From Geopsychrobacteraceae bacterium (GTDB taxonomy: Bacteria > Desulfobacterota > Desulfuromonadia > Desulfuromonadales > Geopsychrobacteraceae): 64,000 bases of DNA. The notes beneath the pieces were generated by a model. The model searched no databases and was not told the DNA's origin. It saw nothing but the letters and a program-made list of their open reading frames with translations. Within the stretch, counting starts at the first letter, position 1; each line of letters starts with the position of its first letter. The stretch is from the NCBI GenBank assembly GCA_963668145.2, contig CAXXJU010000031.1:55989-119988 (forward strand), in the 5' to 3' direction. The translations under genes and the position numbers were made by a program. This document shows, piece by piece, positions 1-64,000 of the stretch.

Positions 1-122
1 CTTCCCTGGCTGCAGCGGCAAAGCGGGCTGCTGCGTGGACGAAGCAATGTCCAGGGGAATCTGTCGTTGTGGTTTTGCCGGCAAGCTGGCAAAATGTGGC
101 GGGTTCCGTTCATATTAACCTA

Positions 123-175
123 GTTGTCATCTGGAAACTCTGGATGACAACTAATTAAGTTTTCAGATTGGAAAC
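123..175. repeat. Short member of the GTTKCCATCCGGAAAC inverted-repeat (MITE-like) family
   Basis: GTTGTCATCTGGAAACTCTGGATGACAAC hairpin plus ATTAAGTTTTCAGATTG, matching the reverse complement of 17820-17871. TAACCTAG is directly repeated at 116-123 and 176-183. Confidence 0.7.
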
Positions 176-348
176 TAACCTAGCCGTGCGGTTGATCGCA
201 CTCGTTCTGTTCCCTTGTTTGCTGACTTTGTTGCTGCTGTTGGGTCTGCTGTCAGGCCCGACCGTGCCTTGCCGGTAATCCAAAGTGAACAGAATGAGTT
301 GCTGCAACGGACCGCAGCAGAGGCTAGCCAACTCAAGAGGATGTTGCC

Positions 349-1287
349 ATGCCGTATGGGAAGGAAGACGGGGTGCTCTATTTTGGTATCCCCTCGGGAA
401 GTCTGAACGATCAGGTGCTGCGCCTGTTGGAAAAATCGGGTCGGCCGCTGAAAAAAGGGCGTCAGTATGAAATGATGGGGCCTTACGATAAGGACGTGGT
501 CTTTCGGGTCCTAGATCGTAAGGAGATGCCGCAGAAAGTGCGGGACGGTATCGTCGACTGCGGGATTACCGGTAAGGATTACGTTTTTGAAGCCGGGATG
601 GAGCAGGACGTCGAAGTCCTGGGTGATTTTATCTTCTCCAAGTACACCAACCAGCCGTCGCGGTTGGTGCTGGCCACTCGGCCGGAATCGGGCATTGTCA
701 ATCCGCCCGACTGTGCGGGGAAAATTATTGCCACTGAACTGCCCAACCTGACCCGGCGGCGGATGGCCGAGTTGTACGGGGTCGAGGATCTGCGCATTCT
801 GAAAAGCGAAGGAAAAACCGAGGCCAAGGTGATGATGGGCGAATCCGATGCCTTCACCGATATTACCGAGACCGGCGCGACTCTCAAGGCCAACGGCAAT
901 ATCATTGTCGGTGAGCTGTTTACGTCCAATCCCCAGTTGATTGCCAACCGGGAGGCCATCAAAAATTCGGCCAAGCTTGAGAAGATGGAGGACATCCGTA
1001 TCTGTATCGACGCCGTGCTGCAGGCTGAGCGCGAGCCGGTGTTCATGGTGTTTATGGATGTTCCGACGCGGGTGCTGGGGGAGGTGGAACAATTGCTGCC
1101 GTCTGTTGTTTCGCCGACGGTCAGCCCAGTGGTCGATGCGGCCTGGGTCAGCGTGACCGTGGTTATCCGTGAATCGGAATTGAATATTCTTGCCCCCAAG
1201 CTGTTGCGGCTCGGCGTGGACGGCATTGTGCCGATTCCGGCACCGAAGGTTTTTACCCAGGATATGATCCGGGCGCGGCATTTCTGA
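349..1287 (+). CDS. hisG: ATP phosphoribosyltransferase, long form
   Basis: GIPSGSL, DCGITGKD, GKTEAKV and DITETGATLKANG motifs plus the C-terminal regulatory domain (SPTVSPV). Confidence 0.93.
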   Translation: MPYGKEDGVLYFGIPSGSLNDQVLRLLEKSGRPLKKGRQYEMMGPYDKDVVFRVLDRKEMPQKVRDGIVDCGITGKDYVFEAGMEQDVEVLGDFIFSKYTNQPSRLVLATRPESGIVNPPDCAGKIIATELPNLTRRRMAELYGVEDLRILKSEGKTEAKVMMGESDAFTDITETGATLKANGNIIVGELFTSNPQLIANREAIKNSAKLEKMEDIRICIDAVLQAEREPVFMVFMDVPTRVLGEVEQLLPSVVSPTVSPVVDAAWVSVTVVIRESELNILAPKLLRLGVDGIVPIPAPKVFTQDMIRARHF

Positions 1288-1351
1288 TTGTGGCGGCGCT
1301 TTGGCGGCCTCCATGTTTTTTGCTTTGTGACATTCAACAAGGAGATTGAGA

Positions 1352-1747
1352 ATGGATAAAAAGATGCTGGAAGAGGGGAGTGTGTTACAGATCGATTTTG
1401 TCAAGCGTGGCGGGCTGGTGCCGACCGTGGTTCAGGATGCGGCGGATGGTCGCATTCTGATGCTGGCCTATGTCAATGAGCTGGCCTTGACCACGACCCT
1501 GGAAAAAGGAATGGCCACGTTTTGGTCGACCTCGCGCAATGAACTCTGGACCAAGGGCGAAACCTCCGGGGATTTCCTCAAGATTGTCGAGATCCTCACC
1601 GATTGTGATCAGGATGCCCTGGTTTACCGGGTCGCCCCGCAAGGCGGTGGCGCTTGCCACACCAAAGATCCGGTCAGCGGGAAAACGCGGCCGAGTTGTT
1701 TTTACCGCAGCCTCGATCTGACCACAAAAGAGTTGAAATCGGTGTAA
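1352..1747 (+). CDS. hisI: Phosphoribosyl-AMP cyclohydrolase
   Basis: GLVPTVVQD, LWTKGETSG, DCDQDAL, GACHT and SCFYR motifs. AGGAG RBS upstream. Confidence 0.95.
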   Translation: MDKKMLEEGSVLQIDFVKRGGLVPTVVQDAADGRILMLAYVNELALTTTLEKGMATFWSTSRNELWTKGETSGDFLKIVEILTDCDQDALVYRVAPQGGGACHTKDPVSGKTRPSCFYRSLDLTTKELKSV

Positions 1748-1888
1748 GCGCCAGTTTCTGCACCCTCATTGATTTTGTTATACCCCAGAAAAACAGCAGA
1801 GCCCTCCCCGACGATTGTCGGCAGGAGGGCTCTGCTGTTTTTGTTACTGCGGTCCAGGCAGACAACACCCGGCCGGTTCAGAAATCGA

Positions 1889-3487
1889 TTAACCCAAGGA
1901 CAACAGAATATAACCGACGGCGCCGGCGATTACCCCGTAGATGACCATGGGGATGGCCGTCCGCTTGAGAATATAACCTTCCGAGTTCTTTAAGCCCAAC
2001 ACTGAGCAGACCGCGACGATATTGTGAATACAGGTCATATTGCCCATGCCGCCGCCGACCGACTGCATGGCCAGAACGGTAATCTTATTGAGCCCAAGCT
2101 GGTTGGCAATGGAGGCCTGGATGCCGCCGAAGGTCAGGTTGGAAACCGTATTGGAGCCGGAGAAAAATGCACCCAGCGCCCCAAGGTAAGCGGCCAGGAA
2201 CGACCATGCCCCACCGAACACGTCTGCGAAAGCGGTCCCGATAATGATGGTGTTGGCTTTAACTTCAGGGGTCCCGAGCATCAGCAGCTTGACGAAAACC
2301 AGCGCTCCGAGCAAGGCCAGGGTGGGGTTTCTCATCTGGCTGATGGACTCGGAAGACACCCGCTGAATCACCTCACCTTTAGCCTGAAAGACACAGAAGG
2401 CGACCAGGGAAATGAAGATGAACGGGATCAGGAAAGGAATGTACAGGCTGGCGAACGAAAAGTTGACCCCGGTTCCGAAGATACCGCTGACATTGATCAC
2501 CAGGGCCCGGCTGACATCCAGATCCCCGAAGGAACCGAGGCCGGCGTGGAACATCGGTGCGTTGCTTTTCAGCAGAGCATTGATACCGATGGGTTTGATC
2601 CGGGTGATAAGAAGCATGGCGACCGTTCCCCAGAGCGGGAAGGAGGCCTTGAAGATTTTGCCGAAGGGGATAGCACTGTGCGGTGCGCCGACTCCGTCTT
2701 CCTTGCACAGACCGTAACCTTTGACGGCGAAGAAGATCGAGGCAACGGTACCGATTGCTCCGGCAACAACCGACGGAAACTCATAGTTGACCTGAGCTGA
2801 GACATAGTAGGGAATGATCGTTGCGAAAATGCTCAGATAGACAAAGCCGAGGTTGCGTTTTACCATTCTCCAGTTCAGAGCGAAGGTCAGGGCGATTACC
2901 GGAATAATCAATGCTGCGACCCCGTGAATCAAGGCGGCCTGTTGACCAACGGCCAGCAATTCCGGATCGGTCAGGTTGGCGCCTTTGCCGAGGCCGAACC
3001 AGCCGGGGGTACCGACCGCTCCAAAGTGGACCGGAACCGAGTTCATGATCAGGCAGAGAATCGCAACCCGGACCGGTTTGAAGCCGAGGCCGACCAGGAT
3101 CGGTGCAGCAATGGCAGCGGGGGTGCCGAATCCGGAAGCGCCTTCAATGAGGAAGGCAAAAGCCCAGCCGATGATCATGGCCTGGGCAACCTGGTTGGTG
3201 GTGATACCGTTAAGCCAGGTCCGGATGGTGTCCATCGCGCCGGTATATTCCATGGTTTTGAAGAGGAAGATGGCGCCGAACACGATGGAAATCGGCACCC
3301 AGGCCGTCAACAGACCATTGACCACTGTTGCGTTGACGAGGTTGGCATCAATGTCAAAATAAACCAGTTTGACAACGTACAGGATCAAGGCGACCAGGGG
3401 GAGAGCCTGAAACGAAGGCATACTGCTTTTTTTTGTCATCAGCCAGATTAGCAAAATAATCGGGAACAGGGAAATCGCGGTTGCCAT
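1889..3487 (-). CDS. lctP: L-lactate permease
   Basis: 532-aa hydrophobic protein with EGASGFGTPAAIAAP and GAFFSGSNTVSNLTFG motifs. Confidence 0.93.
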   Translation of the reverse strand: MATAISLFPIILLIWLMTKKSSMPSFQALPLVALILYVVKLVYFDIDANLVNATVVNGLLTAWVPISIVFGAIFLFKTMEYTGAMDTIRTWLNGITTNQVAQAMIIGWAFAFLIEGASGFGTPAAIAAPILVGLGFKPVRVAILCLIMNSVPVHFGAVGTPGWFGLGKGANLTDPELLAVGQQAALIHGVAALIIPVIALTFALNWRMVKRNLGFVYLSIFATIIPYYVSAQVNYEFPSVVAGAIGTVASIFFAVKGYGLCKEDGVGAPHSAIPFGKIFKASFPLWGTVAMLLITRIKPIGINALLKSNAPMFHAGLGSFGDLDVSRALVINVSGIFGTGVNFSFASLYIPFLIPFIFISLVAFCVFQAKGEVIQRVSSESISQMRNPTLALLGALVFVKLLMLGTPEVKANTIIIGTAFADVFGGAWSFLAAYLGALGAFFSGSNTVSNLTFGGIQASIANQLGLNKITVLAMQSVGGGMGNMTCIHNIVAVCSVLGLKNSEGYILKRTAIPMVIYGVIAGAVGYILLSLG

Positions 3488-4155
3488 TAAGTAGCTCCTT
3501 CAAGGTGAAAAAAGGTTTCCTCCGACCGTATTCGACCAACGAAAACGGTTATAGAAACTGAAAACAAGAACGGTTACTTAAAAGAATTCAAAGCTCGCGA
3601 GAAGCCCTGAATTACATTAATTCCTTATTCTTCTTCCGAAGCATATCGGAAAGAGTTCCTCTGTTGCCGCCTGAATCTACACTGGTTTGTTTGGCCACAA
3701 CAGCCATCCGCTTCATGTTGTGCTCTCCGGGAAAGCACGCTTTACAATTTATCTATCAGCTGACCGCTCTGAATGAATTTGTTTGGCGAAATTTGTGACC
3801 TCTTACGTTGCTGGTGTCCTGTGGGGTTAGTTCTGTAGTCTAATTCTGGCCCTTTTTACTGCTGTCTACGTTCTGCCTTCTCGGCTTGGCTTTGGCCAGG
3901 CCTGCGGCGGCACGCCTTGGCAGCAGAAAAAATGACTCAGAATTTATACAAACAACTCACCGCTCAGGACACTAGACAGATATTTTCACTCAACCCTGAA
4001 GTTACCGCAGGTGGCTTGGTGTCGTGAAAATGAGGAAGAGGGGAAAATCTTTCAAACAGCACTTTGCCGATGCCTGATTTCAACCCCATTCGCGAGGCTT
4101 CCCAAATATTGTTCACTCCAGACCTGGAGACCAAAAGCCCTTTTAAATCGTTAGA

Positions 4156-4388
4156 AATTGGTCTGACCTGCCATACTTGAAAAACAAAATACCTTATCGC
4201 ACTGGTAAAATAAAATACCATTACTGAGCTGGGGATTTTTTACACGAAAGCGAATTTTTTTGCTAGTAGAAAATGGATTGACCATTTTTTTTATTATAAC
4301 TATTTGATATAATTAAATAATCATAAAAGCTTGACAATTTCCTGGATAAAATCATATTTTATAGACCAGCATAGTGGTAAGACCAATT
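4156..4388. promoter_or_regulatory. FadR/GntR-family (LldR/LutR/PdhR-like) operator sites and a candidate sigma70 promoter between lctP and the dehydrogenase operon
   Basis: AATTGGTCTGACC (4156-4168), AATGGATTGACCATT (~4272-4286) and TAGTGGTAAGACCAATT (4372-4388) resemble AATTGGTnnnACCAATT. TTGACA at 4331 has TATTTT 18 bp downstream. Confidence 0.6.
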
Positions 4389-4527
4389 TATTTATCGCTC
4401 TGGTTTTCCGGGCGTTTTTTTGCAGGTTTTTCCTTGTTGTCGCGAATAGCGTTTGCGCTGAAGAAGGCCGTACACGCGAGGACCTAACAATGTTCGATTC
4501 ACTATTTCGAGTCGACGGGGTTAGAGA

Positions 4528-4716
4528 ATGAAGCGAGAGCAAAAGTTAGCTGTTGCTATGGCAGCAGTGACGGTATTGATTCAGAATCAAGAAAAACAGG
4601 CTGTCTTGCATCAAGGCCGACATACTCAGCTATGGAGACGCTCTGGTCGCCTGCTGGCGATGGAGCAATGCCAGCTGATGCAACGGCTGCCATGGGGAAT
4701 AGGCAACGGCAGATAA
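4528..4716 (+). CDS. Small protein resembling the short subunits found beside acyl-CoA carboxyltransferases (AxAxAAV...LWxxSGR pattern)
   Basis: KLAVAMAAV...LWRRSGRLLAM...LMQR. Its start overlaps (ATGA) the stop of a 13-codon ORF at 4490-4531 that has a GAGGA RBS. Confidence 0.45.
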   Translation: MKREQKLAVAMAAVTVLIQNQEKQAVLHQGRHTQLWRRSGRLLAMEQCQLMQRLPWGIGNGR

Positions 4717-4853
4717 TCCCTCCCATATTCGTTTGGCCGGGTTTGTCGTGGTAATGTGCGGCGCGACCGATTTTAGGGGGATCGCTGTAGTTTTTTGTTG
4801 GTAGCGGGTGTCATCCGAGCCCGGTTTTACCGGGACAATCGGAACACCATTGG

Positions 4854-4901
4854 CAGGTTGTTGAAAAATAGCCTGTCGAGCCCATGGCTGGGCAATCAAA
4901 A
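4854..4901 (+). repeat. Isolated left end of a CAGGYTGTYGAAAAA-type MITE
   Basis: CAGGTTGTTGAAAAATAGCCTGTCGAGCCCATG aligns with CAGGCTGTCGAAAAACAGTCTGTCGAGCCTATG at 53120. No right end found. Confidence 0.55.
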
Positions 4902-5063
4902 GCCATGAGTTAGAGAGGATTTCCAGCACAATCATGCTGTGGTCAGAGCGGGCACAGCATTAAACATAAGGCCGTCAAACAGGTTTCATCTTCGGTTTCT
5001 ACTCGCCATTCACGCAAAATTATTTGCAAAATACGATAGGTTATCGACAGAAAGGGGTTTGGG

Positions 5064-6440
5064 ATGATTGCGAAAGATGTGTTGGCAAAGTTCAAAGGAA
5101 TTGTCGGCGAGGAGGATTATTGGGATCAGCCGACCGACCTGGTGCTGTACAGTTTTGATTCTTCGGTCGAAAATCCGGCCCTACCTGATGTTGTCGTGCG
5201 TCCGGAAAGCACGGACGAAGTTGCCGCTATCTGCCGGCTCTGTAGCGATCATGATATTCCCCTGATTACCCGCGGTTCCGGGACTAACCTGGCCGGTTCA
5301 ACCATCCCCGTCGCCGGCGGCTGTGTGCTGCTGATGACTAAAATGAATAAGATTCTTGAAATTAATACAGATGACATGTATGCGGTGGTGCAGCCGGGGG
5401 TGATTACCCTGGATTTTGCAACCGCAGTGCAGGAAGCCGGGTTGTTTTATCCGCCCGATCCGGGCTCGCAGAAAATGTCCACCATCGGCGGCAATGTGGC
5501 TGAAAATGCCGGTGGTCTGCGCGGGCTTAAATACGGCGTCACCAAAGATTATGTGATGGGCGTGACCTTTTGCGACATGGCCGGGAACATCGTCAAGGCC
5601 GGGGGGAAGACGGTCAAACTCTGTACCGGGTTCAACCTGACCGGGCTGATGTCACAATCCGAAGGCCAGCTGGGGGTGATGACCGAGTGTATCCTCAAGC
5701 TGGTGCCGCCCACTAAGGCCCACAAAGCGATGCTGGTCTCCTTTAAGGACATCATTGATGCCGGCAATACGGTGTCCGGGATCATTCGTGGCCATGTGCT
5801 TCCCGCGACCATGGAGCTGATGGACAATTTCACCATTCGCACCGTCCATGAAGCCACCGGCGTACCGTTGCCGACGGATGCTGCGGCGTTGCTGCTGATC
5901 GAAGTCGACGGCCATCCCGCCGTGGTCGAGGAAGAGTATGCCATCGTGCAGAAAGTCTGCGCGGCGAATAACGGCGAGATCAAACTTGCTGCTACCGCTG
6001 AGGAGCGGGAAGCACTTTGGGAAGGGCGGCGTAAAGCCTTATCGTCATTGGCCCGCCTGCGTCCAACCCTGGTGCTGGAAGACACCACGGTGCCGCGGAC
6101 CAAAATCCCCGATTTTCTCATGGCTCTGGATGAGATCAAGAACAAGTACAAGCTCGATATCGGTACCTTCGGTCACGCCGGGGACGGCAACCTGCATCCG
6201 ACCATTCTGTGTGACAAGCGCGATGCCGAAGAGATGCAACGGGTTCATGCCGCGGTCGCTGATATGTTTGCCGCGGCGCTCCGCCTGGACGGCACCTGTT
6301 CGGGCGAGCACGGCATCGGTCTGGCCAAGCAGCGTTTCATGGTTGATGAAGTCGGTGAAGGGACCATCAATTACATGAAATCCATCAAGCGTGGGGTCGA
6401 CCCGAAGAATTTGTTGAATCCGCACAAGCAGTCCATTTAA
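5064..6440 (+). CDS. glcD: FAD-linked oxidoreductase, GlcD / D-lactate dehydrogenase family
   Basis: RGSGTNLAG, PPDPGS, STIGGNVAENAGGLRGLKYGVT, GHAGDGNLHP and GEHGIG motifs. Confidence 0.9.
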   Translation: MIAKDVLAKFKGIVGEEDYWDQPTDLVLYSFDSSVENPALPDVVVRPESTDEVAAICRLCSDHDIPLITRGSGTNLAGSTIPVAGGCVLLMTKMNKILEINTDDMYAVVQPGVITLDFATAVQEAGLFYPPDPGSQKMSTIGGNVAENAGGLRGLKYGVTKDYVMGVTFCDMAGNIVKAGGKTVKLCTGFNLTGLMSQSEGQLGVMTECILKLVPPTKAHKAMLVSFKDIIDAGNTVSGIIRGHVLPATMELMDNFTIRTVHEATGVPLPTDAAALLLIEVDGHPAVVEEEYAIVQKVCAANNGEIKLAATAEEREALWEGRRKALSSLARLRPTLVLEDTTVPRTKIPDFLMALDEIKNKYKLDIGTFGHAGDGNLHPTILCDKRDAEEMQRVHAAVADMFAAALRLDGTCSGEHGIGLAKQRFMVDEVGEGTINYMKSIKRGVDPKNLLNPHKQSI

Positions 6441-6452
6441 GGGGATCGAGCC

Positions 6453-7748
6453 ATGAATCGTGATGCGGTAGCAAAATGTGTCGAAGAGCTGAAGGAGCTG
6501 GAGGAGCTGCTGATCCAGTGCAGTCGCTGTGGGACTTGCCAGTCAGTCTGTCCGCTGTACAAGAAGGACTGGCAGGAATCTGCGGTTGCCCGCGGCAAGA
6601 TGTATCTCATTGAAGCTCTCTACGAAGGGAAGCTAGATAAAGCCGAGGAAATCTTCAAATATATCGATTATTGTCTGCTTTGCGGACGCTGTAAAAAGAA
6701 CTGCCCCTCCGGAGTGGCCACCGATCAGATCTTCCTGAAGGCCAAGGGGATTCTGCGGCAGGTGAAGAAGATGCCGGCCTGGCAGAAATTAGCCCTGAAG
6801 ATCGCCATGGGTAAGCCTCAGTTCCTGGCGGCCATGAGTCCGCTGTTTCATATCGGTCTGCGTTTGGGAACCCGCAAAGTTGATAACGGAGTTTTCAAGC
6901 CCTACGGCCTCTACAGCCCGTTTATCGGCGATATGACCAAGCGGCATGTGGTGGACATGCCGAGCAAGGCCCTGACCAGCCTCTACGGTGGCTTCAATCA
7001 GGCGGAAAATGAAAAACACCGGGTCATCTTCTACCCCGGCTGTGCAACCACGCTGATTTACGTGCACTGGGGCGTGGCCATCGTTGAAACCCTGCTCCAT
7101 TACGGGGTGTCGGTTTATGTTCCAGAGACCAACAAATGCTGCGGGATTCCTTCGGCAACCATGGGCGAAATGGGCATCTATCGCGATCAGGTCAACAGCA
7201 ATTTCGATTACTTCGATTCGATCAGCGATGCCGACACCGTGTTGATGTGTTGCCCGACCTGTGAATACGGACTGGGCACTATGGGTGAGCAGGAAACCGG
7301 CCGTTCCGGCGGTAAAAAAGTCATGGATGTGGTGCTCTATCTGGCCGAGGTGTTGAAAGTCAAATTGCCGGAAAAAATACCCTTGGTCGGCGGTTCTTCC
7401 CTGCATGTCCCCTGTCATTACAAAACGGGGAAAGAGGGGGTCCTGCGTGACTTCATCCGGTCTAACTTCGACACCGATTTCCAGGAGCTCAAAAACCAGA
7501 GCTGCTGCGGGTTTGGCGGGACTTTCTCGATGAAGAATTATGCCCATACCAAGCAGATCGGCAAGTTGAAGGCCGAGGAAATCAAGCAGCGCGGTTTCGC
7601 CAACCTGTTCACCGCCTGCCCCGGCTGCGCGATGAACCTGACCGACGCCAACCTGACCGAAGGCAATCGGCTGCAGACCACGCACCCGGTGGTGGAGATT
7701 TACGAGCGCTCGATTAAGCCGGCGCAAAAGGCCAGGAAAAAAGCTTAG
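6453..7748 (+). CDS. glcF: Fe-S protein, GlcF family (partner of the FAD subunit)
   Basis: Two CxxCxxCxxxC clusters (CSRCGTCQSVC, CLLCGRCKKNC) and two CCG domains. Confidence 0.88.
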   Translation: MNRDAVAKCVEELKELEELLIQCSRCGTCQSVCPLYKKDWQESAVARGKMYLIEALYEGKLDKAEEIFKYIDYCLLCGRCKKNCPSGVATDQIFLKAKGILRQVKKMPAWQKLALKIAMGKPQFLAAMSPLFHIGLRLGTRKVDNGVFKPYGLYSPFIGDMTKRHVVDMPSKALTSLYGGFNQAENEKHRVIFYPGCATTLIYVHWGVAIVETLLHYGVSVYVPETNKCCGIPSATMGEMGIYRDQVNSNFDYFDSISDADTVLMCCPTCEYGLGTMGEQETGRSGGKKVMDVVLYLAEVLKVKLPEKIPLVGGSSLHVPCHYKTGKEGVLRDFIRSNFDTDFQELKNQSCCGFGGTFSMKNYAHTKQIGKLKAEEIKQRGFANLFTACPGCAMNLTDANLTEGNRLQTTHPVVEIYERSIKPAQKARKKA

Positions 7749-7784
7749 CTCGTTTCCATCCGGAAACTCCGGATGGAAACGAGC
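7748..7784. repeat. Hairpin made of two fused GTTTCCATCCGGAAAC-family termini (minimal MITE derivative, possible terminator)
   Basis: GCTCGTTTCCATCCGGAAACTCCGGATGGAAACGAGC immediately after the glcF stop. Confidence 0.7.
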
Positions 7785-7829
7785 CATCGGCAACCAGCCT
7801 GTTGGCCTTCATCTGGCAATAACCATCAT

Positions 7830-7875
7830 CCGGGTTCGGCGGGGAGGAAGCTTCCCGCCGAACCCGGTACTTTTT
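7830..7875 (+). terminator. Probable rho-independent terminator
   Basis: CCGGGTTCGGCGG ... CCGCCGAACCCGG stem followed by TACTTTTT. Confidence 0.65.
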
Positions 7876-8024
7876 CCCTCTTCTTTACTCTCCTCATGTC
7901 GTGCTCCTGCGCAAGACCACGGCCCTGTAATTCTCCCCTGGCTTTGGGGAACAGAAAAAAACGTTCCACTCTGCTAAAATAAACCATCATGAACGTTCAC
8001 CAGCGACATTGACGGGGAGGATCT

Positions 8025-8444
8025 ATGGCGGAGACCATGACAGGAGCATGTCTGTGCGGGGCAGTGCAATATCAATTGAATCAGCCGGTCAAGGCGGTGG
8101 CCAACTGTCATTGCAATACCTGCAAGAAAATATCCGGGGCGGCATTTCAGACCGTGGTCATTGTTGACCGCGATGCCTTTGAGATCACGGCCGGGAAAGA
8201 GACCCTCAGCAGCTACCAGATGACCGAGAATGCTCGCAAACATTTCTGTCGCAACTGTGGCTCGGCCGTCTATGTCCTGCATAAGAAATTCCCGGCCAGT
8301 TGCCTGCTACAGCTCGGCTCCTTGAGCGACCCGACAGCCGTGCAACCAACCATCAACGTTTTCTGCGAAACGATGCTGCCCTGGGTCAAAGATATTACGG
8401 CACTTCCCTCCTTCGACCAGCGGCCGGAAAAGGGGAACGCCTAA
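8025..8444 (+). CDS. GFA / CENP-V family Zn-binding protein
   Basis: GACLCGAVQY, CHCNTCKK and FCRNCGS motifs. Confidence 0.9.
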   Translation: MAETMTGACLCGAVQYQLNQPVKAVANCHCNTCKKISGAAFQTVVIVDRDAFEITAGKETLSSYQMTENARKHFCRNCGSAVYVLHKKFPASCLLQLGSLSDPTAVQPTINVFCETMLPWVKDITALPSFDQRPEKGNA

Positions 8445-8584
8445 CAGGCTGTTGAAAAACTATCTGCGTTGCAATGACTGCGTTAAAAATAGCCTCAAAA
8501 TGCTCATTTACTGAATGTAAACTGTGCTTCTTCGGCAATTTTTGCCTTGTACTTGCTGCCTCGAAAACGTTTTTCAACACCCTG
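8445..8584. mobile_element. 140-bp MITE with 16-bp terminal inverted repeats and a CTAA target duplication
   Basis: CAGGCTGTTGAAAAAC (8445-8460) and GTTTTTCAACACCCTG (8569-8584) match 15/16. CTAA flanks both sides (8441-8444, 8585-8588). Confidence 0.85.
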
Positions 8585-8607
8585 CTAAGTGGACGCAGGC
8601 CTGCCGT

Positions 8608-8994
8608 TCAGCAGCCGCAGCCACAGTTGTGGCAAACCTTGCGGTGGGCGTCTTCGGGTTGAATGGTTTCCGGGGCAAAGGCCAACCTGCTGACGCCTTT
8701 GCGAATGTCGGCGAGCAGCTCACAGTCTGTGCTGGCGCCGATGATGTGCCCCAGGCATGGGGTGCCGCTGCCCGGTTCGGATGAGCGCAGGCGCACGGCA
8801 TTCAACAGGTCACCGTAGCCACGCACATCGACGCCGGTTTCCGCTTCTCCGGCAAAGTTGACACCGACCCCGGCCGGCCTGAATTCCGCGTCCAGTTCGC
8901 TGGCCAGAGCCGCCAGCTCCTCGCTGCGGATGGCGTAGCGCCAGGTGCTGGTAAAGTTTCTGCGATACAGAATAATGGTAATTTCTTTGGTCAT
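8608..8994 (-). CDS. Hypothetical protein with a C-terminal CHNCGCGC metal-binding tail
   Basis: 128-aa ATG ORF with a GGAG-type RBS upstream and a Cys-rich C-terminus. Confidence 0.7.
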   Translation of the reverse strand: MTKEITIILYRRNFTSTWRYAIRSEELAALASELDAEFRPAGVGVNFAGEAETGVDVRGYGDLLNAVRLRSSEPGSGTPCLGHIIGASTDCELLADIRKGVSRLAFAPETIQPEDAHRKVCHNCGCGC

Positions 8995-9061
8995 CGGTCA
9001 TCTCGGAGGCAGGAGCTTCAGCTCCGCTCGGTCCGGCACGGCCCCCCGGCCGGAGTCAGGA

Positions 9062-9646
9062 TCATTTGCGTTTGCCCAGGGCCAGACGCGGGAACAGGGT
9101 ACGTTTCGTCAGCGCTGGCAGGTAGGTTTCATTGACAAAGCGCATATCTTCAATGGTGTAGAATGCGTTCGGGTTATATTTTTTGATAATCGCGAGAATC
9201 TTAGCCAGATTTTTCCGCTTGGCGATGGTGAAAATCAGCTTGACCGGGCCTGATTCCCCCAGTGCGTCGACGCTGGTGACCCCGTATCCGGCCTGCCAGA
9301 GAACATTGACCAGTTCATCCGCCTCTTTGCGGGTGATCACCCGGATCAGCATATTGCCGATGGCGATTCTCTCTTCCAGCGCGACTCCGACGTAGTTTCC
9401 GGCGGCAAAGCCCAGCGCAAAGGCGACATAGGTTTGCCAGGAGTTGAGGTTCTGCATAACCTGGGTTACGGCCAGCAACCAGATCAACGACTCGAAAAAG
9501 CCCAGGATTGCAGCAAAGTTTTTCAGCCCCTTGGAAACGAATATAATCCTCAGGGTGCCGATGGAGACATCGATGATCCGCGCCAGAAAGACCAACAGCG
9601 GAAGTATCAGCAGAGGAAAGTACGGGTTATTGGTTAAAAAAGTCAT
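9062..9646 (-). CDS. DUF2179/UPF0316 family membrane protein
   Basis: FLARIIDVSIGTLRII, GFFESLIWL, GFAAGNYVG and YNPNAFYTIEDMR. Start reassigned to MTFLTNN. Confidence 0.88.
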   Translation of the reverse strand: MTFLTNNPYFPLLILPLLVFLARIIDVSIGTLRIIFVSKGLKNFAAILGFFESLIWLLAVTQVMQNLNSWQTYVAFALGFAAGNYVGVALEERIAIGNMLIRVITRKEADELVNVLWQAGYGVTSVDALGESGPVKLIFTIAKRKNLAKILAIIKKYNPNAFYTIEDMRFVNETYLPALTKRTLFPRLALGKRK

Positions 9647-9924
9647 GATTTTCTGCCTCTTGTCAAAAACAGCGCTGGCTGGCGATGGTCCTGCTATGTG
9701 AAATGTTAACAAAAGGATACAGGTATAAACGGTTTTTTTATGAATGCAACTGTTTTCTCTGCCGCGCTCCCTTCTTCCCGGTGGCTTGGGGCAAGCGCCG
9801 CAATAGCCCGTGCGGGGCGTATCCGTTTGCGAGTTAATGAAGTATTTTTCAGCGGCTTTTTGTTTCCGTGCCGGCTCAACTCTGCTATCTTTTCCCCTCA
9901 CAACGATTGATTGGAAAGAGATCT

Positions 9925-11295
9925 ATGTCGGAACATCATACCCATCGTTTGCCACCGCAGAATCTGGAAGCTGAGATGTCCGTGCTCGGTGGCGTGTTAC
10001 TGGAAAATGAAGCCTTGAGTCGAGCGCTGGAGTTTCTTACTGTCAGCGATTTCTATCGCGAAAGCCATCGTAAAATTTTCGGGGCTCTGTTGGCCCTTTC
10101 GGAAAAAAATGAGCCTGCCGACTTGGTGACCCTGACTGCGGCCCTTAAGGACCGAGGTGAACTGGAAGATGCCGGCGGTAGTACCTACCTGGCGACCCTG
10201 GTCGATTATGTCCCTACTGCGGCTAACATTGCCTACTATTGCAAACTGGTCAAGGAAAAGTCGGTTGCGCGGAAGTTGATCGAGGTCTCCACGGATATTG
10301 CCACCCGGGGGTACGAGGGCGGTGATATGGAAGAGATCCTCGACCATGCGGAAAAATCGATCTTTGAGATCTCCGAAAACCGTATTCGGCCATCCTATTA
10401 CCCCGTTCGCGACATTCTCAAGGACACCTTCAAGTCGATCGAGAAGCTCTATGAACGCAAGGAGCTGGTGACTGGGGTGCCGACCGGCTATCACGACATG
10501 GATAAAATGACCGCTGGTTTGCAGCCGAGTGACCTGATCATTCTGGCCGGGCGCCCCTCCATGGGGAAGACCGCCTTCGCCCTGAACCTGCTGGAAAATG
10601 CCACGACTCACTCCGAAAAGCCGGTGACCGCGGCGATTTTCTCCTTGGAGATGAGCAAGGAGCAGCTGGTTCAGCGGCTGCTCTGTTCCATCGCCAGAGT
10701 CGATGCCGGTCGCTTGCGGACCGGCCATCTCGGCGAGTCGGACTGGCCCAAGTTGACCATGGCCGCGGGGCAGTTGACCGAGGCGCAGATCTTTATCGAC
10801 GATACCCCTGCCATCACCGTCCTCGAACTGCGCTCCAAGGCCCGGCGGCTGAAGGCCGAACACGGCCTGGGGCTGATCATTGTCGACTACCTGCAGTTGA
10901 TGCGTGGCAGTAATCCGGAAAGTCGGCAGCAGGAAATCTCGGAAATCTCGCGGTCTTTAAAGGCCCTTGCCAAGGAATTGGACCTGCCGGTGGTGGCATT
11001 GTCGCAGTTGAATCGCTCTTTGGAGAGTCGGACCGACAAACGGCCGATGATGGCCGACTTGCGTGAATCCGGTGCTATCGAGCAGGATGCCGACGTGATC
11101 ATGTTTGTCTATCGTGACGCGGTCTATTGTGACGACTGCAAAAGCCGTGAAAAGACCTGTGATAAAGGGCATGATAAAGACGCCGAGATCATCATCGGCA
11201 AACAGCGGAACGGCCCCATCGGCACCGTTCACCTGACCTTCCGTGGTGAATTTACCCGCTTCGAGAACCAGGCGAAACGGGAAGAGGGGTACTGA
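9925..11295 (+). CDS. dnaB: Replicative DNA helicase
   Basis: PPQNLEAEMSVLG, AGRPSMGKT (Walker A), IIVDYLQLM, LRESGAIEQDAD and KQRNGPIG motifs. Confidence 0.98.
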   Translation: MSEHHTHRLPPQNLEAEMSVLGGVLLENEALSRALEFLTVSDFYRESHRKIFGALLALSEKNEPADLVTLTAALKDRGELEDAGGSTYLATLVDYVPTAANIAYYCKLVKEKSVARKLIEVSTDIATRGYEGGDMEEILDHAEKSIFEISENRIRPSYYPVRDILKDTFKSIEKLYERKELVTGVPTGYHDMDKMTAGLQPSDLIILAGRPSMGKTAFALNLLENATTHSEKPVTAAIFSLEMSKEQLVQRLLCSIARVDAGRLRTGHLGESDWPKLTMAAGQLTEAQIFIDDTPAITVLELRSKARRLKAEHGLGLIIVDYLQLMRGSNPESRQQEISEISRSLKALAKELDLPVVALSQLNRSLESRTDKRPMMADLRESGAIEQDADVIMFVYRDAVYCDDCKSREKTCDKGHDKDAEIIIGKQRNGPIGTVHLTFRGEFTRFENQAKREEGY

Positions 11296-11361
11296 ACTCC
11301 CAACGGGAGTTCAGTTTTCAGATCACAAATTTCAAATCCCGCGCCCCACTGGGGGCGCGGG
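11293..11361. terminator. Two hairpins between convergent dnaB and ntrC
   Basis: TGAACTCCC-AAC-GGGAGTTCA-GTTTT and CCCGCGCCCC-ACT-GGGGGCGCGGG. Confidence 0.65.
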
Positions 11362-12807
11362 CTATTCACCGTTGCCGCGTTTGACCGGGATGTTCAGGGT
11401 GGTGATTTTTTTGCGCAGGGTGTTTCGGTTGATGCCGAGGATCTCTGCGGTGCGAACCTGGTTGCCCTTGGCTTTTTTGAGGACGATGTTGATCAGCGGC
11501 CGCTCGACCTGATGCAGAACCATCTCGTAGAGATTATTCATTTCCAGCAGGTTCATCTGAACCAGCGAATTTTCCAGTTTCCGTGAAACCAGCGCTTCCA
11601 GTGATTCGTCCTGACTCTGGACTTTTTCTTCCGTATCGATCAGCCCGGGAAAGTCAGCTGGGGTCAGGACGTGGTTGGGGGAGAGCAGGGCGGCGCGTTT
11701 GATGACATTTTCCAGTTCTCTGACGTTCCCCGGCCAGCGGTAGGTCTGGAGCATTTTGACCGCTTCCGGACTGCACTCCATGGCATCGATGCCAAGATCC
11801 TGTTTGGCGCGCTGCAGAAAGAACTCGGCGAGCATCGGAATATCGTCCTGTCTTTTCCGCAGGGGCGGCAGGCTGATAGGAACCACGTTCAGGCGGTAGT
11901 AGAGGTCTTCCCGAAACTGCTTCTGTTTGACCAGCTCGGCGATGTCCTGATTGGTGGCCGCAACAATCCGCACGTCCACCCTGATCGTTTGGCTACCCCC
12001 GGTTCTGGTGATCTCTTTCTCCTGCAACACCCGCAACAGCTTGGCCTGCAATTCCAGCGGCATATCGCCGATCTCGTCAAGGAACAGGGTGCCGCCGTCG
12101 GCCTGTTCGAATTTTCCGCTTTTCCGATCCGTTGCCCCGGTAAAGGCCCCGCGTTCGTGGCCGAACAGTTCGTTTTCCAGCAGCTCATGGGGGATGGCGG
12201 CGCAGTTGATCGCAATAAAGGGTTTGCCGATACGCTTACTGTTGATGTGGATGGCCCTGGCGATCAGTTCCTTGCCGGTGCCGCTTTCGCCGGTGACCAG
12301 CACGGTCACATCCGATTCCGCGACCCGACCCAGAGTCTTGTAAACTTCCTGCATCGGTTGGCTGTTGCCGATAATGGAGCGGCCGAAGCTGAATTGCCCC
12401 TGCAGTTCTTCCTTGAGCTGATCGATCTGCTCAGTGACTTCCGCGGCTTTTTCTGCCTTGAGGATGATCGCATCGAGAGCCGCCAGGTCGAAAGGTTTGG
12501 TCAGGTAGTCGTAGGCGCCGTTCTTCATGGCGGTCACCGCATGCTCCATGGTGGCTTCAGCGGTCATGATGATCACCAGGGTGTCCGGATGTTCAATGCG
12601 GAACTGCTTGAGCAGGTCAAGTCCTTGAATACCGGGCATTTTGATGTCGAGGACCGCGAGGTCGTAATGATGCCGCCGGGCCATGTTGCGGGCCTGTGCC
12701 CCATCTTCCGCCAGATCGACGGAAAATCCCTGTTTTTTAAGAGCCTTGGACAGGACCCAGCGAATGCTTTCTTCGTCATCGGCAACCAGGATGCGTTCTA
12801 TTGCCAT
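11362..12807 (-). CDS. ntrC: Sigma54-dependent response regulator, NtrC type
   Basis: Receiver domain, GESGTGKE, GAFTGA and a Fis-type HTH (GNQVRTAEILGINRNTLRKK). Lies downstream of dusB and a kinase. Confidence 0.88.
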   Translation of the reverse strand: MAIERILVADDEESIRWVLSKALKKQGFSVDLAEDGAQARNMARRHHYDLAVLDIKMPGIQGLDLLKQFRIEHPDTLVIIMTAEATMEHAVTAMKNGAYDYLTKPFDLAALDAIILKAEKAAEVTEQIDQLKEELQGQFSFGRSIIGNSQPMQEVYKTLGRVAESDVTVLVTGESGTGKELIARAIHINSKRIGKPFIAINCAAIPHELLENELFGHERGAFTGATDRKSGKFEQADGGTLFLDEIGDMPLELQAKLLRVLQEKEITRTGGSQTIRVDVRIVAATNQDIAELVKQKQFREDLYYRLNVVPISLPPLRKRQDDIPMLAEFFLQRAKQDLGIDAMECSPEAVKMLQTYRWPGNVRELENVIKRAALLSPNHVLTPADFPGLIDTEEKVQSQDESLEALVSRKLENSLVQMNLLEMNNLYEMVLHQVERPLINIVLKKAKGNQVRTAEILGINRNTLRKKITTLNIPVKRGNGE

Positions 12808-12918
12808 GTAGTTTTCCTCTTTCAGCAGATGTCGCAAGCAAGCGCCGGCTGCGTATTCTGCAGGCGGGCAATCAGTGGCGACCGGATTCCCATGATCATC
12901 CGGTTGTTGACCAAGTTC

Positions 12919-14028
12919 TTACGAACGATTATTGAACAAGGGTAAGGAAATATTTACGGTCGTACCGCCTTCAGAGCGTTTTTCGAAATGCATTAATCCG
13001 CCGTGATTGGTGACAATCTTCTGGCAAATCGGCAAACCGAGACCGTTTCCTCCGGTTTTAGTCGTATAAAACGGGGTGAAAATTTGTTCCAGTTCATCCT
13101 GGCCGATTCCGGGTCCCTGATCGCTGATGCTGATGAGGACCATCGGAGTCGGCCTTGAGCCGGGAAGAGATAGATGATATTCAGCATCAATGCGGCTTTC
13201 AAGTAAAATTTCCGTATTGTCGGGGGTTGCCTCGCAAGCGTTTTTAAGCAGGTTCAGGAACAGCCGGGTGAGCAGATCAGGGTCCCCGGGAATTTCCGGG
13301 ATGCTGGGGTCGAGCTGCCATTTGAACTGAATCCCACGCTCGCGGACGGAATTATTTTGCAGGGTCACGATTTCATCGAGCAGTCTGCTGACATTGACTG
13401 ATTGGAAGCAGGCCTTGCGCGGTTTCGCCAGGTCGAGGAGTTCTTCGATGATCCGGTTGATCCGCTCCGTTTCGCGGACGATCAGGCTGGTGTATTCATG
13501 GAGGTCATTGGCCTGCCCCAGTTCCATTTGCAGCAGTTGGGCAGACCCCTTGATCCCGCCGAGGGGGTTTTTTATTTCGTGGGCCAGGCCGGCGGCCATG
13601 GTACCAACCATGGTCAACCGATCGGCGTGGCGAACGGCGTCCTCCAGGGATTTGACCTGAGTCAGATCATGCATGATCAGCACGGCTCCCTGCTGCGGTC
13701 CCGGGGTCGAAAAAATAGGTGACACGGTTACACTGACCGGCCGCGCCCGCCGGGTTCCGGTCGGTTTCAGGGTCACTGTTTCGTGGTCGGAAATGGAACG
13801 CCCTTCATCAAGCGCCTTGCGGGTCAGATAACAGAGGGTTTCCTGCCAGTCAAAACATTCGAAAAAAGATTTCCCCAGGCTGGTTTTTTCAGAGCGGCCC
13901 GTGAAACTTTGCGCCGCCGGGTTAAACAGGTTGATGACTCCGTTCTGGTCAACGGCGATGACGGCATCGTCGATATTCTCCAGAATCATCAGGTATTCTT
14001 TCTGGGTCAGTTTCTTTGCTTTGCTCAT
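12919..14028 (-). CDS. ntrB: PAS sensor histidine kinase, NtrB type
   Basis: PAS domain, LAHEIKNPLGGIKGSAQLL H-box and GNGLGL G2 box. Confidence 0.85.
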   Translation of the reverse strand: MSKAKKLTQKEYLMILENIDDAVIAVDQNGVINLFNPAAQSFTGRSEKTSLGKSFFECFDWQETLCYLTRKALDEGRSISDHETVTLKPTGTRRARPVSVTVSPIFSTPGPQQGAVLIMHDLTQVKSLEDAVRHADRLTMVGTMAAGLAHEIKNPLGGIKGSAQLLQMELGQANDLHEYTSLIVRETERINRIIEELLDLAKPRKACFQSVNVSRLLDEIVTLQNNSVRERGIQFKWQLDPSIPEIPGDPDLLTRLFLNLLKNACEATPDNTEILLESRIDAEYHLSLPGSRPTPMVLISISDQGPGIGQDELEQIFTPFYTTKTGGNGLGLPICQKIVTNHGGLMHFEKRSEGGTTVNISLPLFNNRS

Positions 14029-15008
14029 GCCGCTTCTTCAGTCTGGGTGAAAAACGCTTCGGTGAGTCTGATCACATTGGTCAGGCAGTCACACTGTTGC
14101 AGTTCCTTGCGAAATTGGCTGGCACCCTGCAGCCCGCGGGCATACCAGCACAGATGCTTGCGCATGTCGAGAACGGTTTTCCGATCGCCGAACATCTCCT
14201 GGTGATACTGCAGGTGCAGCAGGGCCACCCGGAGTTTCTCGGTGGCGTCCGGTTGCAGCACCGACTGGTCGGCCAGCAGCTGATTGATCTGTTCAATCAA
14301 CCAGGGGTTTCCGTAGCCGCCTCGGCCGATCATCACCGCGTCGCAACCCGTGTCGGAGAGCATCTTCCTGGCCTCTTGCGCGGTGGTAATGTCGCCACTT
14401 CCAAACACCGGTATATTGACCGTGTTTTTGAGCTCGCCAATCAACTCCCAATGGGCCTGCCCGGCAAAGGCCTGACTGCGGGTTCTGGGGTGCAGGGTCA
14501 AAGCATCCGCACCTTCCGCTTCGGCGATGCGGCCGATCGTCAAAAAATTGATGGATTCTTCGTCCCAGCCTGAACGGATTTTTATGGTCAGGGGGCCGGA
14601 GTAGGCCCGGCGAACCGTACCGATGATCCTTTTAACCCGCTCGGGAGACCTTAACAAAGCACTTCCGGCGCCACTGCGGATAACTTTTTTGACCGGGCAA
14701 CCCATGTTGATATCGAGCAGCGCGCCGGCATCGGCAACCAGCCGTGCCGCTTCGCCAAGGACCTCTGGATCGTCCCCGAACAGCTGAATTCCTAACGGAA
14801 ATTCACTTGCATGAGACTCTAGTAACTGTCTGGTTTTCTTGCCTTCCCGGATCATGCCGTTGGCGCTCACCATCTCCGTATAGACCAATCCGGCACCGAA
14901 GGATTTCATAATTCTACGGTAGGGGAGATTGCTGATTCCTGCCATAGGCGCTAAAATAACCGGACTGGTTAACTTTAATGATTTTATCAGGAGAGACTTT
15001 TTTTGCAT
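14025..15008 (-). CDS. dusB: tRNA-dihydrouridine synthase B (NifR3-like)
   Basis: LAPMAGISNLPYR, DINMGCPVKKV, TIKIRSGWD and MIGRG motifs. Confidence 0.93.
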   Translation of the reverse strand: MQKKSLLIKSLKLTSPVILAPMAGISNLPYRRIMKSFGAGLVYTEMVSANGMIREGKKTRQLLESHASEFPLGIQLFGDDPEVLGEAARLVADAGALLDINMGCPVKKVIRSGAGSALLRSPERVKRIIGTVRRAYSGPLTIKIRSGWDEESINFLTIGRIAEAEGADALTLHPRTRSQAFAGQAHWELIGELKNTVNIPVFGSGDITTAQEARKMLSDTGCDAVMIGRGGYGNPWLIEQINQLLADQSVLQPDATEKLRVALLHLQYHQEMFGDRKTVLDMRKHLCWYARGLQGASQFRKELQQCDCLTNVIRLTEAFFTQTEEAA

Positions 15009-15106
15009 AATATTTAGGCATCTTATCAGTATCTTGCTGAAGAGCAAGAAAAAAATGGTGTTATCGGGTCTGTTTTATTCCCCTGGTCGAGTTCGTTTTC
15101 TGGGAT

Positions 15107-15155
15107 ATTGTATACAATTTACAGCTTGACAAACAGGGGGTCGAGTTGCTAGAAC
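15107..15155 (+). promoter_or_regulatory. Palindromic operator and sigma70-like promoter upstream of citrate synthase
   Basis: ATTGTATACAAT (15107-15118), TTGACA (15126-15131), 18-bp spacer, TAGAAC. Confidence 0.55.
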
Positions 15156-15382
15156 GATATTTGGAAATTTAAGAGAAGGAAGGTTTTTAAGGATCGTTTT
15201 TCCCCTGTTTCTTACTATCCCGGCACTGCTTGCAGGGATGAAAATAAAATGTCGTTCGGGCGGGCGCTTTTTGTTTTTATCATTTCCTGTATTGCTGCAA
15301 CATTGACCGGTGTTGCAGGTTTCTCATTTCGGCTCGACAGGGCCAATGACTGTGTCAACACCCATTTTAAAGGAGAGAGATT

Positions 15383-16696
15383 ATGTCGTCATTAAAAAAA
15401 GTACTGGCTCAAAAGATTGCTGAACATCGCCCTCGTACGATGAAGCTGGTCAAGGAGTATTCCGATGTCAGTCTCGGCGAGGTTACGGTTGGTCAGGCCA
15501 TCGGCGGCGCCCGCGGCATCAAGTGCCTGGTGACCGATATCTCCTATCTGGATCCTTTTGAGGGGATTCGTTTCCGCGGCAAAACGATCCCGGAAACCTT
15601 TGCGGCTCTGCCCAAAGTGCCGGGGAGCGATTATCCCTATGTCGAGGGTTTCTGGTGGATGCTGTTGACCGGCGATGTGCCGACCATGGAGCAGACTCTT
15701 GAGGTTGTCGAGGACTGGAAAAAACGCTCCCAGGTTCCGGCCTATGTCATCGATGTGCTGCGCGCCATGCCGCGCGACTCTCACCCTATGGCCATGTTCT
15801 CATCCGCCATCCTGGCCATGCAGCGGGATTCGATTTTCTCTCATACTTATTCGGCCGGCAAGTTCAACAAGATGACCTGCTGGGAAGATATGTTTGAAGA
15901 TTCCAGCAACCTGATGGCCAAGCTGCCTTCCATCGGTGCTTACATCTACCGGATGAAGTACAAAGGCGATACCCATATCCCGGCTGACCCGGATCTGGAC
16001 CTGGGTGGGAACTTCGCTCGGATGATGGGCATCGATAAGCCGTATGACGATGTCGCGCGGATGTATTTCATTATTCACTCCGATCATGAATCCGGTAACG
16101 TGTCGGCCCATGCCACGCACCTGGTGGCTTCCGCTCTGTCGGATGCCTACTATGCCTACAGCGCCGGGATCAACGGTCTGGCCGGTCCGTTGCACGGTCT
16201 GGCCAACGAAGAAGTGTTGCGCTGGACCCAGAATTTCATGTTCCATCTGGGTGGCGAAGTTCCGACCGAGGAAAAGCTGAAAGAAGCGCTCTGGGCAACC
16301 CTGAACAGCGGGCAGGTCATTCCGGGTTACGGGCATGCCGTGTTGCGCAAAACCGATCCGCGCTATACTTCGCAACGTGAATTCTGCCTCAAGACTCCGG
16401 GGTTGAAAGATTACCCGCTGTTCAAGTTGATCAGCATGATTTTCGATGTTGCTCCGGGCGTCCTGCAGGAACACGGTAAAGCCAAGAACCCCTGGCCGAA
16501 CGTCGATGCTCAGTCCGGTGTTATCCAGTGGTATTACGGGGTGACCCAATATGAATTCTATACCGTCCTGTTCGGTATCGGTCGCGCCCTTGGCTGTCTG
16601 GCCAATATTACCTGGGACCGCGCTCTCGGCTACGGTATCGAGCGGCCGAAGTCGGTGACGACGGCCATGCTGGAAGACGCTGTCGGGATCAAATGA
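15383..16696 (+). CDS. gltA: Citrate synthase, eukaryote-like type typical of Geobacterales/Desulfuromonadales
   Basis: GIRFRGKTIPE, DHESGNVSAH, GLAGPLHGLANEEV, PGYGHAVLRKTDPR and PWPNVDAQSG motifs. Confidence 0.96.
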   Translation: MSSLKKVLAQKIAEHRPRTMKLVKEYSDVSLGEVTVGQAIGGARGIKCLVTDISYLDPFEGIRFRGKTIPETFAALPKVPGSDYPYVEGFWWMLLTGDVPTMEQTLEVVEDWKKRSQVPAYVIDVLRAMPRDSHPMAMFSSAILAMQRDSIFSHTYSAGKFNKMTCWEDMFEDSSNLMAKLPSIGAYIYRMKYKGDTHIPADPDLDLGGNFARMMGIDKPYDDVARMYFIIHSDHESGNVSAHATHLVASALSDAYYAYSAGINGLAGPLHGLANEEVLRWTQNFMFHLGGEVPTEEKLKEALWATLNSGQVIPGYGHAVLRKTDPRYTSQREFCLKTPGLKDYPLFKLISMIFDVAPGVLQEHGKAKNPWPNVDAQSGVIQWYYGVTQYEFYTVLFGIGRALGCLANITWDRALGYGIERPKSVTTAMLEDAVGIK

Positions 16697-16737
16697 TGCC
16701 AATCTTTTGAAGTTACTGTTTTCTGTTGTTGCGAATG

Positions 16738-16765
16738 GGGAGGTCCTTTGGACCTCCCTTTTTTT
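16738..16765 (+). terminator. Rho-independent terminator
   Basis: GGGAGGTCC-TTT-GGACCTCCC-T7. Confidence 0.85.
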
Positions 16766-16846
16766 ATTCCTTGGCTGTTGATTTTCCCTTAACCCGGATA
16801 TAATCTTGAAAGAATTTTTATCTTAATCTGTTTTCAGGAGTAAAAA

Positions 16847-17536
16847 ATGAAACGTGATCCATTGCTGTTAGCTGTAGTGCTGTTCCTTGTCGTCGGTCTG
16901 AGCGGCTGTGCCACCAATACAACTCATGAAAATACTAAGAAAGGGGCCGGGATCGGCGCTCTGGTGGGGGCTTTATCCGGGGCCATTATTGGCTACCAGA
17001 ACGATCATTCCGGAGGCGCGTTGCGCGGGGCTCTGATCGGTGGCGCTGCCGGTGGCGCCCTTGGTGCCGGGGCCGGCGCTTATATGGACAAGCAACAGAC
17101 CGAGTTTGAGCAGCAACTGTCCGCTGAACAGGCGCAGCACCAGATTGAAATTGAGCGCCAGCAGAATGAAATCCTCAAGCTGACCATGAGCAGCGAGGTC
17201 TCATTCGACTTCAACTCGGCCAGCCTGAAGCCGACATTTTACTCATCCCTGAATAAAATTGCCGATATCATGGCCCGTTATCCGCAGACCCAGATCCTGG
17301 TGGTTGGCCATACCGACAGTGTCGGTTCCGAACAGTATAATCTCGACCTGTCGTTGCGTCGGGCCAATGCAGTTGCGAACTATCTGATCAGTCATGGTGT
17401 GGCCCAGTACCGACTGGGGACTGAAGGACACGGTGAGATGGAACCAATCGCCAGTAATGATACCGCGGATGGACGAGCCCGGAACCGCCGAGTTGAAATC
17501 TTCGTGGTCCCGAATAAAAACGCCGGAACCAATTAG
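16847..17536 (+). CDS. OmpA-family lipoprotein (YiaD-like, glycine zipper)
   Basis: Lipobox LSGC, glycine-zipper repeats, GHTDSVGS, NLDLSLRRA and RARNRRVEI. Confidence 0.9.
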   Translation: MKRDPLLLAVVLFLVVGLSGCATNTTHENTKKGAGIGALVGALSGAIIGYQNDHSGGALRGALIGGAAGGALGAGAGAYMDKQQTEFEQQLSAEQAQHQIEIERQQNEILKLTMSSEVSFDFNSASLKPTFYSSLNKIADIMARYPQTQILVVGHTDSVGSEQYNLDLSLRRANAVANYLISHGVAQYRLGTEGHGEMEPIASNDTADGRARNRRVEIFVVPNKNAGTN

Positions 17537-17871
17537 TTTCTGTCCGGAAACCGCCCTTTTCCGCAATCTCGGCGTCAATCTACGCATTTGCTTGTGCGGC
17601 GTAAAGCACTACACCTCCGCACAAATGCTTGATTTCCTTGACCTTGCGAAAAAATTCTGGTTTCCAGATCAGAAACGTTACAGTACCCCACCGGAGTTTC
17701 CATCCGGAAACGGTTTTTTTCCGCTGTAGCCGCGTCAATCTGCAGGCTGACTTGTGCGGCGTAACGGTGTACGCCTCCGCGCAAGCCCTTGATGTCCTTG
17801 CCACAACGGGAAACTGCTCGTTTTCAATCTGAAAACTTAATGATTGCCATCCAGTGTTTCCGGATGACAAC
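17536..17871. mobile_element. Tandem pair of ~160-176-bp MITE-like units with GTTKCCATCCGGAAAC termini
   Basis: Units start at 17536 and 17696 (CGTCAATC recurs at 17573 and 17733). The right terminus GTTTCCGGATGACAAC is at 17856-17871. CAATTA is directly repeated at 17530-17535 and 17872-17877. Confidence 0.75.
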
Positions 17872-17874
17872 CAA

Positions 17875-18648
17875 TTAATCGGCAGACTTGCTGGTTATCT
17901 GAAACTGATACTTCAGGAAAGAGCCCTCGCGCGGGGCTCTTTCTTTTTCCAGCAGGCTGACCTGGCCGTCCTGGTCGATAAGGAGCAGGCAGGAGCTGCG
18001 GGTTCCGTAATTGGGCGTGTGGATAAACGCCGGGGATAGCTGGCGCTCCAATTCCAGGCTGATGCCGGTGGTGGGGAGCTGTTGGTCCGGCGCGATGTCC
18101 CGGTCCTCGAGGATAGTCAGCAGTTCTGAGGGATCTGGCTCCGGGTGGCGGAGCGCTTCGGCAAGGCGTTTTTTGCCTTTGGCGACCTTGGGCCAGGGCG
18201 TATCCAGAGTGGCGTTGCTCAGCCCGTGAATTCCGGCCTGCAGCGGAGTGACGGTGTCGGTGGCATTGGAATAGTGCTGCAGCTGAGTGTAATGGCCGAA
18301 GAGGAGATTGTAACCGCGATAAGCGGTTCGGGACTCCTGCAGCCGGGAGACGAAGCGGAGGGTGGAGAGTTGTTGATCCAGAAACAGCAGGGGGAGCTCG
18401 CCGCGGCTGCGGAACTTACCGGCCGGTGGAGTACCCGAACGAACATTGGTCAGGGCGGCGAAGTCGCCGTTGCGGGTGATGCCGAGCCAGGTGCCGCCGC
18501 CTTCAAGATCTTTGCCGGCGAGCAGCGCTGGGCGGTCAGACCACCAGTGGACCGGTTGCGTCGGACGGCTGAAGGCTTCGTCACGATTGGCCGCGACCAC
18601 CAACGGATAGCGCGGGTGGGCTTTGTAGGCAAATAGAATCAGGCACAT
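17875..18648 (-). CDS. NRDE / TANGO2 family protein
   Basis: N-terminal MCLI, AANRDE, GGTWLG, AALTNVR and YGTRSS motifs. Confidence 0.93.
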   Translation of the reverse strand: MCLILFAYKAHPRYPLVVAANRDEAFSRPTQPVHWWSDRPALLAGKDLEGGGTWLGITRNGDFAALTNVRSGTPPAGKFRSRGELPLLFLDQQLSTLRFVSRLQESRTAYRGYNLLFGHYTQLQHYSNATDTVTPLQAGIHGLSNATLDTPWPKVAKGKKRLAEALRHPEPDPSELLTILEDRDIAPDQQLPTTGISLELERQLSPAFIHTPNYGTRSSCLLLIDQDGQVSLLEKERAPREGSFLKYQFQITSKSAD

Positions 18649-18710
18649 GCAGTTAACAGAGAGGGTCTGGTGCCGGGCCTATTGCGTATAGAAACGGGCG
18701 CGGCTGCGGG

Positions 18711-19505
18711 TTATTTTTTCTCTTTCTCTTTGCGGGTGGCATAAATCAGCAGTTTCTGGTCGGTGTAGCTTTCCACCTCGCCGGCAAAAGATTCGATCTG
18801 GAAAAAATCGTGGACTTTAGGCGAGGCATCCATGAAAAATTTGTTCAGTTCCTGGACCCGGGCACGGTTGAGTCCGGCGGTTTTGACCCATTCCTGAAAA
18901 TCATGGGTTTTCGAGATGATGATGGTTTCCTGCAGGATCAATTCTGCATCTTCGACCATTTGCCGCCATTCCTGCTCGCTGTAGGCCCTGATATGGGTCG
19001 GGTTGCGCATTTTTTCCATGGTCTGGAAAAAATCGGCAATTTCGGGATCGGCAGGCATCAGGGTATCGATGATCGCCATTCGACCGCCACGTCTGAGCAC
19101 CCGATGGAACTCACGTAACGCCCTGGGTACATCCGGAAAATGATGAGGAGCGATGCGACAGGTGAGCAGGGTGAAAGAACCGGCCGGGAAGGGCAGGTCT
19201 TCGGCGTCGGCCTCGCGAAAGATGACGTTGTCGACGCGACCTTCTTCCGCAATGTGTTCCTGCGCCTTCTTCAGCATCTGCATGGTCAGGTCCGATGCGA
19301 CCACCTGCCTGACCATGGGGGCGAAAAATAGCGCCATGTGACCACCGGCACAGGCAACATCCAGCAAGTTGTCGTCGTGGGTCGGCTTGAGCAGCCTGGC
19401 CGCCTCTTCCAGGTCTTTGCCACCTGAAAAATGTGTTGCTTCGACATAGGCGGCGGCAGTTTTACCGAACTGTTCGCGGACCTGGTTTTTAAACTTGCTA
19501 TCCAT
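18711..19505 (-). CDS. Class I SAM-dependent methyltransferase (YcgJ/UbiE-like)
   Basis: LDVACAGGH, DAEDLPFP and CRIAPHHFPD motifs. Confidence 0.88.
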   Translation of the reverse strand: MDSKFKNQVREQFGKTAAAYVEATHFSGGKDLEEAARLLKPTHDDNLLDVACAGGHMALFFAPMVRQVVASDLTMQMLKKAQEHIAEEGRVDNVIFREADAEDLPFPAGSFTLLTCRIAPHHFPDVPRALREFHRVLRRGGRMAIIDTLMPADPEIADFFQTMEKMRNPTHIRAYSEQEWRQMVEDAELILQETIIISKTHDFQEWVKTAGLNRARVQELNKFFMDASPKVHDFFQIESFAGEVESYTDQKLLIYATRKEKEKK

Positions 19506-19793
19506 GCAAACTCCTCAAGAGATTTTGCGGGTAGTATACATTTAAAAATAAAAGTTTTGGCAATTTTTTACCTTTACAGTATTTTTGTCTGTTGCTGCGA
19601 AAGTCAAGAGGCGATCGGAAAAAAGCGGCCGATGACCAACTTGGAGCGGACCGGGAACCTGGCCAAGGGACAGCCATCGTTCCGTAGCGAGAAGGATGCT
19701 GTTCGACCGGCCAAAAGTGCTACTATAGCATTTCTGTTACTCTGAGGGTTGCGATTGCACAAAATTGGCGATCCTCAAATTCAAGGAGAATGT

Positions 19794-20990
19794 ATGGACG
19801 GATACCGGGTTGGCCCGGAGACGGAACGGATGCTGGATTTGGGCCATCCGTGGATTATTGCGGATCGTTACACCAAGGGCTGGACTAAAGGCGCAAGCGG
19901 AGACCTGGTGCTGTTGCAGAATCAGGCCGGCAAGCCTTTGGCAACTGCTCTGCTCGACCCTGGCGACCGGATCGTCGCCCGGGTGCTGGCGCGTGGCCAG
20001 GTCAAGCTGTCAGCTCATTGGTTTGAGGAGAAATTTCTCGCGGCAAAGGCTCTGCGGGAACATGCCCAACTGACGGAAACCGATGTTTACCGCCTGGTCA
20101 ACGGTGAAGGCGACGGCCTGCCCGGATTGACCGTCGACCGCTATGGTGATTATCTGATGCTGCAGCTTTATACCAGCGCCTGGGATCGTTATCTGGAGCT
20201 GATAACGTCAGCCTTGGTCAAGGTTTTTACCCCGCGCGGGATCTACCGTAAGCTGCGGCCGCAGGAAACCCGTGCCTTGGAGGCCAAGGCGAACAGCAAA
20301 AAATACAGTCGTCTGTGCTGGGGGACAGCGGCCCCGGTACCGTTGATCGTGCAGGAGCACGGCATTTCCTATCTGGTTGATTTGAGCGAAGGGCTGAACA
20401 CCGGTATCTTCCCGGATCAGCGCAGAAATCGTCTTGAACTCATGTCGCGGGTTGCCGACAAGCGGGTGCTGAACCTGTTCGCGTTTACCGGGGCTTTTTC
20501 GGTAGCGGCTGCGGCGGCTGGCGCTGCTGCGGTCACCAGTGTCGACGTCTCTGCGAAATATCTTGGCATTGCCGAGGACAATTTCAAACTCAATAAGCTG
20601 GCCAGCGGTCGACATCGCTTTATTGTCGCCGATGTTTTCGCCGAGCTGGCGAAAATGCAGGCAAGCGGAACCCGGTTCGATGTTATTCTTTTTGATCCGC
20701 CTTCATTCTCTACCACCCGGAAGAGCCGTTTTTCCACCCAGGGCGGGACGGCAAAATTGGTGGCGGCAACCTTGCCCCTTTTGGAACCCGGCGGGCTCCT
20801 GGTGAGTTCGTCAAATCATCAGAAGGTGTCAATCGAAGACTATCTGAAGGAACTGCGCCGGGGTGCTTTACAAAGCCATGACGAGCTGCGGACGATTTTT
20901 GTCGGCGGCCAGCCGGAGGATTTCCCCTGTCCGGTGACGTTCCCGGAAGGGCGCTATCTCAAGTTCGTGATCAATGTCAAAGGGCTCTGA
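19794..20990 (+). CDS. PUA-domain rRNA methyltransferase, RlmI/RlmK-like
   Basis: GHPWI, EGDGLPGLTVDRY, VLNLFAFTGAFS and FDPPSF motifs. Confidence 0.88.
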   Translation: MDGYRVGPETERMLDLGHPWIIADRYTKGWTKGASGDLVLLQNQAGKPLATALLDPGDRIVARVLARGQVKLSAHWFEEKFLAAKALREHAQLTETDVYRLVNGEGDGLPGLTVDRYGDYLMLQLYTSAWDRYLELITSALVKVFTPRGIYRKLRPQETRALEAKANSKKYSRLCWGTAAPVPLIVQEHGISYLVDLSEGLNTGIFPDQRRNRLELMSRVADKRVLNLFAFTGAFSVAAAAAGAAAVTSVDVSAKYLGIAEDNFKLNKLASGRHRFIVADVFAELAKMQASGTRFDVILFDPPSFSTTRKSRFSTQGGTAKLVAATLPLLEPGGLLVSSSNHQKVSIEDYLKELRRGALQSHDELRTIFVGGQPEDFPCPVTFPEGRYLKFVINVKGL

Positions 20991-21048
20991 GCAAAACAGG
21001 ACTGCTGCTGAACAATCGACTGACGGTGATCTTGGCGACAGGGTAAGT

Positions 21049-22829
21049 ATGGAAAAAAAGCGGAAAGTTCAGTTACATAACCGGATCAGGCCGGTCTGGC
21101 TGGTGCTTGCGGGCCTGCTGGTGGCCGCTGTTATTGTCTGGCGGGTTTCGACCTGGACCTACGCTGAAGCGCTGGACTCCTTTGTCAAGACCGGTGAAGA
21201 ACGACTGACCCTCTATTCCAGCACTCTGCGGGCTGCATTGAGTCGCTACGCCTATCTTCCCTATGTCCTCTCCAATAACCGGGCGGTGCGCTCACTGCTG
21301 GCCGGTTCCGGTGCCGTGGACGGGGTGGATTATTATCTGGAATCGCTGAACCGGGAAGCAGGTTCGGAAGCTCTTTACGTCATGGATATCGACGGAGACA
21401 CCCTGGCGGCCAGCAATTGGCGGGACGAGCATACCTACGCTGGGCAGAATTATGGTTTCCGCCCCTATTTCCTGGACGCTAAAGCCGGCCGCAGGGGGTG
21501 GTATTTCGGCATCGGGGCAACCACCGGGCAGCCCGGCTATTTCATGTCCCATCCCGTCTTTGAGGACTCCGAATTCCTCGGCGCGGTGATCGTTAAGGTT
21601 GATCTGGCCCCGTTGCAGGATGACTGGCACCAGGGAGGGGAGACCGTGCTGGTCAGCGATTCCAATGGTGTACTCTTTTTGTCCAGCCGGGCGGACTGGC
21701 GTTACCGTACTCTGACGCCTCTCGGGCAGGAACAGATCGCGGCAATCCGGGCCGGCAAGCAATACGGCAACCAGTCGTTGGCTCTACTTGATCTGAAACC
21801 GCTCCAGACTCTGGCGGAAGGGAAGCGGATCGTTCGTTATCAGGGCGAAAAGTATCTGATGCTGTCACGGCCATTGCCGGATCAGGGTTGGCAGATTCAC
21901 CACCTGTTGCCCTTGGCGGCTGTCGACGAACGGGAAAAATCGGTGGGCGTCATCGGTTCGGTTCTGGCGCTGCTGTTTTTGGCTTTCGGCATGTATGTCC
22001 GCGAGCGTCGGCAAAAGCAGATTTCCAGGCGCAAAGCCAGGAAGCGGAAGCGATCCGCGAAATGAACCTGCGACTGCAGGATGAAGTGGCCGAGCGGATC
22101 CGGACCGAGAAAGCTTTGCGCGCGGCCCAGGATGAACTGATTCAAACTGGAAAGCTGGCGGCTCTTGGCCATATGGCGGCAGGGATTGTCCACGAGTTGA
22201 ACCAACCAATTGCTGCCATTCGGACCCACTCCGCCAGTTGTCGACTGCTGCTGGAGCGGAACAATATCGAGCAGATTCGGGAAACCCTGGTTTCGGTGTC
22301 CAGAATAACTGATCATATGGCTTCGATAACCGCCCAGTTGAAAATTTTCGCCCATAAGGCCCCCAAGCGGAAGGAGCAGGTGGTGTTGCAGGATTGCCTG
22401 GATGAGGTGCTGGGCATCACCGGGCCGCTGCTGACGGCCAACGGCATCAAGCTCCATTGCGAGCTTCCCGAAAGTCCGCTGGTGCTGGCCGGGGAACGCG
22501 CCAAGATTAAGCAGGTATTGGTCAACTTGATCGGCAATGCCGTTGATGCGATGCTGGAATGTCCGGAAAAAAATCTCTGGATCGAAGTGACAGCGGATAA
22601 TGTCGATGTGGAACTCACCATCCGCGACAGTGGCCCCGGAATTGCAAAAGAGTATATCGAAGAAATTTTTACGCCGTTTTTTACCACTAAGGATGTTGGG
22701 GAAGGGCTGGGCCTCGGTTTGTCGATTTCCTACCGCATCGTCTCTGATCTTGGTGGAACGATCCGGGCTCAGAATCTGGCTGAAGGCGGTGCACGGTTTG
22801 TGGTTCGGCTGCCGCGAAGGAATCTTTAA
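21049..22829 (+). CDS. dctB: C4-dicarboxylate sensor kinase, DctB type (frameshifted as sequenced near 22037)
   Basis: Cache domain (YGFRPYF) in the first ORF. H-box AAGIVHELNQP and GLGLGL in the second. One missing base at AAAGCC-AGGAA restores a single frame. Confidence 0.85.
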
Positions 22830-22832
22830 AAG

Positions 22833-24206
22833 ATGAGTACAGAGGATAAAAAGAATATTTTTCTCGTCGATGACGACGCCGATATGCGCGCGGCCACCGG
22901 CCAGTGGCTGGAACTTTCCGGCTACACGATTAAAAGCTTTCCTGAGGCCCAGGCGGCGCTTCAGCAGCTGACAGAGGCTTTTCCCGGGGTGGTGGTGAGC
23001 GATGTCCGGATGCCGCGGATGGACGGTATGGCTTTATTGGGCCGGATCACGGCCCTTGATCCGGACATCCCGGTGGTGCTGGTGACTGCCCATGGCGATG
23101 TGCAAATGGCAGTGGATGCTATGCGCCAGGGTGCCTACGATTTTATAGAGAAGCCCTTTGAACCGGAACAATTACTTGATGTGGTGGAACGGGCTTGTGA
23201 AAAGCGCCGGCTGGTCATGGAAAACCGCGAATTGCGGCGCAAGTTGTCGAATGATGGCGGCATTGAGCGGAAACTGATTGGTAACAGCGCCCCGATGCGG
23301 CGGCTTCGCGAAGAGATTCTCGATATCGCGGAGACCGACGCACCAGTCCTTATCCTGGGGGAGACCGGCACCGGGAAAGAGATTGTCGCGCGTTGTCTGC
23401 ACGATTTCGGGGCTCGCAAGGACGGCCGCTTTGTCGCGGTCAACTGCGGTGCGGTTCCCGAGACGGTTTTTGAATCAGAGCTGTTCGGTCACGAAAAAGG
23501 GGCTTTTACCGGCGCTGACCAGCGCCGCATCGGGCGTTTCGAGTATGCTCAGGGCGGGACACTGTTCCTGGATGAGATCAGCAGCATGCCGCTGCCTCTC
23601 CAGGTCAAGGTCCTGCGGGCGCTGCAAGAGAAGGAAATTGTGCGGATCGGTAGTAATGAGGCGCACATCCTTGACCTGCGGCTGATCAGCGCGGCCAACA
23701 CGGATTTGCTGGAAGACTGTGCCGCCGGACAGTTTCGGGAGGATCTTTACTATCGGATCAACGTGGTCGAGCTGCGCGTTCCACCCCTGCGCGAGCGCAG
23801 TGAGGATATTCCGCTGCTGTTCGACTACTTTGCCGCTCGAGCCGCCGAGGATTACCATCGTCCGCAGGTGTCCCTGCAGCTGGCTGACATCGGCCCGGTG
23901 ATGAGTCATGAGTGGCCGGGCAATGTCCGCGAGCTGAAGAATATCGCCGAGCGCTTTGTGCTCTCATCTTTGCCCCTGGAACAACGGCTCAGCAGCATCA
24001 TGCACCATCCCCAGCGCAATGCTGAAGAATGCGCGGGCGGATCGTTGCAGGATCGCTTGCGTTGCCATGAACGGATGTTGCTTGAACAGGCTTTGATCCG
24101 GTTCCGGGGTGATGTCCAGGCGGTCATGGATGAATTGGATATTCCGCGCCGGACTTTGAACGAAAAAATGTCCCGGCACGGTCTGGACCGGAGGAGTTAT
24201 CGCTAA
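22833..24206 (+). CDS. dctD: Sigma54-dependent response regulator, DctD type
   Basis: Receiver DVRMP, GETGTGKE, GAFTGA, WPGNVREL and a C-terminal HTH. Confidence 0.88.
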   Translation: MSTEDKKNIFLVDDDADMRAATGQWLELSGYTIKSFPEAQAALQQLTEAFPGVVVSDVRMPRMDGMALLGRITALDPDIPVVLVTAHGDVQMAVDAMRQGAYDFIEKPFEPEQLLDVVERACEKRRLVMENRELRRKLSNDGGIERKLIGNSAPMRRLREEILDIAETDAPVLILGETGTGKEIVARCLHDFGARKDGRFVAVNCGAVPETVFESELFGHEKGAFTGADQRRIGRFEYAQGGTLFLDEISSMPLPLQVKVLRALQEKEIVRIGSNEAHILDLRLISAANTDLLEDCAAGQFREDLYYRINVVELRVPPLRERSEDIPLLFDYFAARAAEDYHRPQVSLQLADIGPVMSHEWPGNVRELKNIAERFVLSSLPLEQRLSSIMHHPQRNAEECAGGSLQDRLRCHERMLLEQALIRFRGDVQAVMDELDIPRRTLNEKMSRHGLDRRSYR

Positions 24207-24207
24207 A

Positions 24208-24327
24208 GCCAATCGGCAAGATCTTGCCGATTGGCGTCAACTTGTCGGCATGATCTTGCCGAAATTTCCTGTCTTTCTTTTTAAAACCCCGTTTTTTCAG
24301 CCTTTCAAAGATGGCACGCCCTTTGAA
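24208..24327 (+). promoter_or_regulatory. Tandem enhancer palindromes and a sigma54-type promoter for the TAXI-TRAP operon
   Basis: Perfect 28-bp palindrome at 24208-24235 and a second copy TCGGCATGATCTTGCCGA at 24245-24262, centres 32 bp apart. TGGCAC-N5-TTGAA at 24312-24327 has a non-consensus -12. Confidence 0.65.
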
Positions 24328-24640
24328 GAAGCTTTCCAACAGGATCATTCTCAACGGGGAGTTCTTGATTGACGTCACTGCCACGAGCCTGAGCCGATCC
24401 GCTCCGACTCTTTCGTCTAACCCCGCTTCGATCCGTTTTCCAAAATCTTAGCTTGATGAATGTTCCGGCCGGGCGGCTGCCTTTGGATAACCGTCGTTGC
24501 TCCTGCCGGGGCGATCTTTAGGATGCTTTTGGCCGCACGTTTGACGCGTGCATAACCTCTCTGGGAGCTCTGCGGTTGCCATTCCGGTCTTGCCGGGTTG
24601 AATCGTATTCTTCCGGTACGCTCACTTAAGGAGAAAAAGT

Positions 24641-25594
24641 ATGAAGCGTTTCCTGTCTGCAATCTTTATCACCCTGCTGCTGGTTCCCTCGCTGTCCTTT
24701 GCTGCAAATTATCGTTTTGTTTCGGGCCCGCAGGGCGGCAACTGGTTCGTACTGGGTGGGGCGATCAGTTCGTATTTCAGTAAAGCCGGCATGAATACCT
24801 CCAGCTCAACGGGCGGCGGAGTCTCCAACGTCATGAACGTCGACCGCGGTAAGGCAGATCTCGGCTTTACGGTCGGTTCGCTGTTGGGCGCAGCAACCAA
24901 AGGGAAAGGCGTTTTCAAAAAGCCGATCAGCAATGCCGTTGTGCTGTCGAACCTCTATCCTCAGATCACCTATTTCATCGCCCGCAAAGATTTTGTGGAA
25001 AAAAATAATATTAAAACCCTGAAGGATGCCTTGGCTGTTAAATCGCTGCGGATCGCCAGTCTGAAGCCCGGTACCTCTTCCGAATTCGTGGTCAGCTCCC
25101 TGCTGGACCTCGGTTACGGCATGGACTGGAAATCGATCAAAGAAGGCGGTGGCCAGGTTCAGTTTGCGTCTTACTCTGACGGTGCCGGTCTGATCTCTGA
25201 TGATCATATCGACATATTTGCCTTCTCGGTCGGCAAGATCGCCTCCATCATCATGAATATCGAAAGCCAGACCAATATCGTGATCCTGCCGGTTGACGAT
25301 AACGCTCTGCAGGCCCTCAGTGATGCCTATGGTACCGGAACCCACTACATTGAACCCGGTATCTACAAAAGTGTGACCTCCAAAATCCCGACTGTCGGCG
25401 ATTACACGGTTTGTATCGTCCGCAAAAACATGCCTGATGATGTCGTCAAGAAAATGGCTGCCACTCTGCTGGAAAACAAAGACAACCTGGCAACCACCAT
25501 CAAAGACTTCGAAGCCTTCAATGCGACCAGCGCCGTTGCCAAGAAACTGCCGATGCACCCTGCTGCAAAAGCATTTTTCGAAGCTCAACAGTAA
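24641..25594 (+). CDS. TAXI-family TRAP solute-binding protein
   Basis: Signal peptide, SGPQGGNWFVLG, STGGGVSNV, LYPQ and PMHPAA motifs. Confidence 0.92.
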   Translation: MKRFLSAIFITLLLVPSLSFAANYRFVSGPQGGNWFVLGGAISSYFSKAGMNTSSSTGGGVSNVMNVDRGKADLGFTVGSLLGAATKGKGVFKKPISNAVVLSNLYPQITYFIARKDFVEKNNIKTLKDALAVKSLRIASLKPGTSSEFVVSSLLDLGYGMDWKSIKEGGGQVQFASYSDGAGLISDDHIDIFAFSVGKIASIIMNIESQTNIVILPVDDNALQALSDAYGTGTHYIEPGIYKSVTSKIPTVGDYTVCIVRKNMPDDVVKKMAATLLENKDNLATTIKDFEAFNATSAVAKKLPMHPAAKAFFEAQQ

Positions 25595-25672
25595 TCAAAA
25601 TCGCACAATATTTCGGGATCACGACCATAGTTGGGCGTGATCCCGGTTTTCCCCTGAGTAAGGAGCTCCTGC

Positions 25673-27556
25673 ATGAGGGAATTTAATAATAAAACACTGA
25701 ACATCCTGCTTGGCCTGTGGTTGGTTCTCGGCGTTTGTTTTCACCTGTATACGGCAGCGTTCGGGGTTCTCGAAGCCTGGATGCAACGTATGGTCCACTT
25801 GTCCTGGGTTTTCCCGATTGCTTTTATCTACTGGCCGTTCAGCAAAAAGTCGCCTAAGGATAGAGTTCCTTTTTACGATTATATCATTGCTTTCATCTCG
25901 ATTCTGCCAGGGGCTTACGGCATCTGGAATTCCGATCTGATTCTGTTTCGTATCGACCAGGTCGACCCGGTTACCAATGCCCAGTTGATCCTGGGGATTA
26001 TCCTGGTGCTCTGCCTGATTGAGGCGACTCGTCGCCTGCTCGGCTGGCCGCTGACCATCATTAGTTCCTTTTTTGCCTTTTACATGGTTTTTGGCGCCTA
26101 TTTCCCAGGGATCATGCGCGGTGAGGATTTCTCGTTGCGGGAGGTGATCGAATCCTTGTTTTTGACCCAGGACGGCATTTTTTCCATGCCCCTGGGAGTC
26201 TCTGCAACCTACGTGGTGATTTTCCTGATCTTCGGAGCCTTTCTCGAGGTCAGCGGGGTCGGTCCCTGGTTTATGGAGTTTTCATCGCGGGTGGCCGGTA
26301 AATCCATCGGTGGTCCGGCCAAAATCGCCGTGGTAAGCTCTTGTCTGTTCGGGTCCATTTCCGGTTCGGCCGTGGCCAATGTCTATTCGACCGGGAACTT
26401 TACCATTCCAATGATGAAACGGACCGGTTTTGCGCCGGTGCTGGCTGGTGGGATCGAGACCATGGCGTCCACCGGGGGGCAGTTGATGCCGCCGCTGATG
26501 GGGGCCGGGGCCTTTGTCATGTCCGCCTATCTCGGGGTGGAATTCAAGGTAATTATGGTTGCTGCGCTGTTGCCTGCGCTGCTCTATTACGGAACCGCGC
26601 TGCTGATGATCCACTATGTGGCCAAGCGAGATGGTTTCGTCGGGCTGAAAGAGGCGGATTTGCCGCGCTGGTCCCATGTGCTGAAGCGCAGTTTTCTGCT
26701 CTTGCCGATTCTGGTGCTGGTGGTCGCCCTGCTGATGGGTAAGACCCCGATGCTGGCCGGCTTGGTTGGCATTATCCTGGCCTGGGGCGTGTCCCTGTTC
26801 AATCGCGGTTACCGGATGGGACCCAAACGTCTGGTTGAAGCCCTGATCATGGCCGGAAAATCCGTTCCCGTTATTGCCATTGCCTGTGCCTCGGCCGGTA
26901 TCGTCATCGGTTCCATTGCCCTGACCGGGATTGGGTTCAAAATCGGTGCACTGATATCGACCCTGTCTGGCAACTCAAGTTTCATGGCCCTGTTCCTGAT
27001 TGCTATCCTGGCGGTTATCTTCGGGATGGGTTTGCCGACGACTTCGGCCTATATCATCGCCGCGGCCCTGGGGGTCAGCAGCTTGACCAAACTTGGTTTT
27101 GCCCCTTTGAACGCGCACCTCTTCGTGTTCTATTTCGCGGTGCTGTCCAATATGACTCCGCCGGTGGCGCTGGCGTCCTTTGCGGCAGGAACAATTGCCG
27201 GAGACAGTCCCATGAAGATCGCTGTGACCGCGATGCGCATCGGCGTGGTTGCGTTTATCGTTCCCTTTGCGTTTGCCTATGATTCGGCGCTGCTGCTGCA
27301 GGGGAGTTGGCTGGAGACCGTGGGGGTCATTGTTTCTGCCACGGTGGCCGGTTATCTGTTATCGGTCGGTTTTGCAGGCTTTTTCCAATCCAAACTGGCC
27401 AACTGGAGCCGTGCACTGATCATCGCTACCGGGGTGCTCTGTTTCTTCCCGCACTGGCCTTACCGGCTGGCCGGCCTTGCGATCGGGATTGGAGTGCTGG
27501 TTCTTCTGCAATTTAAAGAGGCGGCCTTTAAAAAGACCCTGCCGGTGCAGAACTGA
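25673..27556 (+). CDS. TRAP transporter fused (4TM/12TM) permease
   Basis: GGPAKIAVVSS, ISGSAVANV, ASTGGQLMPPLMGAGAF and TPPVALA motifs. Confidence 0.93.
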   Translation: MREFNNKTLNILLGLWLVLGVCFHLYTAAFGVLEAWMQRMVHLSWVFPIAFIYWPFSKKSPKDRVPFYDYIIAFISILPGAYGIWNSDLILFRIDQVDPVTNAQLILGIILVLCLIEATRRLLGWPLTIISSFFAFYMVFGAYFPGIMRGEDFSLREVIESLFLTQDGIFSMPLGVSATYVVIFLIFGAFLEVSGVGPWFMEFSSRVAGKSIGGPAKIAVVSSCLFGSISGSAVANVYSTGNFTIPMMKRTGFAPVLAGGIETMASTGGQLMPPLMGAGAFVMSAYLGVEFKVIMVAALLPALLYYGTALLMIHYVAKRDGFVGLKEADLPRWSHVLKRSFLLLPILVLVVALLMGKTPMLAGLVGIILAWGVSLFNRGYRMGPKRLVEALIMAGKSVPVIAIACASAGIVIGSIALTGIGFKIGALISTLSGNSSFMALFLIAILAVIFGMGLPTTSAYIIAAALGVSSLTKLGFAPLNAHLFVFYFAVLSNMTPPVALASFAAGTIAGDSPMKIAVTAMRIGVVAFIVPFAFAYDSALLLQGSWLETVGVIVSATVAGYLLSVGFAGFFQSKLANWSRALIIATGVLCFFPHWPYRLAGLAIGIGVLVLLQFKEAAFKKTLPVQN

Positions 27557-27638
27557 GCCTCGCTCCGGCGTTGTTGCCACCCTGAATTTATTTTCCTGCC
27601 TGTCTTTGAGGCAGAACCATTGATTGCTAATGCTAATG

Positions 27639-27675
27639 ATCCGCAGAAGACTGCCCGCTTCTGCGGATTTTTTTT
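27639..27675 (+). terminator. Rho-independent terminator
   Basis: ATCCGCAGAAG ... CTTCTGCGGAT followed by a T run. Confidence 0.7.
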
Positions 27676-27786
27676 CCTCGGCTAAGTGCAAGCCTGCAGG
27701 AAATGGTGGTTTCTGGGCTTGAATATTCGGTGTCCGATCGTATATTCTGCGGCATCTACAACCTCTTCCGGTAAAAAGGAACTGTC

Positions 27787-28551
27787 ATGACTTTTGAATA
27801 TGCGTTGGTCCGTCGGCCCGGGCGCAGTATCAGCAACGGACTCTCCACCGCTAACCTTGGCCAGCCGTCTTATCCGCGGGTGCTGGCCCAGCATGATGCT
27901 TATATTGAGGCCCTGCAGCGGTGCGGACTGGAGGTGATCTGCCTGGACCCGCTGGAGGAATTTCCCGATTCGACCTTTGTCGAAGACACGGCGGTGCTCA
28001 TCAAAAGTTGTGCGATCCTGACCGTACCGGGAGCCCGTTCGCGTCGTGGGGAGGTCGCTGCCATCGCTTCAGTGCTGGCCGATTTTTTCCCGGAGGTCAA
28101 AAGGATCGAGGCTCCAGGCCAGTTGGACGGCGGGGATGTCATGGCGGTCGATTCCTGTCTTTATGTCGGGCTCTCCGGGCGAACCAATCAGCAGGGGATC
28201 GAGCAATTGGGCGAGATCGTCGCCGAGCATGGTTTGCGGGTGAGTGCAGTTCCGGTTAGCGGCTGCCTGCATTTGAAAACCGGCGTAACCAGGATCGCCG
28301 AGCGGACCCTGCTCGGCACGGAAAGCCTACTCGGATTTCCGGGGTTTGCCGAGTTTAAAAAAATCAACCTCGGAGCGGATTGCGCTGCCGCGGCCAATTG
28401 TATTGCGATCAACGGAAAATTACTGATGCCGGCCGGCTTTCCGGCGCTCAAGGAGATGCTGAGCAGTTGCGCTCGGGAGGTGATTGAAGTCGATATCTCC
28501 GAGTTTGCGAAAATCGACGGCGGCCTGACCTGCCTCTCGCTGCGATTTTAA
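27787..28551 (+). CDS. ddaH: N(G),N(G)-dimethylarginine dimethylaminohydrolase (amidinotransferase fold)
   Basis: FPDSTFVED, LDGGDV, LHLKTG and DGGLTCLSLRF match the Pseudomonas DDAH pattern, including the catalytic Cys and His. Confidence 0.88.
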   Translation: MTFEYALVRRPGRSISNGLSTANLGQPSYPRVLAQHDAYIEALQRCGLEVICLDPLEEFPDSTFVEDTAVLIKSCAILTVPGARSRRGEVAAIASVLADFFPEVKRIEAPGQLDGGDVMAVDSCLYVGLSGRTNQQGIEQLGEIVAEHGLRVSAVPVSGCLHLKTGVTRIAERTLLGTESLLGFPGFAEFKKINLGADCAAAANCIAINGKLLMPAGFPALKEMLSSCAREVIEVDISEFAKIDGGLTCLSLRF

Positions 28552-28767
28552 TCAGCCCAGACTCCCCCTCTGTACACCCTTGTCAGCCGTATAATCTTCG
28601 CTCATACGGCTTTTTCTGTTACAAACCTATAAAACAACTATAAAACTATGTTATTTTTGGTATGCTTGCAGCTGTTGGAAAGGATTATAAGCCTGTTGAA
28701 CGGACAAACATCGTCAGGGACTTTTCCCTGATTACCACCTACCCCCCTACTGTCGAGGAGGATGAAC

Positions 28768-29799
28768 ATGTCACTTGCAAGATGTTTCAGGAAGCTGGTG
28801 TTTGTTGTTGTTGCGACGACTTTTGTGTTGGGTTTCGGCAGCGGTGTACAGGCCGCTCCGGCAGAACGGAATTATCTGATGGCCACCGCCTCAACCGGTG
28901 GAACTTATTACCCGGTCGGGGTTGCTCTGTCGACTCTGGTGAAAGTCAAACTCCAGCCGACGGAAAAGATCGGTATGTCAGCGATCAATTCGGCTGGTTC
29001 CGGTGAAAATATCAAGCTGCTACGCGAAAACGAAGTCCAGTTCGCCATCTTGCAGGGGCTCTTCGGTTCCTATGCCTGGAACGGCACCGGGCCGATTGCC
29101 AGTGAAGGTCCGCAAAAAAACCTGCGCTCGGTGACCATGCTCTGGCAGAATGTCGAACATTACGGGGTTCTCAAAAAATTTGCCAAAACCGGGACAGCAT
29201 CGGATCTCGCTGGTATGAAAGGCGAGACCATGTCAATGGGGAAAAAGAACTCCGGCACCATCGGCTCCAACAAGGTTATTCTGGGCAACCTCGGCATTGA
29301 TATTGACAAGGATTATAACCTGATCTATGTCGGCTATGGCCCGACGGCCGACGCCCTGCAAAACGGGCAGATCGCCGGCTTCGGCATCCCGGCCGGAGTG
29401 CCGGCCAGTGCCATCACCAAGGCGATGGCGAACCTCGGTGATGACATGGTCATCCTCGACTTTACCGACGCACAGCTTAAACAGGCTGATGGCGGACTGG
29501 ACCTCTGGACCCGTTATATCATCCCTGCCGAAACCTATCCCGGCCAGAGAAAAGACATCAACACCATCGCCCAGCCGAACTTTCTCGGGGTTCGTGCCGA
29601 TGTTGATGAAGATGCCGTTTATAAAATCACCAAGACGATCTATGAAAACCTGCCGTTCTTGAATGCGATCCATGGCGCGACCAAAGCCATGGCCATTGAA
29701 AAAGCGATTTCAGGGCTGCCGATGCCACTGCATCCGGGCGCGTTGAAGTATTACCAGGAAGTCGGCATCAAAGTTCCCGCCCGTCTGATCGCCAATTGA
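28768..29799 (+). CDS. TAXI-family TRAP solute-binding protein
   Basis: ATASTGGTYYPVG, SAGSGENI and LPMPLHPGALKYY motifs. Confidence 0.92.
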   Translation: MSLARCFRKLVFVVVATTFVLGFGSGVQAAPAERNYLMATASTGGTYYPVGVALSTLVKVKLQPTEKIGMSAINSAGSGENIKLLRENEVQFAILQGLFGSYAWNGTGPIASEGPQKNLRSVTMLWQNVEHYGVLKKFAKTGTASDLAGMKGETMSMGKKNSGTIGSNKVILGNLGIDIDKDYNLIYVGYGPTADALQNGQIAGFGIPAGVPASAITKAMANLGDDMVILDFTDAQLKQADGGLDLWTRYIIPAETYPGQRKDINTIAQPNFLGVRADVDEDAVYKITKTIYENLPFLNAIHGATKAMAIEKAISGLPMPLHPGALKYYQEVGIKVPARLIAN

Positions 29800-29820
29800 T
29801 CGTTACCTGATTGCCGGTTT

Positions 29821-29854
29821 ACCCGGCCGCCTGCTCAAGGGTGGCCGGGTTTTT
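29821..29854 (+). terminator. Hairpin plus T tract between binding protein and permease (attenuating or stabilising)
   Basis: ACCCGGCC ... GGCCGGGT-TTTT. Confidence 0.55.
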
Positions 29855-29875
29855 ATATCTGGAGCTTACTTTCTT

Positions 29876-31959
29876 ATGACAGCCACAGAATCCGAACCGT
29901 TTAAGACTGAATCAAAAATCCTGCTTATCCTCGGGGTCGCGATCGCACTGGTTCATATCTGGTTCAATGTATTCACCGTGCTCTCGTCCCTGTGGCAGAA
30001 TGCCCTGCATTTTGCCGGTTTTGCCTTGATGGCCGCCTATGTCTATCCGTTGCGGAAAGACCCTTCCTGGGCGTGGCGGATTCCCGACATCCTTCTCGGG
30101 CTGGCTGCGGCAAGTTCGGCCATCTACATGATAGCCATGGAAGATGCCATTTATGCCCGAGGGGTGCGCCTGGCTACGCCCGAATGGATCGCCGGAATCG
30201 TCCTGATTCTCTGTGCCCTTGAATTTACCCGCCGGGTGGCCGGCTGGTTTATCCCCGTTCTCATCATCACCGCCCTGACCTATGTTGGCTGGTGGGGGGC
30301 GGATATTTCCGGGGTGTTCAAATTTGCCGGGCTCAGCACCGAAACCATCCTGTTCCGCAGTATTTATGGCGATGATGCCCTGTTCGGCACCATTGCGCTG
30401 ATTTCCTCATCCTACGTCTTCATGTTCATCCTGTTCGGCGCTTTTCTGCTGCGCTCCGGGGCAGGGGAGTTCGTTATCGACCTGGCTCGCGCCGTGGCCG
30501 GCCGGATGGTTGGCGGACCCGGGTTGGTCGCGGTGCTGGCTTCCGGTCTGATGGGCACGATCTCCGGTTCTGCAGTTGCCAACACCGCCTCGACCGGGGT
30601 CATCACCATTCCGCTCATGAAACGGGCCGGGTTTCCGGCCAAGTTTGCCGCCGGGACCGAAGCTGCTGCCTCGACCGGAGGGCAGTTGATGCCGCCGATC
30701 ATGGGGGCCGGGGCCTTTGTCATGGCCACCTATACTCAGATCTCCTACAATACCATTGTGCTGGTCAGTATCCTGCCCGCCATCCTCTATTTTGCGACGG
30801 TCGCCTTTTTCGTACGGATCGAAGCGAAAAGAAGTTATGTGACCGCCCTTGACGATGAGAAGGTTGCCGCCCTGGAGTTTTGAAAAAGGGCGGGATTGTT
30901 TTTCTGCTCCCCATTGGTGTGCTGATCGGACTGTTGATTTACGGTTTTACCCCCACCTATGCGGCCGGGCTCAGTATTATTGCCGTGGTTGCATCGTCCT
31001 GGCTGACCGGCAACCGGATGGGGCCGAAGGCAATAATTGAAGCCATGGCGCTGGGCGCTCGGAATATGGTGATGACCGCTATTCTGCTCTGCTCCGTCGG
31101 ACTGATCGTCAATGTTATTTCAACCGCGGGTATCGGGAATACCTTTTCGCTGATGATCAACCAATGGGCCGGTCACAGCCTGGTGATAGCCATTCTTCTT
31201 ATCGCGCTGGCCTCCCTGGTGCTCGGCATGGGGCTGCCGGTGACGGCGGCCTACATTGTTCTAGGGACCCTGTCAGCGCCTGCCTTGCACGGACTGATCG
31301 CCGATGGTCTGATGGTCAAGGCGCTGGTCAGTGGGCAGATTCCGGAAGCCGCCAAGGCGATTTTCATGCTCGCGGCACCGCAGCATCTGGCGGAGATAGG
31401 CAACCCCATGAATACGGCCACGGCCAGGGCCATTGTCGACGCCATTCCCATGGACATGGCTGGTATGGTGCGCGAAGCGGTTCTCAGCCAGCACAGTCTG
31501 ACCTTTGCCTTGCTCTCGGCTCATCTGATCGTGTTCTGGCTGAGTCAGGATTCCAATGTGACCCCGCCAGTGGCATTGGCAGCCTTTACCGGTGCGGCCA
31601 TTGCCGGCACTAAACCGATGGCGACCGGACTGCAGGCATGGAAACTGGCCAAGGGGCTTTATGTGGTGCCGCTGCTGTTTGCTTATACGCCCTTTATCGG
31701 TGGAACCTGGGCTGGGGATCTGACCATATTCTTCTTTGCCTTTTTCGGGTTGTACGCTTTTGCCGCCGGGATTGAAGGTTTTATGGAGTCCAAGCTGAAT
31801 CCGCTGTTCCGGCTGCTCTCGCTGGCCGCTGCCGCCGCGTTGCTGTGGCCTGCCCCCTGGTTGGTTCACCTGGCTGGGTTAGTCATTCTCATCGGTCTGT
31901 TCATCCTGAGTAAACGTAAAGACACAAGCGGCAGTCCATTGCAGCAGGCTCCAGCCTGA
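29876..31959 (+). CDS. TRAP fused permease (frameshifted as sequenced near 30877)
   Basis: Two halves carry TRAP motifs (STGGQLMPP; SNVTPPVALAAF). One added G at CTGGAG-TTTTG gives a single 695-codon frame. Confidence 0.88.
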
Positions 31960-32040
31960 AAGATCTTTGCCGGAGGCCTGTTGAACGGCATAAGGGCTGT
32001 ACCGGTCCAAAACCCGAAAACCATAACAACATGACCCGTA

Positions 32041-32080
32041 AATAAAGAAAGTCCGGCTTTTTTGCCGGACTTTCTTTATT
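32041..32080. terminator. Bidirectional terminator
   Basis: AATAAAGAAAGTCCGGC-TTTTTT-GCCGGACTTTCTTTATT, a perfect 17-bp stem. Confidence 0.85.
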
Positions 32081-32315
32081 ATGATTATTTTAATTTCATT
32101 ATATTTATGTTAAGTTTCTGTTGTAATTTTTGGGAATTTACAGGAATGGGTGCAATTTTTGTTGCAGTCACAAGTTTTTTTAAATTAATGAAAACCTATC
32201 AATTTCAGTGGGTTGTGCAGAAATTGTAGAAAGGAGATCAACTTAGATTGAAACCCGGCCCTTGAGGTGTGTCAAAAATCTTCAATAAAAACAGCAGCAT
32301 ATGGGAAATATTGGT

Positions 32316-32331
32316 TGGTACTTATTTTGCA
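32316..32331 (+). promoter_or_regulatory. Sigma54 (-24/-12) promoter upstream of the MCP genes
   Basis: TGGTAC-TTATT-TTGCA, about 65 bp before the MCP start. Confidence 0.65.
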
Positions 32332-32395
32332 GTAAATTGGCGGTGTTTAGCCCATGCAACCAGGCCAATCATAAATGTTGAAGAGAGGAACTGAC

Positions 32396-34620
32396 ATGCT
32401 GAAGAGACTGAAGATTAACTACAAGATGTTGCTGTTGACCGGTTCGATTCTGATTCTGTTGCTTGTCACGCTGCTCTGGGGGATCTCCGGTCTATCCAGG
32501 ACTGTGGCTAACGGCAAAGAGATGGCTTCTGGCAACAAGCTGCGGGGCGAACTTCTGGCCCGGGAAGTTGATCATCTGAATTGGGCTAAACAAGTGTCAA
32601 CCTTTTTAACCGATGCCAATGTGACCGATTTGAGTGTGCAGATGGACCATACCCAGTGCGCCCTTGGCAAGTGGTTGTATGGCGATGGTCGGCAGCAGGC
32701 CGAAGCGTTGGTCCCTGTTCTGGCCAGCGATTTTAAAGCATTGGAAAAACCGCATCAGTTGCTGCATGAGTCCGCGCGCAAGATAAAGGAGGCCTTTCAG
32801 CCGGCCGATCCTTATTTGCCCCAGTTTCTGACCGAGAAGGAACTGGATCATATGAACTGGATCTATCAGATTCAAAGCGCCATTTTGGCAAAAGCGGATT
32901 CGGTTGCGGTTCAGTTTGATCCGACCAAGTGCAGCTATGGCAAGTTTCTGTACGGAGAGGAGGGCGAAAAGCGCGCCGGAACCCGGAGCTTGGGGCCATT
33001 TTGAGCGCTGCCGAAGAGCCTCATAAACGGCTGCATGAATACGGCAAAAAGATCAATGATCTGCTGGCTGCAGGGCGTTTTGACGAAGCTTCCGGTTATT
33101 TCTCCGAGGTGGTTATCCCGACCTTGGAGGAAACCAAACAGGCACTGGCTGATGCAACCAGGACCGCAACCGCGGTATTGGATGGGCAACGTAGGGCCAA
33201 CCTGATTTTTGCCGGAGAAACCCAGCGCTATCTGCAGGAGGTGCAAGGTGTTCTGCACGATATGATCAAGGTTTCGACCGATCATATCATGACCGATGAC
33301 AAGATGATTGCAGCCGCGGTCGGAACCCGGACCGGGATCAGTGTGATCGGGATTGTGGCGTTGTTTGTCGGGATGGGGCTTGCCTACATCATCTCGCGCA
33401 GTATAACCAAACCGCTGCACCATGCCTTTGCCGTTATCAGTCAGTACGGTAAAGGAGATACCAGGGATCAGGATCTGCCTATGGGGGATCAGGTCAATTG
33501 TTCGGCTATCAATAATTGCGGTCAGCAACACTGTCTCAGTTTCGGTAAAGAAGCTCATTGCTGGGTCGATACCGGAACCTTTGGACCCAATCCGGTCTGC
33601 CTCAAGTTGACCGATGGGACTTTTAAAGATTGCCGCGAATGCAAGGTTTATAACGCCAGGGATGAGATCACCGAGCTGGGTTCGGTCCTGGTCGGAATGG
33701 CGAAGAGCCTGCAGGGGCGCAGCGAGTTGGCAGAAGCCATCGCCAGAGGTGATTTGACTCAAGATGTGAAAGTCGCTTCCACGCATGATCAGCTCGGTCA
33801 TGCATTGAAGACGATGCTCGAAGGTCTGCGCGAGATGGTCGGCGGTATTCAGTTGGCCGGTGATCAGATCGCCACCGGGGCCGGGCAGGTGGCAGATGCC
33901 AGTCAGGCTCTGTCGCAGGGGGCCACCGAATCGGCCAGTTCCCTGGAAGAGGTCACTGCGTCCATGGATGAGATGGCCAGCCAGGTCAGAATCAATGCTG
34001 AAAATGCCGGCACCGCCAACCGCCTGTCCGGCGAATCGAAGCAGGCGGCGGAAAAGGGCGACCGGCAGATGGCGGAGATGGTCGGGGCCATGGGAGAAAT
34101 CAATCAGGCCGGGCAGAACATCAGTAAGATCATCAAAGTCATTGATGAGATCGCTTTTCAGACCAACTTGCTGGCCTTGAATGCGGCCGTGGAAGCTGCT
34201 CGGGCCGGGCAGCATGGCAAAGGGTTTGCCGTAGTGGCTGAAGAGGTCCGCAATTTGGCCGCCCGCAGCGCCAAAGCAGCCAAGGAAACAGCTGAATTGA
34301 TCGAAGGTTCGGTCGCATTGACCAATCGTGGTAACCAAATGGCACAGCAGACCGCCAGCGCCCTGAAGGAGATCATGAGCGGGACCAACCAAGTGGCTGA
34401 ATTGCTCGAAGAAATTGCTGTGGCCTCCAACGAGCAGGCCCAGGGGATCAGCCAGGTGTCCACGGGATTGGCCCAAATCGATCAGGTGACTCAGCAGAAT
34501 ACCGCCAGTGCCGAAGAGAGTGCCGCCGCCGCAGAAGAACTATCCGGCCAGGCGCTGCAGATGCAGGAGATGCTGAAGCGGTTTGTGCTGCATAAACCAG
34601 GGCGAAACGGCAGAATTTAA
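32396..34620 (+). CDS. Methyl-accepting chemotaxis protein with tandem CZB domains and a Cys-rich insert (frameshifted as sequenced near 32970)
   Basis: Two CZB-like repeats (DHLNW..C.LGKW..PH..LH; DHMNW..C.YGKF..PH..LH), two TM segments, and the [31 protein letters not shown] signalling domain. Confidence 0.88.
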
Positions 34621-34794
34621 TTTACCGCCTAAGCCTGCCTCTGCGGCGGGGATTGGGCAGTTGAGATTGTTCAGCGAAGCGGGCGTCATATTTAAGCACC
34701 CTTGGTGGTCAGGGGTTGAACAGTATTTTTTTTCACCCAAGTGTCCAAGCATCGAATCCGGGAAAAGGGCGCTGTTTTCGACGGAGAGTTCTGC

Positions 34795-37071
34795 ATGAAG
34801 ATAAGAACGAAATTTGTTCTGCCGATTACGATTCTGGTTCTGGTTTTTGCTTTGGTGACAGTTGTTGCCATCAACCGGACAGTGGAGGGGCTGGTGACGA
34901 GCCAGGAGGACGCCTCTCTGAGTTTTGCCCGGGAAAACCTGGAAAGCAAGGCGGAACAACGTAAACTCAATATTTACACCAGTATTGATCAACTTGGAAC
35001 CAAAGCCCTGGAACTCTCCTCGATCTTTACCGAAATTCCTGATGTACAGACTGCTTATCGGTTGGCGCTGCTTGGCGACCAGAATGACGAAAATGATCAT
35101 GAGATGCTGATGGCGCGTGAGCATCTGCGTAAAGTCATGGCACCCTACATAGCCGGCTATAAACGGCAGACCGGACAGAAATCTCTGCAGCTCCATTTTC
35201 ATACCCCCAGCGCTCGCAGTCTGGCCAGATTGTGGCGAGACGGCTGGCAGGTTCAGCGGGACGGCAAAAAGCTCGACGTGTCAGATGATCTGTCTTCGTT
35301 CCGGAAGACCGTGGTCGAAATCAACCAGGGTGACCATAAGCCGATCAAGGGGATTGAAATCGGTCGTGGCGGTTTTGCCCTGCGCGGCCTTTCCCCGATT
35401 ACTTCCCGGGAAGGAACGCATCTGGGCTCCTGCGAGGTGTTAATTCCCTTTGCGGATGTCATTACCGCCAATCATACCGACGACAGCTATCAGATCGCCG
35501 TCTACATGCTGGCGGATTTTCTGCCGATTGCGAAAAAACTACAGGATCCGGTGAAGAATCCGGTTCTGGGCGGAAAATATGTCTTTTTGTCGTCAACCCG
35601 GCCGGAAGAGACCGCACCACTGCTGACGGCAGCAGTGCTTGACCAGGGCGGACAGACAGAACCGCATCAGGTCATTGACCACCATTATGTCAATGTCTTT
35701 CCCATCAACGATTATTCCGGAAAGATCGTGGGCATGATGGCTTTAGTCTACAATATGAAGACTATTGAACAATTGTCGACCGACATCAAAGAGGCTGGGG
35801 CGGCGACCATTGGCAAGCTGAATTGGCGATTCGGTAGCGGCGCCGCAGTCCTGGTCGTGATCATCTTTGCGACCGTTTTCCTGATCACGCGGCGCGTCAT
35901 TGGTCCGTTGCAGGGGATTGTGAGCGCGGCCCATGGGGTAGCCGTCGGCGATCTCAGTCAGACCGTTGCCTATCGGAGTACGGACGAAGTCGGTGAGCTT
36001 GCTACCGCCATCAACGGGATGATTGATAGCCTGGCGGCCAAGGCCGAAGAGGCCGGACAGATCGCTGAGGGGAATTTGCAGGTTGACGTGCTGGTCGGCT
36101 CCGACCGTGACCGCATGGGACAGGCATTCAGGACCATGGTCTCCAATCTGAATGAAGTCCTGCACGATGTCGCCCAGGTATCCCAGCGGATTGACATGGG
36201 CAGCCGTCAGGTTTCGGATACATCCCAGCAGATGTCGCAGGGGGCCTCGCAATCGGCCGCGTCCCTGGAGGAAATCGGCAGTTCCATGAACCAGATCGGT
36301 GGACAGACCCAACAGAGCGCAGAAAATGCCGGTCTGGCCAAAGAACTGGCCAATGGGGCGCAGAGTGCCGCAGCCACCGGCACTGAACGAATGGCAGATA
36401 TGATTTCCGCCATGGGCGAAATTAATGCAGCAGGGCAGAATATCAACAAGATCATCAAGGTGATCGATGAGATCGCCTTCCAGACCAACCTGCTGGCTTT
36501 GAATGCAGCTGTCGAAGCCGCCCGAGCCGGTCAACATGGTAAAGGTTTCGCCGTAGTTGCCGAAGAGGTACGTAACCTTGCGGCACGTAGCGCCAAGGCT
36601 GCCGAGGAGACCGCCCAACTCATCGAAGGGTCGGTGGAAAAGGCTGCCAACGGTACCCGGATTGCCGAACAGACCTCTGCCGCTCTGGATGAGATCGTTG
36701 CTTCGATCACCAAGGTCACCGATCTGGTAACGGAGATTGCCGCCGCCAGCAACGAACAGGCCGAAGGGATCAGCCAGATCAATCAAGGTCTGGGGCAGAT
36801 TGATCAGGCGGTTCAGCACAGTACTGCAACGGCTGAGGAATCCGCTGCTGAGGCCCAGGAACTGGCTGGCCTGTCGACCCAGCTTAAAGACCTGCTGAGC
36901 CGTTTTGTGCTGGCCCAGGGAGTGGCTGCAAGCCCTGTTCCGTCGGCTTCCCAGGCGGTGTTGCCGAAGCCGCAGAAACAACCGGACCCAAGTGGGGACT
37001 GGGCTGCTGTGCAACGGGACAGTGCAAAAAAAATAATCCCTCTGGATGATGAAGAGTTCGGCCGTTTCTAA
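34795..37071 (+). CDS. Methyl-accepting chemotaxis protein with a Cache-like periplasmic sensor
   Basis: TM, sensor ([20 protein letters not shown]), TM, HAMP and MCP signalling domain. Confidence 0.92.
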
Positions 37072-37204
37072 GTGGCTGGGGCAACGCACAGGAATAACAA
37101 TCGGGCCAAAAGCCCGCAAATGAATAGAGGGCGGCATGAATAAGCAGAGGGTTTGGCGCGGAGGATAGTCTTCAGGAACCATTGCATTCAATCAGGATCT
37201 GGCC

Positions 37205-38794
37205 ATGGCGATACGCAATGATGAAAAGAAACCGTTAGCAGCTGATACTGACATTCTGTTATGCGAAGAAAACGCCGCGTTCAAGGTCTGTCTGCGGCTG
37301 CAGCAGGATGGGATGGAGTGTGTTGCGGATTTCAGCTTTAAGGAACCCGAGGCCAAAGCCGAGCCAGCTGACCCCGTAGCCGGAGACTCTGGTGCCGGTG
37401 AAGCGGATTGTCATTGGGGGCTTTGCCCGGTCGAGTTGATCCGCTTGCTGAATCAGGTCGGTATTGTCCAGACCATCGATTATGAAGCGGTCTACGAACT
37501 CTGCGCGGCTATCGAACTCGGCCAGAAAATAGAGCCTGTGGTCATCGCCCGCGGCATTCCTGCCTACAAAGGGACCGATGGCTGGTTTGAACTGCAGGTC
37601 AAGACTGGCAAAGAGGGGGCCTCTTTCGTTGAAGACGAAAAAGGGAGTGTCGATTTCAAACAGCTGAATACCTTCAGCGAAATCGAGCCCGGCCAAAAGC
37701 TCGGCATCGTTCATCCACCCACCGCAGGAATCCCGGGGATGACCGCCCACGGCCTGCCGATTCCTGGCGAAAGCGGACAGCCATTTGAATTACAGGCCGG
37801 TGAAGGCGTTATCCTCAAGTATAACGGCCGGGTGGCTTTTGCTGACAAGTCGGGTCGCGCCCTGCTGGAAAAAAAGACCCTGGCCGTGGTGGACCAATGG
37901 GTGATCACCGGCGATGTTGACCTGAGTGTCGGCAATATCGATTTTCACGGCTATGTCGAAGTCAAGGGCGATGTTCTGGATGACTTCAATATCGTTGCCA
38001 AAAAGGGGATCAAGGTGCACGGTCATGTCGGCGCCAGCCTGCTTGAGTCGGACTCCTCCATTGAACTGGTCAGCATGGCCGGCAAGGGCAGTGGCAAGAT
38101 CATCTGTCGCGGTGATCTCAAAGCCAAATTTCTCAATCATGTTGAGGTTGTCAGTTTCGGACATATCCAGATCGCCAATGAAATCCGCAACTGCCTGGTC
38201 AAGTCGACCGGCCGGATCATGGTCGAAAAAGGGGCTATTATCGGTGGTCGCTGCATTGCCCTGGAGGGGATTCAGGCCAAGACCCTGGGTAGCAATTCCG
38301 CCCTGCGCACCGATCTGACTGCCGGGGTTTATTTTCCGGACGCGGATCGTTTCGAGTATCTGCGGGAGCGGCAGATGAACATCAATCAGCAGCTGCGGAA
38401 ATTGACCGAGGGGATCTCCCAGCTGCAGGCAACCTTGGCCAAAAAGACTTCCTATGCGGAAACCGCCCGCAAACGGCTGCATATCCTCAATGAGCATCTG
38501 GCCAAACTGGAAGAGGAAAAAGCCCGTTTAAGTTCCGAAATCGCCGCCTCCAGACCGCAGGAATTCAACAGCCGCAATCCTAAGATCAATGTCCAGGGGC
38601 AACTGCTGGAAGGGGTGCTCCTCACTCTCGGCAACAGCTGCGAAGAGATCAAAATCGCCCGCAGCGGACCGATCTCCATCATCGAAAACACCAGGGACGG
38701 GGGGCTGCGTTTTCTCTCCATGACGCCGATGACGCTGTTGGCGGATGAGATCGAGCAATCATTGTGGGAGGAAGAAGAAACGGGTGAGGAATAG
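37205..38794 (+). CDS. FapA / DUF342 family protein (flagellar assembly protein A)
   Basis: GSVDFKQL, GDVDLSVGNIDFHG and KGAIIGG motifs plus a C-terminal coiled coil. Confidence 0.85.
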   Translation: MAIRNDEKKPLAADTDILLCEENAAFKVCLRLQQDGMECVADFSFKEPEAKAEPADPVAGDSGAGEADCHWGLCPVELIRLLNQVGIVQTIDYEAVYELCAAIELGQKIEPVVIARGIPAYKGTDGWFELQVKTGKEGASFVEDEKGSVDFKQLNTFSEIEPGQKLGIVHPPTAGIPGMTAHGLPIPGESGQPFELQAGEGVILKYNGRVAFADKSGRALLEKKTLAVVDQWVITGDVDLSVGNIDFHGYVEVKGDVLDDFNIVAKKGIKVHGHVGASLLESDSSIELVSMAGKGSGKIICRGDLKAKFLNHVEVVSFGHIQIANEIRNCLVKSTGRIMVEKGAIIGGRCIALEGIQAKTLGSNSALRTDLTAGVYFPDADRFEYLRERQMNINQQLRKLTEGISQLQATLAKKTSYAETARKRLHILNEHLAKLEEEKARLSSEIAASRPQEFNSRNPKINVQGQLLEGVLLTLGNSCEEIKIARSGPISIIENTRDGGLRFLSMTPMTLLADEIEQSLWEEEETGEE

Positions 38795-38863
38795 ACCGAT
38801 AGCAGGTAAGCTGTTCATCGTTTATTCGCTGATCTTGATTCTCCCCGGCCGTTTGCCGGTCCT

Positions 38864-40744
38864 TCATGGCATGCCGTATTTTTTCATTTTTCGCCACAGG
38901 GTTGTGGGATGGATGTTAAGCAACTGTGCGGCTTCACGCCTGTTTGCGGTACTGTAGAGCGCAGATCGGATGGCCTCCTGTTCCTGTAGTCCGGAGAGGT
39001 CGGAAAGGCTGAGCTCCTGCTTTTGTTCCGGGGGAGTGAAGACTGGATGTTCCATGCAGAGGCGGACTGCGTTGGTGTCAGCCGTTTCGGACTCGGATAG
39101 AACCGACAGGCGCTCGCAGAAATTGCTTAATTCCCTTACATTACCCGGCCAGCTATAGGTCATAATCAGTTTTTCCGCTTCCGGGGTCAGACTTCTCAGG
39201 CGGGAGCCAAAAACCGCTTTATTGACCTGGATAAAGTGGCTACACAGGGCAGTGATGTCATTAGGACGCTCCCGTAATGGGGGGAGGGACAGTTTGAGAA
39301 CATTCAACCGGTAGAACAGGTCTTCCCGGAAACTTCCCTGTCTGACCAGATCCTTGAGGTTTTTGTTGGAAGCCGAGATAATTCTGATGTCGATGGGGAT
39401 AACCCTGTCGTGTCCGATGCGCATGATTTCACGTTCCTGCAAAACTCTCAGCAGCCTGCTTTGCAGTTTCGGCGAAATATCACCAATCTCGTCAAGGAAG
39501 ACGGTCCCTTTGTGGGCCAGTTCGAAAAGCCCCTGTTTCCCGCCTTTTGCTGCTCCAGTAAAAGCTCCATCAACATAACCGAAAAGTTCACTTTCCAGCA
39601 GGTCTTCGGCCAGCGCTGCGCAGTTGATAGCAATGAAAGGCTGGTTTTTACGGCTACTTTCATTGTGAATACTTTGAGCAAATAGTTCTTTGCCGGTACC
39701 CGTTTCACCAAAAATAAAGATATTGGAATCAACCTTACTGAATTTCTGGGCGGTAAGAATCGTTTCCCGAATGGAATTTTCTGCACCGATGATATCCCTG
39801 AAGCGGTATTTTGCGATCAAGCCCTTATGGTGAAGCTTCGAACGGATCTGTCCTTCAAGCTCCTGGATCTTCGAGATGTTGGAAAAGGTGATGACCGCAC
39901 CGGCATCCCCCGCCGGCACACAGTTGACGGTATGCACCAGCTGATTGATCGTGACCAGTTCGTCGAGAATTTTTTCTTCTTGTTGAAGAACCCTGCGGAT
40001 ATCAATCTGGGGCAACACCTTGCTCAGGCTGACCGGTTGGCCGGGGTTGCTCAGTTCGGTAAACATTTTTCTGACATAGTTATTGGCAACCGTGATATCC
40101 CCCTCGCGATTAACCGAGATAATTCCCTCAAAGGTATAGTCCATGATGCTTTCAAACCGTTCAGCTCTTTCCCGCTCCTGGCGCATTAGGCGAACTGAGC
40201 GAATTGCTTCGTCAATTGCCTGAAGGACGGTTTTTTTGCCGCTTTTGATCATCACCGACGGCACTCCCATCTGCTGGCAGAGCGTGTATCCCGTTCTGCC
40301 GGCAATGACGGCATCAGCGCCTTCCTCAAGAGCCTGCAAAATTGTGCTTTGCAAACGGTTGGGGTCATCGACCTGGTAGCTATTCAGCGAGCAGGGAAAA
40401 GCGTCTTTGATTTCTTCGATGCCGTAGATGGTGTTCAGCGGGCCGATCACCGCAATTTCTCGCGGAGAGTAGTTTCTGATGCAGGTGGTGAGGGCGGCAG
40501 TAATATCAAACCCGGTGACCGTCATATCGATCAGCGGGACAGCGGACAATTGCTGGATCTTATCGGCAGAATATCCCCGGGCAATCACTATGTCTGTCTC
40601 CTGTAAATCCTGTTCACTGATCTCATCGACTGTTCTGGTCAGTATTGACTGTGATAGGGCCGCTTTTTCGGGATGTTGGCGGAAAATTTCCGCAACGGTC
40701 TGGTTTATGGAACGGTAGGGCACAATAAATGTGATACGAATCAT
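38864..40744 (-). CDS. PrpR-like sigma54-dependent activator (PrpR_N, PAS, AAA+, Fis HTH)
   Basis: IARGYSA and VTGFDI in the N-terminal domain, GETGTGKE, GAFTGA, and IHPTTLWRKMKKY. Confidence 0.88.
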   Translation of the reverse strand: MIRITFIVPYRSINQTVAEIFRQHPEKAALSQSILTRTVDEISEQDLQETDIVIARGYSADKIQQLSAVPLIDMTVTGFDITAALTTCIRNYSPREIAVIGPLNTIYGIEEIKDAFPCSLNSYQVDDPNRLQSTILQALEEGADAVIAGRTGYTLCQQMGVPSVMIKSGKKTVLQAIDEAIRSVRLMRQERERAERFESIMDYTFEGIISVNREGDITVANNYVRKMFTELSNPGQPVSLSKVLPQIDIRRVLQQEEKILDELVTINQLVHTVNCVPAGDAGAVITFSNISKIQELEGQIRSKLHHKGLIAKYRFRDIIGAENSIRETILTAQKFSKVDSNIFIFGETGTGKELFAQSIHNESSRKNQPFIAINCAALAEDLLESELFGYVDGAFTGAAKGGKQGLFELAHKGTVFLDEIGDISPKLQSRLLRVLQEREIMRIGHDRVIPIDIRIISASNKNLKDLVRQGSFREDLFYRLNVLKLSLPPLRERPNDITALCSHFIQVNKAVFGSRLRSLTPEAEKLIMTYSWPGNVRELSNFCERLSVLSESETADTNAVRLCMEHPVFTPPEQKQELSLSDLSGLQEQEAIRSALYSTANRREAAQLLNIHPTTLWRKMKKYGMP

Positions 40745-40783
40745 AATCGCCTCGCACGAGAAGATTGCAAAAGTGAAGATGAG

Positions 40784-40948
40784 TATTGCATTAATGCAAT
40801 ATCAACTGCAATTGTTCTTCGCGGGAAAAATAATTTTCCGAGACGACGATATGAGTTTTTTAGAACCATTTTCTAGCTACTTTCAAAGGATGTTGCTGTA
40901 TTTTTTCGAGATCGTTTTCCCACCTTGGTTATTGGTATCCTTCTTGCT
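40784..40948 (+). promoter_or_regulatory. 18-bp palindromic enhancer and consensus-like sigma54 promoter for the divergent operon
   Basis: TATTGCATTAATGCAATA (40784-40801) and TGGTAT-CCTTC-TTGCT (40933-40948). Confidence 0.72.
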
Positions 40949-40992
40949 CAAACCCCAACCAAGCTATGAATTCAACTCGACAGGAGGATGTT

Positions 40993-42384
40993 GTGAATTA
41001 TGATCTGCTGTTTGCTGGTGGGGACAAAAAAACTGTAGAAATAGCCATTATCGGAGTTCAGGGATTTAACCATTCGCTGTTTGTATACGGGTCCAAAAAT
41101 AACAGGGTTTCGATCCGTGTCCTGTGTGGAAGGAATACGCAAAAGTGTGTTGACGCTTACCTGTCCATCGGTATTGACGAACAGAGTATTATCCATTGCA
41201 CCTCGCCGTCAGAGGGGCTAGATGCTTTTTCTGCCGGCAAATATCTGGTTTTCAACGATGTCTCTCTGGCTATGCAGATGCCCATTGATCTCGTTGTGGA
41301 AGGAACCGGCAATACCGAGGCCTCGGCCCGCTATATTCTGGCCGCTATTGAGCACGGCAAACACGCCATCATGGTCACCAAAGAGTCCGATTCCGTAGTT
41401 GGTCCGTTGTTGGCCAGGAAAGCCCGCGATAAAGGCGTGATCTACTCACTGGCCGAAGGAGACCAGCCGGCTCTGCTCATCGGTCTGGTCTCTTGGGCCC
41501 GAACCGCCGGTCTTGAGATCGTCAGTGTCGGTAAGGCCAGTGAGTACGATTTCATTTACGACCCTGCGGATGAGACCGTGCGGGTCCTCGACCAAAAAAT
41601 CAAAGTGGATGGCTTCGCCGAGGTCTGGTCGCTTGGTGACGATGTGGCCGGAACTGTTGCCAGGCGCAGTGAATTGCTTGCCGAATTCAGCCAGCGGGCC
41701 ATCCCGGATCTGGCAGAGATGGCCATTGTATGTAATCATCTGGCTGGCATCCATCCTGATATCGAGGAGTTCCATTACCCGGTCGCCCGTACGGTTGAGG
41801 TTCCTGATCTGATGTGTCCGCAAACAATGGGTGGCCTGTTTGCCGGGGACTCTCGTATCGATGTCTATAACTGCCTGCGTCGTCCCGATGAGCAGAGTAT
41901 GGAGGGAGGGGTCTATGTGGTGGTTGCCTGCAATGATGAAGAAACCTGGCAGGTATTGCTGGAGAAGGGTGTGCCGTTAAGCCGCAACGGGAAGACTGCC
42001 CTGATCTATTATCCGGCCCATTATCTGGGGTTCGAAACCCTGTTCAGTGTGCTTTCCGTGGGCCTGCTCGGGTTGCCGACCAGTTCAACCAACCCTGAGC
42101 CTCGCTACGATGTGGTTGCACGGGCCGCCGTCCCGCTGTCCCGGGGCTCACGTCTGGAAGCAAAAGGGCACCATCATGTTATCAATGGCCTTGAAGGCGT
42201 CCTCTTGCCAGCGCAAAAGGTTTCCCATAATACCCAGCTCCCCTATTATCTCGCAGACGGCTCAGTTCTGACCTGCGATGTCAAACCCGGAGAGTTGATC
42301 ACCGCGGCAATGCTTGAAAAGCCTGCGGACTCAATTCTTTGGAGCTTGCGAGTGGAACAGGATGAAGTGTTTTTGAGCGCATAG
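40993..42384 (+). CDS. Homoserine dehydrogenase-like oxidoreductase with a C-terminal SAF domain (COG4091-like)
   Basis: VVEGTG, KESDSVVGPLL, AEGDQP, GKASEYDF and a C-terminal SAF region (YYLADGSVLTCDVKPGELIT). GTG start after AGGAGG. Confidence 0.82.
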   Translation: MNYDLLFAGGDKKTVEIAIIGVQGFNHSLFVYGSKNNRVSIRVLCGRNTQKCVDAYLSIGIDEQSIIHCTSPSEGLDAFSAGKYLVFNDVSLAMQMPIDLVVEGTGNTEASARYILAAIEHGKHAIMVTKESDSVVGPLLARKARDKGVIYSLAEGDQPALLIGLVSWARTAGLEIVSVGKASEYDFIYDPADETVRVLDQKIKVDGFAEVWSLGDDVAGTVARRSELLAEFSQRAIPDLAEMAIVCNHLAGIHPDIEEFHYPVARTVEVPDLMCPQTMGGLFAGDSRIDVYNCLRRPDEQSMEGGVYVVVACNDEETWQVLLEKGVPLSRNGKTALIYYPAHYLGFETLFSVLSVGLLGLPTSSTNPEPRYDVVARAAVPLSRGSRLEAKGHHHVINGLEGVLLPAQKVSHNTQLPYYLADGSVLTCDVKPGELITAAMLEKPADSILWSLRVEQDEVFLSA

Positions 42385-42552
42385 GATTAAACCAGTTCGG
42401 TGACTCTTTTGCCTATGGCACACCTAGGTCTTGCCAAGCAGAAGAGCGTTTATTGATGATTTCGGAGAGAATGATATGCCTGACTGCGGGTCGCGGCGGT
42501 TTAGCAAGGCCGCCTGGCTACCCCCACTTTCTGCCAAGAAAAGGAGATGAAA

Positions 42553-43521
42553 ATGAGGAAAACGGTAATCCTGATTGTTGCATTGACATTTTTCGTGGGC
42601 GGCGTTTGTGTTCAAAATGGCTTTTCTGCAGATTATCCCCAAAAGACGGTTGAATTCGTGGTCCCTGCCAGTGCTGGCGGGGGGAGTGATACCCTGGCCC
42701 GGTTAATTCTGGATATCATTCAAAAAAATAACCTGGTCGATGGAACCATCGTGGTCGTCAATAAACCGGGGGGAGCAAGTGCCGCCGGTCATGCCTATAT
42801 CCAGGGCTCCCGCAACGGTGATCATATCATCTTCACTATGAATGCAGCCCATGCTCTGGCTGCCCGCTCCAATCCGGCAATCGATAGCGAGGCTTTTACC
42901 CCGATTGCCAACCTGGCCATGGATAATGTGCTGTTGGTTGCCAAAGCTGATGGCCCTTATAAGACCTTTGCAGAGGCGTTGCAGGCGATAAAGGCCAATC
43001 CGCAGAGTATTTCCGTGGGGGTTGCGGACAACCTTGATAAGCTGTGCGTGGCACAGGTGAACTCGGAAACCGGCAGCGAATTCTCAGATGTCTATTTTGA
43101 TGGGGCGGGTGAAATCGCAACCGCTCTGTTGGGCGGACACATTCAACTGGGTATTTTTAATCCCAACGAATGCCTTGGCCATATCAAGGCTGGAACCATG
43201 ATCCCGTTGGCGACCTTTTCAACAGAGCGCCTGGCCGCCCCTCTTGCTGAGGTGCCGACCTTTAAAGAATTAGGCTTTTCCGGAATTGAATTTCAGATGT
43301 TCCGTTCCATTATGGGCGGGAAGGGGATGTCACCTGAAGTTCAGAAATACTGGAGCGATGTCATAGAAAAGGTCGTGGCCACCGATCAATGGAACGAAAA
43401 TTATATCCAAAAGAAGGGACTGGAAGCCAAGTTTATGCCGGCGGCACAATATGCGCCCTATCATCATAAAACCGCGGAGCGGCTCTACCAGGCTGGTAAA
43501 AAGATCGGTATGTTCGAGTAA
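42553..43521 (+). CDS. tctC: Tripartite tricarboxylate transporter substrate-binding protein
   Basis: YPQKTVEFVVPASAGGGSDTLAR, VVNKPGG and VPTFKELG motifs. Confidence 0.9.
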   Translation: MRKTVILIVALTFFVGGVCVQNGFSADYPQKTVEFVVPASAGGGSDTLARLILDIIQKNNLVDGTIVVVNKPGGASAAGHAYIQGSRNGDHIIFTMNAAHALAARSNPAIDSEAFTPIANLAMDNVLLVAKADGPYKTFAEALQAIKANPQSISVGVADNLDKLCVAQVNSETGSEFSDVYFDGAGEIATALLGGHIQLGIFNPNECLGHIKAGTMIPLATFSTERLAAPLAEVPTFKELGFSGIEFQMFRSIMGGKGMSPEVQKYWSDVIEKVVATDQWNENYIQKKGLEAKFMPAAQYAPYHHKTAERLYQAGKKIGMFE

Positions 43522-43612
43522 CCTTTGATCCTTCCGGCAGGGGAGTCCGCTTGCCTGAATGCGGACGTCCCTGCCGCGATCATTTGCTCTTTTCGGCAGG
43601 AGAAGGAATGTA

Positions 43613-44044
43613 ATGGAGTTTGTCATTGCTGGTGGCAGTATTCTGGTGGCGCTGTTCTGGATACAGCAGGGATGGTTTCGGTATGGTTTCTGGATCAAGG
43701 GAACTCCCGGCGGCGGGTTTCTTCCGGTTATCTTTGGTCTGATCGTGTTGATCTCTTCCATCGTCGTTATGCTGAAAGCTCGAAAAGCTCCTTCCCGTTC
43801 CGTTGCCATATCCCGCTCATCCTTTATCCCGATCGGGTTTGCCGTGATCGGGATTGGACTGATCCAGATATTCGGAATATCCGTCGCCGTATTCGCATTT
43901 ACCTTGGTCTGGATGAAATTTCTGAGTCGTTATTCATGGCTCAAGTCAATTTTTGTCAGTGTTGTTTTTACCGGGTTCATTTATGGAATATTTCGCCTGT
44001 GGCTTCAGGTTCCGTTCCCTCCCGGGATCTTTTCTTCATTGTAA
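43613..44044 (+). CDS. tctB: Tripartite tricarboxylate transporter small permease
   Basis: PGGGFLPV, four TM segments and LQVPFPPG. Confidence 0.85.
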   Translation: MEFVIAGGSILVALFWIQQGWFRYGFWIKGTPGGGFLPVIFGLIVLISSIVVMLKARKAPSRSVAISRSSFIPIGFAVIGIGLIQIFGISVAVFAFTLVWMKFLSRYSWLKSIFVSVVFTGFIYGIFRLWLQVPFPPGIFSSL

Positions 44045-44056
44045 TGGAGGGCTGTT

Positions 44057-45565
44057 GTGAATAACTTTCATTTGCTTATGCAGGGTTTTGATACGGCGTT
44101 GTCTCTCTCCAACCTGTCGGTTGCCGTGATCGGGGCTTTTCTCGGTCTGATCGTCGGGGCCATGCCGGGGATCGGCGCGGTAACAGGGGTTTCTCTGCTG
44201 CTGCCACTGACCTTCAAAATGAACCCGACCACGGCAATTATCATGCTGGCCGCCATTTACTACGGCAATATGTACGGAGGCGCCTATAGCGCGACCCTGC
44301 TGAATATCCCCGGGGATTCGCCGGCGGTCATGACGGCCCTTGACGGTTATCCGTTAAGCCGCAAAGGCAAAGCCGGCAAAGCCCTGTTTACAGGAAACAT
44401 TGCGTCGTTTTTTGGTGGAACGGTCGGGATTATCGCCCTGACGATTTTCGGTCCAATGCTGGCTCAAATCGGCCTGAAATTTGGCCCGGCTGAGATCACC
44501 GCCCTTATTTTCCTGGCCCTGACTTCGATCGGCTGGCTGCTGGGGGACGATCCGCTGAAAGGCGTTGTGGCTTCCAGTCTCGGGATCCTGGTATCCACTA
44601 TCGGTATGGATTTGATGGCTGCCGGAACTCCGCGTTTTACCTTTGGCAGCATCGATCTACTCAGTGGTATCTCCTTTATTCCGCTGGTTATCGGGATGTT
44701 TGGCATGAGTCAGGTCATGGAACTGATGTCCGGCGGCGAAAGCGATTCGCTGACGACTGGCCGCAGACTGACAATTAGGGAAAGCATTCTGGATTGGGGT
44801 GAGATCAAGCGAATCTCTTTGCCGACCCTGAAAAGCTCTCTGCTAGGAAATTTTGTCGGTTTTCTGCCTGGCGCAGGAGGGACGACAGGTTCTTTTCTTG
44901 CCTATGTGCTGGAAAAGAAAACCGGTCGTAATCGAGGGGAAATGGGGCATGGTGCAATCGAAGGGGTGGCTGCATCTGAGTCTGCCAATAATGCTGCCGC
45001 AGTCGGCGCTTTCGCTCCGCTTTTGTCCCTGGGAATTCCCGGTTCGGCAACCTCTGCGGTGCTGCTGGGTGGGCTGATGATGTGGGGATTGCAGCCCGGT
45101 CCGCTGTTGTTCAGTGAACAGCCCGATTTTGTCTGGGGCCTGATCGGCTCAATGTATATCGGTAATGTGGTCTGCGTTATCGCCGGACTGATCATCATAC
45201 CGTTTCTCATGTCAATCCTCAGGATTCCACGCGGCATCATCGCGCCGATGATTGTTATGATCTGTATTGTCGGTGCGTATTCTGTCAATAACAATATGTT
45301 TGATGTCTGGTTTATGATCGGAGCCGGAGCGGTGGCTTTTGTCATGAACAGGTATGGTTATCCGATTGCCCCCATTCTTCTTGCCTTTGTTCTGGCTCCA
45401 CGTTTTGAACAGTCGATCCGCCGGGCATTCTCTATTTCTCACGGCAGTGTCGATATTTTCCTGAAGAGCCCGATTGCGTCTTTTTTGCTGGTATTGACGC
45501 TGTTTTTCGTTCTGGCGCCAGTTGTTCACAGGTTTGTTCAGAAACGTAAGGCTAAACGTTCCTAA
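44057..45565 (+). CDS. tctA: Tripartite tricarboxylate transporter large permease
   Basis: GAMPGIG, YYGNMYGG, NIPGD, ESANNA and LGIPGS motifs. Confidence 0.93.
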   Translation: MNNFHLLMQGFDTALSLSNLSVAVIGAFLGLIVGAMPGIGAVTGVSLLLPLTFKMNPTTAIIMLAAIYYGNMYGGAYSATLLNIPGDSPAVMTALDGYPLSRKGKAGKALFTGNIASFFGGTVGIIALTIFGPMLAQIGLKFGPAEITALIFLALTSIGWLLGDDPLKGVVASSLGILVSTIGMDLMAAGTPRFTFGSIDLLSGISFIPLVIGMFGMSQVMELMSGGESDSLTTGRRLTIRESILDWGEIKRISLPTLKSSLLGNFVGFLPGAGGTTGSFLAYVLEKKTGRNRGEMGHGAIEGVAASESANNAAAVGAFAPLLSLGIPGSATSAVLLGGLMMWGLQPGPLLFSEQPDFVWGLIGSMYIGNVVCVIAGLIIIPFLMSILRIPRGIIAPMIVMICIVGAYSVNNNMFDVWFMIGAGAVAFVMNRYGYPIAPILLAFVLAPRFEQSIRRAFSISHGSVDIFLKSPIASFLLVLTLFFVLAPVVHRFVQKRKAKRS

Positions 45566-45596
45566 CGCGGCCGGAAAGAAACGGGAGGTAGACATC

Positions 45597-46856
45597 ATGT
45601 GGAAGTTAGGGGTCATCGCAGATGATTTTACAGGCGCAACGGATATTGCCGGGTTTCTGGCCGCCAATGGTGTGGCAACCATTCAGGTGAACGGGATTCC
45701 CATGGAAGATTTCGAAGCCGAGGCCGGCGCCTTTGTCGTTAGCTTGAAATCCAGGTCATGCGCCAGCAGCCTGGCGGTCAAGGAGTCGCTGAAGGCCTTG
45801 GACTGGCTCAAAACAAAGGGTTGCTCGCAGATTTTCTTTAAATACTGTTCAACCTTTGACAGTACGCCGGAAGGGAATATCGGACCGGTGACCGATGCTC
45901 TATTGCAGGCACTGGGCGAAAATATCACAATTATTTGCCCTGCCTTGCCGGTCAACGGCCGCACTCTTTACCAAGGCTACCTGTTTGTCTATGACGAACT
46001 CCTGAATGAGTCCGGGATGAAGAATCACCCCCTCAACCCGATGACCGACGCCAAAATCGCCCGGGTCATGGAAGCTCAGGCGCAGGGACGGGCCTGTAAC
46101 CTGTATGCTGATCTTATCGATAAGGGACCTGACGTCCTGCGCCAGGCGATTTGGAAAGCCCGGACAGAGGGGTTTCGTTATGTCGTTGTTGATACGCTCA
46201 GTGACGACCATCTTGATATTATAGCCAGGGCCTGTCGTGATCTGCCGCTGGTCACCGGCGGTTCAGGGCTGGCCGCCAGCCTGGCAAAGCTGGCAGGAGA
46301 TGGGGGCGGAACCGTTGAAGCGGCCATTGCGACGGGCAGACCTCGGAAAAATCCCGGAGTGGTTTTTTCCGGTTCCTGTTCCACGGCCACCAACCGGCAG
46401 GTTCAGCAGTATCGGCAAAAAGCAGCCTCCCATTATCTAAACGCTGAGCGATGTCTTGATGACCCGGATTATATAGAAGGTTTGTTCGACTGGACTGTGA
46501 CCCATCTGGAAGATTCTTATGCCCCGTTATTGTATGCGACCACCGATCCCGGCGAACTGGACAAAATAAAAGCTTCTCATCCAGGGCAGAACATTGGCCT
46601 GGCGATTGAGAAAGTCTTTGGATCTCTGGCTCTCAAGCTCAAGAATGCCGGAGTGAAAAATTTTATTGTTGCCGGAGGAGAAACGTCCGGGATGGTTGTG
46701 CAGCGCCTGGGCCTGAGCGGATTTCATGTCGGTCCGCAGATCGATCCGGGAGTTCCCTGGGTCAAAGCCGTTGGCCAGCCGATTTACCTGGCCTTGAAGT
46801 CGGGGAATTTCGGATCGGATGATTTTTTTGCCAAAGCACAGGAAGAGCTGGAATGA
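45597..46856 (+). CDS. otnK: 3-oxo-tetronate kinase (DUF1537 four-carbon acid sugar kinase)
   Basis: LGVIADDFTGATD, LKSRS, FKYCSTFDSTPEGNIGPV, AGGETSG and LKSGNFG motifs. Confidence 0.88.
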   Translation: MWKLGVIADDFTGATDIAGFLAANGVATIQVNGIPMEDFEAEAGAFVVSLKSRSCASSLAVKESLKALDWLKTKGCSQIFFKYCSTFDSTPEGNIGPVTDALLQALGENITIICPALPVNGRTLYQGYLFVYDELLNESGMKNHPLNPMTDAKIARVMEAQAQGRACNLYADLIDKGPDVLRQAIWKARTEGFRYVVVDTLSDDHLDIIARACRDLPLVTGGSGLAASLAKLAGDGGGTVEAAIATGRPRKNPGVVFSGSCSTATNRQVQQYRQKAASHYLNAERCLDDPDYIEGLFDWTVTHLEDSYAPLLYATTDPGELDKIKASHPGQNIGLAIEKVFGSLALKLKNAGVKNFIVAGGETSGMVVQRLGLSGFHVGPQIDPGVPWVKAVGQPIYLALKSGNFGSDDFFAKAQEELE

Positions 46857-47479
46857 CAGAAACAGAACTGCGTCAAGCATTGGTTGAGTTCGGCCGGTCC
46901 CTGTTTATGCGTGGGTATGCTGCCGGAGGTGCCGGGAATGTCTCCGTGCGACTTGATGAACAACGGATCCTGGCAACTCCTTCAGGCTCCTGCCTGGGCC
47001 GGCTCAATGAGGAAACGCTCTCTGTCGTGGATTTTTCAGGGAGCCTGCTCTCCGGGGCTAAAGCCTCAAAAGAGGTGATGTTCCATCTGGCTTTATATCA
47101 GGGCGACCCTTCCTGCGGCAGCGTTGTTCATCTGCATTCGACCTGGACGACCCTGCTCTCCTGCCGGGCGGATCTTGATCCTGAACAGGTCATTCGTCCC
47201 TGCACTCCTTATTTTGTGATGAAGGTCGGCAAGGTTCAGGTCATTCCTTATTATCCGCCAGGGGATCTCCGCATAGCCGCGGCCCTGGCCGAATGGGCCG
47301 GGCAGCGGAGTGCCTTTTTATTGCAGAACCACGGCCCCGTCGTGGTCGGTCCAACCCTGGCCGCAGCCGTTGACCTGATGGAGGAATTTGAAGAGAGCGC
47401 TCGCCTGGATTATCTGTTGCGGGGGAGGGATGTCCGCTTCTTGACAGCAGAGGAGATATCACATCTTGAACAACGCTGA
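46853..47479 (+). CDS. otnC: 3-oxo-tetronate 4-phosphate decarboxylase (class II aldolase family)
   Basis: GGAGNVS, TPSGSCLG, VHLHS, TPYFVMKVG and LQNHG. Overlaps the otnK stop. Confidence 0.85.
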   Translation: MTETELRQALVEFGRSLFMRGYAAGGAGNVSVRLDEQRILATPSGSCLGRLNEETLSVVDFSGSLLSGAKASKEVMFHLALYQGDPSCGSVVHLHSTWTTLLSCRADLDPEQVIRPCTPYFVMKVGKVQVIPYYPPGDLRIAAALAEWAGQRSAFLLQNHGPVVVGPTLAAAVDLMEEFEESARLDYLLRGRDVRFLTAEEISHLEQR

Positions 47480-47518
47480 TTCCCTTAAAAGATCTGATTT
47501 ATGCGTTGACACTATTTT

Positions 47519-47914
47519 TTATGTTTGACCGTCGGAGGCCTGATTTATGATCGCTGTCCCCTTGCTGTTGACAATAATTTCCATTATTTCTCTGACGAAT
47601 GCGCATTCACAAAATGCATCGCATCTGGCTAAATTTTTTTCGTCGATACAGTATCGAGGGCATTCTTCCGAGAAGGCTTTGTTTTCTTTATAAATTGGAC
47701 CAGAATAAAGTTTTCGAAAATCTTCAATCATTATTGTCATTGTAGAATGGCAAGGCTCTATTTTATGGGTAAAGAAAAACATTCCGTATTCAAGGTCTTT
47801 AAAGTCGGCTTTATAGCCGTTTAATTCCAGACTTGGGTCGGAGACAAAATCTTCCATTGTTTTCCATTTTTTTGAACAGGCAGGGCAGGTTTTGAATATT
47901 TGTTCAACTTTCAT
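47519..47914 (-). CDS. Cys-rich hypothetical protein (AT-rich gene)
   Basis: CPAC, HKIEPCHST and ECPRYC..RCDAFCEC. AGGAG RBS before MKVEQ. Confidence 0.7.
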   Translation of the reverse strand: MKVEQIFKTCPACSKKWKTMEDFVSDPSLELNGYKADFKDLEYGMFFFTHKIEPCHSTMTIMIEDFRKLYSGPIYKENKAFSEECPRYCIDEKNLARCDAFCECAFVREIMEIIVNSKGTAIINQASDGQT

Positions 47915-47954
47915 GCTGTCCCTCCTTTCCATTTAGCCTTGCCTTTTATAGACA

Positions 47955-48129
47955 GTTTTCATCCAGAGGCGGTTTTTTTCGTTGTAGCAGAGTCAATCTG
48001 CGAACTTACTTGTACGGCGTACCGGTCTACGCCTCTGCGCAAGCCATCGATTTTTTTACAACAACGGAAAACTGCTAATTTTCAATTTGAAAACTGAACT
48101 ATTGCCATCAGGAGTTTCCGGATGGCAAG
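47955..48129. mobile_element. 175-bp MITE-like unit, same family as 17696-17871
   Basis: Colinear similarity along its whole length (GTCAATCTGC, CTTGT.CGGCGTA, GCGCAAGCC, TTTTCAAT.TGAAAACT). Right end is GTTTCCGGATGGCAAG. Confidence 0.75.
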
Positions 48130-48215
48130 CAACGACTTCGAAAACCGAACAAGCCGATTGTCTCTTGATTTTCCAATGTATTCTTGTCTCTGTGGGTAAA
48201 GTCGTACCTAGATCC

Positions 48216-49739
48216 CTACATGACCGCGCCAAGTCGCCAGGGAATGAATTCGGAATCACCGTAATCGAGCAGTTCACTCTTGGTTCTGGTGCCGGAGGCT
48301 ACGCTCAGGATCTGGCGGAAGATCTGTTCGCCGATCTCGGCCAGGGTGACTCCGGAGTCAATCATCACGCCGCAGTTGATGTCCATGTCTTCTTCCATCA
48401 GCTGATAGGTCCGGCTGTTCGAGCAGAGCTTGATGGACGGGGAGGGTTTGCAGCCGTACGCTGAGCCGGCCCCGGTGGTGAAGCAGATGATGTTGGCACC
48501 ACTGGCCACCTCGCCGGTGATGGAGCAGGGGTCATAGCCCGGACTGTCCATCAGCACCAGGCCGCTGGCGGTAATCGGCTCGGCATAGTGGTAGACATCG
48601 ACCAGGTCCGAAGTGCCCCCCTTGGAAACCGCCCCCAGGGACTTTTCCAAAATCGTGGTGAGCCCGCCGGCTTTATTGCCGGGTGACGGGTTGTTGTTCA
48701 TTTCCCCGCCACTGCGCCGGACGTAATCTTCCCACCAGTGAATCCGCTCAATCAGCTTTTCTGCGACCTGGGGAGTGACTGCGCGGCGGGTCAGAAGATG
48801 TTCGGCGCCATAGATTTCCGAGGTCTCGGCGAGGATCGCGGTGCCGCCGTGCTTGACGATCAGATCGGAGGCCGCACCCAGGGCCGGGTTGGCGGTGATC
48901 CCGGAATAAGCATCGGAGCCGCCGCATTGCAGGGCCACCTTGAGATGACTGGCCGAGACCTCCTGGCGACTGATGGCATTGGCCTGGGGCAGCATCGCCT
49001 GAATGCATTCAATCCCCGCGGCAATGGCCTTACTGGTTCCGCCCTGGGTCTGAATGGTGAGTTGTTGGATCATCGCGCTGGTGGATTGCTGGCCAAGAAT
49101 GTCCTTGATCTGAAACACCTCGCAGCCAAGGCCGACCAGGAGAATCCCGGCAAAATTTGGATGATGCAGGTAGCCCCGCAGGGTGCGCATCAGCGTGTCA
49201 TAGCCTTCGCCGCTGTTGGCTATGGCGCAGCCGGTGGTGTGCACCAGGGGTACGATGCCGTCGATGTTGGGATAGTCTGCCAGGGCCGCGGCATTGAAAT
49301 GGGCGGCTATGCGGCGGCAGACCGTTGCCGAGCAATTGACCGTGGATAAAATGCCGATGTAGTTGCGGGTGGCAACCCGGCCGTCGGCCCGCACGATGCC
49401 TTGAAAGGTGGCCCGTTCCTGTTCCGGGAGAATGGGCAGCTGGCGGCGGTCGGAACCGATGGCGTAATCACGCTGAAAATCGTGAACTTCGCAATTGTGA
49501 ACATGAACATGGGCACCGGCGGCGATCTCGCCCTTGGCAAAGCCGATAACCTGACTGTACTTGTAAATGGGTGCTGCGGCAGCAATGGTTCTGGTCGCCA
49601 CTTTGTGGCCGGCCGGTATCTCTTCGCTGCAGGTGATCTTTTCCGCCGCAATGGTGGTTCCGGCCGGCAATCTGTCGGTTGCAACCACAACATTGTCGTC
49701 AGCATGCAGGCGAATAACTTGGGGTTTTGTCATGGTCAT
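48216..49739 (-). CDS. UxaA/GarD-family sugar-acid dehydratase with an N-terminal SAF domain
   Basis: IPAGHKVA, HVHVHN, TVNCSATV, GLGCE, LQCGGSD, PSPGNKAGGLTTILEKSLG and FTTG motifs. Confidence 0.92.
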   Translation of the reverse strand: MTMTKPQVIRLHADDNVVVATDRLPAGTTIAAEKITCSEEIPAGHKVATRTIAAAAPIYKYSQVIGFAKGEIAAGAHVHVHNCEVHDFQRDYAIGSDRRQLPILPEQERATFQGIVRADGRVATRNYIGILSTVNCSATVCRRIAAHFNAAALADYPNIDGIVPLVHTTGCAIANSGEGYDTLMRTLRGYLHHPNFAGILLVGLGCEVFQIKDILGQQSTSAMIQQLTIQTQGGTSKAIAAGIECIQAMLPQANAISRQEVSASHLKVALQCGGSDAYSGITANPALGAASDLIVKHGGTAILAETSEIYGAEHLLTRRAVTPQVAEKLIERIHWWEDYVRRSGGEMNNNPSPGNKAGGLTTILEKSLGAVSKGGTSDLVDVYHYAEPITASGLVLMDSPGYDPCSITGEVASGANIICFTTGAGSAYGCKPSPSIKLCSNSRTYQLMEEDMDINCGVMIDSGVTLAEIGEQIFRQILSVASGTRTKSELLDYGDSEFIPWRLGAVM

Positions 49740-49823
49740 CCTTTGTCACTGGTCACTGGTCATTTGTAATCCGTCATTTGTAACGGGCTCTCTTTATTTA
49801 TAGCACTCTTTGGCTCCTGAAGT

Positions 49824-51188
49824 TCAGTGGTAGATGAGATTCGGCAGCCACATGGAGAACTGCGGAATAAAGGTCACCAGCAGCAGGACCAGGATCAGCG
49901 GAATCAAAAATGGCAAAGTCGCTTTAGTGCATTGCTCAAAGGACACTCCTGACACTCTGGACAACACATACAGCACCATGCCGACAGGCGGGGTGAGCAG
50001 GCCGATCATCAGGTTGAGAACCATGATCACACCGAAATGGACCGGGTCGATGCCAACCTGGGTTGCCACCGGCAGCATCACCGGCACCAGAATGGTGATA
50101 GCCGCGATGGTCTCCATAAAAAATCCGACCACGAACAGGATGACATTCAGAATCAGCAGGACCAGGATCGGGTTATCGGTCAGGCCGGTCACCATGGTGA
50201 CGAAATGTTCGGTCACTTTGTTGCTGGTCAGAATCCAGGCAAAGATTGACGCCCCGGCCACGATCAGCAGGATGATGGCGGTGGTCTCGATGGTCTCCAT
50301 GGAAACCCGAATAAAGCGGCGGAAATTCAGGGTCCGATACCAGACCAGTCCCAGGAACAGGGCCCAGGCAACCGCTGCGGCAGCGGCTTCGGTGGGGGTG
50401 ACCGCACCGCTCAGAATTCCGCCGACGATGATCACCGGCGTCATCAGGGACATGAAAGCCCGTTTGAAGGTGAACCAGAGGACCTTGATGGAAAAGGCCG
50501 CGTCACGGGGGTAGTTCCGCTTGCGGGCATACCACCAGACCATGACCATCAGCGCCCCGGCCATGAGCAGTCCGGGAAGAAACCCGGCGGCAAACAGCTG
50601 GCCGATGGAGGCCGAAGCCATGACGCCGTAGATCACCATCGGGAGTGAAGGCGGGATAATCGGGCCAATGGTTGAGGATGCCGCGGTCACGCCGACGGAA
50701 AAATCCGTGTCATAGCCGGCATCGCGCATAGCCTTGATTTCGATGGTGCCAAGCCCGCCGGCATCGGCCACTGCCGCACCGGACATCCCCGCAAAAATGA
50801 CTGAAGCGCCGATGTTGACATGCCCCAGCCCGCCGGACATCCAGCCGACGCAGGCGGTGGCAAAGGCAAAGATCCGGTTGGTGATGCCCACGGCGTTCAT
50901 CAGGGATCCGGCGAGGATAAAGAAGGGGACAGCCAACAACGGAAAACTGTCGATTCCATTGACCATGCGGTGAGCGACCACCACGTCCGGAACCTTGCCG
51001 GTGATCAGGACAAAGAGCAGTGACGACCCGGCCAGAGCCAGGGCGACCGGAACCCCGGTGATGAGGAACAGGAACACAGACGCAAACAGGAATGCGATCG
51101 ATTCACCGGCAATCGCCAGGCCGATGGTGCAGAGGGCCGCCAGAATGATTAAAAATGCATTGAATTTAAGACCAAAACGTTTGGACAC
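49824..51188 (-). CDS. dctM: TRAP transporter large permease
   Basis: SFPLLAVPFFILAG, IIPPSLPMVIY and GLLTPPVG. GTG start after AAGGAGG. Confidence 0.92.
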   Translation of the reverse strand: MSKRFGLKFNAFLIILAALCTIGLAIAGESIAFLFASVFLFLITGVPVALALAGSSLLFVLITGKVPDVVVAHRMVNGIDSFPLLAVPFFILAGSLMNAVGITNRIFAFATACVGWMSGGLGHVNIGASVIFAGMSGAAVADAGGLGTIEIKAMRDAGYDTDFSVGVTAASSTIGPIIPPSLPMVIYGVMASASIGQLFAAGFLPGLLMAGALMVMVWWYARKRNYPRDAAFSIKVLWFTFKRAFMSLMTPVIIVGGILSGAVTPTEAAAAAVAWALFLGLVWYRTLNFRRFIRVSMETIETTAIILLIVAGASIFAWILTSNKVTEHFVTMVTGLTDNPILVLLILNVILFVVGFFMETIAAITILVPVMLPVATQVGIDPVHFGVIMVLNLMIGLLTPPVGMVLYVLSRVSGVSFEQCTKATLPFLIPLILVLLLVTFIPQFSMWLPNLIYH

Positions 51189-51201
51189 AGATGCCTCCTT
51201 G

Positions 51202-51772
51202 TCAGTCTGTCGGGGGGCGAAGGGCATGTTGAGCATGTTCAAGGCTGATTCGGCTGCCGCCCTGCTTGATATGCTTGATCAGAACCTGGATCGAGCGGAT
51301 GGCCATCGCGGCCAGACAGATGCTGACCATGTAGTACATGGCGCTTTTCGGAAACTCGATGGAAACCATCATCTGCCTGGTTTTTCCGGCCAGTTTGAAG
51401 CAGGTCAGGGCCAGTAGCGCGAAGAAGGCAATGCGACCGATATCGGCGCAATAGGTCAGGATAGTGCCGAATTTGGGTGGTACGTAGCGGAACAGAAATT
51501 CGACCATGATATGGGTATTCTTGCGAACCGCCATGATCGAACCGATAAAGCCGACCGAAATCAGCAGATAGCGCGCGATTTCTTCGGTCCAGCCGATGGA
51601 ATCATCCAGCACATATCTGGAAAAGAACTGGACGAAGATGTCCAGAGCCAGGATCCAAAACACGAAAAAAAACGACATAATCTTCAATTCCAAAGGATTT
51701 CCAGTCGATCGGGGCATCCATTTCATCATCCAGGGAACTTGCGTCGATCGATGTTTTGTTAGGCTCTGTCAT
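51202..51772 (-). CDS. dctQ: TRAP transporter small permease (frameshifted as sequenced in the A8 run at 51665-51672)
   Basis: QFFSRYVL..SIGWTEEIARYLL and HIMVE. Removing one base joins the N-terminal MTEPNK segment. Confidence 0.85.
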
Positions 51773-51809
51773 CTTCGTCCCTTTCATGGCTCAGTTGGTC
51801 GACGACCGG

Positions 51810-52794
51810 TTACAGGGCTTGCAGACGATCCCAGACATCCTTAGGCCAGGGGACTTCTTTGGGATGGCTGTTGTAGTACGCTTCGGTGGCCTTTTGCATG
51901 GCCGCAACATCAACTTTCTGATTGACGATATTCCCCTGTTGTTCAAACCAGCCGACCAGTTCCTTCTCTTTGTTTTCCACGTCCGCGGTACAGTTGTTGG
52001 CCGCTTCCATGAGCACATCATGGAACAGTTTGCGGTCGGTATCGTTCAGTCGGTCCCACAACGGACCGCCAACGATCAGCAGCAGGCTGTCGGTAATATG
52101 ACCGGTTAAGTTGATGTACTTTTGCACTTCATAGAATTTCTTGGCCTGGATGGTCGGCAGGGGGTTTTCCTGGGCATCGACCGTCCCCTGTTGCAGGGCC
52201 AGGTAAACTTCGGCAAAAGCGATCGGAGTCGGGTTGGCACCAGTCGCCTTGGGGAAAATGGTATAGGCCGGGGCATTGGGGACGCGGATTTTCAGCCCCT
52301 TCATATCTGCCGGAGTGCTGATCTCTTTTTTCGCAGTCACGTGACGCTGGCCGTAATAGGTGGCGGTAATAACTTTGTGGCCCGAGGCTTTTTCATAGCC
52401 GGCGGCAAGATCCCTGAACAGGTCACTGGCCATGAATTTTTTTCCAGTGATCGAGGCTACGGAATACGTAAGGATAACCGGCGATGGAAATCGGCCCGTA
52501 GGTGCGGCCGGCAAACTGATTACCGGTGTAGATGATGTCGACAGTGCCGAGGGAGAGGCCCTCGTTGATGTCGACTTCCTTGCCCAGGGAAGAGGCGGGG
52601 AAGACTTCGATCTCATATTTACCATTGGAGCGCTTTTTGATCTCGTCGGCAGCCCAGAGTGCCCACTTGTGGTAGGGCTGACTACTCTCATAGACATGCG
52701 CCCATTTCAGTTTTTCCACGGCAAAAGCATGGGTTGGGGTTAAGGTCGAGACGGCAATGATCAGAGCTAACAGTAGTGCGAAACGTCTTTTCAT
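51810..52794 (-). CDS. dctP: TRAP solute-binding protein (frameshifted as sequenced in the T7 run at 52437-52443)
   Basis: Signal peptide, LKWAHVYE, GLKIRVP and EVYLALQQGTVDAQENP. Removing one base gives a single 328-codon frame. Confidence 0.87.
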
Positions 52795-53119
52795 CTTACC
52801 TCTCCTCTTCTGGTTTTAAGTGTTGTTCTTATCCTGCTCCTTTAGTCCTCCGGGTGAGGATCCAGTGTGTTTTGATAATTGAATGAGGATTCAAATATTT
52901 TAAGATATTACAATGACTTGTACCGATTTTATTATAGCAAACGATGGGCAATGTCAATAATTGGTGACAGGGTTTTATAAAATTGTTGCGCAATAGGGTC
53001 GATTGTTCCGGATTGTGAAACTAGTAAGGTGTCGCAACCAAGTGATATGACGCTGGGGTGTCATCAGTAATTTTTAAAAATTTGACTAATTGGTTATATG
53101 ACGGAGGCTGCTTTTGTTG

Positions 53120-53267
53120 CAGGCTGTCGAAAAACAGTCTGTCGAGCCTATGAACGAGCGATTAAAAATAATAACGGTTTTGTAACCGATTGATTTTGTG
53201 AGGTGGGAAAATCGCGATTTGCTCCACCGGGCTTGAAAAAGGCCAGGACAAATTTATCAATAACCTG
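53120..53267. repeat. Degenerate MITE of the CAGGCTGTYGAAAAA family
   Basis: Left end CAGGCTGTCGAAAAAC and right end TTTATCAATAACCTG match 11/15 as inverted repeats. The interior resembles 4854-4901. Confidence 0.5.
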
Positions 53268-53558
53268 TCAGTGATTGATTGTGAAGAAAAAGAATGCCAG
53301 GCAAATGGCTATCGTAAATCCGCTAAAAATAATATTTATTTTTCTTGAGTATTTCCATTTTGGAGGAATGATTGCCATGTTCATCCATTCTTTTCCAAAT
53401 ATTAAAGAAGATAATCCAATAAATATCGCAATTATGAGAGGGAAGAACTGCTCTAAGAGGACAGGTCTTTTATAGTTGATCAAGTCATAGATCAATAAAG
53501 ATGAAGTGATGAGATAGCCAAGAATGTTTGTTGCGTACAGCAATTTTTGTTTGTTCAT
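53268..53558 (-). CDS. Small AT-rich membrane protein, hypothetical
   Basis: 96 aa with three hydrophobic segments. GAGGA RBS before MNKQK. Confidence 0.6.
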   Translation of the reverse strand: MNKQKLLYATNILGYLITSSLLIYDLINYKRPVLLEQFFPLIIAIFIGLSSLIFGKEWMNMAIIPPKWKYSRKINIIFSGFTIAICLAFFFFTINH

Positions 53559-53756
53559 AAAACAATCCTCATCGACTGACAGAGGGGGGAAGCAAAATAA
53601 CCTGGCCTCCACAAGCTCGATTCATTCTGCCGTGAATACAGCGCGTGGGGCGCGCTGTCAGTTCCAACCGTCCGGTTATACTGACGTTACCCCTAAAAAC
53701 TGAGCCATTGCAAAGTTAGTGATTTCGGTCTATTCATCCTCAAACAGGAGATAGGC

Positions 53757-54023
53757 ATGAAATCGAAACGGTTCACCGAAGAGCAGATCATCGGCATTTT
53801 GAAACAGGCACAATCGGGCATGAAGATCGTTGACCTTTGTCGCCTGCACGGTATCAGCGATGCCACCTTTTACAATTGGCGCACCAAGTACGGCGGCCTG
53901 GAAGTCTCCGAGGCCAAGCGCCTGAAGACTCTTGAAGCGGAGAATCGTAAGCTCAAGCAGATGCTGGCTGAGACCATGCTTGAGAACCAGGCGATCAAAG
54001 ACGTTCTTTCAAAAAAGTGGTAA
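53757..54023 (+). CDS. IS3 transposase OrfA (HTH)
   Basis: [12 protein letters not shown]..., [11 protein letters not shown] and LEAENRKLK. Confidence 0.95.
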
Positions 54024-54889
54024 CGCCTGCCGCTCGTCGCTGTGTGGTTGAGTTCCTGAAGGAACATCACCATGTCAGTGAACGACGGGCCTGTAAGATT
54101 GCCAGGCTGTCCCGGAGCAGTTGCCGGTACCAGGCGAAACCCACAGACGATACGGAGATCCGCACCCGACTGCGACAACTTGCAGAGCAGCGACGCAAGT
54201 TCGGTGCACCCCGCCTGCATGTTCTGCTGCGGCGTGAGGGCTTCCTGATCAACCACAAGCGCACCGAGCGTCTATACCGCGAGGAAGGGTTATCTCTTCG
54301 ACTCAAGCGGCGCAGGAAACGGAGCAGTCATCTAAGAGTTGTGTTAGCGGTTCCCGAGCGGATCAACCAGCACTGGTCCATGGATTTTGTATCGGACAGC
54401 CTGCACAACGGCCGTCGTATTCGCATTCTCACTGTGGTCGACGATCTCAGCAAAGAGTGCCCCGTGCTGGAAGTTGATCACTCGCTGACCGGGCAGCGCG
54501 TCACACGGGTTCTCGATCGAGTTTCACTGACGCGAGGCCTACCCGACGTCATTACCGTCGACAACGGGCCGGAGTTCGTTAGTAAAGCAGTTGACGCCTG
54601 GGCCTATGCGAACGGCGTCAAATTACACTTTATTCAACCGGGGAAACCGACACAGAACGCCTACATCGAAAGCTTCAACGGCAAGTTTCGAGACGAATGT
54701 CTCAATGAGCACGTGTTTACCAGTCTGCACGATGCTCAGCACAAGATCGAGACCTGGCGACAGGACTACAATGAAAATCGACCACATCGGTCGCTGAACC
54801 AACAGACGCCGGAAGAGTTCGCAGCACATTTTAATCGGCATTCAAAGATCGAAATCACTAACCACGAGATGGAGCTATCCGTGGGGTAA
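54017..54889 (+). CDS. IS3 transposase OrfB (DDE integrase core), expressed by -1 frameshift
   Basis: [15 protein letters not shown] and [23 protein letters not shown] motifs. Confidence 0.95.
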
Positions 54890-54933
54890 GGTCAATACCA
54901 GCGGCTTCTCTGCGTTGAACTTCTCCCACAACC

Positions 54934-55596
54934 TCATTCTTTTTTATCCTGCAACCCGTAAGACGAAATCGTTTTCATGGTGTCGGCGATGTTTTCGTCA
55001 GACAGGATGACCGGGCCGCCGATGAGCAGGGCCTGATAATACTGGCGGCAGAGAGTCTCCAGCTCCTGGGCAAGCCACATGGCTTTTTCCAGACTGGGAC
55101 CGGTCACCAACATGCCATGATTGGCGAGCAGGCAGGCATTCCGGTCTGCTAATGCCTGCAGGGCATAGTCAGAGAGTTCCTTGGTGCCGTAGGTCGCATA
55201 TTCGGAGCAACGGACACTGTCCCCGCCGAAAATGGCCACCATATAATGGGCTGCCGGGATATCGCGGCGGGCCATGGCCAAGGTTGTTGCGTAAATGGAA
55301 TGGGTGTGGACAACCCCATTGACCTCAGGCCGGGCTCTCATGATGTCCAGATGGAAGCGCCACTCGCTGGACGGCTTGAAAGGACCCTCCCAGGTTCCGT
55401 ATTCCCCATCGATCGGCATTGAGCTGATGGATTCCGGCTCCAGGCTGTCATAAGGGATGCCACTGGGGGTAATGAGCATGCGGTTTTCGTAGCGTGCAGA
55501 AATATTGCCCGATGTGCCCTGGTTGAGGCCGGAAGCGTTCATCCACAGTGACTTGCTGATGATCTCGGAGCGAAGCTCTCGTTCAATCGTATTCAT
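54934..55596 (-). CDS. Class II aldolase, FucA (L-fuculose-phosphate aldolase) like
   Basis: GTSGNIS, ITPSG, PSSEWRFH, HTHS and LLANHG motifs. Confidence 0.9.
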   Translation of the reverse strand: MNTIERELRSEIISKSLWMNASGLNQGTSGNISARYENRMLITPSGIPYDSLEPESISSMPIDGEYGTWEGPFKPSSEWRFHLDIMRARPEVNGVVHTHSIYATTLAMARRDIPAAHYMVAIFGGDSVRCSEYATYGTKELSDYALQALADRNACLLANHGMLVTGPSLEKAMWLAQELETLCRQYYQALLIGGPVILSDENIADTMKTISSYGLQDKKE

Positions 55597-55661
55597 GCCA
55601 TTTTTCCTCTTTTTGCAGACCAGTTGATTTAGTGTTTAACCTGTTTTGCCCTTCCAGCAGA

Positions 55662-56580
55662 TTAGCCTGGCCCGACAGCATCTTCCCTCATACGTGGGGC
55701 TGCGCCGTCTGAATCGCCAGAAAAATCAACATGATAGCTGTGCGGGGAGATTTTCAGGAGCCGCAGCTGTTCGGCCAGGCCGGTGCGCATTTCGCTGGCA
55801 AGCATCCAGGCGTCCCCGGGGGAATCCGCCCAGGCCGCAAGCCAACAGCGGAACCCCTCCTTTTCCATTCCCATGACCCAGAAACTCGGATCCTCGTGGG
55901 GGGCAAAATGAGGAGATTCACTTGCAATCCGGATCGCATGGGCTTTGACTTCGGCAATGTCAGTATCCGGAGCAACCCAGAATTCGACATAAGTCCAGCG
56001 AAAGTTGTCCCCCAGGGTCAGGCTGATGAATTCCTTGGAAAGCATATCCGCGTTGGGGGATCACGTACCGCCGCCAGTCCCAGCCTTTGACGATGGTATA
56101 AATTGGCGTGATGTCTTCGATGGTTCCGTAATGCTTGTCGATATCGACGGTATCGCCGATGCGCAAGTGGCGGGAAAAGGTAATCACGATACCGGCAATC
56201 AGGTTCTCAATGAACGGACGGGCCGCGATTCCGAGGACAACACCGAAAGAAGCGACAAACATAGACAACAGGGTCGCGGGGATTCTGTCGAGGAAGGAGA
56301 TGCCGATTGCAAAAACGACCAGCAGAGCAATGAGCATGGTGATGGCATGACGGATGATACTGAAGCGGAAATTGACACTTCGGGCCCTGGCTTTCTGAGC
56401 CTCCCTCAGCGGTTTGTCGATGGGAGAACTGGTCGGCACCGCATGCATGTAATCATCTTGCTTGATGGCGGTATGACGTTTTTTCTCAACCTTTTTCAGC
56501 AACCAGCGCAACAGGACAAGCAGGCCGAGACCGGCAAAAACCAGAATAACGATATTGAGTAATTGACTATATGACATCAT
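55662..56580 (-). CDS. MscS-family mechanosensitive channel protein (frameshifted as sequenced in the G5 run at 56055-56059)
   Basis: GIAARPFIENLIAG, LRIGDTV and GTIEDI..YT..WDWRRYVIP. Removing one base joins NADMLSKEF. Confidence 0.82.
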
Positions 56581-56702
56581 AGCCCCTCGAACCTCTGTGG
56601 GTGCGTCAATGACACCGGACGTTGGTTGACCTTCAAAAGCACGATTTCACTGAAATTTTAACAGTTCTTGCAGGAGATACTCCGAACGCTGTCAACTTAT
56701 GA

Positions 56703-57395
56703 TTATGTTGATGGTTTCTGATTCAAAAGAATATCCCTGGCAGTATTGATTTTCGCGGCCAGAAAATCCGATCCCCCACTATCAGGATGAACCCCTTTCA
56801 TAAGGCGCCTCCAGGCTTGATGGATTTCCTCCTGTGATGCGTTTTCTTCAAGACCAAGTATCTGGTAGGCCTCCTGCCTGGTCATATTGTCAAAACCTGA
56901 TTGATCCTTCCGGTTCCCGGATGCATCAGAATCAGCCTGATCGTGCCAATCGGGGTAGTATCGGTCAAGAAAAGATTCAAGCAAGGAAAGACTTTCCGTG
57001 TCGGAACGAAAATCAGAGTAGAGCGACAGCAGCTCTTCCTCACTCAGCGAAGACAAACGAGCCCCCTGTAATCGACCAGTCAATATAGTGCCGTCCATTT
57101 CTCCAGTATCGTGATCAAGTTCCATCTCAAGGTTTGCCGAACGGACAGTCGATTTTTGTCCCTCAGCGGAGCGGAGCGGTCGTTTCGAACGATTTCTCCG
57201 CCACCATGAAACGCCCAGAAGAATCAAGGGGACTCCAATGGCTCCACGTCGTAAAAGAGTCAGCAATACCCCTATCACGATGACAATGACCGGCCCGGCA
57301 GTCGACAAAACAGCAGCCCTTTGTTTAGCCGGTAGGGCCATCAACTGGTAAATGCCGATGACCGCAAATAACATCAAGAAAAGATACAGAATCAT
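56703..57395 (-). CDS. Membrane-anchored protein with a C-terminal J domain
   Basis: N-terminal TM segments, MELDHDTGEMDG, and a C-terminal J domain (EAYQILGL...HPDSGGS..LAAKIN). Confidence 0.88.
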   Translation of the reverse strand: MILYLFLMLFAVIGIYQLMALPAKQRAAVLSTAGPVIVIVIGVLLTLLRRGAIGVPLILLGVSWWRRNRSKRPLRSAEGQKSTVRSANLEMELDHDTGEMDGTILTGRLQGARLSSLSEEELLSLYSDFRSDTESLSLLESFLDRYYPDWHDQADSDASGNRKDQSGFDNMTRQEAYQILGLEENASQEEIHQAWRRLMKGVHPDSGGSDFLAAKINTARDILLNQKPST

Positions 57396-57424
57396 TTATC
57401 TTCCAGGAAGAGGGGGATGAAAAA

Positions 57425-58138
57425 TCATTTTGTCATCTGATCCAGGAGCAAGCGGGCCTCTCGTTTGCCACTGTTTGAAAGTGCTTTCAACCCGCCGCGC
57501 GCATATACGGCAATCGCACCAAGCAGTTCGACGAGCTCTTTTGCCGAATCAGGCCCGAGGTGAAAATAAGCCCCGTTGGAAAGCCGAGCCATTTCTCGAA
57601 ATCCCTTTTCGACCCTGGTATCCTGGCCATCCTGAAAGAAAAAGCAGCGGACTCCTTTTAGCCCGAGCTCTCCCGCTTTCTGGCAGAGCACGTCGATATC
57701 CTCCTCGATGGAATCTCCGATGAAAACCAGTGCAGCGACTTTTGCCTTGGTTGTTTCTCGATTGGCGTGATCAAGGACCCTGGAGATCTGTGTCTGTCCA
57801 CCCAGGCACTGAATGCCGAGCATCAAATCGCGCAGCGCGGCAGCATTAATGACCCATTTCGAAGCTCGACATTCATCGATACCTCGAAAATACACCAGTT
57901 GAACCGACAACCCGCCTGCCTTGCCGACCGCATCGAACATGGAAGCCTGGATAGTGACAGCCTGGTCCCAGGTTGGCTGCCGGCTCATGGTTGCATCCAG
58001 AGAGAAGATCAATCTTCCGCTTTGAGCGACCGTTGCCTTAGCGGCGGCCTTGAGAAAAGCAGCTATCTCGCTGGAGGACGACTTCTCCCGAAGTGCGGGA
58101 GACTTTTTTTCAGTGGTCGCCAGTATTTTCTTTTTCAT
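57425..58138 (-). CDS. Stand-alone VWA domain protein
   Basis: LIFSLDATMSR MIDAS-like motif, GQTQI and VFIGD. Confidence 0.85.
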   Translation of the reverse strand: MKKKILATTEKKSPALREKSSSSEIAAFLKAAAKATVAQSGRLIFSLDATMSRQPTWDQAVTIQASMFDAVGKAGGLSVQLVYFRGIDECRASKWVINAAALRDLMLGIQCLGGQTQISRVLDHANRETTKAKVAALVFIGDSIEEDIDVLCQKAGELGLKGVRCFFFQDGQDTRVEKGFREMARLSNGAYFHLGPDSAKELVELLGAIAVYARGGLKALSNSGKREARLLLDQMTK

Positions 58139-58453
58139 AGATTGTTCCCTCTGACAAGATGGGCTTATTTTTTCCTAAGGTCATAAAAAGATGATGACTT
58201 TGCCGGTCCAAAAAGGTGTCATGATCTTATCATATTTCAGGTTTTTTCTACGACATCAACGCTTCAGGACAACTGGTGGAGGCACTACAAAATTTCCTTG
58301 ATGTCGAGTGGATGATGGTTTAGTGTGATCAAACATTGTTATTTTCGAAAGGATGTTCGTTTTAACGGCATCCTGTAAATGTAAAGTCGTGGCGCCTGTT
58401 ATTAAAGGAACTGCGGCTTTTTTTTGTTGGAAAAACAGACTGCAGGGGGGGGC

Positions 58454-58753
58454 ATGAAACTCATCGCTGAAGCTTTTCTTATCCTGTTCTTTCTTGTCAG
58501 TTTAGTCCCTTCTTCTGTTTTTGCTACAACACAGCAGTGTGTCGATGAAGATGACACTGCAAATGCGGTTCTCTTTGTTGACAAAGAGATGAATAAACCG
58601 ATCGAGATAAAACTCACGGCAATTAACCCGATTTATCAGGTCGATGAAAAACGCGGTTGCTGCTCGCATCATGGTGGTGTTGCTTACTGCGGTTCCAGTG
58701 GTTATTGGATTTGTAATGATGGGACGAGGAGTCCGACCTGCCGTTGTGATTGA
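58454..58753 (+). CDS. Small secreted Cys-rich protein
   Basis: Signal peptide and C-terminal RGCCSHHGGVAYC...ICNDGTRSPTCRC. Confidence 0.75.
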   Translation: MKLIAEAFLILFFLVSLVPSSVFATTQQCVDEDDTANAVLFVDKEMNKPIEIKLTAINPIYQVDEKRGCCSHHGGVAYCGSSGYWICNDGTRSPTCRCD

Positions 58754-59039
58754 GATTGTATATTTGCCTACTAAGAAGCTTCGGTTTTTTGTGGCCTACG
58801 GATTAGAAGTCCGTTGCTTCCCAGGTGAGGATCTATTGGCTACGTAAGCTTTCCTATCAAGTAGACAGTTAAAAGTAGAATTTTCAGCGTTCTTTGACGG
58901 CGAATTCACGCAGGAAAAAAATATGGGAAGTGTTTGAATGCATAAGTAAGAAAGCGGAAGCCTCCAACTGGCGGACGGCTCATAATGAGCGGCAGGGTCG
59001 AATAAATCGCCCCGAGTCAGACCCAGAGAGGAGGCTTCC

Positions 59040-60068
59040 ATGGAAAGTATTCACTACATCGGCTTAGACGTCCACAAGAAAACCATCGCTTTCTGTATTA
59101 AAACCCTGAGCGGAAAGAACGTTCGACAAGGGGTTGTGAACGCAGAACGAAACGCGCTACGACATTGGCTGGCGGAATTGTCTTGTCCCTGGATGGGGGC
59201 CATGGAGGCAACGCTGTTTACCGGCTGGATTTACGATTTTCTCAAGCCCCACGCCGTTGAGTTAAAAGTCGCGCACCCGGAAATGCTCAAAGCGATTACC
59301 GCGGCCAAAAAGAAGAACGACCGGGCTGATGCAGAGAAGTTGGCAGATCTTCTGCGCGTCAATCTTCTGCCGGAATGCCACATGATGTCCGAAGAGCTAC
59401 GGGAATTGCGGCGCATTCTTCGCTATCGGAACATGGTCGTTCGCACGGCAGTGCAGATGAAGAACAAAATGGCCGGGTTGATGATGGAGGTCGGCGCGAC
59501 CTACGACAAAAAACGGTTGTATGGGCGTAAATATTTCAACCAACTGATGGGGCGGGTAGACGATGTGCCCGATTCGGTCAAAGAGCTGTTACAACTGAGC
59601 CGCAGCAATCTTGAGCTGTTTACCGCCATCCAGAAGAAACTGGTTCGGACTCTTCGAGAGAATGAGCTGATTCGACGGAGGGTTGAGCTTTTGATGAGTA
59701 TTGCCGGGGTTGGAGAGATCATGGCTTTGACCTGGGTGTTGGAGATCGGTGATCCAACCCGCTTTCACTCCAGTCGGGAAGCCATCAGCTATTGCGGACT
59801 CTGCAGTGCACAACGGGAATCGGCCGGGAAAGATCAACGAGGGCCACTCTCCAAAAAACGCAACAAGCACCTGCAGACCATGCTCATTGAAGCCGCTAAG
59901 CTAGCCCCACGATGGAATATTCAACTGGCGGAATTGCATGAAAAAGAGTTGACCAAAGGCAATCGCAACCGAGCCACTTTAGCTGTTGCACGCAAGCTGG
60001 TTGAATATCTGTTGGCCGTTGATCGACGTGGTACTGCTTTTGAGGAGAGACAATCTCAGGTCGCCTGA
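59040..60068 (+). CDS. IS110-family transposase/recombinase (DEDD RuvC-like)
   Basis: YIGLDVHKK, GAMEAT, KKNDRADAEKLA, SIAGVG, YCGL..RESAG and RNRATLAVARKL motifs. Confidence 0.96.
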   Translation: MESIHYIGLDVHKKTIAFCIKTLSGKNVRQGVVNAERNALRHWLAELSCPWMGAMEATLFTGWIYDFLKPHAVELKVAHPEMLKAITAAKKKNDRADAEKLADLLRVNLLPECHMMSEELRELRRILRYRNMVVRTAVQMKNKMAGLMMEVGATYDKKRLYGRKYFNQLMGRVDDVPDSVKELLQLSRSNLELFTAIQKKLVRTLRENELIRRRVELLMSIAGVGEIMALTWVLEIGDPTRFHSSREAISYCGLCSAQRESAGKDQRGPLSKKRNKHLQTMLIEAAKLAPRWNIQLAELHEKELTKGNRNRATLAVARKLVEYLLAVDRRGTAFEERQSQVA

Positions 60069-60369
60069 GTTGAAGAAAAACAGATAATCTTTACATCAAA
60101 CGATCTTTCCGCCGGGCCTTGCGGACTAGGGACTACGTGAGCTTCGCTGCACGACATTGGGAGTGTTTCAAGGCTGGCGGGTTGGCCCAAACTCAATCTT
60201 CTGTGAAGGGATGATGTCCCGGAGACAGCACATGGATGTCTGGTCGCTGATTTAGCGGACCAAAAGAACAGATCAAAAAGATCGAAGGATGCAAGGGACA
60301 AGGAAAAACAGAGTCGCCACCGGGAGTAGGCCCGCGAGGTAAAGGGAAACCTCCGCTTTCCCCTTGACT
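60069..60369 (+). ncRNA. Candidate IS110 bridge/seek RNA in the 3' non-coding end
   Basis: About 300 nt of structured non-coding DNA containing CATGGATGTC (60231-60240, identical to the element's right end) and AGTGTTTCAAGGC (11/13 match to the left flank). Confidence 0.5.
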
Positions 60370-60528
60370 TTACTTATCATGGATGTCCCAGGTTTTCGAA
60401 CAGTTTCAACAATGGGTATCTCAACAATCGTAAATCTGGCCTCTGGAGATCTTGCTCACCAAGAGAAGGCACTCAGCGAGCATTTGGTTCATCTCCCGGA
60501 GTGGAAGCGGCTGGCTGATGGTGCCAAG

Positions 60529-60595
60529 GGCTAACCTCTCATTCCACCGGACCTGCGCGAAAAGCCGCGCAGACCGGTGAATTCAAACGTTATGC
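60529..60595 (+). other. Integron attC recombination site (67 bp)
   Basis: R'' GGCTAAC, 5-bp spacer, L'' ATTCCAC, central hairpin, L' GTGAAT, 6-bp spacer, R' GTTATGC. The extrahelical base is in the canonical position. Confidence 0.9.
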
Positions 60596-60629
60596 ACTCA
60601 GACATCGCTTGTCGTAGAAAGGATACGAA

Positions 60630-61643
60630 ATGAAGATAGATAAGATAATAAGTTTTTTAACCTATCCCGGAAAGCATGCTGAGGAGCAGCCAGAGATTAG
60701 CGGCGCTACGATTCCCAAAAAGGGAAAGCTTTTTAATATGTTGTCAGGGTTATTTGATAGTTCAGAGTCTGATTGCAACATACCGATAATATTCTTGACT
60801 GAAGATGATTCCCAAAATAATTCTGTTAGAGATGAAATTGTTCAGCTAGCTACATCAAAAAGCATCGGTGATGGCAAGATACTGGCTCAAAGATTGCAAC
60901 TTGCCACAACTGAAAAGTCCGGCATGGGTCTGATATTTTTCACAATTGGTAGTGATGGAGCCAACCATAAAATAGTAATTTCTAGATTTCCTGCAGATGA
61001 AGGTATCGTGGCCGAAAGATCCTCAAATACTCTTAAAGTAGAATTTGTAGAAGAAGTATTCTTGAAGAGCGCCTATTCGTATAAGGCAGTTATGTATCAA
61101 TTTCCAATCCCAAATCACGATCTATGGACGGGGTTTGCCGTGGACAAGCAGGTAAATCATGGTGCAAAAGAGGTTGCCGCTTATTGGATAAGTGATTTTC
61201 TTAAGTCAGACTTTCAAACAACTCCGAAGCAAGGCACTAAAAGATTGGCGATGGCATTGCGAGATGCAATATCAAGTTGTCAAGATACAAATATAAAACA
61301 TGAAATTGTATCGAGCGCGAAGCTCGCAAAAAACATTCCAAATAAAGCTATGTCAATTGAGGAGTTTTGCGACCAATTTCATTTGTCCGACGATGCCAAG
61401 GAGCATATTTGTTCTCAAGTTAAACCTGCACGCCTACTAAAGGATAAGTTTGTTTTCGATAGAGGGGAGTTTGATAAACATCTTTCTTACAAAATGGTTG
61501 AACTAGATAATGGAGCTATTCTATCGGCTCAAGCCTCGAAATTTGATGATTGTTTTGAGGCTACCAGTACCGACAACGACAATAACGTCCTATTTGTTAC
61601 CTCTGGCCGAGTAATTGATGAGAAGTTAAGGAGGTCAAAATAG
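60630..61643 (+). CDS. Hypothetical cassette protein, probable distant YejK/NdpA (NA37) nucleoid-associated family
   Basis: 337 aa. By-eye similarity to YejK as I recall it: LAQRLQLATTEKSGMGLIFF, KEVAAYWISDFL..TTPKQGTKRLAMAL, KFVFDRGEF. Confidence 0.55.
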   Translation: MKIDKIISFLTYPGKHAEEQPEISGATIPKKGKLFNMLSGLFDSSESDCNIPIIFLTEDDSQNNSVRDEIVQLATSKSIGDGKILAQRLQLATTEKSGMGLIFFTIGSDGANHKIVISRFPADEGIVAERSSNTLKVEFVEEVFLKSAYSYKAVMYQFPIPNHDLWTGFAVDKQVNHGAKEVAAYWISDFLKSDFQTTPKQGTKRLAMALRDAISSCQDTNIKHEIVSSAKLAKNIPNKAMSIEEFCDQFHLSDDAKEHICSQVKPARLLKDKFVFDRGEFDKHLSYKMVELDNGAILSAQASKFDDCFEATSTDNDNNVLFVTSGRVIDEKLRRSK

Positions 61644-61646
61644 ATA

Positions 61647-62249
61647 ATGGATATCGATGCAGAATATAGGCAGCGATGGGAGCAATACCTTAAGCCTATT
61701 GCTAACAAACTCCAAGAAAAACTTCTGGATGAGCTAAGGGGCGTGCCACGAATCGATAGGATATCTGCAAGAGCTAAAGACCCTATTAGATTCATGAATA
61801 AATCCCAGAAAACTGCAGATGGCAGACCAAAATACGATGATCCTCTAGTTCAAATACAAGATCAAATAGGCGCAAGGGTTATAGTCTTTTATGTCGATGA
61901 CGTTCTAGTTGTAGAAAAAGCGATTGAGGATTACTACAGGCATATCGAAAAGAAAGATTTGGTTCCAGAATCAGATAGTGAATTTGGATATGTAGGGAAG
62001 CATTATGTATTGAAGTTACCAGAAGATGTAATTGAAGACGAAGATGATAAAACCAAGATACCAAAATTTTTTGAACTTCAGATAAAAACGCTTTTTCAGC
62101 ATGCTTGGAGTGAAGCTAATCACGATCTCGGCTACAAGCCAGATCAGGAGCTTACGAGCCATCACCGTAGAAAGCTTGCATTCACAGCTGCTCAAGCTTG
62201 GGGTGCGGATCAAATATTTTCTGAATTGCTGAGAGATTTAGATGCATAA
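61647..62249 (+). CDS. Stand-alone RelA/SpoT-family nucleotidyltransferase (small alarmone synthetase-like)
   Basis: RAKD, IQDQIGARVI, FGYVGKHY and FELQIKTLFQHAWSEANHDLGYK. No hydrolase or regulatory domains. Confidence 0.9.
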   Translation: MDIDAEYRQRWEQYLKPIANKLQEKLLDELRGVPRIDRISARAKDPIRFMNKSQKTADGRPKYDDPLVQIQDQIGARVIVFYVDDVLVVEKAIEDYYRHIEKKDLVPESDSEFGYVGKHYVLKLPEDVIEDEDDKTKIPKFFELQIKTLFQHAWSEANHDLGYKPDQELTSHHRRKLAFTAAQAWGADQIFSELLRDLDA

Positions 62250-62261
62250 TAAGGCGCTGCA
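62244..62261 (+). other. Truncated attC left arm
   Basis: GCATAAT-AAGGC-GCTGCA overlaps the synthetase stop codon. GCATAA(T) is the complement of the upstream R' GTTATGC at 6/7 positions. Confidence 0.55.
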
Positions 62262-62269
62262 AGAAAAAG

Positions 62270-63313
62270 AAAAGGGGTCAAGTCTCGTTTTGACTTTTAA
62301 TTACTGACTGCTATGCTCTGTTCATGTCCAGACCTCTCCGAATAGAATACCCCCGGTGCCTGGTACCATGTCATGAACCGTGGCCGCCGGAAAGAAGATA
62401 TCTTTTTTGATCAGGATGATTTCCAGCTATTCCTGGAGATTCTGAAAGATACCGCGCGCATGTGGAACCTGCGTGTGGCGGCCTATTGTCTGATGTCTAA
62501 TCATTATCATCTTCTGGTACAAACAGCGGGTGGTAATCTCGGGCGTTGCCTGCGGCATCTTAATGGCGTCTATACGCAACGATTTAATCGCACGCACCGA
62601 CTTGATGGGCAGTTGTTTCGAGGTCGCTATAAGGCCGTACTTGTTGAAGATGATGAACATTTATTGCAACTGCTTCGGTATGTCCACCGTAATCCCCTTG
62701 AAGCCAAAATGGCCGAATCGCTTGAAGCATATCCGTGGAGCAGTCATTGTGCGTATCTGCCATCACGAAAGGGTTGGGAGTGGGTATTTAGGGATAAATT
62801 GCTGGCGATGTTTTCATCTTCCCCCAAAGAGGCCTTTGCTGGATATCTTCACTTTGTTGATCAGGACAACACTCCAGAAGTGCAGCATTTTTATTCTCTG
62901 AAAAACCTTCCTTCCATATTTGGGTCAGCAGGGTTTATTGATAGGATTCGCAGCCAGCTTGGTTCGTCACCTCGCTCTAAAGATGTTCCACAATCTGCAA
63001 TACTGTCTGTTGAGTTCACTGATATTGAAGCAGCTGTGTGCCGAGTTTACTGCATAACCAGGGAGCAGCTGCTGACTTCGCGGCGTGGTGAAACGAATCA
63101 ACCGAGAGATTTGGCTATGTATCTATTGCGCAAACATTCACGTAAGACTTTGGCTGAAATAGGGCAATGCTTTGAAATTGCCAATTACAGCACTGTCAGC
63201 AGCGGCATTATCCGAGCGCAGAAAGCGCTAAAAACAGATCATGTTGTGCGTAAGATCTTTGGAGATATGGAACAGTGTCTTCGCAAAAGTCAAAACGAGA
63301 CCTGACCCCTTTT
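62270..63313 (+). mobile_element. HUH (Y1/RAYT-like) transposase element bounded by 29-bp terminal inverted repeats
   Basis: AAAAGGGGTCAAGTCTCGTTTTGACTTTT (62270-62298) and AAAAGTCAAAACGAGACCTGACCCCTTTT (63285-63313) match 28/29. Confidence 0.88.
62324..63305 (+). CDS. Y1/IS200-like HUH transposase with a C-terminal DnaA-like HTH (frameshifted as sequenced in the C5 run at 62350-62354)
   Basis: MSRPLRIEYPGAWYHVMNRG after correction, AYCLMSNHYHLL (HUH), LFRGRYK, YVHRNP and YPWSS. C-terminal PRDLAMYLLRKHS..TLAEIG..F..NYSTVS. Confidence 0.9.
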
Positions 63314-64000
63314 CACGCACTGGCTCAAAGAACGCACCGATATAATGAGCAAAATCGAGGAGTAGTTTTTTTATCTCTGTGCAGACTTTTTCCCTATTGA
63401 TGTCGGAAGAAAATTGGGGGGCGATTATCTCTATTCTACCTGCCGCTGGATGCATATCTGCTCCTGGTTTTGGAACCCCTGTGGCCGTGGACAATTCTTT
63501 ATCGTGGTCCATATATGCAATCAATTTGACTATCCCGTTTTTGTGAAAGTCTCATGGAATTAATTTTGACAATATACTTCTGTCTGGGATGAGTCCGTTT
63601 CCTTTCTTCAACTTGCTAGGATTGCGCAATCCAAGCAAGTTACTTAGTTGTCGATAAAATGAGCAATGATCGTGAAATAATTCTATTGTAGCGCCCCTCT
63701 CGGAAGGGGAATGAAAAAAGGCTTAAAACTTAATTATTAACGATTCTGACAGCTTCGGGAGAAGGGACTGTTAATCGGCATTGAAAATGCCCCCCTGGGG
63801 GTGCGTTCAATATTGACCCGGATAGTTAAATAAATTTTCTCTATTTTGTTGGGCAATTGGCATCATTTTGGTTGCTTCTTGCCCCTCTTATTCGCTAAAT
63901 CGGCAAGGGGCCAGTCAGGATTCAATATGATTCCAATTCCCCCATAACAGGGCGTTGAAATACTAACCGGGCGGCGTCTCATTTTCTGTTTAGGCAGACA

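Follow-up and report, generated by a model that had tools for sequence, protein, structure and literature searches.

By comparing an insertion sequence (IS) in a stretch of Geopsychrobacteraceae DNA with its other copies in the genome and with its relatives elsewhere, we found it to be, with a probability of roughly 0.87, one copy of an IS1111-group element (58931-60383) whose 342-aa recombinase takes its guidance from an RNA encoded in the 3' non-coding region of 318 nt. The ends of the element, an empty site, the fold of the RNA, the covariation between guides and targets and the co-variation of the left-donor guide (LDG) with the left-donor segment (LD) were all established in this analysis. 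Positions refer to the whole stretch analyzed, 64,000 nucleotides long and here called the window, in which the following features were recognized:

58917-58930, + strand: left target half (LT), AAAATATGGGAAG-type; AAATAGGGGnAG is common to the flanks of other copies
58931-58933, + strand: left core TGT, first bases of the IS and always donor-type, from relatives and strain contigs
58934-58941, + strand: right-donor segment (RD) TTGAATGC, nearly invariant in the family
58942-58949, + strand: left sub-terminal inverted repeat ATAAGTAA, conserved in relatives
58956-59039, + strand: long-range hairpin of anti-SD GGAAGCCUCC with SD GGAGGCUUCC beside the start codon
59040-60068, + strand: transposase/recombinase gene, 342 aa, DEDD RuvC-like and Tnp domains, from Pfam and NCBIfam
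60101-60284, + strand: predicted long bridge/seek RNA, ~184 nt, closed by stem P0 (60101-07 with 60278-84), from RNAalifold
60108-60181, + strand: target-binding arm, equivalent of a short seekRNA, helices 2 and 4
60125-60133, + strand: right-target guide (RTG) ACUAGGGAC, from flank match and covariation
60157-60168, + strand: left-target guide (LTG) UUGGGAG, then core UGU, then UU, from flank covariation
60191-60198, + strand: ACUCAAUC of the multi-loop, candidate for the right-donor guide (RDG), from partial complementarity
60231-60240, + strand: LDG CAUGGA+UGU, then C, from right-end identity and covariation
60241-60262, + strand: hairpin P5, adjoining the LDG on its 3' side, helix 8
60344-60369, + strand: conserved hairpin GGGAAACCUCCGCUUUCCC, then TTGACT, the candidate -35 box of a circle junction
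60370-60377, + strand: right sub-terminal inverted repeat TTACTTAT, conserved in relatives
60378-60383, + strand: LD CATGGA, last bases of the IS, from copies and relatives
60384-60398, + strand: right core TGT (target-derived), then right target half CCCAGGTTTTCG, from the flanks of other copies

The protein contains the N-terminal DEDD RuvC-like domain PF01548 (E = 6e-18) and the C-terminal Tnp domain PF02371 (E = 1.5e-20), and it scored 188 bits against the NCBIfam model NF033542 'IS110 family RNA-guided transposase' (cut-off 140). D10, E56, D94, D97 and S261 were invariant in all 73 aligned relatives covering those positions. S261 aligned with the serine of the ES-G motif in ISCro4, the next residue being Ala and not Gly, while the PDB matches to the ISCro4 and IS621 transposases were weak (E = 6e-7 and 3e-5). 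A preliminary description of this DNA had labeled the element IS110, which is right as to family but misses its IS1111-group architecture, i.e. sub-terminal repeats with terminal extensions and a longer non-coding region 3' of tnp: the non-coding ends measure 109 nt on the left (58931-59039) and 315-318 nt on the right (60069-60383/86), the longer one thus lying downstream of the gene. The protein length also falls within the 330-350 aa of IS1111-group transposases. Compared with the C-terminal motif of that group, GL-P----S(T)G, the sequence GLCSAQRESA keeps GL and Ser and replaces P by S and G by A, and this GL-S----SA form was found in 72 out of 72 aligned relatives covering those columns. 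A tblastn match to IS5075 extended over 98% of the query, with 24.9% identity. The present IS is like IS5075 and IS4321 (IS1111 group) in being alignable over its full length, in having sub-terminal repeats and in inserting site-specifically into the ends of other mobile elements, but differs from them in sequence (24.9-26.4% identity) and in target, the two targeting Tn21-family inverted repeats. Its protein is a distant relative of the enterobacterial IS1111 members compared here, with ~25% identity to this pair, and its own clade is found in Desulfuromonadales, Desulfobulbales and related MAGs.

The ends were placed by means of four other copies in the same genome and ~60 relatives, giving an element of 1,453 bp with a TGT core at both junctions (58931-33 and 60384-86). 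The four further copies or fragments are identical between AGTGTTTGAATGC and CATGGATGTCC, and among the relatives (80 loci fetched) the ends are kept as TGTTTGAATG-N-ATAAGTA on the left and TACTTAT-CATGGATGT on the right. In contigs of other strains the similarity stops precisely at 58931, with the right-side break at 60388/89. Nearly all relatives have TGT in front of TTGAATG, and GT is the overlap between LTG and RTG; a core of AG, or of GT one step to the left, was ruled out, as any dinucleotide precedes TGTTTG in the relatives. An empty paralogous site in the same genome (G000:C20:438456) reads GGGGCAG-TGT-CCCTA, as predicted, or more fully AAATAGGGGCAG-TGT-CCCTATTTT, with a single TGT. 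With TGT at both junctions and only one at the empty site, insertion occurs without target duplication beyond the short core, and terminal inverted repeats are lacking. Another candidate empty site, C43:199960 (AAATAG, a G-run and CTAGTTTTCC), lacks the core and was set aside in favor of C20:438456. The contigs of three DNA runs contained neither an empty-site joint nor a circle joint, which is uninformative either way.

The element described earlier at 58929-60390 is real, but its ends had been misplaced, as judged from the same-genome copies and the relatives. The segment 58929-58941 had been taken for left flank, while 58931-58941 is identical in all genome copies and TGTTTGAATG occurs in nearly all relatives. 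Since 58931-58941 lies inside the IS, the proposed circle junction at 60387/58942 is contradicted as well, and the open frame of 72 codons that excision was claimed to restore shrinks to one of 26 codons with the true ends. The boundaries of the element are hereby corrected for this genome, and no gene is interrupted.

The 3' non-coding region was found to have a conserved fold. The RNAalifold consensus comprises 44 pairs, 26 of them with compensatory changes; 95% of cells are paired, vs 40-49% with the partners slid, and none of 500 shuffles reached the observed values. Frequent G:U pairs, possible on the + strand only, assign the fold to this strand. Stem P0 (helix 1), itself with compensatory changes, encloses the target and donor parts as one conserved unit. 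Within it, the target arm is built from stem P1 (60108-21 with 60169-81), an internal loop and an inner hairpin (60136-53). Hairpin P5 had 92% of cells paired and three pairs changed on both sides. A TGG followed by a potential hairpin had been reported after both of the putative guide segments; the second, TGGTCGC...GCGGACCA (60241-62), is real and covarying, while the first TGG belongs to the 3' strand of P1. The comparative fold alone was informative, the single-sequence minimum free energy of the non-coding region being no better than that of shuffles (z = 0.31), and an Rfam scan of 58000-61500 gave no match at E up to 1. In the one transcriptome run, X20, the contigs represent diverged relatives and lie over the left end, some of the gene and the outermost right end, none of them reaching into 60100-60290. 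The RNA is probably made, and may either start at an internal promoter (-10 GATAAT, 60083-88) or be the 3' UTR of transposase mRNA.

Two segments of the target loop vary together with the insertion sites. RTG, which is the reverse complement of GT+CCCTAGT (top strand), matches the right junctions of the relatives L008, L010 and L011 over 9-10 nt. In 43 relatives with distinct loops, the match between RTG and the right flanks gave z = 8.4, and the right-anchored match between LTG and LT gave z = 11.0; in neither case did any of 20,000 permutations reach the score. Clearly re-targeted relatives are L028, L026 and L041, with respect to both guides, and L081 and L087, with respect to RTG only. RTG (60125-33), the top-strand match, is situated 5' of LTG (60157-66), the bottom-strand match. 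Convincing matches for right guides had earlier not been found; a right-target guide is nevertheless present, namely ACUAGGGAC, covarying with the right flanks. The match of 11 out of 13 reported between AGTGTTTCAAGGC and 58929-41 holds, but the segment is situated at 60162-60174 and not at ~60158-70. As a guide, this 13-mer was partly correct: its GAG+UGU is in LTG, while its CAAGGC forms the 3' side of stem P1, opposite GCCUUG at 60116-21. TTTCAAGGC, within this 13-mer, was rejected as a guide for TTTGAATGC, belonging to P1 and being unchanged in relatives with altered left ends.

The donor side is marked by the LDG. The identity of CATGGATGTC at 60231-60240 with 60378-60387 was already part of the preliminary description and is confirmed. 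To the proposal that CATGGATGT (60231-39) reads the element's own right end the comparison lends support: for 9-10 nt the LDG is the same as the right end and core in nearly all relatives, and in five out of five loci where LD has the variant CATAGATGT the LDG reads AUAGAUGU. L079 breaks this rule, and the LDG never follows changes in the three final bases of the junction. The repeat would not be above chance on its own, as the 1.5-kb region has nine direct-repeat families of at least 10 nt including this one; it is meaningful only because of its conservation and covariation in relatives. The preliminary proposal placed the gene for a guide RNA 3' of the transposase gene and gave this RNA segments that read the element's own end and its target, and this idea is borne out. 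For the other donor half, ACUCAAUC may be the right-donor guide. It is complementary to the left-end GTTTGAAT at six out of eight positions, and C60194 is changed to U in four out of four relatives in which A replaces G at that position of the left end; six relatives with TGTTAGAATG show no compensating change. CAAAC (60188-92) was rejected for the same role, its variants CTAAC and CACAC not tracking left-end variants.

Whether the donor guide takes part in recognition at all is the point on which the strongest alternative turns. According to this, the arm 60108-60181 is the sole guide, the ends being recognized both by the protein, by way of the sub-terminal repeats, and by this RNA as it pairs with the target halves that flank the donor, and CAUGGAUGU at 60231-39 is kept for other reasons, e.g. 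folding or processing of a long precursor. A short seekRNA of ISEc11, having only target matches, was enough for transposition, the 82-nt short form even surpassing the long form, provided that the donor flanks matched the target (PMC11187229), and by analogy the donor guide may be dispensable here too. The right-donor guide is, moreover, not convincingly identifiable, and RNAalifold helix 5 pairs GGAU of the LDG with AUCU at 60196-99, though this helix never varies. On the other hand, in almost every relative the LDG equals the right end over 9-10 nt, and it co-changes in all five CATAGATGT lineages, P0 joins both parts as a conserved unit with compensatory changes, and nucleotides complementary to the donor are described in the multi-loop of IS1111 elements by Durrant et al. 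2024 (PMC11208160). We therefore regard a target-only guide as unlikely, while leaving it a real share of the probability.

In the reading that we prefer, the RNA (~60101-60284, gene strand) would consist of a stem-closed target loop and a donor region within a multi-loop. The 5' strand of the target loop (RTG ACUAGGGAC) would pair with the top strand of GT+CCCTAGT and the 3' strand (LTG GGGAG+UGU) with the left half-site and core on the bottom strand, and the preferred site would therefore be ~GGGAG-TGT-CCCTAGT. In the donor region, CAUGGAUGU would pair with the right end and core of the circularized element, whose sub-terminal repeats would bracket a 17-bp donor junction, CATGGA-TGT-TTGAATGC. 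The circle would then be inserted by recombination across the shared (T)GT, without target duplication and probably with the same chemistry as in IS621.

The strand logic of the clade could conceivably be the mirror image of that in IS621, which we consider somewhat less probable still than the target-only alternative. Under this reading, the bottom-strand guides are followed on the 3' side by constant bases that read as the products of recombination. The UU after LTG-UGU corresponds to the first two bases of RD, so that LTG-UGU-UU matches the left junction, and the C after the LDG equals the base with which the usual right target begins, LDG-UGU-C matching the right junction. In IS621, the handshake bases adjoin the top-strand guides, whereas the product-matching extras here (UU, C) follow the bottom-strand guides. 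Variant target cores (AGT, TAT, TGA and TGC, in ~10 loci) were found at the right junction, the left one staying donor-type, and in most loci, with L074 as an exception, they follow RTG and not the LDG. If the mirror-image logic were true, this pattern would mean an effective crossover at the 5' edge of the core or, alternatively, bottom-strand-first exchange with the handshake on the guides opposite to those of IS621.

The sub-terminal repeats are situated 11 nt from the left end and 6 nt (9 nt with the core) from the right end, RD being the terminal extension outside the left one, which extends imperfectly to 58965, opposite 60345-60360. A circle joining the ends probably forms and would create the promoter TTGACT-17-(TGn)TTGAAT. 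The -35 box TTGACT at 60364-69 had been named correctly in the earlier promoter TTGACT-17-CATAAG, but the true junction puts CATAAG 24 nt away; the candidate -10 box is instead TTGAAT (in 58934-58941), which lacks the usual A at position 2. CTTGAC is kept in nearly all relatives. The sequestering of the transposase ribosome binding site, also suggested previously, is borne out by a conserved and perfect 10-bp inverted repeat, GGAAGCCTCC (58956-65) with GGAGGCTTCC (59030-39), ending at the ATG. Among 29 relatives, the 5' leader has no consensus structure other than this hairpin, which shows compensatory changes at three out of seven pairs (in 6, 3 and 7 sequences).

Together, 58917-58930 and 60384-60398 form a REP-like imperfect palindrome, and the right flanks of other copies read TGT-CC(C/T)TAGTTTT(C/T)C, those on C20 and C45 sharing the right junction GTCCCTAGT. 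The copy in the window sits in an imperfect site, with an LT match of 5/7 and an RT match of GTCCC, divergent beyond. Two occupied sites and the empty one are hairpin ends of a Y1-transposase unit, and one more occupied site lies at the margin of an abundant ~170-nt repeat. GGGAG-TGT-CCCTAGT would lie in the loop region of REP-like hairpins, e.g. the ones on either side of an IS200/RAYT-type Y1 transposase gene of the same genome. In the window, the target motif is absent from the ends, at 62180-62330 and 63230-63400, of another reported element. An element of the IS1111-attC type, a known subgroup (Post and Hall 2009, as cited in PMC11208160) aimed at the attC sites of integron cassettes, is very improbable, since neither the guide-specified site nor any occupied or empty site has the RYYYAAC and GTTRRRY boxes, and since the occupied sites, like the empty one, are REP-like hairpins, with the Y1-unit ends among them, or in one case the repeat edge. 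Scarcely any weight at all remains for coincidental matches in a conserved untranslated tail or protein-binding DNA site without guide role, in favor of which the abundance of direct repeats, the ordinary folding energy and the lack of an Rfam match can be cited, but which is already contradicted by the 26 compensatory pairs out of 44, by the strand-specific G:U pairs and by variable loop segments that track each relative's own flanks.

Guide RNAs encoded 3' of the gene in the IS1111 group, under the names bridge RNA and seekRNA, were published in 2024 (PMC11208160, PMC11187229). With ISEc11, ISPa11, ISKpn4 and ISPst6 (Siddiquee et al. 2024, PMC11187229) the present IS shares a transposase of ~340 aa, non-coding ends that are short on the 5' side and long on the 3' side, and inverted repeats that are sub-terminal because the termini extend past them. 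Further similarities to these seekRNA elements are a guide arm of ~75-80 nt in which, as in IS1111 seekRNAs generally, the match to the top strand lies 5' of that to the bottom strand, the two overlapping where insertion takes place, a longer form of ~150-185 nt, insertion with no duplication and, for ISPa11, REP-type targets; the GL-S----SA motif and the target itself are different here (PMC11187229). Compared by description, the bridge RNAs predicted for ISPa11, ISAzs32 and ISCARN28 (PMC11208160) are also similar, with the RNA in the right end, target guides in an internal loop, donor nucleotides in a multi-loop and long sub-terminal inverted repeats (STIRs) around the donor. With IS621 and ISCro4 (IS110 group; PDB 8WT6, 9T56) there are in common a DEDD + Ser recombinase, the logic of one loop for the target and another for the donor, a core that is short and shared, and guides reading both strands. 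IS621 differs in having its RNA 5' of the gene, LTG before RTG, the core CT and a STIR of only 2-3 bp.

In all, this IS is a well-supported but ordinary new example of a guide-RNA-encoding element of the IS1111 branch, and it involves no new mechanism. In its host it homes into REP-like hairpins, including those around the Y1 transposase gene. The IS1111 branch is the less studied one. To the catalogue of RNA-guided recombinases the IS adds a well-annotated, naturally re-targeted clade, in which more than 40 distinct target loops of relatives, mostly from anaerobic sediment bacteria, are each paired with an insertion site. Such natural guide-target pairs help in learning the rules of the branch, i.e. 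guide length, mismatch tolerance, core flexibility and the need for a donor loop.

The only long reading frame within 58929-60390 runs from 59040 to 60068 (+) and encodes a protein of 342 amino acids. This carries both IS110-family transposase Pfam domains (PF01548 and PF02371) and scores 188 bits against the NCBI curated model NF033542 ("IS110 family RNA-guided transposase"; cut-off 140 bits). For comparison, we fetched 80 loci from other genomes with 64-100% protein identity, mostly MAGs of Desulfuromonadales, Desulfobulbales and other Thermodesulfobacteriota. D10, E56, D94, D97 and S261 were invariant in 73 out of 73 aligned relatives covering these positions. PDB matches by sequence were the ISCro4 and IS621 transposases, each weak, and the IS1111-group elements IS5075/IS4321 share about 25% identity with the window transposase. 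All tested architectural features of the IS1111 group appear to be present, with the exception of the C-terminal motif, which in this clade is GL-S----SA. The system is of a known kind, as bridge/seek RNAs encoded on the 3' side of IS1111 elements had already been described in 2024 (PMC11208160, PMC11187229), and the preliminary description recognised it correctly but with the wrong boundaries.

Besides the window copy, the genome holds three more copies, one of them right-truncated and another divided into two matching pieces by a further insertion, together with one solo right-end fragment. All genome copies are identical between AGTGTTTGAATGC on the left and CATGGATGTCC on the right, and this 13-mer has no other occurrence in the genome. 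Among the 80 loci, nearly all relatives with readable ends keep a left block, TGTTTGAATG-N-ATAAGTA, and a right block, TACTTAT-CATGGATGT, outside of which the bases vary. ATAAGTA(A) and (T)TACTTAT form inverted repeats inside the IS ends and are recognisable as sub-terminal repeats of the type defining the IS1111 group, while the core shared by both junctions reads TGT.

Ends of the 1,453-bp element (window positions)
up to 58930: left target half (LT)
58931-33: core TGT, left copy
58934-41: right donor segment at the IS left end (RD), TTGAATGC
58942-49: left sub-terminal repeat
60370-77: right sub-terminal repeat
60378-83: left donor segment at the IS right end (LD), CATGGA
60384-86: core TGT, right copy
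from 60387: right target half (RT)

Ends at 58931 and 60383 are supported by contigs of other strains, which part from the window sequence precisely at 58931 and at 60388/89, by one assembly in which the IS is collapsed to a 1,458-bp contig covering 58931-60388, and by an empty paralogous site in the same genome (contig C20, position 438456), AAATAGGGGCAG-TGT-CCCTATTTT, which agrees with the predicted LT-core-RT order. With these ends, the segment previously taken as left flank is, by copies and relatives, mostly a terminal extension of the IS, and the circle junction earlier placed at 60387/58942 is wrong. Nor does excision restore the open frame that had been proposed: only 26 codons are left, so no gene was interrupted.

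The real junction places a conserved TTGACT (60364-69) 17 bp from TTGAAT (58934-39), a hexamer preceded by TGn and without the usual A at position 2; TTGACT-17-TTGAAT is a plausible candidate for a circle-junction promoter. In the left flank (58894-58922), a sigma-70-like TTGACG-17-AAAAAT is directed into the IS; this is one match, a number not above that in shuffled sequence. GGAAGCCTCC (58956-65) and GGAGGCTTCC (59030-39) make a perfect inverted repeat, and its suggested sequestration of the transposase RBS gained support: for the 5' leaders of 29 relatives, an anti-SD/SD hairpin is the sole structure in the consensus fold, with compensatory changes at 3 out of 7 pairs.

Folding the 3' non-coding region, as had been proposed, was informative when done comparatively. 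RNAalifold, applied to 21 distinct relatives, gave a fold of 44 pairs; compensatory changes occur in 26. Paired cells amounted to 95%, against 40-49% with the partners slid by 1-3 columns, and pairs changed on both sides to 26, against 3-7 in these slid controls; none of 500 shuffles attained the observed values. G:U pairs are common; read from the opposite strand each becomes an A:C mismatch, so the fold belongs to the plus strand.

Predicted guide RNA (+ strand; stems, strands and hairpins from the comparative fold, guides from match to flanks and covariation)
60101-07 with 60278-84: closing stem P0
60108-21 with 60169-81: long stem P1, enclosing an internal loop and, at 60136-53, a hairpin
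60125-33: right target guide (RTG), ACUAGGGAC, for GT+CCCTAGT
60157-68: left target guide (LTG), UUGGGAG-UGU-UU
60182-60200: multi-loop strand
60201-28: stem-loop
60229-40: second single strand
60241-62: hairpin P5

The P1 arm measures about 74 nt and the entire predicted unit about 184 nt; published IS1111 seekRNAs have short forms of 82-96 nt and long forms of 148-172 nt. Some 15-22 nt upstream of P0 lies a conserved ACATA/GATAAT motif (60083-88 in the window), a possible -10 box of the guide RNA itself.

Hypervariability is confined to the P1 internal loop, both strands of which track each relative's own flanks. The 5' strand terminates in the reverse complement of the right flank preceded by GT, and the 3' strand in the left flank's final 5-7 bases and then a constant UGUUU. 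Two re-targeted relatives illustrate this: L028, with ACAGUGGAU and UCAACA at the site TCAACA-T(G/A)T-CCACTGTA, and L026, with UUAUGAGGC at GC-CTCATAA. When flanks were permuted over 43 distinct loops, the observed score stood out at z = 8.4 (RTG) and z = 11.0 (LTG) and was reached in none of 20,000 permutations. The covariation sought between guides and targets is thereby found, including for a right guide, of which no convincing match had been seen. The left-guide match noted earlier does agree with 58929-41 at 11 out of 13 positions, but lies at 60162-74 rather than ~60158-70; in it, GAG+UGU are guide and core, UU matches the first two IS bases after the core, and CAAGGC is the P1 3' strand. 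In all tested IS1111 seekRNAs the top-strand match comes first, and the order is the same here.

The site of the window copy is imperfect, with LT matching at 5 out of 7 positions and RT reading GTCCC before diverging, while GT-CCCTAGT is occupied by the C20 and C45 copies and by copies in related MAGs. On C20 and C45, occupied and empty sites alike are REP-like hairpins of the type AAATAGGG-GCAGTGT-CCCTATTT, which bound a ~720-bp unit at both ends:

L089:41-790 (G000:C20:437740-438490): hairpin-bounded unit encoding a Y1 (IS200-like, RAYT-like) transposase
L088:3340-4085 (G000:C45): hairpin-bounded unit, by sequence resembling a decayed copy of the former; its ORF has no Pfam match

The IS sits in the hairpin loops, with one end of each unit occupied and the other empty. 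REP-like palindromes are typical targets for this IS family (Tobes and Pareja, cited by Durrant et al.). A repeat of ~170 nt, present in 82 copies in the window's own genome (e.g. C6:26312 and C10:204704), contains GGGACAGTCCCGAGT, which fits the guides at 9/10 (RTG) and 4/5 (LTG) positions. Internal occupation by the IS was never found in these 82 places; copies at the edge of the repeat, where ...GCGCCATTCGGGAC directly precedes TGT, occur in a related MAG (L008) and in sequencing run X10. None of the target sites is an attC site. A stretch resembling an attC-type site, 60531-60600 (GGCTAAC ... CACCGGACCTGCGCG/CGCGCAGACCGGTG ... GTTATGC), begins about 150 bp past the right end of the IS, which is not part of it. 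The right flanks of L042, L083, L036, L070, L072, L038 and L047 hold tandem target half-sites, e.g. GTCCCCGGATTTC twice, which look like target-motif arrays or traces left by successive rounds of insertion and excision.

The C45 copy is interrupted by an IS66-family element (L091:42-2471; G000:C45:9741-12170) with TnpB_IS66 and DDE_Tnp_IS66 genes, imperfect GTAAGCG-type terminal repeats and a flanking 8-bp direct repeat, GTTACAAC, derived from the IS1111-type transposase gene. The truncated copy (L002; C43:188944-190371) stops at the equivalent of 60346, 6 kb from the solo fragment (L006:1501-1604; G000:C43:196618-196721), which begins at that of 60300. In a contig of another organism from run X5, foreign sequence with an intact GGGAG-TGT-CCCTATTT site is joined to 60303, just downstream of an inverted look-alike of the target within the IS (AGGGACAAG, 60294-60302), and recombination at such an internal pseudo-site is possible.

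As for the donor side, the reported 10-mer CATGGATGTC does occur at both 60231-40 and 60378-87, a repeat unremarkable by itself, being one of nine direct-repeat families of at least 10 nt in the same 1.5 kb. In nearly all relatives, however, CAUGGAUGU (60231-39), the left donor guide (LDG), equals LD plus core, and five loci with the IS end CATAGATG carry AUAGAUGU in the RNA; L079 is an exception. Where the final three bases of the junction vary (AGT, TAT, TGA and TGC), this segment never mirrors the change, while RTG mostly does (not in L074), which marks these bases as target-derived. The asymmetry is consistent: the ten or so loci with variant cores at the right junction (L009, L010, L045, L028, L074, L081, L026, L068, L072 and L087) retain TGT in the left junction, LTG and LDG. 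For the IS left end, the best candidate for a right donor guide (RDG) is ACUCAAUC (60191-98), complementary to GTTTGAAT at 6 out of 8 positions; C60194 is U in 4/4 relatives with TGTTTAAATG, while six relatives with TGTTAGAATG are uncompensated. Durrant et al. (PMC11208160) placed the donor nucleotides of IS1111 elements in the multi-loop, as with LDG and the RDG candidate here. A mechanism using the seekRNA only remains a live variant, because the short ISEc11 seekRNA by itself supports transposition (PMC11187229). The element is mildly unusual on two points only, namely the product-matching extensions on its bottom-strand guides and the variant cores at the right junction.

Follow-up and report, generated by a model that had tools for sequence, protein, structure and literature searches.

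A stranded piece of integron cassette array between an IS110-family element and an HUH element in a Geopsychrobacteraceae genome

The results of this work suggest that positions 60397-62265 of the window (the whole stretch of 64,000 nucleotides analysed here, part of the 164-kb contig C31) are very probably an imported piece of an integron cassette array, and not an integron decaying in place. The piece comprises the last 132 nt of one cassette together with its attC (attC1), a two-gene cassette, and the first 22 nt of the next attC, and it fills exactly the space from the right end of an IS110-family element to where an HUH element begins on its left end. It may owe its arrival to recombination involving these repeats, or to a horizontal transfer anchored on them; presumably no integrase built it at this locus.

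The sequence at 60529-60595 (plus strand, 67 nt) is a genuine integron attC, and was rightly called complete and canonical in the initial annotation. Its left arm is made of R'' GGCTAAC (60529-60535), the spacer CTCTC and L'' ATT[C]CACCGG (60541-60550), and its right arm of L' CCGGTGAAT (60574-60582), the spacer TCAAAC and R' GTTATGC (60589-60595), with a terminal stem-loop of 7 bp and 6 nt between them (60553-60572). Compared to RYYYAAC and GTTRRRY, the two R boxes have one IUPAC mismatch each and keep AAC/GTT intact. Folded as single-stranded DNA, the site reaches -17.6 kcal/mol (z = -4.4; equalled by none of 200 shuffles), with unpaired central spacers of 5 and 6 nt, and a single bulged base on the R''/L'' side after the third L pair (C in the top strand, G in the bottom strand). 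Boxes, imperfect palindrome with extrahelical base, model score and cassette boundary are each as in an integron attC.

Failure to score with the attC covariance model had been named beforehand as what would refute this site, and two models built for this work, neither of them trained on attC1, recognise it. The first (R1), built from six class 1/3 resistance-cassette attCs only, gives 27.4 bits at the exact coordinates (E = 2.8e-4 over 198 kb) and, within the window and with filters off, E = 9e-5, the runner-up having only 11.5 bits. The second (R2), built from 12 homologous attCs of other genomes with the window left out, gives 85 bits (E = 2.4e-26) and 20.5 bits on the minus strand, and is thus strand-specific. 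R1 was limited to six consistent attCs because a MAFFT alignment of all 11 resistance-cassette attCs was structurally inconsistent, with lnu(F), IMP-1 and dfrA1 having their right arm displaced by a column. The resulting model is narrow: lnu(F), dfrA1 and dfrA14 escape it although their sites are genuine, and the attC downstream of the relatives of the two-gene cassette receives only 7.3 bits. Across the genome it scored 150 of 1120 prefiltered candidates, a set from which attC1 is absent, so that the genome-wide background (E about 0.007) is an extrapolation. Rfam, which is without an attC family, has no relevant match in 57500-64000. Permissive structure-only scans mainly matched a 122-nt structured repeat family of this genome.

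Sites of the attC1 type, 83-92% identical, occur in 16 of the 400 sampled genomes of the phylum, and nowhere else in the genome studied here. The closest relatives, within this same range of identity, are those of Thermodesulfobacteriota, and four of five such genomes are without intI. Homologous sites elsewhere are surrounded by further attCs spaced by 450-800 nt. Aligned, the family displays compensatory changes in L''/L' and in the terminal stem, and retains the AAC/GTT pairs in 9-12 of its 12 members, whilst the outer four R-box positions are mostly unpaired, which is as expected for a crossover at G|TT. A GC-rich hairpin right after a stop codon, in a genome that has structured repeats besides (the 122-nt family, for instance), could in principle have been taken for an attC whilst being a hairpin formed by chance, a transcription terminator or a REP-like repeat. 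Recognition by two covariance models, strand asymmetry, a bulged base, AAC/GTT boxes without any T-run, and homologues within arrays of other attCs make this hardly conceivable. The bottom strand of attC1 would fold into a hairpin with the extrahelical G recognised by integron integrases; the site is predicted to be structurally competent and, given an active IntI, could still take part in docking or excision.

The stretch that follows attC1 (60590-62250, plus strand) begins at the crossover, G|TTATGC, and extends to an R'' of its own. It is a bona fide two-gene cassette, given that attC1 and the second arm are both real and that relatives have an attC on the same stop codon. Gene A (60630-61643, plus strand, 337 aa) falls in no family, and gene B (61647-62249, plus strand, 200 aa) has a RelA/SpoT-like small alarmone synthetase fold (PF04607, E = 2.8e-12; PADLOC candidate PDC-S33; PDB small alarmone synthetases, E about 1e-8). 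Both are more than 90% identical to adjacent genes in the gammaproteobacterium Saccharophagus degradans (WP_303491046 and WP_303491049), and are probably a toxin-antitoxin or anti-phage pair. No obvious promoter was found for the cassette. Its start, TTATGC, is exactly complementary to the GCATAA of its R'' (6/6), where the seventh base is T and not the C that the R'' of an attC needs. This complementarity had been read as that of the two ends of one cassette, and homologous cassettes agree with it, since they end in GCATAAC plus an attC of their own. Such attCs were sought beside relatives of the A-B pair at 22 genome and 80 metagenome loci, and in relatives at 95, 80 and 75% identity the stop codon lies in a GCATAAC with which a complete attC starts. 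In the loci L059, L078 and L060, GCATAAC is followed by a hairpin ending in GTT (R' being GTTATGC in L078). These three were recognised by eye, fold and matrices; L086 is the only locus that scored with R1.

The 3' attC of the cassette survives as a stump at 62244-62265 (plus strand), with R'' GCATAAT, spacer AAGGC and L'' GCTGCAAGAA. From 62244 it reads GCATAAT AAGGC GCTGCAAG, with the stop codon of the synthetase gene inside R'', until the HUH element interrupts it at 62265/62266. The initial annotation had noticed a second left arm overlapping that stop codon, and the arm withstands closer scrutiny: it ranks 66-72nd of 10.46 million genome positions with a left-arm matrix trained on class 1/3 attCs only, its first 15 nt alone lie in the top 3.8e-5, and the spacer and L'' alone in the top 2.5e-4 with the class-1 matrix and the top 1e-5 with an own-genome matrix. 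Two other matches of the left-arm matrix on the same contig (C31:131448 and 143109) were not accepted as attCs, since they lack a right arm. On its own the stump does not fold (z = +0.5), and its missing right half was found neither after 63314 nor beside other HUH copies. As its 3' attC is left without L' and R', the two-gene cassette is no longer excisable.

Homology with the 95%-identical relative L059 ends just after GCATAA, and beyond R'' the arm is not homologous to the attC of L059. This break allows another reading of the borders, in which attC1 belongs to A-B, and a unit made of attC1 less its first six bases, A-B and GCATAA was integrated via the top strand, with crossover at AA^C of R'', into another attC, the left arm of which would now read GGCTAA...T AAGGC GCTGCAAG. 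GCATAA joined to C-CTCTC-ATTCC... would then pair perfectly as R''/R' (7/7, GCATAAC/GTTATGC), the homology breaks exactly at AA|C, the sequence after the break is attC-like but non-orthologous, and the 56%-identical A-B pair of L086, a metagenome contig, is also preceded by an attC1-type site. We nevertheless consider this improbable, because the relatives at all three degrees of identity have a different attC of their own after B, with the same R'', in the canonical arrangement, and because it needs a top-strand recombination, which in integrons is orders of magnitude rarer. The coincidence in L086 is weak, since attC1-type sites are common in the phylum.

On the other side of attC1, the remnant of the upstream cassette occupies 60397-60528 (plus strand, 132 nt) with an open frame of 45 codons and a TAA stop in R''. 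According to the initial annotation, R'' overlaps the stop of an ORF disrupted by the IS110 element, and half of this stands. The TAA at 60532-60534, in R'' of attC1, does close an open frame, but its disruption is not demonstrable, as the frame starts within the right end of the IS (45 of its codons being outside), amounts to at most 48-69 codons after in silico removal of the IS, and has no Pfam match, and in relatives the sequences to the left and right of the IS are not collinear. No homologue of the remnant was found in the 400 sampled genomes of the phylum, where only the attC part of the query was matched, and the plus strand has no GTTAGCC that would mark the upstream cassette at its 5' boundary.

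The borders themselves, attributed from the start to IS110 and HUH elements, are an IS110 on the left and an HUH element on the right, and are fixed by copies and by inverted repeats. The IS110-family element (58917-60396, plus strand; transposase at 59040-60068, with Pfam DEDD_Tnp_IS110 and Transposase_20 and NCBIfam transpos_IS110 at 188 bits) has its ends defined by copies on the contigs C43, C20 and C45, which are 98-99.7% identical. The four copies have no common attC-like target, and the one on C45 lies 1.3 kb from the attC array of that contig. The HUH element (62266-63313, plus strand; Y1/RAYT-like with a DnaA-C HTH; Pfam Y1_Tnp and Bac_DnaA_C) has terminal inverted repeats of 30 nt (62269-62298 and 63285-63314, 97% complementary) and a second copy at C31:137868-138913. 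Its transposase is frameshifted here (C5 versus C4 in the second copy and in the congener G004), the frame being lost after codon 10. Beside the other IS110 and HUH copies, neither of the reciprocal halves (an attC right arm, or what the upstream cassette has lost at its 5' end) was found.

The statement that the 64 kb hold no intI can be extended to the whole 164-kb contig, where a profile search finds none either. The search beyond the window, which the initial annotation had proposed, locates it on another contig, C14, the only one with TIGR02249 matches over the cut-off, where the gene is frameshifted in a T5/G2 run (within C14:1700-1750); the proteins of relatives are intact, with about 333 aa. 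The genome has cassette arrays of its own on C14 (next to intI), C45 and C22, and integron integrases are present in six out of six members of the genus and 19 out of 24 of the family. In the congener G004, which is 97% identical, 3.0 Mb separate the syntenic locus (0.42 Mb) from intI (3.43 Mb). The segment 60397-62265 is absent from all five congeners searched. G004 and G006, whose left flank is 91-97% identical, have the same IS110 insertion site filled (by an internally deleted copy in the first, and by a full copy in the second), but what these same elements, IS110 and HUH, enclose there is unrelated cargo. R1 detects no further significant attC over C31:36000-164488, and none in the cargo of G004 and G006, both of these being weaker than they sound, as R1 is narrow and misses some genuine attCs.

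The erosion in place of a chromosomal integron, as initially proposed, with loss of the integrase from the locus, would agree with the sedentary integrons of the lineage, with the pseudogene state of the intI of this genome, and with the IS elements abutting the sites. It is, however, a most unlikely history, as intI stands elsewhere with its own array, the locus and intI of G004 are megabases apart, and the congeners show no detectable attC and no A-B at the locus, two of them having other cargo there; moreover, the attC1 type does not recur in the genome.

By current definitions, the fragment is a SALIN plus an attC stump. SALIN and CALIN stand for single and clustered attCs without integrase (Cury et al. 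2016, cited in Neron et al. 2022, PMC9024848; Loot et al., bioRxiv 10.1101/2022.09.11.507474), a SALIN having no other att site near it, and the default CALIN of IntegronFinder 2 has at least two clustered attCs without intI (PMC9024848). Here there is one significant site over C31:36000-164488, with no intI on the contig, unlike a complete integron, in which intI is adjacent to the array, and the 22-nt stump is beyond the reach of covariance models. It is because only one attC is complete, where the threshold is two (PMC9024848; bioRxiv 10.1101/2022.09.11.507474), that the name CALIN suggested at first does not apply, whilst the accompanying view of an array fragment with no integrase near it does. 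A de novo SALIN could also come about through insertion of a single cassette by an integrase at a non-canonical attG site. Insertions of this kind have been documented and are common (bioRxiv 10.1101/2022.09.11.507474), integron integrases abound in the lineage, and one complete attC with no integrase near agrees with such an origin. However, they place the attC downstream of its gene, and the complete attC lies here upstream of the cassette, which has a separate R'' and left arm of its own, making two consecutive sites. The ends of the fragment are those of mobile elements and not a GTT target, and the upstream cassette is without its 5' boundary, all of which makes an attG origin very unlikely.

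A stranded cassette fragment is a well-known kind of integron debris, ordinary in itself and well documented in this case. Its interest lies in a lone attC, far from any integrase, shown to be genuine by independent models; in a two-gene RelA/SpoT-type module that moves between phyla as an integron cassette; and in a variable locus with IS110 and HUH elements at its borders, where sister species have different candidate defence genes. The truncation route from a cassette array also bears on the open debate about the origin of SALINs and small CALINs, as remnants of integrons or as new insertions. It is tempting, though speculative, to go further and see here a cargo-swapping locus bounded by IS110 and HUH, with a different candidate defence module in each of three congeneric species, into which the cassette pair was captured ready-made from a distant lineage. 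The hybrid stump, whose homology is broken at AA^C of R'', could in such a locus record a top-strand integrase exchange. If true, this would be a natural case of cassettes leaving integrons via other mobile elements.

Compared to known systems, attC1 has a box geometry identical to that of class 1/3 attCs of the aadA1, aadA2, catB3, aac(6')-Ib and blaOXA-1 type (7-nt R'', 5-nt spacer, 3 bp followed by a bulged C and the rest of the stem, TCAAAC, and 7-nt R'), and its R' GTTATGC is the one following catB3 in L020, but it belongs to a different sequence family. An IS110-family element beside an attC brings to mind the IS1111-attC group of this family, reportedly described by Tetu and Holmes in 2008. 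Members of that group insert inside the attC at a fixed position, whereas the IS ends here (60396) 132 nt upstream of an intact attC1 (60529). As a compact two-gene cassette with a PDC-S33 candidate for gene B, A-B resembles the defence and toxin-antitoxin cassettes of sedentary integrons (bioRxiv 10.1101/2024.07.02.601686), from which it differs in lying outside an integron and having no obvious promoter, its own defence role being putative. With SALINs and CALINs, the fragment shares an attC and cassette with no intI within reach; it departs from the attG type of SALIN in that the complete site comes before the cassette and a second, truncated one after it. Rearrangement of array parts by transposable elements has been proposed as an origin of CALINs (bioRxiv 10.1101/2022.09.11.507474), and the borders of the fragment suggest that it was made in this same way.

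The attC-bearing fragment lies on a 164-kb contig (C31) of an assembly of 5.2 Mb in 60 contigs, and the window covers C31:55989-119988. Its leftmost feature is an IS110-family element with its transposase at 59040-60068, followed by attC1, a 67-nt hairpin on the plus strand (60529-60595), by gene A, a 337-aa ORF (60630-61643), by gene B, a 200-aa ORF with a RelA/SpoT domain (61647-62249) and, to the right of the latter, by a HUH/Y1 transposase gene with a DnaA-C HTH. The boxes of attC1 are R'' GGCTAAC, spacer CTCTC and L'' ATT[C]CACCGG, then a terminal stem of 7 bp capped by a 6-nt loop, and then L' CCGGTGAAT, spacer TCAAAC and R' GTTATGC. Its single-stranded DNA folds at -17.6 kcal/mol (z = -4.4; none of 200 shuffles was equally good), with a single bulged base at the R''/L'' side that would be the extrahelical G on the bottom strand. 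As the attC family is absent from Rfam, we built our own covariance models. Eleven attCs were taken 3' of annotated resistance cassettes in plasmid-borne class 1 and class 3 integrons, and the six consistent under MAFFT (aadA1, aadA2, catB3, aac(6')-Ib, blaOXA-1 and OXA-10-like) trained the first model, with R-box and L-box pairs as the only structure input and the source genome left out. This model scores 60529-60595 (+) at 27.4 bits, with coordinates identical to those annotated initially, and with E-values, which are rough, of 2.8e-4 over 198 kb, 9e-5 in an unfiltered run on the window (runner-up 11.5 bits) and about 0.007 when scaled to the whole genome. It also recovers one 37-bit site, 900 nt away from the integrase gene (intI) of the source genome, and a 34-bit site on contig C45; its whole-genome run covered prefiltered candidates. 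It is narrow and insensitive, as true IMP-1 and arr-3 sites reach only 18 and 15 bits, and those of lnu(F), dfrA1 and dfrA14 are missed.

A DNA search with 60397-60610 in 400 sampled genomes of the phylum matched the attC part alone, at 83-92% identity in 16 of them, belonging to many families (L142-L158); such conservation of an attC sequence type across families and classes is unusual. In the fetched loci these homologues are surrounded by more attCs on the same strand, spaced by 450-800 nt. Twelve of them, with the window site left out, aligned cleanly, and the attC structure pairs 81.6% of their cells, against some 30% when the partner is slid, with two-sided changes in seven pairs and a covariation score reached by none of 500 shuffles. 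The AAC/GTT pairs are retained, but pairing is mostly lost at the four outer R-box positions, which is the pattern left in arrays by crossover at G|TT. A second model built from the twelve gives attC1 85 bits on the plus strand (E = 2.4e-26) against 20.5 bits on the minus strand, and also picks up two attCs from the source genome's own arrays. The complete canonical attC of the initial annotation is upheld by both models and by the fold. A genome-wide search found no site of the attC1 type elsewhere in the source genome. Since four of the five checked genomes bearing this type lack intI, it is found mostly as integrase-less clusters.

The second arm, starting at 62244 with its R'' on the stop of gene B, reads GCATAAT AAGGC GCTGCAAG and has no fold of its own, because the HUH element starts at 62266. 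In a position matrix for left arms, for which ten class 1/3 attCs were the sole training set, its 19-20-mer ranks 66-72 of 10.46 million genome positions; its first 15 nt alone fall within the top 3.8e-5, and its spacer and L'' alone within the top 2.5e-4, or the top 1e-5 when training is on the genome's own attCs. Relatives of gene B on three metagenome contigs, L059, L078 and L060 (95%, 80% and 75% identity), all carry GCATAAC on its stop codon, and a hairpin whose last bases are GTT comes next. In L078 this hairpin has GTTATGC as R', 7/7 pairing between its R boxes and a folding z of -3.5. The narrow resistance-cassette model does not recognise these downstream sites (7.3 bits), and their left and right arms each rank in the top 1e-4 to 2e-3 of class-1 matrices. 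Arm ranking and relatives together show that the start of the cassette is G|TTATGC (60590) and that an attC of its own closes it, in agreement with the early proposal of a left arm on the synthetase stop whose R'' complements the R' of attC1. Up to and including GCATAA, identity of the window to L059 is about 97%, and homology then ends at the seventh R'' base, T in the window and C in the three relatives; the arm beyond (within 62244-62265) is attC-like yet not orthologous to L059:1408-1430, and most resembles the genome's own C45 site (AAAAC GCTGCAACGG). Cleavage of a top-strand attC would occur at the AA^C of R'', and the homology break falls exactly on this position.

The product of gene B has a small-alarmone-synthetase fold (PF04607; RelQ/YjbM-type PDB matches at about 1e-8) and matches the PADLOC candidate PDC-S33. 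Gene A has no family, its relatives carry the database label "nucleoid-associated protein", and no sigma-70-like promoter was found upstream of it. The pair is kept as a unit across phyla, mostly without detectable attCs, and its closest copies, more than 90% identical, are adjoining genes in Saccharophagus degradans and on several metagenome contigs, an identity that indicates recent long-range transfer. In an Anaerolineales MAG (L055, OY760067.1, about 5830-7760) a tRNA 3' end (gttcgagtccctcagggcgcgctgttcaagccgacgag...) is present as a direct repeat on either side of the pair, suggestive of a minimal island that has inserted into a tRNA gene.

Upstream of attC1, the ORF thought to be disrupted by IS110 finds no support. 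The frame ending in R'' has 45 codons outside IS110 and no Pfam match, the flanks joined across the element give at most 48-69 codons, of which the sole ATG leaves 40, and comparison with congeners shows that the two flanks are not collinear. The 132 nt before attC1 are best read as the 3' remainder of a lost cassette. In the congener G004, the 13 nt after the right end of IS110 (L139:2329-2341, CCAAACGTTTGAT) score within the top 2e-5 with a right-arm matrix from class-1 attCs, and the matching place in the window (60397-60409, CGAACAGTTTCAA) is identical to them at 9 of 13 positions; these nucleotides may be left over from an earlier attC at the target of the IS.

Comparison with other copies sets IS110 at about 58917-60396 and fixes the ends of the HUH element, whose 30-nt inverted repeats lie at 62269-98 and 63285-314. 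Its transposase gene has C5 within 62324-62360, against C4 in a second copy (C31:137868-138913) and in G004, and the extra C shifts the frame past codon 10, so this copy is probably inactive. Several observations concern related elements. The HUH element of the congener G006 has a 109-nt tandem duplication at its left end; an IS110 copy at C45:9072-12972, 1.3 kb past the distal end of the C45 cassette array, is itself broken by a 2.4-kb insertion with a 501-aa ORF; and a 122-nt palindromic repeat family (CGGAAACGG...CGTTTCCA) occurs in at least 12 places across the source genome (e.g., C31:39352-39473, C20:224162-224283, C31:145866-145990), one copy immediately adjoining the right end of a partial HUH element. 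Directly left of IS110, a small secreted Cys-rich ORF of 99 aa and no family (58454-58753, ...CCSHHGGVAYCGSSGYWICNDGTRSPTCRCD) is conserved in G004 and G006.

G004 matches 54936-58934 at 91-97% identity; next come an IS110 with an internal deletion, 2.9 kb particular to G004 with one 914-aa DEAD-box helicase protein, and a HUH copy, beyond which the G004 DNA is that found beyond the second HUH copy of the source genome. In G006 a full IS110 occupies this site, followed by 5.2 kb particular to G006 (a 182-aa ORF, a 1029-aa SMC/AAA protein and IS4) and by a HUH element. The slot spans 58917-63313 in the window, 2100-6261 of L139 (G004:C1:422500-436500) and 655-8994 of L140 (G006:C1:194000-204500), the three inserts having nothing in common and those of G004 and G006 giving no attC with the narrow resistance-cassette model. 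It looks like a cargo-swapping, possibly defence, hotspot bordered by the two element ends.

The initial annotation had also considered a chromosomal integron eroding at this place, and its remark that 64 kb hold no intI is correct: TIGR02249 passes its cut-off on contig C14 only (301.7 bits, split between two frames). This sole integron integrase gene (C14:1493-2516, minus strand, L017) has a one-base frameshift in a T5/G2 run (GTTTTTGG) that cuts off the catalytic C-terminus. The intI of relatives, congeners included, is intact in a single frame; the nearest homologues, of about 333 aa, are named from Thermodesulfobacteriota and Desulfuromonas, and one 93% identical is intact. Integron integrases occur in all six genomes of the genus and in 19 of 24 of the family. 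On C14, attCs follow intI at 3352-3447, 8079-, 8600-8660 and 9410-9475, and further arrays are on C45 (three sites) and C22; over C31:36000-164488, the narrow resistance-cassette model found no other attC. With intI on C14, 60397-62265 absent from all five congeners searched and the G004 intI 3.0 Mb away, erosion of an integron in place is contradicted. The fragment occupies a variable slot, bordered by the right end of IS110 and the left end of the HUH element, and was not made by a local integron.

For IntegronFinder 2, two attCs are the minimum for a CALIN to be reported, and single sites can be true positives (PMC9024848); Loot et al. name such single sites SALINs and contrast two origins for them, as array remnants moved by transposable elements or by de novo attG insertion (bioRxiv 10.1101/2022.09.11.507474). 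The fragment agrees with the former, given its two sites in succession, of which the complete one precedes the cassette, and the mobile-element termini at both ends. It fits an array remnant moved by transposable elements, its route of arrival being inferred, and is a further instance of an already known type of attC element.

Follow-up and report, generated by a model that had tools for sequence, protein, structure and literature searches.

A mobile gene pair encoding a YejK-fold protein and a RelQ/RelP-like alarmone synthetase is a PANGU-like candidate defence module

The window, a 64,000-nt stretch of a Geopsychrobacteraceae contig, carries two closely spaced genes that differ in composition from the DNA around them. 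Gene 1 (60630..61643, + strand), whose ORF has an AAGGA ribosome-binding site, codes for a 337-aa divergent YejK/NA37-fold protein, a Pag1A-like putative nucleoid-bound sensor. Gene 2 (61647..62249, + strand) codes for a small alarmone synthetase of the RelQ/RelP-like type (200 aa), the putative effector, which has no C-terminal DMK domain. The two ORFs are in frame and separated by 3 nt (TAG + ATA), and the GC content is 0.39-0.40 over the pair versus 0.50-0.55 in the flanking DNA, which confirms the original prediction of two AT-rich genes 3 bp apart. No convincing sigma-70 promoter was found within 230 nt upstream of gene 1.

The limits of the integron cassette that holds the pair were settled by comparing the window with related loci of two other organisms, L095 and L096, and not by attC scanning. 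On the left is the attC of a preceding, truncated cassette (60529..60596, + strand). Its bottom strand forms an imperfect hairpin (dG -17.1) in which the R'' and R' ends pair and some bases bulge out, and its last seven bases, the core GTTATGC (60590-60596), mark where the two-gene cassette begins on the 5' side. Nucleotide homology to L095 and L096 sets in shortly 3' of this core, at 60600-60611; the core is common to the window and both loci, and the sequences upstream are unrelated. On the right the homology stops at 62252, inside a GCATAA(C/T) box overlapping the gene 2 stop. L095 and L096 have GCATAAC at the matching place and then a complete 84-nt attC ending in GTTA, whereas the window diverges after GCATAA and runs into an insertion sequence at 62266. 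All that survives of the pair's own attC (62244..62265, + strand) is the R'' box GCATAAT and ~15 nt, about 20 nt of the downstream site. The inserted element (62266..63313, + strand), of the IS200/Y1 transposase type, has 30-nt terminal inverted repeats and Pfam matches to Y1_Tnp and Bac_DnaA_C (a DnaA_C HTH), and a second copy, 96.6% identical, lies at 137868-138913 of contig C31. The pair had been described as filling a single attC-bounded cassette; the upstream attC is genuine, but the pair's own attC has been cut to a remnant by the IS200-like insertion. The proposal of a mobile cassette is supported. The complete attC-bounded form is present in L095 and L096 and in close relatives that include Saccharophagus degradans, and an unrelated record carries a cassette 94.6% identical in nucleotide sequence to that of the window.

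An IS110-family element (58919..60397, + strand; Pfam DEDD_Tnp_IS110 and Transposase_20) precedes the attC and the truncated cassette ORF; its ends are set by 98-99.7% identical copies on contigs C43, C20, and C45, and joining its flanks gave no ORF spanning the insertion. Scanning contig C31 for attC sites with home-made tools gave no array, and the relaxed scanner is non-specific because its background is ~1 match per 4-5 kb. The genome's only TIGR02249-level integron integrase is on another contig (C14), apparently split into two frames, and the pair thus does not lie in an array beside it. Among 61 diverse relatives attC-like flanks are rare (three upstream, one downstream); in L096, a HigB/HTH pair shares the integron array with the cassette.

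Gene 2 matches PF04607 (RelA_SpoT) with an E of 2.8e-12, and all of the Rel synthetase motifs in the original prediction are present: RAKD (42-45), DQIGAR (72-77), GYVGKHY (114-120), and FELQIKTLFQHAWSEANHDLGYK (142-164), which are invariant or nearly so among 42 relatives. Residues R42, K44, D72, R77, Y115, H119, E143, Q145, K147, H159, D160, Y163, and K164 are invariant in the 42 sequences, and the G-loop tyrosine Y115 (EFGY) is equivalent to Y129 of Pag1B, aligning with the FTY/FGY motif of Pag1B-like proteins. Pfam finds no hydrolase domain in gene 2, and the expectation that no alarmone hydrolase lies nearby also held, with no HD_4 domain on the pair's contig and the genome's four matches sitting on other contigs. 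In an AlphaFold2 model (pLDDT 90) the entire 200 aa form the synthetase fold, for which Foldseek places B. subtilis SAS1 and S. aureus RelP first (full-length TM 0.70-0.76), with CapRel below them (TM 0.61, E 2e-7). A profile search of the PDB returned only (p)ppGpp-making RelQ/RelP enzymes and missed CapRel at E<=1e-3. Judged by its sequence, gene 2 is a stand-alone RelQ/RelP-like small alarmone synthetase with all catalytic motifs intact.

The gene 2 stop falls at about the position of residue 213 in a 330-aa Klebsiella Pag1B-like protein, where the synthetase domain of the latter ends. All 59 full-length members of the gene 2 family that we measured are 198-225 aa long, and none has a DMK domain. 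Identity to the synthetase domains of Pag1B-like proteins is 28-35%. A tree built from 26 synthetase domains places the gene 2 family beside two Pag1B-like sequences as their sister, on a long branch and with moderate support (89/76); by HMM score gene 2 is nearer to TPR-fused synthetases (107 bits) than to Pag1B-like proteins (77 bits). We also considered the PADLOC model PDC-S33 and rejected it as an identity for gene 2, which matches only positions 38-191 of the 349 in the model (E 1e-9); true PDC-S33 proteins are 335-405 aa long and form a separate clade from gene 2 in the tree. An equation of PDC-S33 with Pag1B was likewise rejected: the five full-length genes among 401 genomes are stand-alone and in a separate clade, and no 300-aa-class ORF like gene 1 is found beside PDC-S33 in the five loci listed.

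Gene 1 is very divergent at the sequence level, with no match in Pfam (including PF04245 at E<=1), NCBIfam (E<=1), or the PADLOC models, and nothing useful in a phmmer search of the PDB. Its AlphaFold2 model (pLDDT 82) has a single significant Foldseek match in the PDB, E. coli YejK (9be2; E 2.2e-8, probability 1.00, 329 columns), no other match falling below 0.1. The structural alignment has 12% identity and a TM of 0.39, a low value that may reflect a different domain orientation. When the gene 1 family profile was set against the one E. coli YejK sequence, hhalign picked up no signal (E 0.57), so that the fold search and a comparison with plasmid Pag1A-like proteins were needed. The family profile matches the PF04245-positive, Pag1A-like nucleoid-associated protein (NAP) of a Klebsiella plasmid over 289 columns (hhalign E 1e-5) and an Ochrobactrum NAP (E 1.4e-3), and BLASTP aligns gene 1 with the Klebsiella protein at 26% identity over 136 aa (E 6e-4). 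PF04245 matches appear in 4 of 33 gene 1 relatives, with a best E of 0.033, and the motif G202-T-K204-R205-L-A is conserved. Gene 1 is therefore a YejK-fold protein and a remote homologue of PF04245-positive Pag1A-like proteins; the proposed YejK/NA37 assignment stands at the level of the fold, although the PF04245 HMM itself is silent.

The two genes travel together. Starting from gene 1, we found gene 2 immediately downstream at every genome locus (65/65); starting from gene 2, we scored gene 1 as adjacent in 69/74 loci, or 71/74 if L142 and L173, where gene 1 is represented by partial matches only, are counted; the other three are viral contigs. The original prediction had proposed co-occurrence as a check, and the pair is strictly co-conserved. 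In most of 61 related loci the genes overlap by 4 nt, compared with the 3-nt gap in the window. The family comprises 778 representative clusters at 50% identity and is spread over at least 11 phyla; its carriers include integron cassettes, plasmids, and predicted viral contigs. The distribution is patchy: among about 185,000 species genomes the pair turned up in 66, which is a minimum, since the search relies on peptide patterns. Lone gene 2-like genes without gene 1 also occur on viral contigs, and at three loci, all in MAGs where assembly errors could yield such splits, gene 1 is split and gene 2 intact.

No conserved third gene emerged among 229 neighbouring ORFs. The two nearest ORFs on each side at 58 loci, a qualitative listing that carries no background rate, include DNA methylases and the nucleases NaeI, DpnII/MboI, EcoO109I, EcoRII, and Mrr, together with DRT4, DRT6, RmrA, AbiTii, HEPN, Wadjet JetA, and a DarT-associated NADAR, as well as PDC candidates, integrases, a phage portal, and many housekeeping genes. 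The pair is inherited as a unit, often beside restriction-modification and other defence genes. Taken together, the patchy distribution, AT-richness, sharing of the cassette, carriage on plasmids and viral contigs, and defence-gene neighbours are typical of accessory modules for defence or addiction that move horizontally.

The original prediction knew of no named system with this pairing, but it has been described as type I PANGU in an April 2026 preprint, in which the YejK-like protein Pag1A activates the gRel synthetase Pag1B in defence against phages (bioRxiv 10.64898/2026.04.06.716658). A match to a described system, which had been named as grounds for withdrawing the proposal, has therefore been found in part. 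In PANGU, the DMK (DNA-mimic) C-terminal domain of Pag1B binds the Pag1A dimer and is indispensable for both binding and defence, neither gene is toxic alone, and the product of Pag1B is pppGpp, with no labelling of tRNA (bioRxiv 10.64898/2026.04.06.716658). We found canonical-looking PANGU operons on a Klebsiella pneumoniae plasmid (L103) and an Ochrobactrum plasmid (L195), with the same gene order as in the window and a 4-nt overlap; their Pag1A-like proteins match PF04245 at 1e-17 and 1.5e-11, respectively, and the Klebsiella locus also has the SLATT/DUF4231 gene mentioned in the preprint. The survey in the preprint recognised PagA proteins by the NA37/IPR007358 HMM (E<1e-10, >=300 aa; bioRxiv 10.64898/2026.04.06.716658) and, with PF04245 as our proxy for that HMM, would have missed the gene 1 family, which PF04245 does not detect. 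The window pairing is a PANGU-like variant and not a canonical type I member, and because none of the 59 measured gene 2 family members has a DMK domain, the PANGU activation mechanism cannot simply be copied over.

We favour, at a probability of roughly 0.6, the reading that the pair is a single mobile defence module of the PANGU kind, with translational coupling of its two genes, in which a nucleoid-associated sensor governs an alarmone-synthetase effector. By analogy with PANGU, the gene 1 protein would be held on chromosomal DNA in the uninfected cell, plausibly through the conserved K204/R205 patch, while the gene 2 protein would be present as an inactive RelQ-like oligomer, probably a tetramer. 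Degradation of the chromosome by a phage would release the gene 1 protein to bind the synthetase, which, once switched on, would convert ATP and GTP or GDP to (p)ppGpp, draining nucleotides, stopping transcription and translation, and aborting the infection. The gene 2 protein, lacking a DMK domain, must contact its partner in a way other than the one solved for Pag1A2-Pag1B, and we infer purely by reasoning that gene 1 probably touches the synthetase core or its terminal helices directly. The proposal that a DNA-binding partner senses phage and controls the synthetase has been demonstrated in the preprint for the related Pag1A and Pag1B, and extends to the window pair by analogy. Its alternative form, in which the YejK-like protein restrains the synthetase, runs opposite to PANGU, where the partner activates, and by the same analogy is disfavoured.

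Restraint is nonetheless what a classical toxSAS toxin-antitoxin module would require, with gene 2 constitutively toxic, gene 1 its antitoxin, and the pair serving mainly to stabilise the cassette or mobile element, with or without abortive infection when the antitoxin is lost. We judge this rather unlikely. The putative antitoxin precedes the toxin and the 4-nt overlap is the typical layout of type II operons, conservation of bicistronic small alarmone synthetase (SAS) operons predicts toxicity (Jimmy et al. 2020, PMC7229694), toxin-antitoxin cassettes abound in integron arrays, as the HigB/HTH pair in the L096 array illustrates, and without a DMK domain there is no positive evidence for an activator mode. 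However, in the only YejK-like/SAS pairs studied the partner activates and both genes are non-toxic on their own, and gene 1, at 337 aa and with the complete YejK fold, greatly exceeds the usual size of an antitoxin. The solo gene 2-like genes on viral contigs are hard to square with an obligatory antitoxin, although a phage could aim such a toxin at its host, and the three loci with a split gene 1 and an intact gene 2 point the same way, subject to the possible assembly errors.

A different effector within the same sensor-effector architecture, one that resembles CapRel, FaRel2, or FaRel and pyrophosphorylates tRNA or makes (pp)pApp in place of (p)ppGpp, seems to us distinctly unlikely. The toxSAS enzymes share a fold, acceptor specificity is unreadable from the conserved motifs, so that the sequence of gene 2 is compatible with any of the three products, and CapRel is still a significant structural match; against this, SAS1 and RelP are the closer structural matches, the PDB profile search finds only RelQ/RelP, and Pag1B of the nearest studied system makes pppGpp and leaves tRNA unlabelled. 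We give least credence to a regulatory module outside defence, in which a nucleoid protein would link local (p)ppGpp synthesis to stress or the state of the chromosome in the service of host physiology. The housekeeping RelQ/RelP enzymes are the best likeness of gene 2, the pair has many housekeeping neighbours in other genomes, and the host genome has no canonical PF04245 YejK, so that gene 1 could act as its nucleoid protein. A physiological role fits poorly, however, with the patchy distribution, with the AT-richness relative to the host and the near-identical cassette in an unrelated record, and with carriage on plasmids and viral contigs and beside defence genes.

We think it close to an even chance, if slightly short of one, that the window pair belongs to a distinct lineage of NAP-sensor/alarmone-synthetase defence that is widespread and in which a minimal RelQ-like synthetase, lacking the DNA-mimic domain, is under the control of a cryptic YejK-fold protein. 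If so, the DMK handshake would not be the sole, and perhaps not the ancestral, way for a nucleoid protein to license a toxSAS, and surveys based on the NA37 HMM would undercount NAP-based immunity. The window family has the two-part logic of PANGU yet lacks the DMK domain and, by the PF04245 proxy, escapes the NA37 HMM, which makes it a natural test of an alternative sensing interface and suggests that the true spread of nucleoid-protein/synthetase systems exceeds its surveyed extent. The listed cargo of integron cassettes also gains a two-gene candidate for defence or addiction, one that moves between unrelated genomes at about 95% nucleotide identity.

Among known systems, E. coli YejK/NdpA (NA37, PF04245) is similar to gene 1 in length (335 aa versus 337 aa) and overall fold; unlike YejK, gene 1 lacks an HMM match and is encoded on a mobile cassette, where it shares an operon with an effector. 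Gene 2 is as large as the RelQ/RelP (SAS1/SAS2) enzymes of Firmicutes, its best sequence-profile matches in the PDB, and has their fold throughout, down to the long helices at the N and C termini, yet identity is about 20%, and those are stand-alone housekeeping genes without an obligate partner, whereas the gene 2 family is on mobile DNA and preceded by a YejK-like gene. The toxSAS toxin-antitoxin modules (FaRel, FaRel2, PhRel, PhRel2, and CapRel; PMC7229694) likewise place a SAS in a conserved, overlapping bicistronic operon on mobile DNA; gene 1 is none of their described antitoxins but a 337-aa YejK-fold protein, and CapRel has a fused C-terminal antitoxin/sensor domain that the structure model of gene 2 lacks. 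From PANGU, the window pair differs in its 200-aa synthetase, compared with 330-332 aa, from which the entire C-terminal DMK domain is missing, in a first protein below PF04245 detection, where canonical ones score 1e-11 to 1e-17, and in the lack of a SLATT gene. It shares with PANGU a tightly coupled two-gene operon with the NAP gene first and the synthetase second, a first protein with the YejK fold that is a remote homologue of the PANGU partner, a RelA/SpoT-type synthetase with the catalytic G-loop tyrosine, and horizontal spread across phyla, often near defence genes.

The two genes lie on the forward strand at 60630-61643 (gene 1, 337 aa) and 61647-62249 (gene 2, 200 aa), with only three bases (ATA) between the TAG stop of gene 1 and the start of gene 2, and with a GC content of 0.39-0.40 against 0.50-0.55 in the flanking DNA, as originally predicted for two adjoining AT-rich genes. 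Pfam assigns gene 2 to RelA_SpoT (E 2.8e-12) and detects no hydrolase domain in it, and all of the Rel synthetase motifs first read in the gene are present; the expectation that no alarmone hydrolase is nearby also holds, with HD_4 absent from the contig and the four matches in the genome all on other contigs. Residues R42, K44, D72, R77, Y115, H119, E143, Q145, K147, H159, D160, Y163, and K164 are invariant in an alignment of 42 family members, and the enzyme is under purifying selection. A PDB profile search with the family returned only RelQ/RelP-type (p)ppGpp synthetases, and the AlphaFold model (pLDDT 90) can be superposed along its entire length with Bacillus subtilis SAS1 and Staphylococcus aureus RelP (TM 0.70-0.76), but more poorly with CapRel (TM 0.61).

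Gene 1 is divergent, with no match in Pfam, NCBIfam, PADLOC, or PDB sequence searches, and PF04245 (the NA37 profile) is matched by only four of 33 relatives, weakly (best E 0.033). The proposed YejK/NA37 likeness thus lacks a Pfam match but stands at the level of fold: the AlphaFold model (pLDDT 82) has a single significant PDB neighbor, Escherichia coli YejK (9be2; E 2.2e-8 over 329 columns), with the second-best structure at E 0.14. A G202-T-K204-R205-L-A motif is conserved across the family and falls within the segment alignable to canonical nucleoid-associated proteins (NAPs). The 99.8%-complete genome has no PF04245 match, and gene 1 may be the sole YejK-fold protein of this organism.

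The pair is tightly linked and widespread. A search with gene 1 identified 66 loci in species genomes, and gene 2 directly follows, usually with a 4-nt overlap, in all 65 that have downstream DNA. Conversely, among 74 metagenome and viral loci found with gene 2 and having enough upstream DNA to score, gene 1 was scored as adjacent in 69, or 71 with L142 and L173, which were counted as present from partial gene 1 matches only; the other three are viral contigs with solo or broken gene 2 copies. The gene-2-like synthetases lacking gene 1 on predicted viral contigs (L191:5893-6615, L188:2391-3095, and L193:5980-6480) include one of 240 aa on a 174-kb contig, lying amid small acidic proteins and with HDLGYK changed to HNIAYK, one directly following a large terminase gene, and one that is broken. 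In an Anaerolineae MAG (L045:7032-8942), an insertion of about 1.3 kb divides the gene 2 homologue, and gene 1 is intact. Hosts span the Pseudomonadota, Desulfobacterota, Acidobacteriota, Planctomycetota, Chloroflexota, Gemmatimonadota, Bacteroidota, Eremiobacterota, Myxococcota, Armatimonadota, and Spirochaetota, and of 1.84 billion representative clusters (50% identity), 778 are matched by the gene 1 profile.

The original prediction placed both genes in a single attC-bounded cassette. Upstream, a 68-nt imperfect hairpin at 60529-60596, between an IS110 element (58919 to about 60397) and gene 1, ends 3′ in GTTATGC, and its bottom strand adopts an attC-like fold. The pair is also present, at 94.6% nucleotide identity, in an assembly of Saccharophagus degradans (L095) and, at 85%, in a metagenome scaffold (L096), in each case embedded in runs of small ORFs all on one strand. 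Homology with these loci begins at 60600-60611, immediately 3′ of GTTATGC, and ends at 62252 within GCATAA(C/T), overlapping the gene 2 stop, and in both a complete attC with a GTTA end follows the pair. This comparison is decisive: from these limits and the complete attC sites, we infer that the two genes constitute a genuine integron cassette, although in the Geopsychrobacteraceae genome its own attC is cut by an IS200/Y1-type element (transposase at 62266-63313) inserted about 16 nt beyond the gene 2 stop. The Y1 transposase is fused to a DnaA-type HTH and the element has 30-nt terminal inverted repeats, which is unusual among IS200/IS605-type elements; a second copy (96.6% identical) lies at 137868-138913 of the same contig, with fragments near 145400-145865, and the IS110 element has at least three further near-identical copies in the genome (contigs C43, C20, and C45).

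No attC array was found on this contig, and the sole integron integrase of the genome, on contig C14, may be frameshifted, because its TIGR02249 match is divided (1493-2438 and 3352-3447) between ORFs of 299 and 117 aa; one clear 96-nt attC lies just past it. Flanks resembling attC are rare among 61 more distant relatives of the pair, so integron carriage is a trait of this subclade and not of the whole family. Immediately to the right of the IS110 element is what reads as a gene's 3′ end running into attC (60364-60534), probably a truncated neighboring cassette; just left of the element, a low-GC 109-aa ORF (58424-58753) with a signal-peptide-like N-terminus and Cys-rich C-terminus may likewise be a cassette gene. 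Directly upstream of the pair in the S. degradans array, an 887-aa ORF (L095:3209-5872) with weak PHP, AAA_15, and AAA_21 matches may represent another defense cassette.

For 58 loci, we listed qualitatively the ORFs closest to the pair, two to the left and two to the right (229 ORFs). Among them are several DNA methylases and restriction nucleases, defense-type genes (DRT4, DRT6, RmrA, AbiTii, a HEPN protein, Wadjet JetA, and a DarT-associated NADAR), PADLOC candidate families, integrases, a resolvase, and a phage portal, together with housekeeping genes, but no conserved third gene. The setting fits accessory or defense DNA.

Other synthetases were also encountered. By HMM score, gene 2 lies nearer to TPR-fused proteins than to any other non-family synthetase, including Pag1B, the synthetase of the type I PANGU phage-defense pair. 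On Limnohabitans and Ralstonia plasmids (L196:2384-3823 and L197:2435-3895; 479-486 aa) these TPR-fused proteins have an N-terminal RelA_SpoT domain and C-terminal TPR repeats, and they could be fused sensor-effector toxic small alarmone synthetases (toxSAS); a 321-aa relative is encoded around 6800-7200 of contig C41 in the Geopsychrobacteraceae genome, which has seven ORFs with a RelA_SpoT domain and only one long RSH (726 aa). Yersinia and Pantoea plasmids (L101:1379-3879 and L102:810-3816) carry another conserved pair, in which a protein of unknown function (532/709 aa) overlaps or abuts a RelA_SpoT protein (300/291 aa); the Yersinia pair adjoins a reverse transcriptase and a DNA methylase.

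The pairing of a YejK-like protein with a synthetase, initially thought to match no named system, is no longer new, because it was described as type I PANGU in April 2026 (bioRxiv 10.64898/2026.04.06.716658). There, YejK-like Pag1A clamps chromosomal DNA and is released when phage degrade the chromosome; freed Pag1A binds the acidic C-terminal DNA-mimic domain (DMK) of the gRel synthetase Pag1B, dismantling its inactive tetramer, and the 2:1 Pag1A-Pag1B complex produces pppGpp. Neither protein alone is toxic, and the pair with DNA-binding-deficient Pag1A is toxic (bioRxiv 10.64898/2026.04.06.716658). We consider it most likely, with a probability of roughly 0.6, that the pair studied here is a PANGU-like abortive-infection module with a sensor-effector contact unlike the published one; the main rival, a classical toxSAS toxin-antitoxin pair, appears unlikely.

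Gene order is the same as in type I PANGU, and both partners are remotely homologous. Canonical-looking PANGU operons are present on plasmids of Klebsiella pneumoniae (DUF4231/SLATT, 363-aa NAP, and 330-aa synthetase) and Ochrobactrum (362-aa NAP and 332-aa synthetase). The gene 1 family aligns with the Klebsiella NAP by hhalign at E 1e-5 over 289 columns (BLASTP with gene 1, 26% identity, E 6e-4), and the gene 2 family shares 26-35% identity with Pag1B-like proteins (E 1e-15 to 1e-16), to a pair of which it is sister, on a long branch, in a tree of 26 synthetases (support 89/76). Two defining features of PANGU are missing. The two plasmid NAPs match the NA37 HMM (PF04245; Klebsiella 1e-17, Ochrobactrum 1.5e-11), whereas gene 1 escapes it; and Pag1B carries a DMK, whereas gene 2 lacks one because the protein stops at the end of its synthetase domain, as is the case for all 59 full-length relatives measured. 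What is new here is a DMK-less, HMM-invisible form of the PANGU-type pairing.
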